Assembly: GCF_000315625.1 (NCBI RefSeq) | Contig: NW_005434648.1 | Location: 124,079 to 188,000, forward strand | Source: Guillardia theta CCMP2712 | Taxonomy: Eukaryota; Protista; Cryptophyta | Direction of reading: 5' to 3' | Length of the DNA stretch: 63,922 nucleotides | Made by a program: the position numbers and the translations under genes | The notes under the pieces: generated by a model | The model's database searches: none | What the model was told of the DNA's origin: nothing | Seen by the model: only the letters and a program-made list of their open reading frames with translations | Part shown: positions 1-63,922 of the stretch, piece after piece | Position numbering within the stretch: the stretch's first letter is position 1 | Layout of the letters: each line of letters opens with the position of its first letter

Positions 1-1151
1 AAGGCGGGAAGGAGGAAGGGCGATGGCACATGCGGCGGCGGAGGCTCACGTGGGGAGCGTGTGGGAGGTCCTGGAAGAGTACAGAGAGAGCGTGAGGGAG
101 CTGGAGGAGGAGCAGAAGGGGATGGAGGAGGAGATGGGGAGGCTACGGGAGGAGCTGGCGAGGCTGGAAGCAGAGCGAGGCAGCGGAGGAGGCAGCGGAG
201 GAGGAGGGAGGACAGGGGAGGCGAACCCGTTCGACGACCTACTGCTGGACTTTGGGGACAAGGAGGAGGCAGGGAGAAGCGCGGGAGGGCCGGAAGGGAC
301 GGAACGGGGAGGAGGGGAGAGGGGGCTCGGGGATCTGCTCGGGCTCGGGGAGGACGGTGGAGAGGCAGGCGGGGGCTGGGGGAGGGAGGGACGAGGGCGG
401 AGGAAGGAAGGAGCTTCGGAGGGGAGATACGGATCGAGCTGAAGATAGACGGAGGGGCGGTAGAGGCGGCGGCGGTAGAGGCGGCGATAGCAGAGCTAGC
501 TACGAGCCTGGGGAGGCTGGAGGGGCAGGTAGAGGCAGGGCTGCAGGAGGCGAGGCGGCAGCGGGATCAGGACCGGGAGGAAGCAGCAAGGCGGGAAGGA
601 GGAAGGGCGATGGCACATGCGGCGGCGGAGGCTCACGTGGGGAGCGTGTGGGAGGTCCTGGAAGAGTACAGAGAGAGCGTGAGGGAGCTGGAGGAGGAGC
701 AGAAGGGGATGGAGGAGGAGATGGGGAGGCTACGGGAGGAGCTGGCGAGGCTGGAAGCAGAGCGAGGCAGCGGGGGAGGAGGAGGAGGAGGAGGAGGAGG
801 GAGGACAGGGGAGGCGAACCCGTTCGACGACCTACTGCTGGACTTTGGGGACAAGGAGGAGGCAGGGAGAAGCGCGGGAGGGCCGGAAGGGACGGAAGGG
901 GGAGGAGGGGAGAGGGGGCTCGGGGATCTGCTCGGGCTCGGGGAGGACGGGGGAGGGGCAGGCGGGGGCTGGGGGAAGGGAGGGACGAGGGCGGAGGAAG
1001 GAAGGAGCTTCGGAGGGGAGATACGGATCGAGCTGAAGATAGACGGAGGGGCGGTAGAGGCGGCGGCGGTAGAGGCGGCGATAGCAGAGCTAGCTACGAG
1101 CCTGGGGAGGCTGGAGGGGCAGGTAGAGGCAGGGCTGCAGGAGGCGAGGCG
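1..1151 (+). repeat. Tandem duplication, period about 587 bp (copy 1 truncated by window start, copy 2 at 588-1151)
   Basis: aaggcgggaaggaggaagggcgatggcacatgcggcg occurs at 1 and 588. The copies are near-identical apart from GGA-run length, a few SNPs and a 1-bp indel near 380/975. Confidence 0.95.
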
Positions 1152-3356
1152 AAAGACTGCACATTGCACGATCGTTGGTCAGGAGGAGACATCGGTCTTT
1201 TTGATCGAGCTGTGAAACTCTCTTGCCACGTAGCATCGTTGAGTGGACGGAACCTCTCGCGTCTCGAAGGTGCTCTTGATTCATTATCCTTTGCGGCCCT
1301 GACTTAACTGGCAGGTTGTTTGTCGTCACTTGTGCTGGATCTTGCGGGGCTGAGGTCTGAGATGAAAGCGAACGTGAATGAGGTAGCGGAGACTCTTTCT
1401 CTGCTCTTCTCGGACAACTTGACCCTTGTCGACCTGCTCGAAAAGAGTGAAAGTTCCCTTGAGATCGCCCTCACAAAACTTGAAGACTCTTACAGGAAGC
1501 ATCAGTCCGATGGTGGGTGCTGCTGCTGCTGCTGCTGCTTCTGATGTCACTGCAGGCATGTTTGATTCAGTTTCTGCGCTGTCCGTTACAGCCAAGCTTG
1601 AGGAGAGCGAGCCTGTCAGGTTGGAGGAGGGCAAGGGGGTCAGTGCGATCGAGGGGGAGGACGTGAACTGCTTGTGGAGCATGGACGAGGATCTTTCAAA
1701 CCTTGAGAACAAGATGCTCGACCTTCGCTTCGAGCACGAGTACTCAATGCAGCAGCTGCGGTCTCCCAACCCCAACGGCACTTCGGTCGCCTTCCCCTCT
1801 GTGGACGGGGAGGTTTCGCGGGTAGGGAGGAGGGAAAGCAGAGAGGAGGAGAGGAGGACGAGTCTCGACTTGGACGAGGATGATCACGCGGCAAGGCAAG
1901 TCATGGGCGCGATCGCGAGCATCCGCATGGAAGTGATGGGAGGGGAGGGAGGGAGCGGCTCAAGCGATCTGATGGAGAAGATCCTCAACGTGTTTGTGCA
2001 CGTCGAGAATATCCTTCACAGCTATCACTCGCGCTTCCTCTACCTCAAGACCCACCAGAGGAAGACGGAGCGAGAGCTCGCAGTCCAGCTGGAGCAGAGC
2101 TACAGCATCCTCCAGCACCTGCAAGACGAGAAGTCCGTCCTCCTGTCACAGCTGGAGGCGGCCGAGGAGTCCAAGGCTGCGACGGAGAGCATGACCAAGG
2201 AGCTGGCTGCCCTGGCGCAGGAGCTGCACGCTAAGCTGAGAGAATCTTCGATGCGTGAGCAGAGCTGGAGGGACGCGAGCAGCAAGTTGACGGAGATCGT
2301 TCGGAGCCTCGAGGCTGCCGCCATCTCTCAGCAGGAGATGCTCAACCTGTGCCACTGCCCGTGCGCCTGCTGCGGTAGCATCTCCTGCCAGTGCGAGACC
2401 TCCGCTCCCCCTGCCCCTGCTTCAGCTCCTCCATCAGCTCCTCCCTCAGCTCCTCCCTCGATCAACCGCGGGGAGTGGGATCGCCTTCAAGAGCAGCTGC
2501 AGCAGGAGCAGGATCGTGTTGTCCAGCTCAAGGCTGAGCTGCCGCGCATCGAGTCGGAGATGGGGGATGCAAGTCCCGACCCTCACCGGCCGCCGCATCT
2601 TGTCACCCCAGAGGTCAGCGCGAGTTTCGTCATGGCAGAGTCACGAGCCATGAAGCTCGAGTCCTCCCTCATGAGCCTCTTCGACAGCCCTCGTGCTGCC
2701 CATGGCGGCGCCCTCCTCCCCCCTCCACCTCCTGCTGGGGTTACTGCTGGGGATGCAGTTGGGTCGAGGTCGACGAGCGACGGGCGAGCGCCTCCCCCAA
2801 CGGCAGAGATGGCGGCCCAGGCGGCGCCCTACGTGCATCAGAGCATGCTTCATGGCCTCGTGCTCCGGCTATTCCTCGAAGTCTCCCGGGCGCGCGTCAT
2901 GCTGCATTCGATATCGCCCGAGGCAGCAGGAGCAGCAGGAGGGAAGGGGAGGAGCTCACCGCTGCCTCCCTCGCTTCCAGCCTGGAGCAGCTCAAGGCGC
3001 TGCATGCTAACACGGTCAACGTCATGCTGTTCGAGCTCGAATCTCTCACAGCCAAGGTCCCCCCACGTCCTCCCCCTTCCCGCCTGCTCTCTCCCCTCTT
3101 CACTTCGCCCTCTCCTCTCTCCTCCCTGCTCCCTCTTGCTCTCAACCCCTCCTCTCCCTTTCGTCATGTATCCTCTTCTTTCTGCCAGCGCTGACTGCAA
3201 TCAGGTCAATCGAGCGATTCACATGTTCGCGGGAAGGAAGAGAGACGCGCAGCGGGGCGTTAGGAGGTGGACGTGAGAATTTTCTCATTGCCCGAGCTGA
3301 CGATGGGCAGGCAGGGGAGCACGAGCAGCACGCAGAGTTTGCAATTCGTGATCTGA
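1..3356 (+). CDS. Hypothetical coiled-coil protein, multi-exon, 5' end probably outside the window
   Basis: E/L/R-rich heptad-like ORFs 61-1215, 1320-1544 and 1426-3276 with plausible GT-AG introns between them. No recognisable domain; ends approximate. Confidence 0.5.
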
Positions 3357-3468
3357 GAGAGCAACTTTCATTACTAGTTGTACTTCTATTAGAAAATACG
3401 AGAAAAAACAAAACAATACTAGAAACCAACAAGATTGTGCACGTCGACGAAGAGTTTCGATCAAATTT

Positions 3469-5273
3469 TTACATGGATTGCATTTGGGCCTGCAGCACGT
3501 CAGGGTGGGGGATGGCGGTGAAGTCGCAGCCACCTGAATTTGCATCATCTGCTGCTGCTGCTGCTGCACCTTGGCATTTTCCAGCACCATCATGAGCTGC
3601 TTTATCCTATCCTTCCACCTGTTTCCTCCCATTAGCCCTCCCTCCCTCCCTCCCTCCCTCCTCCTCACCCCACAAGCTTCGACCGCAACTCGGTCCACTT
3701 CGCCTTAGAAAAGATTCTATCCTTGCAGTGACTGCGGCACAAAGTCCGTCAGCGGAACGGGAGGGGCTGAGGAGACTTGGCTCACTTGATAACCAGGACC
3801 TTGTTCAGCTGGTCCATCTTGGCATCCATGAGCTCCGCCGTGATCGCCTTGATCGCCCAGGACTCGACCTCGCTCTCCTGCACCTGAAGGTTTTGAGCGA
3901 TCTCCGCGTATCCGATCTCCTTGGAGTTCGCAGCCAGCGAGCAGAGAGTCAGGAGTCTCATCTTCAAAATGCATTCCTCCTTCTTCAACCCTGCCGCACC
4001 TCCCCCGTCAGCAACTGTCTCCAACTCCCCCGTCCTCTCCCTCTCGCACCTAGGCTTTCAACGTAAGAGCTGCTGGACGCGTAGAACTTGTTGAACCCCT
4101 CCAAGTTGTCGTGAGAGAACAGCTGCAGCAGCGTGAAGGTCTTGCCATGCTTCGAATCATTCTCGAGCGCCCGGATGGCATTGAGCTCCAGGTAGGTGTC
4201 GTACTGGTAGATCTTGGGGTCTGAAATCGCCTCAACCACCGCGATGTTCGCCTGCACCTTCGCCTCCTCAAGGTTCCTCTCCCCCTGGAACGACTCGAGG
4301 TACTTGATCCTGAACTGATGAGCCTTGTCCCTGCTGTCATGCTTCGCCATCGAGTCGAAGATCACTTGATACAGCGCCCTCGTCTTCTGAATGTCAGTTC
4401 CCCACTCCCCGAGCATGCTCTCCAGCTGGTCGAACTGGCTCGTGACCAGGGCGAAATGTTCCTTCCCTGCCGCCGCCGCGTATTCCACGATGGCCAGGAA
4501 GGTGTTGTACCTGGCAGTGCCGTTTCCTCCCAGGATGTTGTAGATGGTGCTCATGCTGCCAGCCAAAGGTGAGCGTCAACAAAGCAAAGGGCGCATGCTA
4601 GCTACGTCTTCAGACGAAGGGTGGGATGGAGGGTGACATCGCTGCGGAGGCGCTGGAGGAACTTGTCGACCAGCGTGACAGCTTCAGCAGGAGCTGTGTT
4701 GTTCTCGAGGACGCGCTGGAACAGCCAGCAAACTACGTTCAACGCTCCCTCTACTGTCTCCTTCTCCTTCTCCTTCTCTCCAGCTTGAGAGAAAATCTGG
4801 TCCAAGTTCTCCAAGGCCAAGTCGAAGGCCTTCTGGTCCGAGATCTTCTCATCGATCGCTCCAGGATCTTGTCCGATCAGCAGGTACACGTAGCGAGAAA
4901 ACTCCAATGCTGGATCGAAGAAGCCTGTTGTGGCATGTTAGGGCGCAACAGAAAAAAATCTGCCAGACCGCATGGCAGAGAGAGAGGGGCAAGCATCAAC
5001 TTATAGCATAACAATCAAAGGGAAAGAATATGACACAAAGAAACAAGAGACGACGGTAAATGCGTGGACACGTAGGTAAAGCACACAACATTGCCGTCGC
5101 TTTCCGTGGACATCACAGTAATGGAACGACAAGGTCAAGGAAGTGAATGGTAGCGAGCGAGAGGGAGAGGAGAGGAGAGGAGGAGGAGAGGAGGAGGAGA
5201 GGAGGAGGAGAGGAGGAGAAATCTCGGAATTCTGACCCGGCTCGTCGGCTGGAAGATGCAGGAAATTCGCCAT
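3469..5273 (-). CDS. eIF3m: Translation initiation factor 3 subunit M (PCI domain), about 6-7 exons
   Basis: Spliced read: MANFLHLPADEPG|FFDPALEFSRY...AVVEAISDPKIYQYDTYLELNAIRALE...KMRLLTLCSLA...IGYAEIAQNLQVQESEVESWAIKAITAELMDAKMDQLNKVLVI...RIFSKAKWTELRSKL..WK. This matches the eIF3m PCI signature. Confidence 0.9.
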
Positions 5274-5676
5274 GATTGACGCGTGGCGGCGCTCGTGGCG
5301 TGAAGAACTGCAGGGCTGGGGGGTGGGATGTGTTCAGGGTGGGGTAGTAGAAAGGGGGTATACAGAAATGTGTAGGGTGGGGTACAATAATGCTCAGTGG
5401 TAGTTAAGGGTACCTACCTTGTTACCGGTAAATAGCAGTGTGATTTATTGGTAATATGGGGGTCATCAAAATTGTCGATTCCTTGATGTAGGGTGGTAGA
5501 AGGATGGTACAAATCCTATTACGGTACCCAATATGGCGAATTTATTTGAAGGGGGGTAGGGTGTCATTACCAGGGGTGGTAAAATATTCCCGAGGCAGAC
5601 CCGGAATAGCGATTTCCATAATTATATTGATATATGCATATTTTTAGATAATTAAAACAAGGAAACCCTAGCATTT

Positions 5677-7707
5677 ATGACGGCGGGTATGGCTGGGACG
5701 GCGGTGCTGGTCATGCTGGGGCTCCTTGCGGGAGCCGAGGGCTTCATGGTGGCTCCTCCCATGAGACCTACGGGCGCCTGCAGCTGCTCCCTGAGGTCTC
5801 TCCCCTTGCAGCAGCGGCGTTCGTGCCGCCAGCCGGCATCGAGAAGGAGCATGACGCTGAGGTGAACGGGATCTCAACTTCCTCCTCATCCTCCATTGCC
5901 TTCACTCCTCCGACCTCCTTCATACCACTATCAGCTCTGTTTTATCTCTCCTCCACCTCATTCATACCACTATCAGCTCTGTTTTATCTCTCTTCCACAT
6001 CCTTCTACGAAATTTTGACGTTTCTCACCGAATTTGGCGTTTCTCACCGAATTTGGCACCACAACAGGATGGCCACGTCGTTGGAGACCGATTCATCTCT
6101 ACTTACAAGGATCGAGGAGGCGCAGAGCGGAGACACGATCGTGCTCGGCAAGGGAACTTATGTGCTCCCCAAGCCAGTGGTGCTGTCGAAGGATGTCACC
6201 ATCAAGGCAGAAGACGGTCTTCTCCCTACCGACGTTGTGATTGTTGGCGAAGCCCCCACCGACCGAAGAGGTGTGATGCTGACTGTGTCGGGAGCCAATG
6301 TAAGTTTGTGCCATGCGCGCGTGTGAAGGCTGATGGCGCTGATGTGAAGGTGAAGCTGCAAGGAGTCAAGATCCTGCATAAGGGAGGATCGGTTGCTGGC
6401 TGCTAGTGATGGTGGTCGAACTGAAGTTACTCGTCTAACAGATTCCTGGAACCCTCTCAAATGGCCTCGGATCCATCTGCATGATGGTTTTGGAGCCTGG
6501 CGATGGGCGAAACTCCAAGCTCACACTTGTAGGAGGAGGAGCAGGAAGTGGTGGTGGAGGTGGTGGAGGGGTGGGGAGAGCGTATGGGTGGGTATGTGTG
6601 GGTGTGAGGACGAGGGGCGGGGGGAGCAGAAGGGGTGGGCCGTCCAACGGCTGATGCTTACTTGCAGGACGAATGCTTCGTCTCCACCGAGACCTCCACG
6701 GCTGTGTTCGTCACTGGAGTACGAGGCTCATGACCGACTTGCCGAGGGTGACGCTGCTATGAAGGGAACGTCTCGTGTGAATGTCGACACATGCACCATC
6801 GGCCCTTGCGGTTGGGATGTGGAGAGCTCGTCGGGGTATGGCATCTGTATCTTCAAGGGTGAGCCGGGACTTGTCACCTCCTCGTCCTCGTCCTCCTCCC
6901 TCCTCCTCCTACCACTCCCTCTCCCTCTGCTCCTCTCCCTCCGCCCCACCTCCCTCCTCTCCTTCACTCACTAGTCCTCCTCGTCCTTCCCAACCTCGTC
7001 TGAAGCTTGCTGGTCAGGAGCGCACGGAGAGGTGTTGAACACGGATGTCTACAGGTGAGTTGATGGAGCAGGACCAGGAGCAGGAGGGGGAGCTGACAAG
7101 GAGTCAAGATGCGCGCAGTCAGGCATCATCGCCTTCTACGAGGGCTCCTCTGCCCTCGTCATCCAGTGCGATGTGGGTGACGTCATGCCGTTGCGGGGGG
7201 TCTTGACTCTGCTGGGCAGGTTGGTCCCTGCCAGCTGGGAGGAATTGCAGCTGAGGTTTGGAGAGGAGGGAGGGAGGCACGGCAGGGGGGGTGGGTGATG
7301 GGAAAGGATGGCAAGGAAGGAGGGGGGGGAGCGGAGGAGAGGAACGAGTAGTTGAACATGGCGGGTTGCAGGGGCAGCGTGCTCAGATGAAGGCAAGCAA
7401 GGTAGGATGAGCGGCAAGACGCGGAGGAGGAACAGTCCTGGTGAATGACCCTGCAGGTGAAGCTTATCGACATCGAGTGGAAGAATTGTGCAGAGTACGA
7501 TGGTGGCGAGGTGAGCGAGGAGGGAGGTCTCGGTCTTGCAAGTATCTTGACCGCTCCTCAGGTGATCCTTCTAGATGAAGTTCATGCTGTTGTCAACGGA
7601 GAGGTGAGCGATAGGGTTCCCACGTTATACAGTTGACATGCTGACTGCAGACGATCGTGTTGAACGACGACAACAAGTGTGAAACTCGGCCGAAGCCATT
7701 CTTCTAA
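5677..7707 (+). CDS. Right-handed parallel beta-helix (pectin-lyase-fold) protein with putative bipartite plastid presequence
   Basis: Exon 1 reads MAGTAVLVMLGLLAGAEG|F plus an S/R-rich transit-like segment. After an intron comes IEEAQSGDTIVLGKGTYVLPKPVVLSKDVTIKA, typical of NosD/FBXO11-type beta-helix N-termini, followed by repeats such as YGICIFK and GIIAFYEGSSALV. Confidence 0.7.
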
Positions 7708-7799
7708 CACGCACTCTCTAACGATCACTCTTTTCCGCTTTCAATCAATGTCTTGCAATGGTCCAGTGTGTCTCTACTTGATCTCCCGAGATCATCTCG

Positions 7800-10700
7800 T
7801 TCCCTTTCTCTTCTTCTTCATCTGCTCACTAGTCAGATATGTCTCCATAGCATGAGGGCTTGGTCTCATCAACCTTGGGGCCCTGCCGCTTGCTGGTCCT
7901 CTCCTCCTCTGCGATGAGCTCTGCAACAGCAAGTCACATCTTGACTCCCGAGCTTCTCTTCGAGCGAACCTGCGGCGATCTGATCCGCTTGCGCCTGAAG
8001 GAAGAAATAGCAAAATCAGTTCAGCAAGACAGAGTTGTTGAAATGTGTTCAGACCTTTGCTTGCATCTTTCTCTGCCTTTCGCTCAACCCTTCACAACAA
8101 GTCACGTCTTGACGCACTCTCAGTCGCGTCAACCTGGTTTCAGCTGCTGAGGGAACCCAGAGAAAGCAGACATAATTTCTGCACGCCTTTTCTGCTCAGC
8201 CGACGACAGTCTGAGTACAACCACAACCCTAGTCAGACATAGTTGGAAGCCGCATAGGAAGTTTCGCACTCGAAGGTGTGAATAACGACGCCATCAAAGT
8301 TTTGCACGAACTCCTGTGCGGGAGCATGTCAAACAGAAGGACAACGGAACACGGAGCTTACCTCCAGCGAGAGCCAGAACACATCTTTGCGACCTTTCTG
8401 AGCCCTGCTGGCAGCTTCTCTGACGCTGTTTTTCTCGTCTCCAATTTGCTTCCACTGTTCAGGTCTCCCTTTCCACTTTCCAGAACCATCGACACTGAAA
8501 ACAAAAGCTCATTCAACGCATCAGCGACGAGGAGTAAGCACCTTCCAAAGGGGCTGCGGAGGAGGAGGAGCCTCTCGTTTCCTGCAGCCACAGCCTCCAG
8601 CACGATGAAGGTTTGACCTCTGCCCTCTCAAGTCACCTCTCGCTCTCTAATGTATCTTTATCTTGTCGTTTCTCTACCTTGGAATATTCGAGGCGTCGTT
8701 GTTTCCCCCCTCAGAAGCAGCTGCTGACACAAGAAGTCAGGAACAGGCACTTCGCTCAGCTGGACCCACATGCGCAACTGCCAGCAAGGACAAGACTCCT
8801 CTGGTTGGAGAGGCCGTCGCTGATCTGCTTGAAAAGCTTCTGACAACTCTTGGACTGACTGGAGGCATCCTTTCGCAACTCGTCCCCTATTACGATCTCC
8901 ATATCATCTCCATCTGTTTGCGGGTAAGAAAATCATACTATCCAATGCAAGTGTCTCACTGTCAATCATACTGAGCACTTTGCTCATCTTCTCTACCCCA
9001 TAGATCGCCAAGAATCCTCCACACAACTTGGCGCATGCCTGATTACTCTTGTGAACCCGCTGCTCCCTATAGAACATGAAAGGCCACCTTCTCGATCACC
9101 AAGGACCAAGTATCGTGCACGTTCGTCTCTCCACTTCCGAAGACAAGCTTCAGAGCGCGCTGCCCTCTGCAACAATGTGTCAATCCCTTCGATTTTCAGG
9201 ATCAGGTTGGAGATCTACTTGAGATGACTGTCGTTCTTGTTGTAGTTGGAACAAGGAAAGAAGAGGTCAACCCAGACCATCTGAAACCTTCCTTCCCATC
9301 TCAGAGAGACTCCAAGAATGCCCTGGGTCATTCCAATCATCGCAAGGATCTTTCATGGGAAAGCTAATACATGAGACTCGTAGGTGCGATCGATGAGCGC
9401 GTCGCACAGGAGCGGATTGCTCTGCAGGGCTGAACATTTTATCATGATATGACTGACTGCCACATCCTCCCTCTTGCTACCTGCAACAATCACTCCGCTG
9501 GCATAATGGTCGATGCTCGAGACGAGTTGAACGGGGGAGCTCTGACGACAATCGGCCATCACATCCAGGAAAGAGCAAGAACAACATCTTGCGATCACCT
9601 CGTCATCGACGTCGTCATCGATGAGCCACGTTCTGTCATCGTTTGAAGATCTAAGATCAAAATAAGATCATACAGCTCGTCGAACTCTCGAGGTTTCACC
9701 TCAACAAGGACCTTCGAGTAACGCAGAACTCCATAGGGTTGGCCCAGATTACGCCCATCGACTTCAAGCAACACGTTGCCATCAACACAGCGTCTTACAC
9801 GAGGAGCGATGTTCACCTTGATAAGGTCTAGGGCTGACTGATGATTCTTGCTCACGAGGGATGAGGAGATGGAAGAGTCCTCATGAGGGAAATCCGGGTC
9901 TTTCCACCACTTCTTGTTTTTCTTGCACTTCTGGACTTCACCTGCTCAAGGTTTCAAATGTGACGCTTTCATCCACATCACCCGCTTGCTCCACCTTGGA
10001 TTGACGTGTAGTATATTGATCTGCAAAGTCCCCAGAGACGTGAGCGAGCAACGAAGGGGTTGGGACTCGGTATCACCTTTGTGAGTTTGCCTTAGCTTCT
10101 TGAATTCGGGCAGGAACCCCTTGGTCGGCTGAACTTTGCTCCAAGAGAGGACGGGACGCGCTCTGAGCTGGTATTCTTTTGTCTTGCAGCTGAAATGAGC
10201 GAGGATTGCAACTGAAACGACATTACCTTCAGCTGGCGACCAATATTCCAATGGGCTCATGATCAGTTCGAGCAGCCTATTCGCGACTGACAGGGACAGG
10301 GGTAAGCGGACTCTCCAGGAGTCAAACAAGATGTGTCTTTCTGTATCACCTGACGATCTCATGCCTTGGGCCACAACATCATTCAGCCACCGGCCACTCG
10401 TCGACAATAAGTTCACGTTGGCGTCCTTTGGTGAGTTCCTGTCATCGACAGCCATCTCGGGCCTGTACAACATCTAAGGCAACGTCGCTCCTGAGAGCGT
10501 CAGGTCACATCAGGAATCTCTCAGGCAGGAGCAAGGAGGCGGAAGACATAGCTTCAGGGTCAACCTTCAGCCTGCGGAGAACACCAGGAGGGTCAGTCAC
10601 GGAACCCGCTATTTGAAGAGTTTGCTTACACTCCCTTGAGGTTCTTCCGGTCTAGAGTTTGATCCTCTGAGCCCGCCTTTGACTTGCGCTTCCTGAGAGA

Positions 10701-11290
10701 GGAAAGAGAGGAAGCATGTCACAGCCTGAAACGAACTTGCACTCTTCCTCTTACTTGGGGAGGAGCACCATGGTCGAGACGATCGCTAGTATCGCTGCTG
10801 GTACCTGTTGACAGCCATCACCGACCAACTTGTTCTCATTCGGGTGCAGCAACGACCGCTATGGCGAGCATAACTCCTGCATTGGCGGTCGGCATTGTTG
10901 GGCACCTGGAGCACAACCAGGTAAATTCCACCATCACATTTCATCATCTTTGTTTGTGCACGATGGCTGCACCGGACGAGCAAAACACGCGTGATAAGAA
11001 AAACCAATCAAGTCATCTAGAAGGAAAGTGATGCACAAATTAGACTCAAGTTGATCGCTCTGAACAGCAACCATCCTGCATTGCAGCTGCGCATTCAGAC
11101 TGGCAGGCTCTTTTGCGCTTCCTCACAAAAGCTCTCAGTGATTCCTACAGCAGCCCCAGCACAACCCAGCCCCTGACAAGGATGCAACAACCTTCAGTCA
11201 TTGTTTGTTACATCTCCTCGCCTCATGTCTGCTCTACTCCTCCCCCTCCTCCCCTCGCTCCCTGCTCTTGCTCCACCCATGCAGCCCATG
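7800..11290 (-). CDS. Calpain-like (CysPc) protein, catalytic residues substituted; gene ends uncertain, domain core about 8240-9910
   Basis: Calpain motifs occur in order across exons: WKDPDFP (about 9890), GILGVSLRWEGRFQMVWVDLFFP (about 9255-9325), WSLVIEK|ACAKLCGG (about 9015-9110), GQTFIVL, LLLLRSPFG (about 8550), VFWLSLE|EFVQNF. Confidence 0.75.
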
Positions 11291-11920
11291 CGTCTCAAGC
11301 TTGCCATGCTTACTATGCCACCCCCTTTGGTGATCTCTACCCCTATAGCTCCACATCTACCCTACCCATTTGTCCATCACCCCCATTTGTCCACCTATTA
11401 GCGACCCTGACGTACATCTGTCGATTTTCATATAGCGGTTGCTATAAATTCTCGTGTACTGAAATGCCATGTAGACCATGGTGTTGAAGTACCCCTTCTC
11501 GATACCTCATACCCCCTTGTTCAAGACCCCCAGAACACCGCACCCCCACCATGGAGCAAGAGCCTTCTTGTTTGCAAGCACAGAATTTTCTAGGAGATTT
11601 CAAATATGCTGAACACCAGTTTCTCTTAAGTTTGAAATCTTTATGTATATTTTCAAATATCCGAACATCTTTTCGTAAACTGGATGTGTCCCACCCCACG
11701 TACCCCCACCCGCCGAGCCCCACCAGACTTATTCGATGCTTACTATAGCCTACCACCCCCACCCCCTTCAAAATTCTACAAACACGCAGGTACCCACCCT
11801 TATATAACACCACTCGTTTTATTATCAATTTTAAAATGGTAAAATATAGTAGCTCATATAATTATATATAATCGAATTTAAGTGAAAATTCGTATTGTGC
11901 GACATGGTGGAAATGGATAA

Positions 11921-14900
11921 ATGGAGGAGGCCAAGACGAGCGGGACAGGGGGAGCAGGGGAGAGGGAGGAAGAGGCTAGCCCAATGATATTCATGCACTC
12001 ACATGAAGATGAACGAGCGGACGGGCGGTCGGTCGCAGGGACAGATGGACAGCAAAGCAAACAGTATGTGACGTAGACGGAGACTGAGGTTGAAGAGGGG
12101 AGGGCGGAGTGCCATGGTCGCCGTTCGAGTTCGAGATGAAACTGGCAAGCGACAACCTCGTGACTTGGTCACTGTTTGAATCGCTGGATTCATTCGCATC
12201 TTGAGGAATGCAAGCTGGTCAAGGAGGGCAGAGCCTTCAGTGGTCGGCATCGTCAAGCCAGCCACTTCCTTTCCGACGCTGGCGGTCAAACCCAGCCTTG
12301 AACCAGGATGGTGCCTCTCCTGCTAGCCTCAACGATTACGGTGAGTTTGATCCACAGTCAACATGTTTGTGATCTGTATGTTTGAAGCCACTGGCTGCGA
12401 TGTCAAGGAAGATGAGGAGGATCGGGCGAGCATTCTCAGCCTGGATAGCGACTCCACCAGCGGGCCATTCTTCTGGTATAGAGTCATCGCCAAGCACTTC
12501 CCCAAGGTCACAGAGAGCACTGTGTCTCTCATCCTCCTCCTGATCGACTAGTGCCCCACAGGCACGAAACTGCCACACAGCCACCATGGTCGGAGACAAG
12601 ATGCTTGTGTTCGGTGGGTTTGGGGGAAGCAAGTGGTTCGAAGAGCTCTGGGTCTTCGACACCCCCAGCATTGAGTGGCACAAGCCAGAGCTTCAGAGCA
12701 GCGCCATGGAGGGAAGTCCCTCCGCCAGGTACGCGCACACGGCTGTATCCTTCCGCGGCTTGCTGTACGTGTTTGGAGGGTACGGAGGAGGAGATGGCTG
12801 GCTGGGAGACTTGTGGGTCTTGGACACGCAGGTGAGGATGGTGGAGGTCCTGACGGGTGAGATCTGATCCGCCATGCAGGCGATTCGCGTGCGCGATCAA
12901 AGCAAGGTGACGATGGCGTGGCTCAGCCCCAACACCTCGGGGACGGTGAGTGGGGAAAGAGAGTTGATGTCGGGTGCGAGTGATGCTTGTACTCAGCCTC
13001 CTCCTCCTCGAGCGGCACACACAGCCAACATTGTTGGCAGCAAGATGTATATCTTCGGGGGGAACAACGGATCTTACAGGATGAACGACTTTTACTCGCT
13101 TGACACCCAGGTGCTGACTATGCGTCAATGATCTGAGCGTTTCGATTGATCTGCTCTCAGACGATGGTCTGGAGGAAAGAGATCTGCAAGGGAGACATTC
13201 CCAAACCCAGAGCAGGGCACACCATGTGGAGATGAAGGATCTTGCGTTGCCTCCTCCTCACCTGCCAGTACCAGGACATGCCTGTCATCGGAGAGCTCAA
13301 ACGATGATGAGAAGTCCCAGCTCCTCCTCTTTGCCGGTCGGCTCCTCCACTGCCCTGCCGTCTCCTCGAGCTGAAGGTTGTGAACGCCAGGAGGGGATGT
13401 GACGGACGTGTACAACGACATGTACATCATCGACGTTGACTGCATGGAGTGGAGGGAGGTAGCCACGTCGGGCCCTCGACCCTCGCCGCGAGCAGGCCAC
13501 TGGTGAAGAGGAAGGAGAGGATGGGCAGGCACTGAACAGCTACCTTGACAGCGCCGCTGCTCTGCCGGATGGGAACGTGCTGGTGTGGGGGGGAGGAAGC
13601 GTTGGGCGGCTGCACAACGACCTGCACCTGTTGCAGGTGAAGACGATGCAGTGGACAGGAAGCATCGACCTCAAGGTTTGAGACAGACTTTCTCCTCTAA
13701 CTCCTCCTCTCTTGTCCTCCCTCAAGTCCTTCCACCCTCTCTCGCTGATCCTCCACTTCCTCTTGTCCGTTCCCCCGCCGCTCCTCCTCGTGTCCATCGC
13801 TCTCACCCCCTCCCCCCGTCTCCCTCTGCTCACTCGTTCTTCAAGATGTCACCGGAGCCTCGGGTTGGTCACTCGCTGTGCATGTGGGGGACTGAGATGT
13901 ACATCTTCGGCGGGGGAGACTCCCAGGTACCTGGCTGACCCAGCGTCACTTGGCGTCGTCCTGCTGAAGTCTTCCCTTCAGTCGGTGTTTGGAGATCTTT
14001 GCATCTTGGACACAGAAGCCCTGCTGCAGTCGGACACTTACACAGGCATCTACTGGTGGCCCCTTCCTCGCTCCCACTGACTCGCCATCCAGGGAACCTC
14101 TACTCCAGTAGCGCCTCGCGTGAGCACAGCCCCAGCACCAAGGCCTTGAGTCACCCCGAGTTCGAGCTCAGGCTGTCTGGTCAGGTCGGGTGACCTGCCG
14201 ACGGCGGCTGGCAGATGACGTTGATCGCAGACGTCCTTGTCCTCTCTCGAGCAGCTCTCTCCAGACCAGGGCCAAGGTGACAAGTTTCACTCCTCCCCCT
14301 CCCTGCTGACTCCTGCGGCAGTGGAGGATTTTGGTAGCGAGGAAGGCACTAGGGAAGTTGAGGAGAATCGGGCAAAGAGCAAGGCTGTCGACCAGGTCGC
14401 TGGAGGGGACCGGGAGACGGGCAAGGTCTGTCAAGATGGGGCAAGCAAGGACGTCGGGAATCACTTGAACGAGCCGGGGAAAACTTCAGCCTCCTCAGAC
14501 GCTTCGAGGCAGAGGGGGCAGAACTCGCTCGCCTCGCTCCCGCAGCGGACGCTGAACTCACTCGAGGACAAGTTGAAGAATCGACCGAGCAAGGCGAGCC
14601 CCTTTTGCTGCTCCTGAATCTCTCCTCTACTTCTCTTCTCCAACCCGTCCTCTCCTCCTCTCGCCCTCCCCTTGCTCTCCTCCTCTCGCCCTCCCCGTCC
14701 TCTCCTCGCCTTCTCAACCTCTGACATGCTCCCCTCCTGCAGGAGGATCTGGTCCAGCAGAACATCCTCAAGGCAAGCACGGCCGTCACTCCCAACATCC
14801 TGGCAGCACAGCAAAGGCTGCTGATGAGGCAGATGGGCAGCACGTTGGAGAGGAAGCTGAGAAGGTGATGCAGCCTCTTGCTGCAGCGTCTCTGACATCC

Positions 14901-17099
14901 TTGTGCTGCAGTCGCCCTCAGATCCGCCAGCTCGTCCTCCACAACATCATCCCGGAGGAAGATGTCTACGAGGACCACGAGCATCGGCTCTGGGGTCACA
15001 TTCAGGTCAGGAGACGAACTGCAGGAGGAGCAGAGGAAGCTGGACCCCTGGGTTGGGAAGGGGGACAGGAGCGTGAAGGAGCGAGCAGGAGTAGATTGGA
15101 GGGAGGATGAAGAGGGCAGAGGAGGGGGAGGAGGAGGGGACCTGAGTCTTGTGACAGTCCTTCCACGGGTCGATGCCAGAGTTTGCAAAGAATCAAAACC
15201 GGCGGGACCTTAAAGTTGCTTACGGGCGAGAAGGTCTTGCGTCTGTGATAGACTGCATGCAGGTGAGCGGAGGACAAAGTGCCAGCGTACTTGTCCTCCT
15301 CCTCCTCCTCCTCCTCCTCCTCCTCCTCCTCCTCCTCCTCCTCCTCCTCTTTCTCCACTTTCTCCTCCTCCTCCTCCTCCTCCTCTTACCTCTCCTTTTC
15401 CTCTCCTCTCCTCTCCTGTTCCTCTTCTTTCCTCCGCCCTCTGATCACCGTCTCTCTGTGCGCTTGTTGCTGATTCCTGAGCTCCCACGGCAGAGCAACC
15501 TTATGGAGCGACTGGGTGCCATCCGTCAGGGCATCGACTCCCTCCGCCTCGCCCGCACTCGCGTCACGAGCATGTCAGCCACCTTCCTCTGCTTCCCGCC
15601 TGATCAACAACCGTGCAGGGCTGACTCGGGGGAGCTGAAGGAGAGGTCGGAGGAGGAAGAGGAGTGTCTGGAGCATCACGTCCGATCTCAGGTTTGGCAA
15701 GAGGGCAAGACAACTCTTTCACCTCTGCTGCAGATCAGGCTTGCGGAGAATTCCTGCCTTGAGTACCTGCAAATCGTGAGAACAGAACTAGCGCGGGAGG
15801 TAAGACAATCCTCCTCTTCCTTGACCTGTCCCGGCTGCTCCTCCTCTCTGCTCCTCCTCTCCTCTCCTCTCCTCCTTTCTCCCTCCTTTGCTTTTTCTCC
15901 TTCTTCCGCTTTCGATGCTTAAAATTTGTTTGCCCTGCTCTCTGCCTTTCCTTCTTCCCCTCCCCATCGGCTCCTCCTCTCTTCCTCTTAACGGATGTCA
16001 AAGGCTCATGTCTCCTCGGGGGCGGAAAAGGCAGCCTGTGGCAGCGCGCAAGCGACAGACAAGAAACCCGACGAGCGCGAGACCTCTGTTCCTCTTCCTC
16101 CTCCTGTGCCGAGCAGCTCGACCTCGCCGCAGAAGCAAGACGCCGACAGCGCGCGTCAAGACCAGGGCGGCAGAGAGGAGGAAAGGAGAGCAGCAGGAGG
16201 CGCGACAAAGGAGGACAAGTGCTCTGAGGACCAGCAGGAGGAGAGGGGGGTCAACCCGAGCCAAGTGAACCCACCCAAGAGTATGATGAAGCAGATCTAC
16301 GTGAGTGTCGATGCTGAGCGCTGCTCTCCCCCACCTGACCGGGTTGACGGGCAGAACAATCAGCTCCAGAGCCTCGAGAAGGAGGCGGAGGGCCTCCGAG
16401 AACACCTGGCTGTCAAGGAGCTCGCGCTCCGGATCCTGCAAGAAGATCACTGTAGATACTGCTTCCACTCCTTCTACGCCGAACACCTCCGGGGTGACGA
16501 CAGCGCGAGGAGCGCTAGCGAACAGGGGCCGCAGGAGCAGGTCAGGGCTGAACGACCCGGTCGAGCTGTCCCGCGCAGCGCCGTCATCGCGCTGCTGCCC
16601 AAGTGCTACCTCTGTCAGAGCTGTGCAGAGAGGATGAGCCAGGGCAACGAGGGCAAGGACATGCCCTGGTGAGCTCGAGCTAGGGGTTGAGGGGGAGGAG
16701 GAGCGTCTGAAGCACGGTTGCAGGAAGAAGACGCGGCGAGCTGGGAGAACGAACGCGACGGGTCGGAGGAACAGAAGGGCAGCGCAAGAGTCGCAGGGTG
16801 GCAACTCCCGGTGAAGAGGTGGGAGGGTGACGCGTAGCTGACGTCTCCTCGCAGACCGTCCTCCGCCACTCCCGAGGACAGCGGGGACGAGATCTTCGCG
16901 AGCGAGTCGAGCTCCGCAAGGCGTGCAAGGGAGCAGGTGAGGACGAAGTGGGGCTGTGCTCGAGCTCTGCTGATGGTTGGCGGAGGAGCAGGCGTCGGGC
17001 AAGCAGGAGCGAACGGTGCCCGAGGAATTCTTCGTGGGATCCGACGTGGAGCTGGAGCACTGTGCGACCGAATGCTTCAAGAGCCTGGCGATCCACTAG
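11921..17099 (+). CDS. Kelch-repeat beta-propeller protein (core about 12550-14020) with a low-complexity/coiled-coil C-terminal region; may be two genes
   Basis: Repeated PxxRxxH...GG...ND motifs: RNCHTATMVGDKMLVFGG, PSARYAHTAV..LYVFGG, PPPRAAHTANIVGSKMYIFGG, PSPRAGH, PEPRVGHSLC..MYIFGG. Confidence 0.75.
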
Positions 17100-17310
17100 G
17101 GCAAGTCTACCATGAGATGACCGAATGACAATGTCTGCTCGTGTATCTAGTGAAGGAGCTGATGCGAGAACTCATAGCTGACACGATGGTTTGAGTGCAA
17201 GCTGCGCGGAGGATAAGTGGAAGGGAAGCAGGGAGAGGGAGAGAAATAATGTGCTGAAGACGAGACGAAATCATGTGAGGGCCAGGGAAAGGGAGGAGGA
17301 AACGGGTTGG

Positions 17311-17323
17311 ACAGGCAGGCAAG

Positions 17324-17383
<60 letters not shown>

Positions 17384-17385
17384 CA
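17311..17385. repeat. (GGCA)n microsatellite
   Basis: Near-perfect 4-bp tandem run. Confidence 0.95.
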
Positions 17386-17589
17386 CGAAGTCATACTGTC
17401 ACATGTTGTTTCTTGTTCTGCATCAATTCGATTCTCACAAATATTTTCATCGGACCTTCTACCAGGGGTCAGGGGTGATCGATTCAGGACCCACTACCCC
17501 TATTTTCTATATCAAAGTACCGTAGTACATAACATATTCGAATGACCCCCACCCCCCCGGGGTTACAGCAACGCTCGTAGACCAGCAGC

Positions 17590-17749
17590 ATGGCGGGGCC
17601 TCTGGGAGGGCTGCCGGTGCGGGAGGCGTACAGGAAGGCGCGAGTGAACCCAGACGAGGTTGACATGGAGGGGCTGGGACTAGACATCACCACATGCTCC
17701 AAGGAGATCCTCATCAGGTTGCTCAACTCAGCTTGCCCTGAAGCAAACA

Positions 17750-17843
<94 letters not shown>

Positions 17844-17847
17844 CCTT

Positions 17848-17879
<32 letters not shown>

Positions 17880-17895
17880 CCTTCTGCTCCTCCTG

Positions 17896-17939
<44 letters not shown>

Positions 17940-19309
17940 CGAGGTATTCCTCATCCTGCTGCTGTTCTTCTCGTTCCTACTGCTGCTCCTCCTCCTGGTC
18001 TACCATAAGCTCCTCCACCCGCGTTCACACTCGGAGCTCGCAGGCCCAAGAAAAACGTGTGGGGTCGCCCCGTGCCTGTTGGGCCGAGGGACTTGCTCAA
18101 GGCCATGGGGTACTCGGAGAGCGGCTACCTCCTCCCTCTGAAGCACTGGAAGCCCGGCCTGAAGGAGGGGAACCACCCCTGCTGGCTCGAGGAAGGAGAC
18201 GAGAAGGTTCCCAAGTGTGCACACAGGATCCCGTACGTGACGGCGACGGGGAACTCAGTGAGGAGGGAGGAGCGCGATGCGAGCAGCGAGCTCACATGCG
18301 TGTAGGTTACTCCCTTCGTGGGCTTCGAGAAGGTGGACGACCTTGGGGCCTGCGTGCGATTCACATCGCCGTATGTGTATATAGGAAGAGAGAGGCAGTG
18401 GTTCCGGTGATGTGCTCCCCGCTCCTCTCCCTCCCTACCATCCTCCCTGCCTTCCTGCATCCCTCCCTGTCCCCCTGTCTCCCTGCCCCCTCCGCACTCT
18501 CCTCTCTCGCTCTTGTCTCGCTTCCCCCTCCTCGCTCTCCTCTGAGCGCTCGGCAGACTAACAGGAGACCACCCTCCGGAGGAGACGAGGCAGCTGACAG
18601 TGAGGCATCTGTCGTATCTGCTGGGGCTGGTGTACGAGGAAGGGACCTTGGATTGCGAGTGCGTCATATGAGATCTCCAGCACGAGAGACCTGACGCTGC
18701 GCAGGTACGGGTGGGTGCGCAAGTACCCCAAGACCGCCCATGAGCAGCTGGCGCAGCTGTACTACAACGGCCTGCAGGTGAGGGAGGAGCGGGAGTGTCG
18801 AGCCTTGTGTGAGGAGGGAAGATGATGGCTGGACAGGAGCACTCGCCCTCCTACTCCATCTACTACCTGGCCGGGAGGAGCTACAACGACATCCTGAGCT
18901 TCGATGCGAGGAAAGCAGAGTTCAGCCCCGAAGAGCTCGCCAAGAAGAAGCGAGAGGAGCAGCGGGCCAAGGAAGTTGCCATCCAGTCAGCCTCTCCTCC
19001 TACCTCCTGCTGTGTGGTGATGGGTGAGACGCCTGCAGGCAAGAGCGAACGAGAGCACTGGAGCGCCAGACGCTGCTCAAGGAGCTGGCATCGATGGCGA
19101 AGCAGGAGGACGAAGACTTCCGGAAGAGCTTGAGGAACAAGCAGCTGGACGGTCGGGAGGAGGCGCGCATGTGACTCGAGGATGCTGACGTTCACGCAGA
19201 GGAGTCGAAGAAGATCGAAGAGGCGATGAAGAAGCGAGACCAGAGGGAAATGATGCAGATGGCCCAAGCGAAGATGTTGGAGAGGATGAGGATGGAGCTG
19301 GAAGATTAA
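17590..19309 (+). CDS. Hypothetical protein, multi-exon
   Basis: MAGPLGGLPVREAY... with exons joined by GT-AG introns, ending ...MLERMRMELED*. No domain recognised. Confidence 0.6.
17751..17940. repeat. (CTCCTG)n microsatellite, intronic
   Basis: About 30 hexamer copies between a GT donor (about 17718) and a CAG acceptor (about 18043). Confidence 0.95.
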
Positions 19310-19400
19310 AACCGTCCAAGACCGACGGCTCCTTGAATCTCGACATCGAAACAAATACAAAAATCTGCACAGAGGGAAAGAGAAAAGAATAGACGACATG

Positions 19401-22400
19401 TCAGTAGTCTCCTGGCAGCATCAGTCTCAGCACGAAGACGCTCCCGTCAGCTGCCCCGCAGGCGATCTCCTCGTTGTCCTCCCCTGTGCTACCAGCGATG
19501 CATCGCAGAGGATGCGTGCTGGCAAAGAGAGCGACTTGATGCCACTGGAAGAACTCGGAGAACTCTCCCTGCATGTGCGACTTGGAGACTGCGAAGTGCT
19601 GGGAGCCCACTCGCACTCGCTCGTCCGGCCTGAACTCCTCGGCCTCCAGCTTCACTTTGAGCCAGGCTCGCACTGACCTGTCCTCCGACACAGTGAAGAG
19701 ATGCTTGCCGCTGGTGGCGAACGAGCACTGGTGGATGGGCCCGTAGTGACCTCGGATGACGGACAGGCAGGTGTACGGAGCTCCTGCCATCCACTCCCTC
19801 ACCGTCTGATCTGACGACACGGTATAGATGAATTGCCCGTCCTTGCTGAAGCAGCAGCCGTTGACTGCCTGCATGTGCCCCACGAGGGTCGCCAGGCAGT
19901 TCCCCCACTGCGTGTTCCAGACTTTCGCCGTCCCGTCGAGGGAGGTGGTGATAGCGCGCTCGCTCGCCATGGCTGGGTGGAAGCAGCAGGAGACAACCGC
20001 GTCCTCGTGCCGGTCTCGAATCTTCTCGACGCGCCATCCTCCCGTCCCCTCGATCTCAACCCCGAGCTTCAGCAGCAGCTTCTTCGACTCGATGTCCCAG
20101 ATGATGGCAGAGCCGTCGAAGGAGCCCGCAAGGACTCGACCGGCGCGCTCGTCCGGCGGCTGCTCGGGAGAGAAGGCGATGCAGGTCAGGTAGGTGGAGT
20201 TGTGCCTGAACTCTTCGTCCTCGCTCCCCGTCAGGTTCTTCCACAGCCTCACAGTCCCGTCGTAGAGTGAGGTCGTCAAGATCCCACTCTTCCTGTCCCC
20301 CACCAACGGTGAGAAGCAGCAGGAGGTGACTCGGTCGCCGTGCCCTTGGAAGCTCATGATCTCTCTCCCCCTCCTCCCTCCCCACAGCTTGATGCTGCCG
20401 TCTCCTGCTCCCGTCGCCAGCTCAGTCCCATCCGCGCTGTAGCTCGCGCATGTCACGTCGGTCTTGGGATGTCCCGTGAAAGTCTCCGCGGAGTCTGTGT
20501 CCTGGATCGCCCAGACCTGCGAAGCTCGTCAGTGCCAGCCTCACATGCAAGAGGAGGTGAAGGAAGCAGGAGAAGGAGGCTGGAGGAGGCTGAGGGAGGC
20601 TGGAGGAGGCTGGAGGAGGCTGGTGGAGGAGTAGGAAGACCTTGCATAGTCCGTCCATGGAGCCAGAGATGAGAAACTTGCCCAGGTGGTCGAACATCAC
20701 GTCGTTGACTCGCCCCGAGTGAGACCCGAAGCTCATCACGCTCATGGCCGTGCTAATGTCCACCAGGTCGATCCTCCCGCTGTCCAGCCCCACGGCCACG
20801 AACGAGCCGTCGGGGGAGAAGTGGCATGCTCGGATCTCGGCGCGGTCCTCGTAGTTGCTGATGAAAGCTCCTCCCCTCTCCACATCCCAGACTTTCATCG
20901 TGTGATCGAGACTCGCAGAGCTGATGCGATTCCCTTCGTCGTTGAAGTCGATGTGGACAACGACGGAGCTGTGGCCCTGGAGGACGTGCTTCAGGCTCAT
21001 CCCATCCGTCATGGAGAGGTCGAACACTTTCATCGTCCCTCCCTTCATCCCTGTCACCACTCTGTTCACGTTGGGGCTGATGGCGACGCAGGTGATGGGC
21101 GAGGGCCTGCCCTCCTCGTCCTCGTCGACGATCTCAAACATCTTCTCATACCTGTTGTAGATCTGCCCCGACGGGCTCGCCAGCTGCGGCAGGTCCCACA
21201 GGTTGACCAGCCCGTCGCTCGACACTAGGACCATCTTCTTCCCGTCGATGGACAGCGCTCCTCCGGAGATGAACGTGCTGCCCAGCACCTCCCTCGCCCT
21301 CTCCTTCAGGCTCATCATGTCGCACAGCACGACCGTCCCCTCCGCTGACACCGCCAGGAGCAGCCTCCCGTCCCCGGAGAAGGAGACCGACTTTGGGATC
21401 GCAGGGGTCGCGAACCCTCCGACCTCCAACCCGCTCCGACTGTCCCACACCGAGACTTTCCCTCCGAACCCGTCGGTCGACGCTGTCACGATCTGCCGCC
21501 CGTCTGGACTGTAAGCGACGCACTCGATGGGCCCGTTGCACTTGAGGGTCATGATACAGGGATCGCCCAGCTGGCTCTTGTTGAGGAACTTGAACCAGGC
21601 GACCTCAACCTTCTCGTTGCTCACGATGCGCAGCGCTTCCACCGCCACCGACGACTCGTCCGGCATGTTCGCCCCCTGCGCACAAGGAACACGTCACGCG
21701 TCGGAGGGGGGTGGAGAGGTGAGCACCTGCTGGATGACAAGCTCGGGGTGGAGCTTGAAGATATCTGCGAAGGTGTTGACGAACTTCTGGAAGTCTCCAA
21801 TCCTGATCCTCTGCAGAAAGCTCAAGGTCGGAATGCTGTCGTCATCCTCCTCGGAGTAGATGAAGTGAGTCGCATCCTGCAGACAACATGAGGCTCGTCT
21901 CTTCCCAGCGTCATAACTCTCTTCTCCAACTCTCCCTCCCTTCCCGTTCCCTAGTACCTCTCCCTTCCTCACTTCACTCCTCCCTCACCAGCGCGGCTGA
22001 AAAGTCCGTGAGCAGGTGATAGGGGTCAGCAGCCCGCGACTTCGTCTCGATGAACTTGAGGGAGGTCAAGAGGATCTCGACGAGCTTCCAGTCCTTTGCG
22101 AGGATCCGGTGGAAAATCAGGTCCTGGGTCGCGTGCACAAACTGCCACAGCAGCTCCGCATGCAGCCATCGCTCCATCACGGAGCCGCGGGCGTTGGCGA
22201 GCTCGTTGGGCTTCTCCTTGTTGATCTGGTGGCCGAAGAAGTCAGCGAGGCTTCGGTGAACTTCGGCCAAGCTGGTGGCTCTGTGCCAGAAGCACTTGTG
22301 CGTGCAGTATCGCTTCATCAGCTCCACCCTGATCCCCTCGTGCCGCAGTCGCAGGTCCTGCGCCCGGATGTCGTAGTGACCGCGAGGACGGAGCAGAGGA

Positions 22401-24706
22401 GCGAGGTCGCGGACGAAGCGAGCCCAGTCACTTGCCTTCTTGAGGCAGAGGAAGTTCTCCGAGTCCAGGTCCACATGGTCCTCTATGTTCGCCCGGTGTT
22501 CCGGGGAGGACAGGAGCAGCTGCAGGAGCTCAGCCTGCGACAGGCCGTACCTGGCCAACGCTAAGAACATCATTGAGTTCCGCACCAGCTCCTTGCCGTG
22601 CTTGTTCTCCAGCTGATCCAGGATGTGGTCGATGAGGCCCTCGAAGGTTCCGGGCAGCATGCTCGCTTCTTCGAGCGCTGGCAGCTTTCGCTCAAGGCTG
22701 AGGAGATACTCTACCGCCATCACCAGGTAGATGGCGAGGCCGCTGTCGGGCTTCTCCAGGACAGCTTCTGTCTCGTAGACTCCCAGGAGACCCGGATCTT
22801 CCTCCTCCTGCTGCTCCTCCTTGTCTCCCTCCTTGCCGCCCTTCGCATCCGCCTCGTCCTTTTCAGCCTTGTGCTTCTCCTTCTTGGCCTTCTTCTTCCT
22901 CTTCGATGGGCCTCTGATCTTCTCCCGCTGCAGGCGGCGCTGCATTCTCTCGTCCTTGAGCCGCTGCAGCTCGGCCATTGCCTTCTGCCTCATCGCCTCC
23001 TTCTGCCGGTTGAGCTCCGTTGTCACGGCCGTGTTGTGCTTCGTGACGAGGTAACGGAAGAGCGCGATCTTCTGCTCGCCGTCGAAGGAGTCCAGCTCGA
23101 TCACGTACCCCAGCTGCACCTTGCTGGAGACAACCTGCAGCTCCTTGTTGTCTAGCAAGCTCATGATGCTGATGCTCTCTCTTAGCAGGAGGGGCAGCCA
23201 CTCCAAGAGAGGAGGAGAGTACAGGTCCTGGACCTCAGAGACCGCATCGATGATGATGATGGGAGGCCGCCCTTGCTCCACCAGGTGCGTGATGATCTCT
23301 GAGATGTACTGCTTCACGTCCTCTATCGCATCAGGGATCGTTTGGAACCTCTTCGCACTTGAGTACTTGCTCAGCATCATACAGAGCGTCTGCAGGAGGA
23401 TCCGCGTGTCCCTCGACCCGCTCGTCGCCCCGACGAACAAGGGGCAGACGATGGCGTGCGGGTCCTCTAGCTGAATCTGCTTGGCGGCAGCGGCGAGCAC
23501 GAAACTCTTGCCGACTCCATGACGCCCGAGGAGGATAAGGGAGCCGTGCTTGGAAGTCTGAGCAAACTCAACTAAGAGATCGAGCGCATCCTGCCTGGCA
23601 ATGAAGGGCTCAGTGCCGTAGGCATCAACCGCATGCGTCCCGAAGGAATCGAGGTGATGCTTCTGACAGACAAGCTCCTTGGAGCAGACATCGACCACTC
23701 CATCCTCAAGGGCCCCGTCCTCCGGCTCTTCCACCATGAAGCGCATGTAGTTGTCGTTGTTGAACTGCAAGTTCGCTACATCGCGATTGAACGCAAAGTC
23801 AATGATCTTTGGCTTCTCCTTGACTTCCTCCTTCTCCTCGAACTCATCGTCTTGATCTTTGTCCGCAATCACCCCTTGTTTCTTCAGGTACTCCTTCCCC
23901 TTCTGCAGCACCACCTCCCTCTTCCTCGCCTTCGCTTCCACAGCGACGTCTGCCACCTCGTCTTTCATCTTGATCTCAATGTTCGCAGCTATCAGCGCCT
24001 CCTCTGACTTCGCTTTCACTTCCTGCACCGCAGCTTTCATGTCGCCCTCCACCTTGACGTCCTCGTTATCTCCTTCTCCCTTCGGGTTCACGTTTTCTGC
24101 CCTCCTCGTCAGGAGATTTCCCCGCTCCGCTCTCAGCTCTCTGATCTCTGCCTGCAGTGCTGCCTTGGCTGCCTCATCTGCAGCTGAGCGATTGGCGAGG
24201 TTCTCCTGCATCCTCCGGAGCTCCTGCCGCAGTTTCGTCTCCTTGGCTGCCACATCCGCCTTGTACTTCTCAAACTCCTCCTGCAGCTTTTCAAGAGCGT
24301 ACTTGTGCATGTACGCCTCCCTCTCGGGGTTGGCCATCTGGGCGAGATGAGCCTCCGCCTGGTCCTTTGCCTTTGTCACTTCCACGTTCTCAGACTTGAG
24401 CAGTCGAATCGCAGCCATCATCTCCTGAAGCTTCTGAATGAGCTCCTTGTTCCTGCTCTCTGAGTCCCCCAGCTTCTCGCCCAGGACTCGGATCTGATCC
24501 TGACTCTTGCGGAAGGCCGTCCGCAGCTTGTCCACGTCATCGTCAGCGTCACTCAATCGATCGATGTCGTCCAGGTTGTCAGGGCCCTGGGACGTTGTGT
24601 CCGAAGCCCCCGACCTGAAGCGAAGTCGGCTGAACAAGCCCTTGCCATGCCCGGCTGTGGAGCCGGTCGTCTCCGATCCTCCAGCCGCGCTTGCTCCTGC
24701 ACCCAT
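19401..24706 (-). CDS. STAND NTPase: coiled coil + NACHT-like + WD40 repeats (TEP1/NWD/HET-E-like architecture)
   Basis: MGAGAS N-terminus, coiled coil, FIARQDAL, Walker A GRHGVGKS (about 23504-23527), Walker B IIIIDAV, ARYGLSQAEL winged-helix region, then many GH...WD repeats in 19401-21666. Confidence 0.88.
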
Positions 24707-25236
24707 GGATCCCCTTGCGGTAGCAACAGGCGTACAATCGCCTGGGTCAGCACATATCAGGGGCAGGGGGGCGCCGTTATTTGATCATGCAGGAAGGAGC
24801 AGCGAAGAATCTCGTATACAACATGTCTGCTTTCCTGTCGCTCAGAAGGTCAGAGAGGGTTCAGCCCGGCTCCTCCCTCGCCGCTCCTACTTCCCCCTAG
24901 TCGCTCTCCCGCCATAGCCGTTGCAAACGGGTCCGCCTCAGGTGCTATCTGGGTCCCACCACCATGCGAGAAAAACTGGAGCGACGAACAAGATGACAGG
25001 GAGGAAGGGGGAAGGGGAGGGGGAAGGGGAAGGGGGAAGGGGAGGGGAAGTGCTTGTCAAGAGCAAGGCAGGTCGGGACGAGCAGCAAGAATTCTGCGAC
25101 CTCTATACGCATTTTAGCTCCTTGAACTTTCTACACACTCACATTCGCAGATTTATCAAAATAGTTTAAATTTCCGGTTCAACGAGTTACAGGGTAAGTT
25201 AAGAAGCTACAAAACTACAGGAAGTCCTCCTGCGCG

Positions 25237-26119
25237 TTAGTTGAGGATGATTTTTGTGAATTCCTTGTAGTCAATGATTCCATCGCCGTTGACATCGGCT
25301 TCACGGATCATTTCATCGACCTCTTCATCAGTCAATTTCTCCCCCAGGTTGGTCATAACGTGTCGTAGCTCAGCTGCTGAGATAGTTCCATTCCCGTCCT
25401 TGTCAAAGACGCGGAAAGCCTCAATGATGTCTTCCTCAGTATCCTGATCCTTCATCTTTCGAGCCATGATGGTGAGGAAAGAAGGGAAATCAACAGTTCC
25501 ATCGCCGTTGGGATCTACCTCGTTGATAATGTCCTGCAACTCAGCTTCCGTCGGATTCTTTCCCAGAGCACGAATGACAGTTCCTAGATCTTTTGTTGTG
25601 ATGGTACCATCGCCGCTCTTGTCGAACAGCGAGAACGCTTCCTTGTATTCAGCAATTTGTTCTTCAGAGAGTTGTTCAGCCTACAAATCAGGTTAGGAGA
25701 GATTAATTCTCAATACGTCACAAAACAGGAAAACGACCTAACAACAAGAAACGAGAAGGATACAATGGCCCTCCAAAACAACAAAACTTTTGCCTGGATT
25801 GCAACACATTTGCGAAAGAAACTTCACAACAATCATACAAATTCACATGACTTAAGCGCACGTATTTTTTTTCCGGTCCTTAATCCACACGCACTCATTA
25901 GGAAATCGAACCATTACACTAATACATTCTCTTGATAGATATTCGTCTCCTAGCACACACGAGCAACTATGTAAATGCAACAAGAATACCCCGGAACACT
26001 CGCTTGTATCGTACGACAACCACGACAATTAACCAGCATGTAGATGCTGATTCCCCCAAACAATCACCATTGCTTCCTCTCTTCGCATGACACACGTCTT
26101 GGTTGTCCTCACTCACCAT
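25237..26119 (-). CDS. Calmodulin-like protein (ATG-only exon 26117-26119, exon 2 at 25237-25680)
   Basis: M|[35 protein letters not shown]...[43 protein letters not shown]. Has the classic calmodulin intron directly after ATG (gtgagt...ttgtag). Confidence 0.92.
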
Positions 26120-26678
26120 GGTTAGCCGCCGTAGATGCCGCGCAGCCGTTGAGAGCGTTTAAAAGTAGGGGTGGGGTGAGTACCGGTTCTCCCCGTCTCG
26201 AGGGTAGTGTAGTGTGTGCCAAAATCCTTGGGATTACCCACAAATTCCATATCAAAAGTACCGGTAACTTTGCATTTCATGCCAAATGATGGGGTGGGGT
26301 GATCAGGAAGGGGGTGTAGAACACAGAAGGTTGTCTTCCCGCGGATCGAGAAGCATTTCAAAATTTCAGGTTTCCTTGAAAACACTCTCTAAAACTTGAA
26401 ATATATAATGAATTTCATTATTCCTCATCAAATTTTACCAACCGATTCCTCACTCTGGACCCCTGTATTATCCCTTCACCACCCCCAACTCTGCAAGGTG
26501 GGTAGTGGTGCTTTGACCCTGAGTTCGGTTCCGTTGTGTATGAGGGAGATGAAGGCTGACACCACTCACTCAGTAGTCCCTGTCCACTCGGACTTACGGC
26601 CCCGGGCTGCCCGGTCAGGCCCGGTCCCGTTGCTGAGCGGGGATGAGGGGTTCATAGGACGGCAAGGTTTGCGGGGGA

Positions 26679-29600
26679 ATGCCGACGCGGGTGTTCGTGC
26701 ATGTCCTGCAGGCTCGTTCGCTGCCGGTGATGGACCGAGCGACTGGCCTGTGCGACGCCTACGTGAAGCCGCAGCTGAAGGGCGTGACCTTCGAGCCTGT
26801 GCAGACTCAGACCGCGAGGAAGACTCTGAGCCCCGTCTGGAACGAGCAGCTCAAGTGTGATGTGACCGACGACTGCCTTCTGCAGGATGAGCCTCTCCAG
26901 CTTAGGATCTTCGACTACGACGTTCTCTCTGCCGATGACGTGATTGGAACGGTATACGTCCACTGCAGCAGCCTGTACGAGGGAGACAAGGTCAGCATCA
27001 ATGCCAACAGGTCGGAGGATCATCAAAAGCGGCAGATCTATGGATGGTTCCCCATCTACGACACGCTGAGAGGGATCTGCGGAGAGTTGCAGGTCAAGGT
27101 CTATATTCAGCACATCATGGACTTCAACCCTGTTGAGGACTCCTCTGTGGGAATTTCCGTCTTGTCTGCATCCGTACCCCCAGAAAGTTTTTACGTGGCT
27201 GGAATCCATGGGCTCGTGGACGAGCTTCTTGTGGAGGATGATCCGGAATACAACTGGCAGGACAACTTCAGATCGTCGAGATCTTCCAATGATGCGAGGC
27301 AGGTCAGTGTCGACTATCTTTGGTCGCTGTGATTAGCCCTGATGTTTCTTCCTCCTGCCAGTTGTTGATGCTTGTGATGGACGGGCGACTTCGCCGCCAG
27401 ATTGGGCGCAAGGTGACAGACTGCGGAGGGAATGCATTGTTGGGCTATCAGGCACATTTTGACCTCGAAGACAACTTCATCATCGCACGCGGCATCGGCA
27501 CTGCCGTGACGTTAGAGCGGAGGGACACGGGACAAATGAACCACAGCTTTTCTACCGGACACGCTGGAACCACAAACACTCTGGCGTCCTTGAACAACTC
27601 GCTGCCCTCCAGCACCGTCGCTCCTCCGAGCAGCGCTGCGGCTGTCGGCAATGGCTCCGATCCTGTGAGCGCATCACCGCTGGTTGTTGACGTGGAGAAT
27701 CATCCAGCGATAGGCACCTTGCAACAGCTCTCGTTGGAAGATGTTCCCAAGTTTCAAGAGAACGCTTCCCCTTCTGTCCGATTCATCCCAGCAGACAATG
27801 TCTTGCCATCGTTGAAAGAGCTAGAGCCTCTTCCGCAAGCACAACTGAGGACGTTGCATCGGAGCAAACGCGAGCACTTCAGGGCCAACCTAAGGCTACA
27901 AGACATTGAGCTGTTCAGTTTGCAAGTGATCGCTGAGCCGTCACCTTGTTGTTGACCACTGAATTTCTTGCAGGAGTTCCCTTCAGGAACTGTCTGCTTC
28001 ATCGGTGGGATGGTAGCTGCTAGATCTGTCAAGGTAGATACAGATTCTTGTTGATCCTGCAGTCGATCGCATTTTTTGTATCTTGACTAGTGGAACGCTG
28101 AAAGGTGGTTGGACAAGCTGGGAATCAAGAAAAGGTTGTTGTTACGCGCGATGCATGGTGGAATGAGCTTAGAGAAGAGATCAAGGCGCATGCCAGGTGG
28201 AAGGAGGAGAAAGAAAGGATTGAAGAAAACAACTCACATGATCTCCCAGGTCACTGGATTGTTGCCATGTCATCGGCTATACAGAAACAACCACCATCAC
28301 TGAGGAAGGCGTCTGTGTTCTATCTGCGGCAGGTACAGCAGCGATCCTAGACACAGGCATCTCCGGATCGCGAAAACCAAATTTCAACGTGGTAGATGAA
28401 CAATACGAGCTGACGAGAATGATGCGATCTGATCATTGGCCATAAAGGGGACTCTTAGCCCAAGAGAAGAGACTCCGAATATCCCTGACATGAGGTTGCA
28501 AGTTGCTACTCAGTGCTTGGGGTGATTGACATGTCGCAGTGGCCATCGGGCGTCTTCGTGCTCTCTTTGCCACATCCCGTATTCTCACAGAAGCCCTCCA
28601 TTCTCGATGAGGCTTGTACTCTGCAATATCTGTGGGAGGTATTAATGCTGCATGTGCACCTCCTGTACTGATTTGACGTGAAGGAAATATGTTCCTGATG
28701 TCATGCTGTGTACGGTAGAACTGCCCGAAGAACTCGAAGTTCAGGTGGGTCTTGCCCGTCTGACTTGAATCGATTATTTCGTTTCTCCTTTTAACTCCTT
28801 TCATTGTCACTTTCTTCTTCATTGTAATTGCTCTGGGCTCATGCATTGTCTCAGGGACGTGGCGAAATGCTGGAGGTGCATGTTTGTCGGTCGATATCGG
28901 GGGAGAGGAGGGTAGGATTAGTCAGTTTTCTTGAGCTCAGCTGAATTCTGTCACAGGGGGTGGAAATTAATGCCTCCAGAGTTAGCGAGCTCATGCCCTT
29001 CCTGGAGTATGATGTACATAAGCAGGTGTTCTCTCTTCTTCCTTTCCCACCTGAGCACTATCCGATAAAAATTCAAAATCTCTTCTGAAGCAATGTTTGT
29101 TTCTCAGATCATGTCGAAACTCAAGATTAGAGCTCACAACGCGGTGTTTGCTCTTCGTCTACAGGTAGGCGTGCATTGGTAATGCGTCGAACTTACATTC
29201 TATCAGCTCTGCATCAGTGAAGGCTTGATTGCTTGCATGGCGACGGGAACCTCCGTACGTGTTTCCCGCGATATTTCATCCGTCTTTTGACAGTTTTTGC
29301 AGGTGCTGCTTGGAGCTTTGCCCATCCCTCAACCTCTCATGATCTCCAGAGCAGACAGAGATGGATCCCTCGGACCGGGAAATGCAGCGCACAGAAGGGT
29401 GAGGAGAAAGAAACCATACATCCTGTAACCTCTTACTTACATTATCAGCTCACCTTGATATCTCGTCTTGTGGAGCTTTCGGATTCGAATCGAGCTCAAG
29501 TGACTTGGCTTGCCCGATATCAGTTGGTTCATTGACGCTCATGTCAGGCTTACAAATTGCGCGAGTCTTTGAGATCAGATACGGCTGACATTTCGGGTCT

Positions 29601-31335
29601 CCTCTCCATCTTGCTCTTGATTGTCCTCCTCACCCCTCATCGCTCAACTCCTCTCTTCTATTCCCATGCCTGCCATCTCTTTTCCTTTCCTCACTTGTGG
29701 TGGTGTATCCTCCAGACTCAGATAGCTCGGACTCTTCCTCTTCCTCCTCAGATGATAGTCAAGACAACGCTGTACCCACGCTTCCTCTCCTGCAATGTTG
29801 TGTGACATCTATTAGGCCAAACCCGCATACGTGTTAGAGATCGACGACGACCAAGTGAGGCTGAGTCATTGAGATGTGATGTGGTGTGAGGAAGCTGTGT
29901 AGGGAGAAAATGACATCGTTGGACTTCTCGACGAGTCTTCCGGTTTCTGCCTTGGTAGGCTCTCCCTTTCACCTTCTCCTCCACCCTCGACCCTGACTGG
30001 TTTAACCTCCAGGCGTTTGTACCACTGGAAGGTTGCCAACGCCAATGCAAGTGAGGATCATCCCGCCGACCCTTCTCTTGCCCCCCCTCTGCTTGCTGAT
30101 GCTGTGCCGTCACATCTCGGTGCTAACGGCAAGGTCACAGAATCCCCTCGCCCAGCTCAAGAACATTCAGCTCCTCTCCTACTTCCGTCGCGTCTCTCTC
30201 TCTGTTGACTCCAAAGCGCTCGGCCCTATCCTCTCCGGTGAACCAACAGGCGCGAGGAGGAAGAAGAAGACATGCTGACATCGTCCTGCAGCCATCATTC
30301 AGGAGATGCTCTTCGCGCTCTCTTTTCGCCTGAGGGCTTGTCTCGACCCGTGCCTCTTGTGCGGCCTCAAGACTTACCTCTCCTTCCCCGACGACAACAT
30401 GCTCCAGCTTGGCATGGTGGCCATGGCCGTAGCACAGGACAGCAGTTCTCGGGCGGACGTGACCTCGACATCTCCAGGGCCTCGCTCCGATGCTCCTGCT
30501 GGTGAGTTTTCTCCGTCACTTCCCCCCCTCAGCTTGCAAACTTACTTGCCAGCAGCGGAGGCGGACGAGGCTTCTCCCTCCTGGCATGACAGTGAGAATA
30601 CTCCGAAGATAGAGCTCACCCCTCTGTCTTACATTCCCGGGGCTCGCGTCCTCGTTCATATCGACAGGGTATCCAATACCTCCGCACCTGCGCTCCTCTT
30701 TTCCCTCCTCCCCTCCACCTCCTGGCTTCATGCTTCATCTCCTCCTGCTCTTCCCTTTCCCGACGTTGCCCTTTATTTGCGTCTCCTCCTTCTGCTGCTC
30801 CACTTCGGCCCTTCGCCAATCCCCGCTCTTCTCATCAACCACCAGGTGATGGTCTGCATGATCCGGGAGGTCCTCAAGGCGAGCGAGGAGGGGAACATGT
30901 CAGTGTGGACTCACAAGCTGCTCATGGAAGGACAGTCAATGTGCGTCCGAGCATTCGCCGCCTCCTCCTCATGACCTGGCAGGTGCACCGCGCAGGCGTC
31001 GGCGATGGGAGGGAATGCTGTGCTGCAGTACAACGTGCAGCAGATGACCATCAACAACATGTCACACAAGATGAGGGTGAGCGATGGGATCATACTCTCC
31101 TCTTCCTCCTCTTCCTCCTCTTCCTGCTTGCTCTTCCGTCCTCTGGCTCGTTGCTCTTCTCTCCTATAGCTCCTTGCATCTACTCTGCCTTCTACATTCG
31201 TCTCGCCAGCTCCTCATGGGTCTCAGGCTCAGCCCCTCCTGACCGTCCTCGCGCAGGTCTATAGCGTGCTGATGATCACTGGGGACGCGGTGAAGGTGGA
31301 GTACGACGGCAGCAACAGGGGGGGGCGCCATCTGA
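26679..31335 (+). CDS. C2CD5: C2 domain-containing protein 5 (KIAA0528/CDP138) homolog, many exons
   Basis: MPTRVFVHVLQARSLPVMDRATGLCDAYVK C2 domain, ELLVEDDPEYNWQDNFRSSRSSNDARQ, GGNALLGYQAHFDLE..IIARGIGTAV, TRDAWWNELREEIKAHA, C-terminal ITGDAVKVEY. Confidence 0.88.
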
Positions 31336-31339
31336 TCAA

Positions 31340-33798
31340 GTGAGGAAGTGAAACTGCTCGAGCTCGGCAGTGTTGGGATGTTCGAGGGCGAGGAGCCGAG
31401 CGGGGTGCACGCAGGTGCTGCAGGCAGGACGGAGAGGGACGTTGGGACGGGGACGACGGGGGTTGCGGAGGAGGGGGAGGGGCTGTGAGAAGTGACGGAA
31501 GAACGCTGGGAATAAAGCCATGGAGGAGGCATGACCTGTGAGGGGCGGAAGAGAGGTGGAAGAGGATAAACGAGGATGAATTGGCGGTATTGCGTCAGTT
31601 AGTCGCGCACGTTCCAAGTCTTTCATTCCCTCTCAGCCCTTACCCCCAGAAGGGACGCATCTCTCGACCTCCAACCCCCTTCGCCAGCTCCAGCTCCAGC
31701 TCCAGCTCCAGCTCCAGCTCCAGCTCCCTCTATCCCTGCGTATCTGCTGCCCTCCGACGAAAGCGGGATTCTCCTCCACTTTTCGAAGATCATCGACGTC
31801 CGCGGCGAGCTGAAAGCTCTCTGCACTCCTAGAAACTTCTCCTCCTCCTCCCACACCAGCTTGTCAAAAGCAGTCCACGCCTTCCCTAAGAGCCCCCGGT
31901 GGTACCGCTCGAGAAATGGAACATCCTCCCTCCCTGCCTCCTCCTCCTCGTCGTCGTCCTCCTTCCTCTCCTCCTCAAGGAGCGGAAGGTCGAAATCATG
32001 CTCGTCTATGTCCTGCATCGCTGCAAAGTCCTGCTGGAACCAAACACCCTTCCCCTCCTCAGCTGGACACCCCCTGGGACCCCAAGAGTTCTCGAGAGTG
32101 TTCATCGTTCCCAGCTGCTGGTCAGCAAGTTCCCGTTGAGAGATCTCTCCTTCTCGTTCGATCCTCTCCTCTTCTCCTCCATCTCTGCCCAGCTCTCCTG
32201 CACCGCTCGGGCTGTGCGCTGCTGACGGCAGGGAGGATGGGAAGCATTGCGGAGGATGGGGTGAATCGACGGTCTTTCCCCACTGCGTGCTGGGAGTCCT
32301 GTAAGAGAAGAAGGTCCTCCCTCCCCGGTCTTCGAGGACGACTCCCTTGCGGAAGAGATCTTGGCGGATGCGATCGGCTGTGCCGAAGTCTCGCTGCTTC
32401 CTCGCAGCCTGTCGACGGCGAATCTGCTCAAGGATCTCTCCTCTGGTCAGGTGACGCTCCTGCTCCCCTCCTCTCAACGATGACTGGTCATTCTGCCTCG
32501 GGGGAGCATGAGAGGGACTGGAGAGGGAAGGCGAGGAGTGAGGAGCAGCAAGGGGAGAGTGTGACGGAGGACGATGAACGGGTTGAGCTGGAGGAGATAA
32601 GGAAGGAGAAGGCTGGGTATGATGAGGAGGAGGCTGCGAGATAGAAGGAGGAGCAGGTGCAGGAGGAGGCTTGAAAGAAGGAGGAGGAGGAGGCTTAGAA
32701 GAATGAGCAGAGAGCTGCCGTGGCGGCTCGTTGTATGCTGGCAGTGCAGAGCAACGTGGACCTTCCGTGTTCGGGTTCTCGTTTTGAGCTTCTGCCCCTC
32801 CAGGTTCCATGTAAGACTCACTCCTCGTCTCCTGCAGGCCCACAGATCATCACAAGGGAGAGGGGGAGGGGAGGAAGGAGAGGCGAAAGGGAGGGTGAGG
32901 TGGAGAAAGGTGGGGGAGGGTGAGGCAGAGAGGAGGGAGAGAAGGACAAGGACGATTCAGAGCAGAAGAGAGGGGATGCTCACTCTTTCCACTTGTTGCC
33001 TCTGCCCATGGATGTTTCCTGACTTCCTCGCGTCGGAAGAGGACGGGGAGGAGCTGGAATCCTTTTGCTTCCTCTGTATCCCATCAATTACTTGCGGAGC
33101 ACTGCCAACAGGAGCAGAAGACGGTTCGAGCCGCCCGAGCGTTTCAAGGTAAGGGAGGTCAGGGAGGAGAATACAGTTCGCCTTGGGGGGAGCAGGGCGG
33201 GCCGGGGACTCCTGCGTCGTCCTGATAGACCTTGAGCCCTTGACGAACGCGCACCCCTCATCGAATAAGTCCTCTTGCCCCGCGTCCTCCTCCTGCCTCT
33301 CCTCCCTCCTCCGCTGCCGCTGGAGAGCTTTCTTCTCTGCCTTCCTTGCCTTCTGGGTCTCCTGTTTCCTCTGCTCTTTGAGGACCTTCTTCTGTGACTT
33401 AGTCAGCTTCTTCTTCCCTTCCTCCGCTGCCTCCGCTTCCGCCGGCGGAGAAGAATTTTGACTCTCCTCCTCCCTCGCACTCTGCTCCTTCTGTGAGTCC
33501 TTGGCAACGTCCCTTGCAGCTAGACAAGACTGTGAGGCAGCAAAGAGAAGAGCTCTAGGGATCTACCTTTGCTTCCCGTCCTCTTCGTCTCCTCCTCCTC
33601 CTGCAGCAGCTCTTCCATGGCTCTGTCCGCCCTCCTTCTGGCTTCGCTCTCGTTCTCTTCAGCTGCCCTCTTGCTCGCTTTCCTGTCCTCCTTCCTCGCC
33701 TCGTGGACCATCCTCAGCCTCTTCAACTCTCTCAGTCTCTTGAGGTCGTTCAGGACCCTCTCAAGAGGCTCTCCAACACCTGACAGACAAATAACACA

Positions 33799-33829
<31 letters not shown>

Positions 33830-34719
33830 GTCCTGCTGTCCTGCTCTACTCTTCTTCCTAATCATCATCATCATGATCATCATCATGATCTCCATCATGA
33901 TCTCCATCATCCTCCTCCTCATCATCATCATCATCTCCATCATCCTCATCCTCCTCATCATCATCAGCAGCAGCACCACCACCATTTCTATCATCACCAT
34001 CACCATCAAGATATGCCACTGCTCACCGGCTTTGGCATCCTCAAACCTCCTCCTGAGCTCCTCGTCTTCCATCAGCTCCTCTTCGATGTCTTGATCAGTA
34101 GCTTGATGTGATCCCTTCGGTCTCATCATCTTCTCATAGTTGTAGATCCTCTGCAAGGTTGTCTTCCAGTCTCTACTCCCCGAGCCCTGCAGAAATGGTT
34201 TAGGGCAAGGCCAGGGTGAGATTTCAACTTTACGTCTGAAGAGAGGTCGAAATCCCTGGAGTGCTTCGAGCACAGGTATGTGTATTCCTCCTGCCATGAG
34301 CAGATGAGTGTGAAAGTGGAGTACATGCTGTTCACTTCAACCAGCATCGCGGCGTTGAGCAAATCGTGGAGGTAGCCTGGGCCGTACTGGACCTCGTCGT
34401 CTCCCTCGCTCTCGCTAGTATCCAAGTCCTTGCAACAAGGCGAAACCCGAGAGTAGCAGAGGATGAGCTCTCTGAGCTCGGCGAAACGAGGATGCGTCGG
34501 CAGGGGCAAGGGACAGAGCTCAAGTACCTTCCTGCAGAACTTCCTCCGGGTGTGGATATCGTGACTGTCCTCTCCCTCGTTCTCCTCCCACGTCTCGCCG
34601 ACCTCCCCTGCGTCTCCTCTCCGCATGCCGCTGTCTCCTCCCTTGCCCTTGCCCTTGCCCTTGCCCTTCCTCGGCTCCTCCCCGAGCACGCGACGCGCCT
34701 CTGCCCGGGATCGTACCAT
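31340..34719 (-). CDS. Hypothetical multi-exon coiled-coil/Pro-rich protein containing a CysRS anticodon-binding-like module; ends uncertain
   Basis: ORFs 34126-34719, 33520-33726 and 31623-32843. Motif EQIRRRQAARKQRDFGTADRIRQDLFRKGVVLEDRGGRT at about 32315-32430. Confidence 0.55.
33861..34008. repeat. (CAT)n-derived microsatellite, intronic
   Basis: Degenerate CAT/CCT/CAC run. Confidence 0.9.
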
Positions 34720-35229
34720 GGCGGCCTATGATGACCACATCCCCGCTCTGCAGAAAAAAAGTTTTTTACAAGAATTTTTTTATTTTTACCCTCATCCCTC
34801 CCATTACCCGACATCACCCTACCCCCTTCCGGACTCCTACCCTACCCCACTCGTTTCTCGCACCCCGCCCCCCTGCCCCCCACCGGGTCATATGTGTTCC
34901 GGAATTGTACCCACCCCCTTTTGTATCTCTTGATTTCCTCCATTACCCCCAGATCTCCATCAATCTGTGGGAACATGAGGGTACTGAATGCGATGTACCC
35001 CCACCCTCTTACAGGCCAGGCGCCGAAGGGACAACATGTACATCAGGGGTGGGTGGTCAATAAGGCTCCCTCATGAGGGTAGTGGATGTTTTTTGAGAGG
35101 ACCAGCAGGAAAAGGGGGGTAGTGAATGGGAAATTGGGGGGTACAAGATAGGGAGGGAAAGTGAGATATAGAGGTGGGTAGGTCTTGGCCTTTCGAGTGG
35201 ACAATGCGCACACTACTCAACGTAAGTGG

Positions 35230-35375
35230 CGGAGGAGGAGGAGGAGGGGAGGAGCGAGGAGCGAGGAGCGAGGAGCGAGGAGCGAGGAGGAGGGGAGGAG
35301 CGAGGAGCGAAGAGGGGAGGAGGAGGGGAGGAGCGAGGAGCAAGGAGGAGGGGAGGAGCGAGGAGCGAGGAGGGA
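35230..35375. repeat. (GAGGAGC)n purine-rich simple repeat
   Basis: Degenerate 7-mer run. Confidence 0.85.
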
Positions 35376-36494
35376 AGTGAGAAATGAGAGGAACGAAACT
35401 CAAGAGCTATTTAGAGCGATCGGTGGCGAAGAATGATCCACAGAATGCTGCGATGCCAATGGCTGCCTGGGATTTAGAAATTGATGGGTAGATGAGGTGT
35501 AGGTGAAGTGAATGGAAAGCAGAGGTGGATGAAGGTTGTTATGTAGGAGAGTTCATAAATAGAGGACGACTCCCAGCAGAGAACTTGTTTTGACAGATAA
35601 GCGCTGTCACGCGTACAGAACAGAGCCAGAATGAAGGTTGGCTTGGCACTAGAGGAAACTTGGATCAGGGAAGATTGTAGCAGAAAAAATTGACTAAATG
35701 AGGAGTCGGGGAATGAAATCATAGGCAAGTAGTAAGCAGAATGTGAAGAGGAAGGAGGTAGGAAGTCAAGTGCAAGAGTGCCAGGGATGTACACAGGCTC
35801 GAAATTGGAGTGTGGAAGTGAACGAGAGCGTCGTTAAGAGTGCTTGGATATGCGGGGGTAGCATGCATGTGTGCCATTGACGGCTCGTGTTTCAGCTTAC
35901 CTTCCAATGGGCTGCGGCAACTACTCCGGCTTCGGTGACGGAGGCGCATGGGACAGCGAGGGTGTCGGTGACAACACCCCCCTCGAGGTTCTCCACCCCT
36001 GTAAGTCCCTGAAAGAGGCTGCTGTTCCTTGCCTCTCCTGACCGTGTGCTGGGCAGACGAGGCCATCGCCACCGCCCGGATTGGTTGCCACCTTCCAGTA
36101 AGGATTGAAGTGAAGGGATCAGCCAGGGGATGTGCGACTGATGGAAGGAACTTCTGACTTATAAGTCTACTCGCCTTGTCCTTGTAATACATCGCATGCT
36201 TCGGAACTTTCTGTCTCATGATTGACGTCGATGACAACTTGTGCTTGCTCTCCTTGTGGAGTTCTCTACATCCAACCAGCGGATGGCCCAGAATCTTTTG
36301 AGCCGGGAAGATCCTGGGAGGGCATGACGGGTTCCTCTATAACAAGTAGAAGCCGTCGATGTGGAGAAGATACATAACTTTAACAGTTCACGGAGAATTC
36401 AATCACATCTAAAGGCTGACATCATAACTCATTACTAGTACGCAGTTCGGAGTTGAAAGAAGCTACAACAAAGCTTCCAAGAATCTTTCCTGCC

Positions 36495-36830
36495 TCATAT
36501 TGGTGGCAGGAGCTGAAAGCTGCTGTAATCCTTCATGCCTGGTAAATCATCGCCCCTCCCATGACCCCCAGGTTGTTTCGCAGGAGAAGGGAGCGAAGGA
36601 AGAAGCTTCATTGATTTCATCCCTCCATTCCCCTGACTTCTAATATCGTCGCCCTCTTTCAGAGGATGTTTCTCCTGTCCAACTGCGTCATTGCGACCCT
36701 CCTTCTCTACCACAAAATTTCTCCTGATCATTATCATCCTCATCCTCATCATTTCCATCATCCTCATCATCTCCATCATCATCATCATCTCCATCATCAT
36801 CTTCATCATCATCTCCATCATCATCATCAT

Positions 36831-36897
<67 letters not shown>

Positions 36898-39400
36898 GAC
36901 ATCACCATCATCAATACAACAACTAAAAGCAAACATCACCATCCTTGTCGTCACATTTTTTATGACACCCGATCTCTCCTCTTTGCTGACCTTTCGATGC
37001 TTGATCCTCTTGTTCCTCGCCAGCATCATCGCTTCCAGATCAGGCGGCAAACTTCGGTGAGTCTCCAGTGGCATGACCTCTCTATCTGCAAGTGAGGGCC
37101 AAACATCACAATCGTCATGTCATGTCGAGAAGAAGCTCACGGATGGTGTTGATGATGGTTTCTGTCTTCGCATTCACAACCTGCGTGACGCATCGATCGC
37201 ACAGCTGCTGACGTGTCAGTGAAACTCCGCGGAGAGCAAGTTGGAGACTCTAGAAGGAGAATTCTCTGAGAACACACACACACACAACACGAGCAAAGGA
37301 CGGAATGATCCCCGTTTCTACCTTGAGCACGCTTCTCTCCAGCAGAGCGGGGTCACCCCTCATCGTTCTGAATTCCAGCCTTGTCGGGGGTTGAGGAAGT
37401 TTTGGTTTGTCCGCCTTCCTCTTCGACCCTCTCTGGACTTGCTCTACATAATCCTAGCAGAGACAAACAGGCTCTCAGTCAAACAATCCCCTCCCCACCA
37501 GCCTCGCCTGACACCTGCATGAACTCGATTCGGAGCATCTGATAGATTGTCTCCATGGCAGGGGACAGCTCCCCAGGATAGAAGCGGACCTGAAATCAAC
37601 AGTCAACCTCAGCCAGTCCTTCCCTGCTTCTTCTCTGCCGGATCAGTCTTCTGGTCTTCTTCCTCCACAAGCGCCGATCGCAAGCCTGATGAAGATGCAA
37701 TCGTGAGGAAGTTCTTCGTAGGGAGGGCGGGACAGAGGGAGGAGGTGACTACCAGCAAGGAGAGAAGAGAGAGCACGATCAAGAGCAGGAGGAACGAGCG
37801 ATGCTGAGACTCACCAAACAGCTTTTCTTGACCATCGGCAGAACAGCAAAGTTTGGCTATCATGTCCCCGTTCGACTTTCTCGCAGGCTTGCCTCGTGAC
37901 CCACCATCCTCATCCGCCATGTCCTCCAGGACTTCCCCGAGACGCTTCTCGGCCACCTTAGCTGAGCTTTCATACCTGCATTCTTGCAGACGGATGCCAT
38001 TCCGCTCAAGTTTCTGCACCTGCACCAATGTCTTCTCACTGAATCACAAACGGCAGCGACAACCCTCTCACCGCTGCTTGGAACGAGTAGGTTTGAAAGA
38101 AGTGCATGATCGCGTCCAGACTGACCTTGTACCTACACAGCAGATCACACAACATTCGTTCCTGTTGTGTCCAAGTTTTGCCTCTGGCCCGATTCGCAGG
38201 GGTTCAAACAGGATGGACAGACAACAATCCCGCTATCGCTCTGTGACCAGTCAAGGAAGAGATCTTGCGCAAACTATGAAGTTGTCTCGTCACCTTCTTG
38301 GACCTCATCGAATCCTTCTGTTGCCTTCCTTGCATGACAGAGTCTCGCCTGCTCTTCATTGTCATCCCCTCATCCCATCCTCAACAAGTCCTCTCTTGCT
38401 CACAGGATCTCGTTCACGTTAGTCTTCTCTGCACCACTCATGTTGAGAGGTACTGAGTTGTGGGATGCTTCCCCTCCAGCACAGAAGAGAAACAGGAGCT
38501 CTGTACCATCTGCTAGCCTGCACGGAACCTCAACACCTGATGCTCTACAATGTGGAGCAACAAGTTTCAACTCACATGAAGAACAGATCCAGCCTCCTTA
38601 TCTTCAGAGGCGTCTTGGCTTGACCGATGATGCACTTCACGATCCTCTCGACGCCCTCCAGCACTTTGGCTTGGAGGATCATTCCCACGTTGCTATGGAA
38701 GGAGATGATGCGCTCGAACGCCATCAGCTCAGGTTCTCCTTCCCTGGGGATCCGAGAGGGAAGTTTGTGCTGAACTGTCTTGCACCAGTGGGGGCACCAC
38801 ATGGCTTGGATGAGGAGGCTATCAGTGCCACTGTCGTACATCTGCATTAGATGATCCTTTTGCACGAGACCGCCGAAGAAGTTCTCGACGGACAGAGCAT
38901 CATGCAGAGTCAGCTCGCAACTCTCCCTGCGGATCCTAACTGTGTACGCTGTCACCCTGGAACCTTGTTGCACTGGCATCCGTCCCCCGTCCGACCTGCT
39001 CCTTCCTATCTCCATCGTTGGTTGCACAGCTCGCATGCTGCAGCTCCTCAGACGACCTATAACATCTGCCTGGAACGCCTTGATCTTGCCAGGGAGGAAT
39101 AGGATGACATTAGGAACATTCCAACCTCCCACTCCCTCTCTCTCCATGCTCTCGAAAGTTTTCTGTAGCCATCCCCCATCCATGATGAAGATTTTTCGTT
39201 GGTGTGATCTCTCAGTCCAATCCTTTGGTTCCTCTTTCGTGTATGCAGGTTGAAGTACCTGTCTCGACCCACTACGCAGGCTACTCCAAGCCAACACGGC
39301 TTTCAGTCGCCGGCTCCCTCATCCCTCCGCCAGTTCACATTCTAGTCGATCTCTCACTGTGATCTTCTCTCCCAGCATCGTCTCCTTCATGTTCTTGTCC
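36495..39400 (-). CDS. Hypothetical multi-exon protein(s), may extend to about 35700
   Basis: Complex-sequence ORFs 38572-39297, 37609-38028 and 36688-37074 with candidate splice sites. No family recognised. Confidence 0.4.
36727..36912. repeat. (CAT)n microsatellite
   Basis: Long CAT run with CTC/CTT interruptions. Confidence 0.95.
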
Positions 39401-39789
39401 TCGACTTCCTCGTCTTCCTTCCACTCCTCAGAATCTTGAAGTTTCGGCCATGGCGCCAGTTACGTTCAGGACATCTCCTAGGGGTGGGGTATATGACTCA
39501 CCCCACCCAGATACACGAATTTGAAGTCACAATAAGGGGTCATCTTGCTTCACTTTCCATGCAGTGGTGGTGTGGGGGTCATTTCAGTTTCTGTTCAGTG
39601 AAAAAGAAAAACGTCAAATTTGAAAACTATCTGATCAGTGACCTGGTTCCAGTAGCGGTTTTGCTGCCTCCTCCGTTTCCTGGTTTTTTTCTTGAGGCGG
39701 ATTTGTAGGTTTTCTCCTTTTCCTCCTTGTTTGCTCCGGATTGCATTTCCATTTTCAATCAATAAACCCAAAGGTTTTCAAGAAAACCA

Positions 39790-39872
39790 TGGCAGAGTAG
39801 GTAGTGGCTAAGTGACACAAACCTTCGCCAAAAAGGTGCCGAAGGTTTGTGTCACACAGCCTGGCAGAGTAG
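39790..39872. other. Hairpin (16-bp perfect arms) bracketed by an 11-bp direct repeat
   Basis: GTGACACAAACCTTCG (39812-39827) pairs with CGAAGGTTTGTGTCAC (39840-39855). TGGCAGAGTAG occurs at 39790-39800 and 39862-39872. Confidence 0.9.
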
Positions 39873-40165
39873 AGAAAGCAAACAGTGTCTTGAACTTCAT
39901 GAGTCGAAGCATGTCCAGGTTGGGCAAGGCTCGTGAAGGAGACATTTAATGGAACCTCGGAGCTGCCTACAAGCAGTGTCTGGTCCGCGAGCTACGGTGA
40001 TCCGTCGGAAACAGCTACGGTGATCTGTCGGAAACCCGAAGACGCCAAGCTTGTGGGGGAAGGATGAGAACGATAAAGACGATTCCCCTGGCTCCTGGAG
40101 AGCCAGTTTCCAGGACATCTTGGAGGAGAACGCAAAGTTTCCGCATGCAATCTGAGTATATCCTC

Positions 40166-40980
40166 ATTCCGTGGTCAGTCCTACGAAGTATGAGCGGGGT
40201 CAGGAGTACGACGGAGTCCAGATATGCAAGTCGGATCCCGAGGCACTGACACGCTTTAACGGGGAACAGTCGACGGAGCAATCTAGCCTCGTCTGTAGGG
40301 CAAGAGGCCTGTTCCGACTCCAAACGAGAATGTGCAGGGCAAGGAGAAGAAATTCGACAAGAAAAAGGTAAAATGCGACAATTGCCAGCTGTTTGGTCAT
40401 TTCAAAGACAAGTGTCCTCTTTTGCCCAAGTCTGAGCGATCCTGATATACCTCCATCTGCAGGCGGCTACGGGCCGTTCAACAATGCCGTATAACTGTTG
40501 AACCTCGTTGAATCAAGTCTTTACCAATGGTTCCCATGTCAATTCAGTACAAGGCACAAACTATTATTCTTAACGCATTGCTCGACACGGCGGCTGAGGC
40601 TGAGTCTTTGATCAGTAGGGTTGCAGTGCGTAAATTTGGTCTGTCACCTGGTTTAGGGTTTAGGTGTACGTTCTGCGACGACTTGAACCTCGATCGCAAG
40701 TTTCCTCGACCTCCTCACCATGGCCGCTCACAACATGAGGGAAGGACAGACCCTTGTAGCTGATGAGGCCGGTGATTGAAGGAATCAGATGACTCTGAGC
40801 ATATTGATGTCTCATACATGATGACAATGAGTGAAGGTTAAAACCAACAGCAACCAATGTCACTCCACGTTGAGCCAACACACGTTGACTGTGCTCACAC
40901 CTCTCAGTGTTCGTACAAATTTCAAAGCATCTTTTGGTAATGGTTAAAACGCTGCCTCTGATTTTATGCTAGCTTGCTCT
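40166..40980 (+). mobile_element. Decayed retroelement gag/protease remnant, left direct repeat
   Basis: CCHC knuckle CDNCQLFGHFKDKC (40374-40415), then aspartic-protease-like NALLDTAAEAESLIS (about 40572-40616). Interrupted by stops and frameshifts. Confidence 0.75.
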
Positions 40981-41068
40981 GAGGCGGCTGTGGTATAGTC
41001 TATTTGTCTGCCTGGCTTGCTGCTACTAGAGTAATAATATCTTCCTATCGTTGAGTAAAGGGTTGCTA

Positions 41069-41308
41069 GGAGGAGACACAGGAGGAGCGCCAGGAGGAGA
41101 TACAGGAGGAGCGCTAGGAGGAGATACAGGAGGAGCGCTAGGAGGAGATACAGGAGGAGCGCTAGGAGGAGATACAGGAGGAGCGCTAGGAGGAGATACA
41201 GGAGGAGCGCTAGGAGGAGATACAGGAGGAGCGCTAGGAGGAGATACAGGAGGAGCGCTAGGAGGAGATACAGGAGGAGCGCTAGGAGGAGATACAGGAG
41301 GAGCGCTA
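41069..41308. repeat. 24-bp minisatellite, 10 copies (GGAGGAGATACAGGAGGAGCGCTA)
   Basis: Nine identical units and one variant. The minus strand reads (PPSAPPVS)n. Confidence 0.95.
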
Positions 41309-41779
41309 GGAGGAGTTGCAGGAGTTGCAGGCCGCCTCGGAGGAGAGAAGCAAAACCAAACTGTAGGCGACAGAGGCGGATCAAGGAGCTTGGACACATT
41401 GAAACGCAGGGTCAGCCAGTAAGTGCTTCATCCTTGCATACTGGTAACAACGGGATAGACGTGTGGGCGTAGGGAGTAGGGTTTATTGTTGGTGGTACAT
41501 TCGGATTATGGTAGAGTAGGCGTAAGAATGCGTATAGAGGAAGAGGGAGGAGATGAGAGCAGCAGAAAAGAGCAGAAACTCTTGCTGAAGATCGCCAGCT
41601 GTTAGGATCTTGCATAACGAAGTCGTGGTGCATGCTGATGATGATGGAATGAAAATCACAGGTAGAGGAAAGTGATAAGTATTAGGCGAGAGAGATTAAG
41701 GTGGGGTGATGAAGAACAGGTGATAATGAGCTGTGGCAGGGAGCTGGGAGGGCAAACAAGGAATAGGGGAATTGATCGT

Positions 41780-44362
41780 ATGCGAGTAAAGCTCGTTTCC
41801 CGACTACATATTTGCTTTGCAACAGCCTATTTGCTAGGGATGATCGTCGCAAGTAGCACTGCTACTCGTCCAATTTCAACTAGTGAGAGCTCAGGATCAT
41901 CAAGTGCGTCTCACAATCATTTCCCCAAGCGACCGCGGAGGAGTGCAGATAGAGTTTTGGTCTATTCTGCCATGCAGGATCCTTATATCAAATACCTGAT
42001 GGAAGAGCTTGGAAAATGCAATGACGAGCGCAAAATCGCGAAACTCAATCTGGAGCTAAAGACGGCACTAGACAAGCTGGCATTGAGGGAAGAGCGTCTG
42101 AGGCTTGAGGGGGTGATGGACACGTGCCAAAACCCGGAAAGGAAGGAGGAGCTAAAGGCGGCACTAGACAAGCTGGCGTTGAAGGAAGAGTTGATAAGGC
42201 ATGAGGAGAATATCCGAGAAGAGCGGATGAGGGCTGAACAGAGAATGAAAAAAGAGCGTCTGAGGCTTGAGAGGAAGATGGACACGTGCCAAAACCCGGA
42301 AAGGAAGGAGGAGCTAAAGGCAGCACTAGACAAGCTGGCGTTGAGGGAAGAGCGTCTGAGGCTTGAGGGGGTGATGGACACGTGCCAAAACCCGGAAAGG
42401 AAGGAGGTGCTAAAGGCGGCACTAGACAAGCTGGCGTTGAGGGAAGAGTTGATAAGGCATGAGGAGAATATCCGAGCAGAGCGGATGAGGGCTGAACAGA
42501 GAATGAAAAAAGAGCGTCTGAGGCTTGAGGGGAAGATGGACACGTGCCAAAACCCGGAAAGGAAGGAGGAGCTAAAGGCAGCACTAGACAAGCTGGCATT
42601 GAGGGAAGAGCGTCTGAGGCTTGAGGGGGTGATGGACACGTGCCAAAACCCGGAAAGGAAGGAGGTGCTAAAGGCGGCACTAGACAAGCTGACGTTGAGG
42701 GAAGAGCGTCTGAGGCTTGAGGGGGTGATGGTGGACACGTGCCACAACCCGGAAAGGATGGAGGAGCTGAAATGCAGATGGAAGCAATTTGAGAGACAAA
42801 TTTATCGAACACCAATACAACTATCATCGTTCTTAGCAATCAGGAAGATACCAGAATACCGTAACAATTCCGAGTTTATCAGGTTTCCAGCCCAGTATCT
42901 AAAATTTGCAGGTGTTGGGGAACATTTGGCGGAGAAGGAAAATGATAGCATGGATGCTATGGTATACTGTCGACAGGCAGTCCAAGAGCAAATGAAATTC
43001 ATGCAAGAAGCAGTGATAAAGAGAGGTTGCTTTGGATGGGTGAATGGATCGCCAGGGACCGGAAAGTCATTGACGGCGCTTGCCTTTTGTCTCGGACTTA
43101 ACAGTAGCGCATGGAATGTTTGCTGGCTTCATTTGTCAAGGTTCAATTCACCGGAAGGGCTTCTCAGGAACGAGCAAGGTGTTCGCGCAGTAAAGCTCTT
43201 AAGTTACTCTGATCAAGACATGCTGAGTTGCCTGGGACTGACTGAGTCCAATCGTCCGGCGTTGATCATTCTAGATGGATACCGGAAGTCGGAGCGATGT
43301 GAATCGCTGGTTGAATTATTGAGCGATTGGCGAAATCAAGACAAGAGTATGCGTCGTTTACTTGTTGTGACTTCTATGTCAGGGAACATTAAAATTCAAG
43401 GAGGAGAAGATACTAGACTTGAAATGGAGTTTTTCTTTGTCAATCCATGGACAGAGCAGGAATATCTTTCTGCCGTAAAGTGCAACGAGTTCTACGAATT
43501 GGTGAAGGAAAACCTTGATTCGGAGATGGTCCTGGAATCTCATGGCAATCAGAGTGATCGTAGGATCAGAATTCAATCGAAGTATTTTTATGCTGGAAAG
43601 TCATCGAGGTGCATGTTTGCATGGAATACGTCAGAGGTGATAAAACGGCTTAGACGAGTCTTGACTGCTGTCCAAAACTTTGAATCACATATGAGTTCGG
43701 GAACGCAGTCTCCAAATTTGATCGACGGCTTGTTCTCAGTAAGAAGAGATGCCGTCAGCCAAAGTGATTGCCTGACATTTGTCAGTGAATATGTGGCATT
43801 CGAATTTGCCATTCGCATGGGCCCAGACCGATTAAGAAAGTGCGCAGCATTGTTCGAACCAAACGATCCGATAATGCAAGGGAAATTTTTCGAAATATTG
43901 TTTTTTGCCACGATTGCTGCACAAGACCTTCAGATTTTCTGGAGAGTTGGAGGAAATGGCACAGAAATCTGGCCTAAAGGTGTGGTCAAGATAGTGTCAA
44001 ACGATCTCGATCAGACTTTTTTCGATGGGAATGAAAATGGTTTGTGGGCAAAGCCATTCAACTTCAATCATCCAGCCTATGATGGTGTTTTTCTGAACAA
44101 GACAGATGGATCAGTGCGCTTCGTGCAAGTAACAATCGCCAAAGAGCACTCGTTGAACCTTGCTCCATGTGCAAAGTTCTTGGAAAAACTGACAAATATT
44201 GGCTTCTGCGTCAGAAATGTGGAATTCTACTTCGTTGTGCCTAAAGCACTTGAGCGCTTTAAGGTATCAAATTTTTCTAATCCTAACGCATTGACAGACT
44301 ATGGTTGGGAAATTGGTACGGAATGGAACAAAATTCCAGTAGTAGGCATCGATATCAAATAG
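41780..44362 (+). CDS. Crinkler/RHS-type (CR) protein: helical repeats + P-loop NTPase + restriction-endonuclease-fold domain; intronless; start 41780 or 41972
   Basis: Walker A GSPGTGKS (43046-43069), Walker B LIILDG, LLVVTS, FFVNPWTEQEY, KYFYAGKSSR, GKFFE, LWAKPFNFNHPAYDGVF..VRFVQVTIAKEHSL, VEFYFVVP. These motifs are characteristic of CRN NTPase+REase C-termini. Confidence 0.85.
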   Translation: MRVKLVSRLHICFATAYLLGMIVASSTATRPISTSESSGSSSASHNHFPKRPRRSADRVLVYSAMQDPYIKYLMEELGKCNDERKIAKLNLELKTALDKLALREERLRLEGVMDTCQNPERKEELKAALDKLALKEELIRHEENIREERMRAEQRMKKERLRLERKMDTCQNPERKEELKAALDKLALREERLRLEGVMDTCQNPERKEVLKAALDKLALREELIRHEENIRAERMRAEQRMKKERLRLEGKMDTCQNPERKEELKAALDKLALREERLRLEGVMDTCQNPERKEVLKAALDKLTLREERLRLEGVMVDTCHNPERMEELKCRWKQFERQIYRTPIQLSSFLAIRKIPEYRNNSEFIRFPAQYLKFAGVGEHLAEKENDSMDAMVYCRQAVQEQMKFMQEAVIKRGCFGWVNGSPGTGKSLTALAFCLGLNSSAWNVCWLHLSRFNSPEGLLRNEQGVRAVKLLSYSDQDMLSCLGLTESNRPALIILDGYRKSERCESLVELLSDWRNQDKSMRRLLVVTSMSGNIKIQGGEDTRLEMEFFFVNPWTEQEYLSAVKCNEFYELVKENLDSEMVLESHGNQSDRRIRIQSKYFYAGKSSRCMFAWNTSEVIKRLRRVLTAVQNFESHMSSGTQSPNLIDGLFSVRRDAVSQSDCLTFVSEYVAFEFAIRMGPDRLRKCAALFEPNDPIMQGKFFEILFFATIAAQDLQIFWRVGGNGTEIWPKGVVKIVSNDLDQTFFDGNENGLWAKPFNFNHPAYDGVFLNKTDGSVRFVQVTIAKEHSLNLAPCAKFLEKLTNIGFCVRNVEFYFVVPKALERFKVSNFSNPNALTDYGWEIGTEWNKIPVVGIDIK
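42058..42770 (+). repeat. Coding repeats A (96 bp, 32 aa) and B (162 bp, 54 aa) in the order A-B-A-B-A-A'
   Basis: KAALDKLALREERLRLEGVMDTCQNPERKEEL units; 258-bp higher-order period; near-identical at DNA level. Confidence 0.93.
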
Positions 44363-44910
44363 CTATTGTGAATCTAGAGTGTGATACAAGCTGTTGCTCT
44401 GATCAATAGATTTCAATTAAACCCCCTGTGGTTCTCATCCGAATTTGTGGCGCATGAGCATACTTTCAATGAAGGTTACATTCATGATACATCATTACAT
44501 TCGAATGAGTATTCATCAGAGGGTCCATTTTGAAGAGAGCTTCCAGAATGATGCTAACCTTTGATGAATCTCAAGTCGTTACTATTGCTCGCAGGGAGGC
44601 ACGTCCCAACCTCGTATCATATCCTTTCTACCTTCGATCAACACATGATCTGTTCAAAGTTGACGTCCTTCCTATATCTTCTTTCTTTCTGAGCTTCCCT
44701 GTCGTTGATCGTTCTCAAAGCAGAAGGGGCAAGCAGAAGGATGTTTGTGCATGGCCCGTCTGCTTGAAGTGCTGTGCTCATCATCTCCGACCGCAAAAAC
44801 GTCTCTCGACCTACGAGTTTGATGTCAACCTTCTCGTAGCAGCAAGTCAACCGGAAACTTCACGAGAATACTCTCAACCCCCAGCTTGCATGTGCAAATA
44901 AAGAAGCAGG

Positions 44911-45480
44911 ATTCCGTGGTCAGTCCTACGAAGTATGAGTTTGGTCATTTCAAAGACAAGTGTCCTCTTTTGCCCAAGTCTGAGCGATCCTGATATACCT
45001 CCATCTGCAGGCGGCTACGGGCCCTTCAACAATGCCGTATAACTGTTGAACCTCGTTGAATCAAGTCTTTACCAATGGTTCCCATGTCAATTCAGTACAA
45101 GGCAAAAACTATTGTTCTTGACGCATTGCTTGGTCTGTCACCTGGTTTAGGGTTTAGGTGTACGTTCTGCGACGACTTGAACCTCGATCGCAAGTTTCCT
45201 CGACCTCCTCACCGTGGCACAGCAGTTGAGGGAAGGACAGACCCTTGTAGCTGATGAGGCCGGTGATTGAAGGAATCAGATGACTCTGAGCATATTGATG
45301 TCTCATACATGATGACAATGAGTGAAGGTTAAAACCAACAGCAACCAATGTCACTCCACGTTGAGCCAACACACGTTGACTCTGCTCACACCTCTCAGTG
45401 TTCGTACAAATTTCAAACTTGCGGCTTCGTTTGGTAATGGTTAAAACGCTGCCTCTGATTTTATGCTGCTAGCTTGCTCT
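44911..45480 (+). mobile_element. Right direct-repeat copy of 40166-40980 with two internal deletions
   Basis: Colinear from attccgtggtcagtcc to agcttgctct. Lacks the equivalents of about 40195-40391 and about 40583-40636. Confidence 0.9.
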
Positions 45481-45759
45481 TGAGGAGTTACAGGTCTCCA
45501 GAAGGGTCCATGCTTCCAACAAAACGTTGGCGAGGCACAAGGAGCGCAACGGGAGCTCAGCGACTGTGAAGCTTCTGCTCCCAAGCAATCACACCGCCAA
45601 GACTTCCGCCCCCGACCATGTTCGGTTGTTCCAGAAGATCCATGCTGCATTCGAGGGCCTCCAGGACAACGAGGAGACGGACTCCTGCGAGACAGCAGAG
45701 CCTGGAATGAGACGATGACCGTGAGCATTTCTTCTGCCTGACGGTGAGGGAGGAGGTTC

Positions 45760-47080
45760 ATGTTGGAACCAACTTTGTCATGATGAGAAACGTCTCAAGC
45801 TGGCAGCGATGCTGCCGAGCCTGCCGGTTGTTTGTGAGGGAGAGGCACATGAAGTGATGGCTATCCCAGGTTGGATCATAGTTGCACGTTCTGGACATGG
45901 TCGTCATATTTTCATGTGATTCATCTTTCGATGAATCATGTACTTGGATCGAACAACTTGATTTCAGGCAGTCAAAGCGTTGAGGAAAAATTGCTGCTGG
46001 TTGAAGACACAAGTATTCGCAAGCAGACGCATCCAGCCCTGATGAGGTAGATCACTCTTCCTCTTCCATCACTCATCAACTTCACCGTCAGCTCACTTGT
46101 CTCTGGGAGCATTCCTTCCAGACTTCCTCCCTCGCTATTCCATGATGATTGTCACAATATCACGTTAGCGCGTCATGGTAAGGCGCAAAGAAACATGTTT
46201 GCTCCTCCAGAGGGCTGCAGTCTGAGCGGTTGATGCAGGGAGCTCAACAAGCGTCATGTCAAGGCTGAAGCATCTGGGTGGAGAGCTCTTGCGCTTGATC
46301 TGGAGGCTGTGAGATTTGTTGAAGGGCCGTGGACAGCAAGCGACAACGAGCAGCGCGTGTCTCAAGTTGCTCATTTCATTCACTACTACGACTCTTCTAT
46401 CAGACCTCTGCATGCCTGCAAGATTGAAGCCTTTCTCAACAAGAATCCAGGTGCCCTTCCTTGTTATCTCCTGTCTCCGGTGACTCTGACGTCGTCCGGC
46501 TATACAAGGGCACACAGCACTTGTTCATGTCAAGAACTCAGAGACTCTCTCAAGATCTTTCCCTGGTGATTTGACGTCTCGCTGGAACTTTGCGATGACC
46601 TTGGCTCCAGTCAAGTCAGAGAGGGTTCAGCTTCGGGTCATCAACCTGACTGAAGACTTTCATGCGACGCCCATGGAGGTTGTGCTGAGATCAAATCATT
46701 CACCTGCTTCTCATTCACATGGCAGGAATGGTTCCAATCAGGTGTATGGCAGGTACGTCGAGGCTTTATCTCTCCTGTCTTGCGACGCTCAACTCTGATC
46801 GGGCTGTTTCTGTTGTGCAGACCGCCCTTCACAAGGCTTTAGACTTGTGCGATGGTCTTCGGCTTGCGATCATCTACAAGTACGGAGGTCGCAGTGAGGG
46901 AGAGGGAGTGACCGTGTGCTGAACTCTGTGCCAGGCTGCTACGTCGACCTGGATATGGTCTCTCTCAACAGGATCGACCACAATGGTGATCGCCGCTACC
47001 GACTCTGCTTCATTCTCACTCCTCGCAATGGCGAGCAGGGTCAGTGCTGGTTGCGATGGACGAAGGCCAGAGGTCAACGT
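45760..47080 (-). pseudogene. Possible decayed coding sequence of unknown family
   Basis: Protein-like fragments in shifting frames with in-frame stops, for example DDRKPKTIAQV*SLVKGGLHN and SDLTGAKVIAKFQRDVK. Confidence 0.25.
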
Positions 47081-47746
47081 GGGAGGTGAGGGAAGAGGAG
47101 GGTGCGAGCTCGTAAGGGGATGAAACCAGACGCCCTGGGGAGCGCATTTCTACCTTGGGACCGATTTCTTCCAGTTCCCTCCCCGCCACCAGTTCGTGAA
47201 TGATCTGATGAAGGTATAGACGGCCGGACCAGCGTGTGCGCGGGGGGCAGGTAGACGGGAGAGGAGAAGGAGGGAGAGGAGAAGGAGGGAGAGGAGAAGG
47301 AGGTGGAGGAAGTCAGGAGGAGTTGGGGAGTAACTTGGTCCCCAGAGTTTGCCTTCCCATTTCTCTCCGTCTGGATACGCGCTCCTGGGTCCATCCTTGT
47401 TCAGCGCAGTTTACCAAGACAAGTGCCTGAGGGAGAATGAGGTGAGTGGAACAAACAAGCCGTTGCAGGAGAATCGCAACGAGGACCGACACCTGATTGT
47501 TTTCTGTTCGTTTCTTTTCGTCTTTTCCTCCTCCTCCTCCTCTCCCTTGACATCCTTGCTGGTCTCCTCCTGCTTCTTTGCAGACTCGACCATCCTACTG
47601 CAACTCGATGACGATCTTGGAGCCCAAGGCTTTCCATCCCGTCAACATGTTCAATAGGTTGAGGAGGAATGATGAGGGGCAGGGCAATGACTTGCAAGAC
47701 AACAGCGTCGTTTTGTCGTTCCCTTGGACTGAAAGATGCACGCAAG

Positions 47747-47748
47747 TA

Positions 47749-47780
<32 letters not shown>

Positions 47781-47783
47781 ATG

Positions 47784-47825
<42 letters not shown>

Positions 47826-47828
47826 ATG

Positions 47829-47867
<39 letters not shown>

Positions 47868-47970
47868 ATGGAGATGGAGATGGAGATGGAGATGGAGATG
47901 GAAATGGAGATGGAAATGGAGATGGAGATGATGAGGAGGAGGAGGAAAAGGAGGAAGAAGAGGAGGACTG
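47747..47970. repeat. (GAT)n/(GGAGAT)n compound microsatellite
   Basis: Directly visible. Confidence 0.95.
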
Positions 47971-49016
47971 AGATAACTTTGTATTTTTCAAATCGTCATC
48001 AAGATCAAGGAGATCATTCAGTCTTCGATCGGCATGCATATGTGGGATACCAAACGAGGCTCCCTCAACCTTGACTTGTCAACCAACTCGATGTTGGCGA
48101 AGGTAGTCGAGCACGGGACGGCGTCAGCTGACGGCCCCGCAGATCACTCAAGTCACTTGCCCTCTCTCTTATCAGCTCACGTCTCAAAGGGCCAGCGACC
48201 GCCGACAGCAGGTGACGTTGGAGGCTCCCCGCTTGAGTTACAAGCTGGTCCACAGGTGGAAGGGAGCGAGCTCTGGGATCGACCAGACCTCGTCCCCCGG
48301 AGGATGCACCTCATCGAGTCTGTTCGAAGGAGCGCGAGGGCAGGAGACAAGAATCTCTCCTCCTCTGTCCTTCACTTGACCCTCCTCGCACGGGAGCTGA
48401 GGGAGAAGGCTGACGTGGAGGTAGGACTGACATGCCCCAGCTGGATGTCAGCTGATGTCGATCCCTGCAGGAGAGCCCGAAGGTCTTTTCGCAGCTGTAC
48501 CGCGAGGCTCTTCTCCTCTCCTCCCTCGCGCTGCGCCTGCGACCAAAGGACCCTTGGGCCCTCAAGGAGGCCGAGGAGGCCGGGGGCTCGCTGACGAGGA
48601 AGTGGAGGAGAAGACTGTTAGCGCTCCATCATTCTCGTCTGCCTCATCGCTTCTTGCCGTCGTGATGATGCCGCTCAGCCTTGCTCTCTTCCTATTATCT
48701 CAACACCTCTCGCCCCCTGCTGCTCTTGTTGGCTCTTGGACACAACAAGCAAACGGTAGCTTCTCCTGGATAAATGGATTGATGGATGGATGAATGAATT
48801 TTCCCTCTTTCTCTTTTTCTTTTCTCTTTCTCTGGCTACTCATCACAATACCTGTTTCTGCAATACCTGTTGCTGCAGCGTTTTGAGAAGAGATGAAATT
48901 TATTCTCAAAGGGGATGTTTTGCAATCAGACAAGCTTGAGCTGTCCACCAACGACACGCCACCATCAGACAGGCGACAGATATTTACAGGAGGAGAGGAC
49001 AAGAGCAGCAGGATGA

Positions 49017-51694
49017 TCACTTGCTGTGGATCTTGAGAGCCTCATTGGGTTTGATGAGATGGTTGGAAGCGAAGACTGACATGATGCCGTTGATGTGACA
49101 GTAGGCCTTGCAGGCAAGCATCCCCCTCACTGCTTGTACAGTTGTCCACTGACAATAAGGAAGTTCAGATGTAGAGAGGAGGGGGAGGGAGGGAGGGAGG
49201 GAGGAGAAGGAGGGAGGAGAGAGAGCGAGAGAGAGGAGCGAGAGGCGGGAGGGGAGATGGGGAGTGTGGGGGGAGTGGATATTGTTGTGTATCAAAGCTC
49301 AAAACAAGATTGTCAAAGCGACTAAAAGGGATGAATGTGAAAGAACTTTCATGGACACTGAGAAACCAGTTGAAGACATGAAAGAGTGTCAGCTCAGGAG
49401 GAGGAGGAGGAGGAGGAGCAGCAGCAGCAGCAGAATTTGCCTCGATCAGCCACTTGAAGACAGCAGGAATTCTTCCTGTGACGACGAGGTTGTTGAAGGC
49501 GAGGACCTGGCGGCAGTCAGGGAGGGGAAGCGACGGGGCTGCTGACTGACTAACCCCATCGTACTTGGAGAGCGAGAGGCAGTAAACCTCCGGGATCATG
49601 CTCACATCCCCGAACACATCTTCAGGGTATGACAGCAGCTGCTCTCCGTGCATCTGAGCAAGAGGGTGACCGTCGACTCCCTCCTTCCGTCTCCCCTTGC
49701 TCCCTCCCTCCTTCCCTTCCTCTCTCCCCCTCCCTCTCCCTGCCCTCCCCGCTCGCCCGCCTCTCCCTCTGCTCCCTCCCTCCCTCCCTCTCCCGCCATC
49801 CCCTTAGCTAACGTGATGAAGGATGTTGCATGCTGCGATCTTGGCGTTTCTCTCGGCGAGATATCCGGACTTCACCTGCGACCTGTCAAGTTGCCAGCAG
49901 GAGCTGAGAACGAGGTGAACTGACTTCATCGCAGTCATCCTGCATCATCACGTCTCCGGCGGCAAACACGTTGATCCTTCCTTGCACCTTAACTTGCCCT
50001 TAGCTCCCGATCAGCTCGACAAGGAATGGGAGACCTGAAGTTTGCGGTTCACCCGCACGAAGCCTTTCTTGTCGAGAGTTCCTGCAGGGAAGGTGCTCCA
50101 TCACCCACTCTGCGCTGCGCTGCGCTGCTCTGCTCTGCCCTGCCCTGCTCTGCTCTGCTCTGCCCTGCTCTGCTCTGCTCTGCTCTGCTCTCCTTAGTTT
50201 CCTCTCCTTCGTTTTCTCTCCTTCTCTCCTCCTCCCCTTTCGTCCCTCCTCTCCTTCTCTCCTCTGCTCCACTCACCCGGCTGCGCGTTCCTTGCTACAG
50301 CATCGGAACGAGGAGACATGCCGCTGCACCTGCCATGTCGGCATCAGCTGTCACGAGAGCGCTTCTGATGGTCACAACAAGTAGACGCTGTCGGCCTCCA
50401 GGACTTCCCCGCCCTCCAGCACGCAACGCTGTCAGGAGAGGTGAGAGAGACGAACATTTCGAGAAGGAGAGAGGGGAAGGAGGGGAGGGAAGGGGGTGGG
50501 GGAGGAGGAGGTGAGGCTGAGGAGGAGGAGGAGGACATTTTTGAATTACATGCTCATCAAACTCCATCACGCGGCGATGAAGCATCAACTTCACTCCTGC
50601 AAACAAGTTTTATCGCAATGCTGTTGAGCCTGTTACCTCTACCCCTCCCTCTCCTCTTCTCCTCCCTCTCCTCTTCTCCTACCTCTCCTCTTCTCCTACC
50701 TCTCTTTCTCAGCCACTGCTCCACGTAGGCCTTGGCTGCAGCAGGAAGTTCCTTGCACATGCTCTGCATCGGTGAGGTCAGGGCCCTACAAGTCACGGGA
50801 AGCGCTCGAAGCTCAGCAACTCACCTCATGTGCATGAATTACAGTCACGGACTTGCTGGGGAAGGCAGATATGATCTCAGCTGCTAGCTCAGCTCCCGCC
50901 ATCCCACCCCCGACGATGATGACGGAGGAGGAAGAGACGAGTCTCGCGTGTTGATCCTGAGCAGGCAGTGAGCTGGGGCCTAGTCGTCAAGTCATGGAGT
51001 TTCTCTTGCCTGCCAGGTTTTCCTCCTCTCCGCTATTGTCGCCTCCCCTCGCCCCGCTCGCACGACCCCCGGGTAGGACGAGCCCGTGGCAAGGAGGCAG
51101 TAATCGAAGGGGACGATCCTCTTCCACTCCTCTCCTCCGGTCTCGCCGACCACCACCACCTGAACATGCTCGCCGCGTCAGCGACCACGAGGACCCTGGG
51201 CTGTCCTTGCCTGCCCGTCCTCCACGTCCTTGACACGCCCTCTCACCATGCGGCCCAGGGAGGCGTCGACTGCGCACGTCAGGTCTGAGATGTGATGAGG
51301 GTTGATGAAGCATCGGAAGATCCCCGGGGTGAACTCGAAGTATTCTTTCTCGTCGATCAGCGTCACTTCTATGTGCTCGCCGTGAGCTGCCAGGTGCTGA
51401 GCCGCCTGCAGCAGCTTCAGGTCAACCCAGTCAAGGTACTCCCCTGCCCCTCGGTACCTCCAGTCCTGCGAAGGAAGCGCCAACGATGACTATCCGGGTC
51501 TTGTCCTCCCTTGCGAACAAACTCGTGGGAAGGTGGAGGACAAACTTAGAGAAGAGGTGAAGCGGGTGAAATGCTCGTAGGATGAGGTCCCAAGTCTTGA
51601 AGACTCCCTTGATGAACAAGATGGAAAGATCGACAGGCATCTTGCTCAATGTGCTTGCAGGTGACTTGCTGCTTGTGAGAAAAGTTGCAGCCAT
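49017..51694 (-). CDS. AIFM2/FSP1-like FAD/NAD(P)H oxidoreductase; 5' end probably runs toward the assembly gap
   Basis: RIVIVGASFAGL, VTLIDEKEYFEFTPG, VPFDYCLLATGSSY, IIVGVGMAGAELAAEI, NVFAAGD, VYCLSLSKYDG, KWLIE|WT. Confidence 0.85.
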
Positions 51695-51848
51695 CTCGAT
51701 TAAGTGTGTGAAGGTTCCACTGCCAGAGAAGGTCGGCTGGATGAGAGCGCTACGTGAGGTGTGGGAGCAGCTCAGGAGCGAACGCAGGAGGGAGGAGAAT
51801 GGAGGTCAATGATTAGGAGCAAGACAGGGGGGGGGGGGGAGGAGAGGA

Positions 51849-51948
51849 NNNNNNNNNNNNNNNNNNNNNNNNNNNNNNNNNNNNNNNNNNNNNNNNNNNN
51901 NNNNNNNNNNNNNNNNNNNNNNNNNNNNNNNNNNNNNNNNNNNNNNNN
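51849..51948. other. Assembly gap (100 N)
   Basis: Run of N. Confidence 1.
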
Positions 51949-52755
51949 CCCCGGACGCCAGGTCAGGAATTTTTCTATGAGGCACCGACCATTCACTGAC
52001 ATCCGATCAGATCATCTTAGTAAAACCCGGGCACCCCTTAGCCCCCAGAGCGTATACCCCTCACACGCCAGAGGAGAGGAGGTCAGGGTAGGGAAGGAGG
52101 TGCGATGACTTCTTGCAGAGACCATTTTTTTTTAGAATAACGTACCAGGCGGATCTCCCTTTAAATCCCCCGGGGGCCCTCCCCTCGCCCTCCCTCCCCC
52201 TCCCCCCACCCAGCCCCCCCCCTGCTGCCCCCCCGGCCCCCTTGCTGCGGAGAGTCCGGAGCTCCGGCCCGGTTGCCACTAGGCGGATGAAGCGGTCATC
52301 CGATCTGTCAGCCGGTGATCATGACATGCCCGGCCGGGTGACTGTGTGACAGCCTGTGACGCCGGGACGCCGCCGAGTCCGTCAGGCCGGGCCGCCGGGC
52401 CGGGCCACGGCGCCACCGACCGGCGGACACTGAGTTAGGGGCATCCGCCGTTGACTCCTGGTGCCCCAGCCTCTAAGTTCACTCAAACTGAAACGGTTAA
52501 GCCAAAATCAGCACCGTAGGACAATCTTGGCATGGCACTGAGGAGACTCTACCATGATAGAGGGCCCGGCGCCGCCAATCGGCCTTCCGAACTGAGTTCC
52601 CGGCTTCCGACTGAGAGTTCTTTGGAGTTCGGTCAAGTTTCCGAGCCGAGTCGAGCCCGAGCCCGGGCCCGCCCCCCCGGCCCGCCCGGCGGCGGGTGCT
52701 CGAACTTACGGCGGCGGGTGCTCGAACTTATAAGTACGAAAAGTTTCCTCGTACT

Positions 52756-54290
52756 ATGGCGACAGTGGCATCGGCAAGATGGCCGAAGCGCATGCTGGTA
52801 TGCACCAGCAGGTGGACCATGTCGAGCGCTTTCAGGCACAAGGAGAACTCCATGCTCTCTGCCCCTCTCATCTGCCGCCTCCATGCAGGTTCGAACTTGA
52901 TCCATGGCAGAGAACAGAAGGTAACTCTTGCTGGAGCTCGGACGCTCTGGTCATGGGGGAGTGCGGACCATGGAAGAGGAGGATCAGGTGGCCACACCGA
53001 TGCCCCCATCTTTGAAGTCATCCAGAAAGAACCGGAGAAGGTCGAGAAACCAGTGCTTCCAGCCAAGCTCATCAAGAAAGTTGCGTGCGGTGGAGCGCAC
53101 AGCATGATCGTGACGGAGTCAGGAAGGCTGCTGACATGCGGGCTCAACGACAACGGGCAACTTGGACTAGGAAACCTCGAGAACGCCAGCGAGTTCGAGG
53201 AGGTGAAGGGGACAGAGTCCATAGCTGACGTGGCTGCTGGGTTCTGGCACACCCTCGCAGCATCCAAGAAGGGCAAGCTCTACGCGTGGGGCTCGAACAA
53301 GCACGGGCAGCTGGGGCATCATGACACTGCTGTCAAGTTGGCGGTGGAGCCCCAGGAGATCCTTCTGCTGCGAGATGCTCCCATCAAGCAGGTTGCCTGC
53401 GGTTCCTACCACAGCATGGCGTTGACCAAGGACGGGGAGGTATACACATGGGGGTTCGGAGCGCATGGGCGGCTGGGCCATGGCTCGACTGAGGACGAGT
53501 TCATGCCGAAGCGAGTGGAAGCACTAGTGGGAGAGAATATCTCTTCCATCCATGCAGGGTTTGAGTATTCGAGTGCCGTGAGCACAAGTGGCAAGGTCTT
53601 CGTGTGGGGGTACGGTCATTTCTATGTGCTGGGCCAGGGAGACAAGAAGGACCAGCTGGCGCCTGTTGTGCTCGACTTCCCCACGAGCATCAGACAGCTT
53701 GCTTTCGGCTCCTTCCATGCTGCCGCCGTCTCGCACAGCGGGATGCTGTTCACTTGGGGACATGCTACTCACGGTCCTCTCGGACATGGGTTGAAATCCC
53801 CGAACATCATCCTGGAGCCAACTGTTCTTGATGCACCCGCACAGGTATCTCGATCTTTCCTCCTCCTCCCTCTCCAGCTTTCAACCTCTTGCCTTGTCCC
53901 TGAGTCCTCGGACATGATCTCTCTCTATTGCCAGCATAACCTGCACTCTCCGTTTCTAACCATCTGTTTTTGTTCTGTAGTTGCAGAACAGCAAGCAGGT
54001 AGCATGCGGATCGCAACACACGCTTGTCGTTACTGGTGTCCTTTGCACGCCCCATCCTTCTTTCCTCCCATGACACGTCATGCCAGGCACCGGCGATGTC
54101 TTCTCTTTCGGGTTGGGTGGTCAAGGTCAGCTCGGGCTGGGAAGTGACTTGGACCATTATGAGCCGAAGCAGGTGAAGGGAGTCCTGTTGTACTGGTCCC
54201 TGACTCCTCCTCCTGCTCTAGATTCCTCGTTTTGTGGGCAAGTCCCTGCGGCAGGTCGCGTGCGGTCTGTTCCACTGTATTGGTTTTTGA
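52756..54290 (+). CDS. RCC1-repeat beta-propeller protein with an R/S-rich, organelle-targeting-like N-terminus
   Basis: Repeated VACGxxHS...G.VYTWG...GQLG motifs; final exons VFSFGLGGQGQLG and QVACGLFHCIGF*. Confidence 0.9.
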
Positions 54291-54321
54291 ATGCAACTCC
54301 CTCCTCCTTGGCCTCCCCCTC

Positions 54322-56870
54322 CTATGCTATCAGCCACGTCCTCCCTCCCGGTGAGAAGACGGTCATGTTGCGGGACGATGCGAACTCGTCTACTGCCTTT
54401 TTTACACCTGCCCAACCTGAGCGTGAAACGTGAGCAGGGTGGAGGGTGGTGGGGGTGGGTAGGGTGCAGGAGGGAGAGGGTAGGAGGGAGTAGGTAGGAG
54501 GGGAGGTGTAGCAAAGTGAAGGAGGCGGGGGGAGCGAGTTCCAATCAGGTACACGACAATTCTCTGTAACATCACCATAGTCATCTCCAAACATGATGCC
54601 CTTGGGCGAGAGGATGGGGAAGTAGTTGGCAATATCGGCTCTGCGGAAGGAAAGCTGTAAGAGCTCGATGAGAGGTCTCCGTCCTCCTCTCCCTCCCACC
54701 TCCCGCCTCCCGCCTCCACCGTCCTGCCCTTTCTTGTTTTTGCCATCTTTTTCCTTCTTCCTCTTCCTTTTCTTCCTCCTCTCCCTCCTCCCTGCCTCCT
54801 GCCTCCTGCCCTTCCTTCTGCATCTTTCCTACTGCCTTTCCTTCATTCTTTTCATCCTGTCTCCTGTCTCCTTCCTGCCCCCCGCCTGCTGCCTACTCCT
54901 CACTTGACATCATCGTAGTCATGGTTCCCATCAATGAAGATCAAGTCCGCCAAGGGGAGGTCCTGCGTCTTCTTCACTTCACATCCTCACGCCGCCGCCG
55001 CAACCTCTCTGTCCAGCAAGTACTTAAGGTACTTGGACGCGATGTTGGCGGGAGCCGCGATGGGGATGACGACTGAGGAGAATCCTGAGGAGATGATGTT
55101 GTGCATGAATTCTCGTTGAACCGTAGGATATCCTGTCGAAGATTTCACAAAGGTTGGAGAGACTGGAGAGGAGGAGGAGGCAAGGGCGAGAGGGGACAGG
55201 GAAGGTACGAGGAAACAAGATGAATGCGTCTAAATTATCTCACCGTTCTTGAGGGGAAGTCGCTGAGACTTCAGGTCTGTCGAAGTCCCCAGCCAAGTGT
55301 CGACGCAGATTATTTTCGTCCGACATCCCCAACTATCAGCGCAAGAGGAGCATTACCCACCCTCCGCACTTTGACGGCGCTCACCCCTTGGCTCGCAGTA
55401 CGCTTCCCATCTGGATGGCCGATCCTCCCTTCCAGCTGCCAACCTGCCGGGCAAGACGAGAAGCTGAGGAGGAAGAGGTGCCTCGAGCTCGCTGACGTCT
55501 CTACCTCGATGATCAACTTGGGCTGGGTCAGATGGATCAGCGAGGCCATCATGTTGGTATCGTGCCCCTGGTGCTCCCCAGCCGAGAAGGTCAGCCCCTG
55601 GTGGTCAAGTCAGACATGTTGCAACGGCAGCATCCTGAAGCAGCAGCGCCGACCGTGGAGTCGAAGTCACTGTAGGGGTTCTGAGGATGGATCTGCCTGA
55701 ACACGGCAGAGAGCTCGTGCTCATCCTCTGACGGACAGGCCTCAGCCCCACCTGAGGACCGTCGTCAGCCGCGGATCTCGGAGACAGGAAAGTCTCTTCC
55801 CTCGCTCGAGAGCACATCTGCTGTCGTCCGAAGCTTCTCGTCGTCTCCAAGTGCGTAGGTGACTTGTGACAGTGTCCCCCCTTGGCGGAGAAAGGCATGG
55901 ACTACTTGGATCTTTCAAACGCAAGTGACCCCATACAACTCTACTTATCCCATAAGCTCCCTCACCAGCTCGCCCTTGAGCCTCCTCGAACTGATCTCCT
56001 GATCGATCTGGAATACAAGCCTGCACCGGCCATTCCTCCATCAGCCTGCAAGACTCCTCCTCCCCCCGCAGAGCAAGTTACCTCAAGTGTTCAGCAATAT
56101 TCCCCATGTCTCCTCCTCCTTCCAGTCCTCGCACAGCCTGCTTGCACCATCATGGCTGCTTCAACCTTGCTTCACCATGAGGCGTGCCTCTATGATGTGC
56201 GATCGTGCAGTCTCCAACATTCTCTCTTCTCCTCCGCTGAGCGTCGGGAGGGAAACCCCCGTGCTACCTGAGGAAGAGACCTCTTTCTTCAGCGCCATGC
56301 TGCTATCAAGCACTCCCCAACCTGTCCCTGGCTCGGCAATGAAGTAGCTCACGCTCAGATTCTTGAGCTCCACGTTGCCCTCCTCCCCGTGCGGCAGCTC
56401 AAACAATCTGACTGTCGCAGAGTGCATTCCCACCTGCAAGGGTTGTGAGCACCCGCTGTCAAGCTTGCTGCTGGCAACTTGTTGCCCCATGATCGAGACT
56501 TCATACTCAAGTTGCTTCTCCTCGAACGTTCGGATGATCCTCCCGTCAACCTGCATCCCTCCCTTCATCTTCCCTCGTCCTCGGGCCGAACCTGCAGGAC
56601 CTCGAGGACGGCGAAGCCATCTTCATCTGCACTTCTCTCAAACAAGAAGACAGCCTGTGAGCATCAAGGAACAAATCAGATCTCTCTCACTCCGCTGAGC
56701 GGGAAGATACCTCCGAAGTGTCATAACTTCGACCATCTTTGGGGATCCTGAACTCCAACGATGAACCTGGGTGTTTCTTCAGAGCGTCATGAGCTTGAAA
56801 AGCCACAAGCTTCACCGTGTCCGGCGAAGAACACGCCCAGGGTAAGTAGAATGACGGAGAACCTGACCAT
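54322..56870 (-). CDS. Class I SAM-dependent methyltransferase (Methyltransf_24-like) with a signal peptide and N-terminal extension
   Basis: PKLIIE|VGSWKGGSAI, ICVDTWLG, YPTVQREFMHNI, ADLIFIDGNHDYDDVK, LSPKGIMFGDDY, WAGVKKAVDEF; N-terminus MVRFSVILLTLGVFFAG. Confidence 0.82.
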
Positions 56871-57441
56871 TTCTTGTTGTGGACTCTTATCCTTCACCCT
56901 CAATAGACCTGTGCTGTTCAAGGCAAAGCCACAACGTTGAACCCGACAGTCTTTCTCACTATCTACATCAGCATGCAAGATCCCAACAGATATCTATGCA
57001 GGAACCACCGAGGCAACGCCGTTGCCACCCTGTTTCTTTTTTCGCTCCTCTGTATTCCTTCTCTTCCTCTTCCTCTTCTCTTGCTTGTCGTCCGTCGGTG
57101 CCGCGCTTTGCGGCTTGTCGCAATGATCCTGTCTTTCAGTCCCGGTGTTGCCCCTCTAATTAGGCTACACTCGGGTCGGCCCGGGCCCCGGATCCGTGGC
57201 ACTGCAGCCGGATGATCCGACCGGCGTCCGACGCGCGCGGCCCGGCCCCCAGGCCTCAGGCCGGGCATCAACTTGACTTGCGGCCGCTGAGTGCCGCGGT
57301 GCAGTGCCACGGCCGGCCACCGTAGTCCGCCGCCGGGCCGGCGCCCCGGCCGGCGCATCACAGGCCCTTCACCAATGGTAGTACGGTACGGTCCGATCAT
57401 CATGGCATGTAGCGGGGGTGTTCACAAAGTTTCAAGAATAG

Positions 57442-57496
57442 CCTGTAAAGTTGGGTCTGTAAAAGTTTAGCCTGTAAAGTTGAGACTGTAAAGTTT
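57442..57496. promoter_or_regulatory. Four copies of CTGTAAA(A)GTT in a divergent intergenic region
   Basis: The repeat is directly visible; the regulatory role is inferred from position only. Confidence 0.35.
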
Positions 57497-58527
57497 GTCG
57501 GAGTACCCTAGTACCCACTCAGCACTACTACCGGCCGGGTGACGGGCCCGGTCCACGGCACGGTTTCGGATCAATTTTTTTTCCCCACAATTTTTTCTTC
57601 ACCCAGTTACGATAGGTGCTGATAACCGAGGGGGTGGGGGTTCAAAACCAGGGATGGTGGGGTAGATCAGGAGACATTTTTCTCCTTCCAGGATGGCCAC
57701 CATCACCCCCCAGGATCTGATCGACTTTGCGTAGAAAGGGTGTGGTGGGGTCATGGAAACAATCGACGAGGGGGAGGGGTAATATTGATTTTTGGGGGGT
57801 GGGGGTCATGGATCCATTCGTTTTACAGCAATGGTGTTTCGATTCAGTAAAACTTGAGTCCGGGGTGGGGGTGGTGAAGAGTAAGGGTAGAAGGTACGGA
57901 GATTGAATATACGGTGGGTAAGGTGATTTTATGGGGGTGGGTAGAATAAATGAGGGGTAGGGGTACATAATCAATTTTATACTATAATTATGCAGAGAGA
58001 TTGATCAGAAATGGCCATAGATAAAATCAAGAAGGGCATTCATGAAGGAGCCGACTTGTCGAGAAATCTGATGTATGCGGGGTGGGGTGATTATCCCAGG
58101 GATAAGGAATGATGGTGGGATAAATGGATGGGGTAGGGGTTATCCGAAGGTATTTTGTCGGGGGGTGGGGATCCGGACACATAACAAGTTTGTATCACGA
58201 AAATTCAGCAGCAAGGTGTACGAAGAACAGAGTAGAACAAGGAAGAGGAGAGGAGGAAGAGGTAGCGTATCGTGTAGTCTGACGTGCACGAAGGAAGAGA
58301 TTCAGGGATGGTTGCTTGAGAGACAATGGGGGTGGTGTTTCAAGCATGATCTTTATAGAATGTTTCTCGATTCGAGAGTCGGTTCTCCACGATCATGGTC
58401 AAGTGTGTAGTAGTTTTTTCAAAGAAAGTACACGCTCTCACAATGCAATGACTAGCACGTAATATACAAGATGCCAATTGATGTCCTTGTGGTGTTCTGA
58501 TATCTTTTGTGTCAGGAATCGGGAAGC

Positions 58528-59400
58528 ATGTTCCGAGTTTCTTCGCTCGCGCTTTCCCTTGCGCTGTTTGCCGCTTCCTCGCAAACATCCTTCGCGTTCC
58601 TCGGGGCCCCAAAGTTGAGTGCCATGAAATCAAGACCTGTGCTCCGCAACAACGCCTGCTCCACAAAGATGGTGTTCTGGTCCAGCAAGTCAAAGTATGC
58701 TGAGGAGAACGAGAAGATCGTGAAGCCACTAATGAAAGCCAACAAGAAATGGATCAAGGAGAAGAAGAGCCAGGACCCTGAGTTCTTCACCAAGCTCGGA
58801 CAGACGCACAAGCCCGAGGTCTACTGGATTGGATCCTCGGATTCTCGTCTTGCAGCCAACGAGATCATCGGAGCTGAACCTGGCGAAGTGTTCGTCTCTC
58901 GTAACATGGCCAACATTGTGAGCAAGCACGACATCAACCTCATGAGCGCCCTGCAGTATGCCGTCGACTACCTCGAGGTACCTCACATCATCGTCTGCGG
59001 CCACTACAGCTGCAGCGGAGTTAGGGCAGCCCTGAACAACGAGAACTTCGCGAGCCCGTTGGAGAACTGGGTGGCACAGATCAGGGAGGTTTACCGCATC
59101 CACGCTGAGGAGCTGGAAGCTATTGAGGACAAGGAGGAGCGTCTGAGAAGGCTGGTGGAATGCAATGTGATCGAGTCATGCAGGTCGGTCTATGACCTGA
59201 CCATCGTACAGAACCGGTTGAAGGCTACTTCCCAGAGTCAGTTGTATGCCACTCCCAGGATCCACGCTCTCGTCTACGATGTTTCTTCTGGAGAGCTCAA
59301 GAGATTGAACTGGGTGGATCCGGATATGGAGGACCCCTACGAAATGAAGTACGATCTCGAGCAGATCCGAACCAAGCCCCTTGAGTTCGCAACATTGTAA
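58528..59400 (+). CDS. Beta-class carbonic anhydrase homolog with bipartite presequence; first Zn-ligand Cys replaced by Ser
   Basis: WIGSSDSR, PGEVFVSRNMAN, SALQYAVDYLEVPHIIVCGHYSCSGV, LVECNV, IHALVYDVSSGEL; N-terminus MFRVSSLALSLALFAASSQTSFAF. Confidence 0.92.
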   Translation: MFRVSSLALSLALFAASSQTSFAFLGAPKLSAMKSRPVLRNNACSTKMVFWSSKSKYAEENEKIVKPLMKANKKWIKEKKSQDPEFFTKLGQTHKPEVYWIGSSDSRLAANEIIGAEPGEVFVSRNMANIVSKHDINLMSALQYAVDYLEVPHIIVCGHYSCSGVRAALNNENFASPLENWVAQIREVYRIHAEELEAIEDKEERLRRLVECNVIESCRSVYDLTIVQNRLKATSQSQLYATPRIHALVYDVSSGELKRLNWVDPDMEDPYEMKYDLEQIRTKPLEFATL

Positions 59401-59609
59401 GGAATGAGTGCATGCTTCTCTTTTTCATGTCCTTCACTGTTTTTCCCCCCTTGCTAGATTACAGATGGTGCGTTATATAAAGTTAAATTCTAGAATGAAT
59501 TATCAGGCGATGATTGCACTAAAAATTTATCAGATATTTCATCCTCCCAAAAACAGTGTCCGAATTCTATCCATCTTCCTTTCACAACTATCGTTACATC
59601 TCAAGAGTT

Positions 59610-60428
59610 CTAATCTTGCTCATCTTCTTGCTGCACCCAGTTGTACACACCCTGGGTGTACGCCCACATAGCAAAGCTTGGGAGCGCAGCGATACCGGTG
59701 ATAACGATGAGACTTAGCACGTCCTGAATGCGATGCCAGTCTGCATTCGGAACCAGGAAACCCGAAATCAGCACGTTGACCGGGACCGCAACGACGGTCG
59801 CAACCTTGGCGATACCTTGCATGTTAGAGTTGTCAAGCGTTTCCTCCTTGGAGAGGAATGACAGCAGGCCCAGGACAGGAACCCAGAGTGCGATGAGTTT
59901 CAGCGCCCCCGCACCCAGTTCAGCAGGAGAAACACTTGCACCCTCCTTCTCCGCGAGGAAATCTTTCCTGATCTTCTTGCTGTAGACCTCCTTGGAGCTT
60001 CCTTCCTCACCCTCGCCCGCTCTCTTGATCATCATCCGGACACTGTCCACCGCTTCCTCTGCCGCCTCCGATGGGTTCGTCACCCCGACAGATGGTCTCT
60101 TGTCGATTGACATGTGCATGATATCAGATCTTGTGACTTTGTGATATGAAGGCTCTAGCGTTAACTCGTTCGCTGAAACGGGGCTTGCCAGCGCCAAGGA
60201 GACGAGCAGGGCCCCACAAGATGCCTTGAACGCATCGAGAGTCTGCAACTTGCTGTCCCCTTTGTGATGTTGGGCCTGCATAACAGACCAGCTGCAAGTG
60301 CTCTGTCTCCGTGCGACACATTCCAAAGGGCGCGGCTGGGTTCGAACGATCCTCAATGACGCGAAGGCATCGCAGGAGGCTAGATACGTCAGGGCGATCG
60401 CTGCGAGGAGAACGTGGTAGCTTCTCAT
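59610..60428 (-). CDS. Hypothetical plastid-targeted membrane protein, intronless
   Basis: MRSYHVLLAAIALTYLASCDA|F, then a transit-like region, a second hydrophobic signal ending VSA (thylakoid-like), and about 3 C-terminal hydrophobic segments. Confidence 0.7.
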   Translation of the reverse strand: MRSYHVLLAAIALTYLASCDAFASLRIVRTQPRPLECVARRQSTCSWSVMQAQHHKGDSKLQTLDAFKASCGALLVSLALASPVSANELTLEPSYHKVTRSDIMHMSIDKRPSVGVTNPSEAAEEAVDSVRMMIKRAGEGEEGSSKEVYSKKIRKDFLAEKEGASVSPAELGAGALKLIALWVPVLGLLSFLSKEETLDNSNMQGIAKVATVVAVPVNVLISGFLVPNADWHRIQDVLSLIVITGIAALPSFAMWAYTQGVYNWVQQEDEQD

Positions 60429-61459
60429 GTTGCCCAAGACTTGCTGAAGACAAGGCAGCTCGATGATGAACACGTCAGAAAAGGTCGGGAGAGGAGAAGG
60501 CAACTACTGCGAGGAGGGTGAAGTGGTGGCTGGAAGGCGGATGAGGGGGACTGCGAGACCTGCGTAGCGCCTGGGGTTTGTTTATGAGAGGACATTCGTT
60601 TTAAAATATATTTAGAAAAGCTCACGGTAATGATTTAATATTCAACTTTTTGGTTAGTACCAGAGAGATCTGATTTAAAAAGCACATCTCTAAAATGAGA
60701 AACTCAGTTTACAGCCTTGCCTTCGCAGGGACGGGTCACTTCAGCGTGACCGGGCCGGGCCCGGGCCGCCGCCGGGGCCTGCCGCACTGCGGACTCTCTG
60801 TGTAAGAAATTTGAAGTTGGGAAGTCATTCGGGCCGGTTTACTCCGAAAGTCTCGTAAGTAAAAATCAGTACGTGGACAATCAGGAGAGTAGCCTGAGGA
60901 GGCTTGACCCGGCCCGGCGGGCCGATTGCCCTGACACAGTGTCGCACGCCGGCCCGGGTCACGTTGGGAAAGTTGGGTCACGGTCGGACTCGGACTGGCC
61001 GGCGGACCCACTGGCACGGGGTGACACGGCCCGGCCGTGGGGCCCGGGGCCAGGCTGTGAAGCCATCATTTTAAAAAAGTCAACCGGCGGCCGAGCCTGA
61101 TGAAATGAATGATGCTCATCTTTATTTTTTTAGTTAACGATAGCTGTAAAATCCCTCGTTATAAGTAATCGAAACAGCACGATTTCGGTGTTTTTAAATC
61201 ACTTGTTCAACAACTATTGCCGTGCCACGACATCTGTGATCCTTTTCCCCAACCCGTGGACCTGGTTCTCCCCTCCTCCTCCTCCCGCCCCCGCACATCC
61301 TCTCTCTCTTCTCACAGCAGTACCCTCCAGGTCCTGAATCGGATCCCTTCCATCCTTGTACCCTCCCTCGTTCCTCCCACCAACATTGGTCGATTGCGTC
61401 CCTTGCTCCTACCCAGGTTGTCCTCCAAAGGCTGATCCTTTCAGGAGAACGTTACCATC

Positions 61460-63922
<2,463 letters not shown>

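Follow-up and report, generated by a model that had tools for sequence, protein, structure and literature searches.

An intact Crinkler-RHS-type NTPase gene between two unique direct repeats of a gypsy-derived remnant in Guillardia theta

Results

The window analyzed here is a 63,922-nucleotide stretch of the Guillardia theta CCMP2712 assembly (contig NW_005434648.1, positions 124,079 to 188,000, forward strand). Within it, two colinear copies of one repeat lie on the same strand, copy 1 at 40166-40984 and copy 2 at 44911-45480, and the 3,926 nt between them (40985-44910) contain one 896-codon open frame (41672-44362). The initial annotation of the locus had described two colinear copies around a 3.9-kb cargo with a single intact open reading frame, and repeat finding and alignment confirmed this picture. 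Where they align, the copies are 97% identical, with 16 substitutions in 571 aligned bases (2.8%). Copy 2 is missing 188 nt (40203-40390) and 54 nt (40583-40636), and three further small indels separate the copies. Both edges of the repeat are sharp; no similarity above shuffled controls was found in the 200 nt beyond each end. At the right-hand edge, the alignments contain GAGG, a 4-nt possible microhomology. As DNA, the repeat occurs twice in the 87-Mb genome, both times at this locus, and the other genome matches to it are at least a dozen full-length gypsy elements that are 72 to 79% identical. The sequence downstream of copy 2 (45481-47000) is unique in the genome. The features of the locus are as follows, with the Crinkler-RHS type of gene abbreviated CR.

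39637..39772, forward strand: dispersed non-coding element of 123 to 136 nt, stopping ~20 nt short of the remnant's gag ATG
39770..40165, forward strand: upstream part of the gypsy remnant, outside the repeat (tblastn and blastn against the intact relative L061:1401-7168)
40166..40984, forward strand: repeat copy 1, with gag residues of about 193-226 and 425-475 (CCHC knuckle) and pol residues 34-90 (protease start, LLDTA)
41041..41330, no strand assigned: minisatellite array (24-nt unit) bordering the CR unit on its 5' side
41330..44845, forward strand: gene-sized CR unit, common to the window and the paralogue at contig 161:97544-101055 (blastn and boundary alignments)
41780..44362, forward strand: CR open frame (frame open from 41672; stop codon TAG at 44360-44362)
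42023..42796, forward strand: coiled-coil header of tandem 258-nt (86-amino-acid) repeats
43046..43279, forward strand: P-loop NTPase core, with Walker A GSPGTGKS at 43046-43069 and Walker B LIILDG running to 43279
43880..44359, forward strand: C-terminal restriction-endonuclease-like domain (alignment, domain model and structural matches)
44911..45480, forward strand: repeat copy 2, with the same ends as copy 1 and the two deletions given above

By sequence comparison, the repeat is a sub-segment of a dead Ty3/gypsy chromovirus remnant, covering the end of gag and the start of the protease, together with 340 nt of other DNA. The earlier reading of the repeat as a retroelement gag-protease remnant was thus correct, as its match to an intact chromovirus in the same genome (L061:1401-7168) demonstrates. 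This 5.8-kb Ty3/gypsy element has 228-nt long terminal repeats (LTRs) that are 99% identical, a gag with a CCHC knuckle, and a pol composed of protease, reverse transcriptase (RT), RNase H, integrase, and chromodomain. Upstream of the repeat, ~20 nt from the end of the leader survive, together with the gag start codon (ATG at 39789) and stretches coding for gag residues 15-33 and 63-115; a palindrome with a 16-nt stem interrupts this part of the remnant at 39812-39855. Within copy 1, the retroelement-derived part stops at 40644, and the remaining sequence is unrelated to the retroelement. The CCHC knuckle (CDNCQLFGHFKDKC) and the protease motif NALLDTAAE encoded in copy 1 match the intact element. 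The initial annotation had assigned a knuckle and an LLDT motif to the repeat in general; this holds for copy 1, whereas in copy 2 the DT of the protease motif is gone and the knuckle is missing its first half. These two motifs tie copy 1 to the Ty3/gypsy class, and neither copy is a complete or mobilizable element. The remnant contains stop codons and large internal deletions; an LTR search of the window found no LTR or LTR pair at the remnant; pol sequence beyond residue 90 (RT, RNase H, integrase) occurs nowhere in the window; and neither an integrase remnant nor any other pol remnant was found downstream of copy 2. The left edge of the repeat falls inside a longer remnant that runs upstream; copy 1 therefore occupies its original surroundings, and the repeat lacks ends that would make it a unit in its own right.

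Sequence comparison and structure prediction identify the cargo as an intact CR gene, coding for a P-loop NTPase with a restriction-endonuclease-like (REase-like) domain. The candidate start codon at 41780 opens a hydrophobic leader followed by KRPRR and is in-frame and conserved in the paralogue; an alternative methionine at 41972 corresponds to the start of the annotated paralogue. The part of the gene that encodes the NTPase and nuclease has a GC content of 43.4%, against 54.7% for the whole window and ~50% for other family members, so the frame is, as first proposed, both uninterrupted and AT-richer than its surroundings. A dN/dS of 0.37 relative to the paralogue, at a dS of 0.086, indicates that the gene is under purifying selection, and with these values it is probably functional.

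The coiled-coil header occupies the place of the ubiquitin-like header of Crinklers, and its copy number differs between the window gene and the paralogue. Neither an LxLFLAK ubiquitin-like header nor PF20147 was found in the window protein, which is therefore not a canonical Crinkler effector. The Walker A and Walker B columns are invariant in an alignment of 19 homologues, in keeping with a P-loop NTPase, and the fold matches of this domain in the Protein Data Bank (PDB) are ORC/Cdc6, RFC, and mS29-type ATPases (AAA+/ORC-type). In the C-terminal domain, the conserved residues are a glutamate (E, in FFEILFF), an aspartate (D, in AYDGV, 44081-44083), a Q-V-T motif (from 44126), and a histidine (H, 44147-44149). 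This is a variant of the nuclease motif, Q-x-T versus the usual (D/E)-x-K, with threonine at the position usually taken by lysine. The domain model has a pLDDT of 88.8 (79.7 for the whole predicted structure). Its best structural matches are nearly all REase-fold nucleases, the top ones including SdaI, N.BspD6I, McrC, FokI, and NucS, at weak Z scores of only 4.0 to 4.7, and Foldseek returned no match to the domain at an E value of ≤0.001. The model is thus consistent with an REase fold, at a weak level of similarity.

Homology and predicted fold together place the window protein in the CR family. Chytrid proteins that carry the Crinkler header PF20147 match it with E values of 1e-58 to 1e-53 over 92% of the query (P0004, 5e-58; P0007, 5e-53), so the homology extends over the whole module. 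The predicted structure superposes on Crinkler clusters with TM scores of 0.82 and 0.68 (atlas features score, 0.99) and on an RHS cluster, 95% of whose members carry PF07999, with a TM score of 0.61. The description of the cargo as a Crinkler/RHS-type NTPase with an REase-like domain is accordingly upheld. Pfam searches of the whole open frame gave sub-threshold P-loop matches only (NPHP3_N, 17.3 bits; AAA_11), and the RHSP and Crinkler models did not match the window protein. This NTPase-plus-REase module is the one proposed for CR conflict or defense effectors. In such a protein, the P-loop NTPase would gate or load the enzyme and the REase-like domain would cut nucleic acid, making the window protein a putative nuclease.

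The closest database protein is GUITHDRAFT_119905, with 93% protein identity, encoded on contig 161 (114,700 nt) of the same assembly. This only close paralogue shares 41330-44845 with the window and nothing else. The two genes can be told apart at 66 sites. The minisatellite aside, this CR unit takes up the whole interval between the repeats except for ~60 nt at each end. At the position of the minisatellite, the paralogue has a different array with a 39-nt unit, and neither the repeat nor any flanking direct repeat was found at the contig 161 locus. The non-coding divergence between cargo and paralogue is 7 to 8.6%. The boundary of the CR unit is also where L065, a metagenome contig of independent origin with 99.3% identity to the gene, breaks off (44846). 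No A-run occurs in 44830-44910, the position of a poly(A) tail at the 3' boundary of the unit, and the flanking duplication is 0.8 kb in length; the locus thus lacks the poly(A) tail and short target-site duplications of a processed retrogene. At the paralogue, 57 nt past this same 3' boundary and on the gene strand, lies a gypsy pol fragment of 48 residues (799-846, integrase) that is 60% identical and contains one stop codon.

At least 85 matches in the genome belong to the CR family, and most are long uninterrupted frames; the absence of introns is therefore a family-wide trait and is not peculiar to the window copy. Around 28 further CR loci, we found no gypsy fragment within 1.5 kb and no flanking direct repeats except those of tandem gene arrays. 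The arrays on contigs 84, 28, and 17 have homologous upstream and downstream flanks, and the family often grows by tandem duplication. At the loci compared, paralogous CR genes thus do not carry the same flanks, a check that the initial annotation had suggested. Gypsy pol copies lie near CR genes in small numbers (lists are lower bounds): 1 within 5 kb (0.45 expected), 2 within 10 kb (0.76 expected), and, within 25 kb, at 5 of 55 family members (1.6 expected; P = 0.02, uncorrected). The signal is not significant at 5 to 10 kb, and we regard it as too weak for a claim of gypsy enrichment near CR genes. An objection raised at the outset, that the repeat might be a common dispersed family with no enrichment near CR genes, applies in part: the parent retroelement family is dispersed and only weakly enriched near CR genes, and the repeat itself is confined to this locus.

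We compared the locus with public sequencing runs. Contigs match three of the four joins exactly: remnant to copy 1 (39900-40420 in run X1, 40040-40556 in run X2), cargo to copy 2 (44714-44968, X1), and copy 2 to downstream sequence (45438-45700, X1 and X2). These exact matches make a misassembly unlikely, with the proviso that X2 is possibly the source data of the assembly and so may not be independent. Across the join of copy 1 to cargo (40984/40985), depth is present and no spanning piece is among those listed. Contigs specific to the window locus in X1 are at single-copy depth (57 to 78), and no excision or circle joint is listed for either of these reference-like runs. In X5, a freshwater metagenome with a related strain, the end of the cargo is joined to a repeat in which the 188 nt are present; the deletion in copy 2 therefore postdates the arrangement. 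Where copy 2 meets the downstream sequence, this run also departs from the window: the 30 nt that precede 45495 in X5 occur in neither the window nor the genome. The locus thus varies between strains. Repeat and cargo in X5 have 2 to 3 times the depth of the outer flanks. Depth was rejected as a measure of copy number, since contigs of X1 and X2 carry the letters of the paralogue at double depth over 42860-44200, for which a collapse of the two paralogues is the best explanation. Metagenome scans with a 25-mer of the repeat and with the protein gave no matches, and neither did a scan of viral contigs with the family alignment. In probable RNA runs, 21 to 49% of the words of the open frame are present. 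These runs were rejected as evidence for expression of the window copy, as many 31-mers are common to both paralogues and, wherever they are informative, the 13 raw RNA reads have the letters of the paralogue.

Discussion

We lean toward a single historical rearrangement as the origin of this locus: one insertion or template switch that duplicated 0.8 kb of its target and left a scar, not a working cassette. In this account, a ~3.5-kb copy of a G. theta CR gene would have landed beside or inside a long-dead, LTR-less gypsy remnant, and the same event would have placed 0.8 kb of target, the remnant tail plus 340 nt of neighboring DNA, on both sides of the insert. A polymerase (DNA polymerase and reverse transcriptase are both candidates) would reach the right end of the 0.8-kb stretch, switch to another template to copy the CR unit, and then return to the local template, resuming at the left end of that stretch. 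If a circle carrying the stretch had integrated instead, the outcome would be the same. The anatomy of the locus, the uniqueness of the repeat, and the boundaries of the unit are observed, and from them we infer an insertion or template switch. The coincidence of the ends of the CR unit with the ends of the repeats is what insertion with target duplication predicts. Against a simple insertion, the repeats are 2.8% apart, while the cargo and its paralogue differ by 7 to 8.6% in non-coding sequence and have the dS given above. The repeats therefore look younger than the split of the paralogues, which would imply that the donor is absent from the assembly, that gene conversion homogenized the repeats, or that the repeat was duplicated later.

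That last discrepancy disappears if the CR unit was there first, the repeat and cargo were tandemly duplicated, and a later deletion removed the second cargo. Tandem duplication is a habit of this family; the duplication breakpoint and the deletion would, however, both have to fall within ~60 nt of the ends of the CR unit, which the paralogue defines independently, a double coincidence that leads us to judge this history unlikely. A retro-captured origin, raised in the initial annotation, is possible and, in our estimate, still rather unlikely. Here reverse transcriptase would have jumped from gypsy RNA to a CR mRNA packaged with it and then returned to the gypsy RNA, so that 0.8 kb was copied twice, and the chimeric cDNA would have integrated. 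Such an event fits the common strand of the gene and both repeats, the absence of introns, the presence in the genome of intact chromoviruses with 99%-identical LTRs, and the same-strand gypsy integrase fragment that adjoins the close paralogue at the same 3' boundary (0 of 28 other CR loci have one). The intronless state is shared with the whole family, however, and the locus has no LTRs, primer-binding site, or poly(A) tail, nor a pol remnant downstream of copy 2; moreover, the repeat ends in 340 nt of DNA that does not come from the retroelement, and the remnant was already heavily deleted.

The proposal that the locus is a composite mobile or amplifiable cassette found no support in the comparison with the genome. 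Recombination between the repeats would pop out a circle of repeat and CR unit that is able to reintegrate or amplify, and direct repeats of 570 to 820 nt with 97% identity would be good substrates. X5 could be read in this way, given its raised depth and a contig that joins the end of the cargo to a copy-1-type repeat. Yet summed depth doubles anyway because both repeat copies and both paralogues collapse in contigs, and the joint is equally the ordinary passage from cargo to copy 2 in a strain that keeps the 188 nt. With a repeat unique in 87 Mb, a paralogue that lacks it, no second instance in the reference genome of a gene with these flanks, and locus-specific X1 contigs at single-copy depth with no extra joints listed, we consider a cassette quite improbable. 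An assembly artifact, in which the second repeat copy would be a misjoin, is exceedingly unlikely. The reference is an older draft in 669 contigs, but exact contigs from X1 and X2 cross from copy 2 into downstream sequence, X1 also crosses from cargo to copy 2, the copies differ by indels and 16 substitutions, and the related environmental strain has the cargo-repeat join as well. The one-time insertion or template switch with target duplication is thus the account that we carry forward, and a striking picture of a gene between repeats can be the scar of a one-off rearrangement.

CR proteins are best known as pathogen effectors. How their families expand, and why free-living eukaryotes keep large ones, is the question on which this locus bears; its host is, as first supposed, a free-living alga. 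The locus adds a documented cryptophyte member that is intact, under purifying selection, and equipped with an unusual coiled-coil header. Among the papers searched, none linked Crinkler or RHS with Guillardia. CR proteins with a P-loop NTPase and REase module, including those of free-living eukaryotes, were described by Zhang et al. 2016, according to section 11 of PMC5289972, which summarizes that work. The window protein agrees with this class, as that section presents it, in its free-living host and in a module whose entire length is homologous to chytrid proteins with a Crinkler header; it differs in a tandem coiled-coil header, perhaps with a hydrophobic leader, in place of the ubiquitin-like LxLFLAK type, in the silence of the Pfam RHSP and Crinkler models, and in its Q-V-T...H nuclease motif. 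What had already been described, then, is the occurrence of CR proteins in free-living eukaryotes, the NTPase-plus-REase module, and the neighborhood of transposons; this locus combines them with an unusual header and a one-off flanking duplication.

Several known systems share parts of the arrangement. Trypanosome RHS genes are hot spots for retroelements (PMC5289972). Like them, the Guillardia genes are a CR family of many members in physical association with retroelement sequence, and the window protein resembles their products in fold (TM score of 0.61). In trypanosomes, ingi/RIME non-LTR elements reportedly insert at a fixed site inside the RHS genes (work attributed to Bringaud et al. 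2002), whereas in Guillardia an LTR-type remnant flanks one gene and gypsy fragments occur at 2 of 30 CR loci. Phytophthora CRN genes lie in helitron-rich regions, and one of them, PITG_23144, has a gypsy insertion (PMC5289972); there too CR genes sit among transposons and gene-sized units are duplicated, but the Guillardia retroelement piece is outside the gene, not inside, and no helitron features were found at the window locus. AACRNL, a teleost Crinkler-like gene that has multiplied together with adjoining hAT elements and has been proposed as a selfish gene (PMC12957317), is likewise a Crinkler-like gene of a free-living organism with transposon sequence on its flanks. It differs in having an ADP-ribosyltransferase effector, another transposon class, and flanks common to many copies, whereas the Guillardia flanks belong to one locus. 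With Ty3/gypsy chromoviruses, the repeat has in common the gag CCHC region and the beginning of the protease, as they are found in the intact 5.8-kb element; unlike them, the window piece is a remnant with stops and deletions and without LTRs, RT, or integrase. Insertional duplications that arise by template switching, of the MMBIR/FoSTeS type or from retroviral transduction, also place an ectopic segment between direct target duplications, with sharp ends and possible microhomology, a likeness that is an analogy of outcome only.

Both members of the window subfamily adjoin gypsy fragments at the same 3' boundary, which hints at a retroelement link beyond accident. We therefore put forward, as a doubtful proposal, that Guillardia CR genes spread as gene-sized units through a process connected with repeated DNA, with the window locus as a caught intermediate. 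On that reading, the 123-nt element and the boundary gypsy fragments may be signs of a carrier element or of an insertion hot spot associated with CR genes. The alga would then have its own version of the trypanosome "retrotransposon hot spot," and the 0.8-kb repeat would be a side product of that mechanism. If the element and the boundary fragments are mechanistically linked to CR dispersal, the amplification of the family would become testable in a culturable alga. A profile search of the genome with PF00589, for Crypton recombinases, gave no match; such a search is weak for divergent recombinases.

The part most worth attention is the recurrent upstream 123-nt element. At least 40 copies, 80 to 96% identical, were scored among 116 candidates. 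We considered the element as a gypsy LTR or leader and rejected this, as it has no significant similarity to the intact element except in the last ~20 nt before the gag ATG. Clusters of the element lie within 5 kb of a CR gene in 4 of 33 cases (0.27 expected; P about 1.5e-4) in a post-hoc test on lower-bound lists. With an nhmmer profile, copies of the element in gene orientation were located upstream of the reading frames in L032/33/34, L040/44, L053/55, and L037. It thus adjoins CR open frames of at least four other subfamilies, which have a mutual protein identity of only about 30 to 35%, and in L033/34 it ends 42 nt before the ATG.

A dispersed element upstream of CR frames and the gag remnant

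A pyrimidine-rich element of 123 to 136 nt is dispersed in the genome, with at least 40 scored copies and 116 candidates. In several diverged subfamilies of the Crinkler-RHS-type NTPase-nuclease (CR) genes it lies a short way 5' of the open frame, on the gene strand, and the window copy sits shortly upstream of the dead Ty3/gypsy retroelement's gag ATG. The element may be a promoter module, a MITE, or a piece of an unknown element.

Copies of the 123- to 136-nt element (L numbers, other stretches of the genome)
window 39637-39772: upstream of the gag ATG
L033:112-246: upstream of a CR frame
L034:406-540: upstream of a CR frame
L040:554-655: upstream of a CR frame
L044:521-624: upstream of a CR frame
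L055:738-845: upstream of a CR frame
L053:691-756: upstream of a CR frame

The start of the gag remnant is broken by a perfect palindrome with a 16-nt stem (arms 39812-39827 and 39840-39855), close to which an 11-nt direct repeat, TGGCAGAGTAG, lies on either side (39790-39800 and 39862-39872). This region (39790-39872) looks like a tiny foldback insertion.

Edges of the CR unit and nearby gypsy sequence

At matching 5' edges of the CR unit, different minisatellites have expanded in the window copy and in its closest paralogue, GUITHDRAFT_119905. Downstream of the paralogue, 57 nt past the end of the shared unit, lies a 48-residue Ty3/gypsy integrase-region fragment with one in-frame stop.

Features at the unit edges
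window 41041-41330: minisatellite, 24-nt unit
contig 161, about 97600-97960: minisatellite, 39-nt unit
contig 161:101112-101255 (L031:3593-3736), same strand as GUITHDRAFT_119905: integrase-region fragment

Upstream of the annotated paralogue's start, window 41780-41971 is conserved in frame in both CR copies, and its translation gives a leader-like hydrophobic stretch and then KRPRR; the true start codon may therefore be at 41780.

Elsewhere, an apparently intact 5.8-kb chromovirus (L061:1401-7168, contig 90) has 228-nt LTRs that are 99% identical. Several near-identical pol copies at other genomic sites suggest that its family was recently active.

Paralogue letters and strain variation

Over window 42860-44200, contigs from public sequencing runs X1 and X2 carry the letters of the contig-161 paralogue at roughly double the single-copy depth; among the contigs listed for this region, none has the window's own letters. 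This pattern probably reflects the two paralogues collapsed in the contigs; a less likely source is gene conversion, or an additional copy present in that strain. In a related environmental strain (freshwater metagenome X5), the end of the cargo between the direct repeats is joined to the repeat, at window 44876, by a different 6-nt junction, and the repeat there retains the 188 nt missing from copy 2. This strain also carries 110 nt, directly before window 45495, that are absent from the reference genome.

Other features of the window

window 47709-47981: long ATG/GAG-rich triplet array
window 31626-32843, minus strand: open frame matching PF23493 (cysteinyl-tRNA ligase anticodon-binding domain; E 5.5e-07), an ordinary nearby host gene
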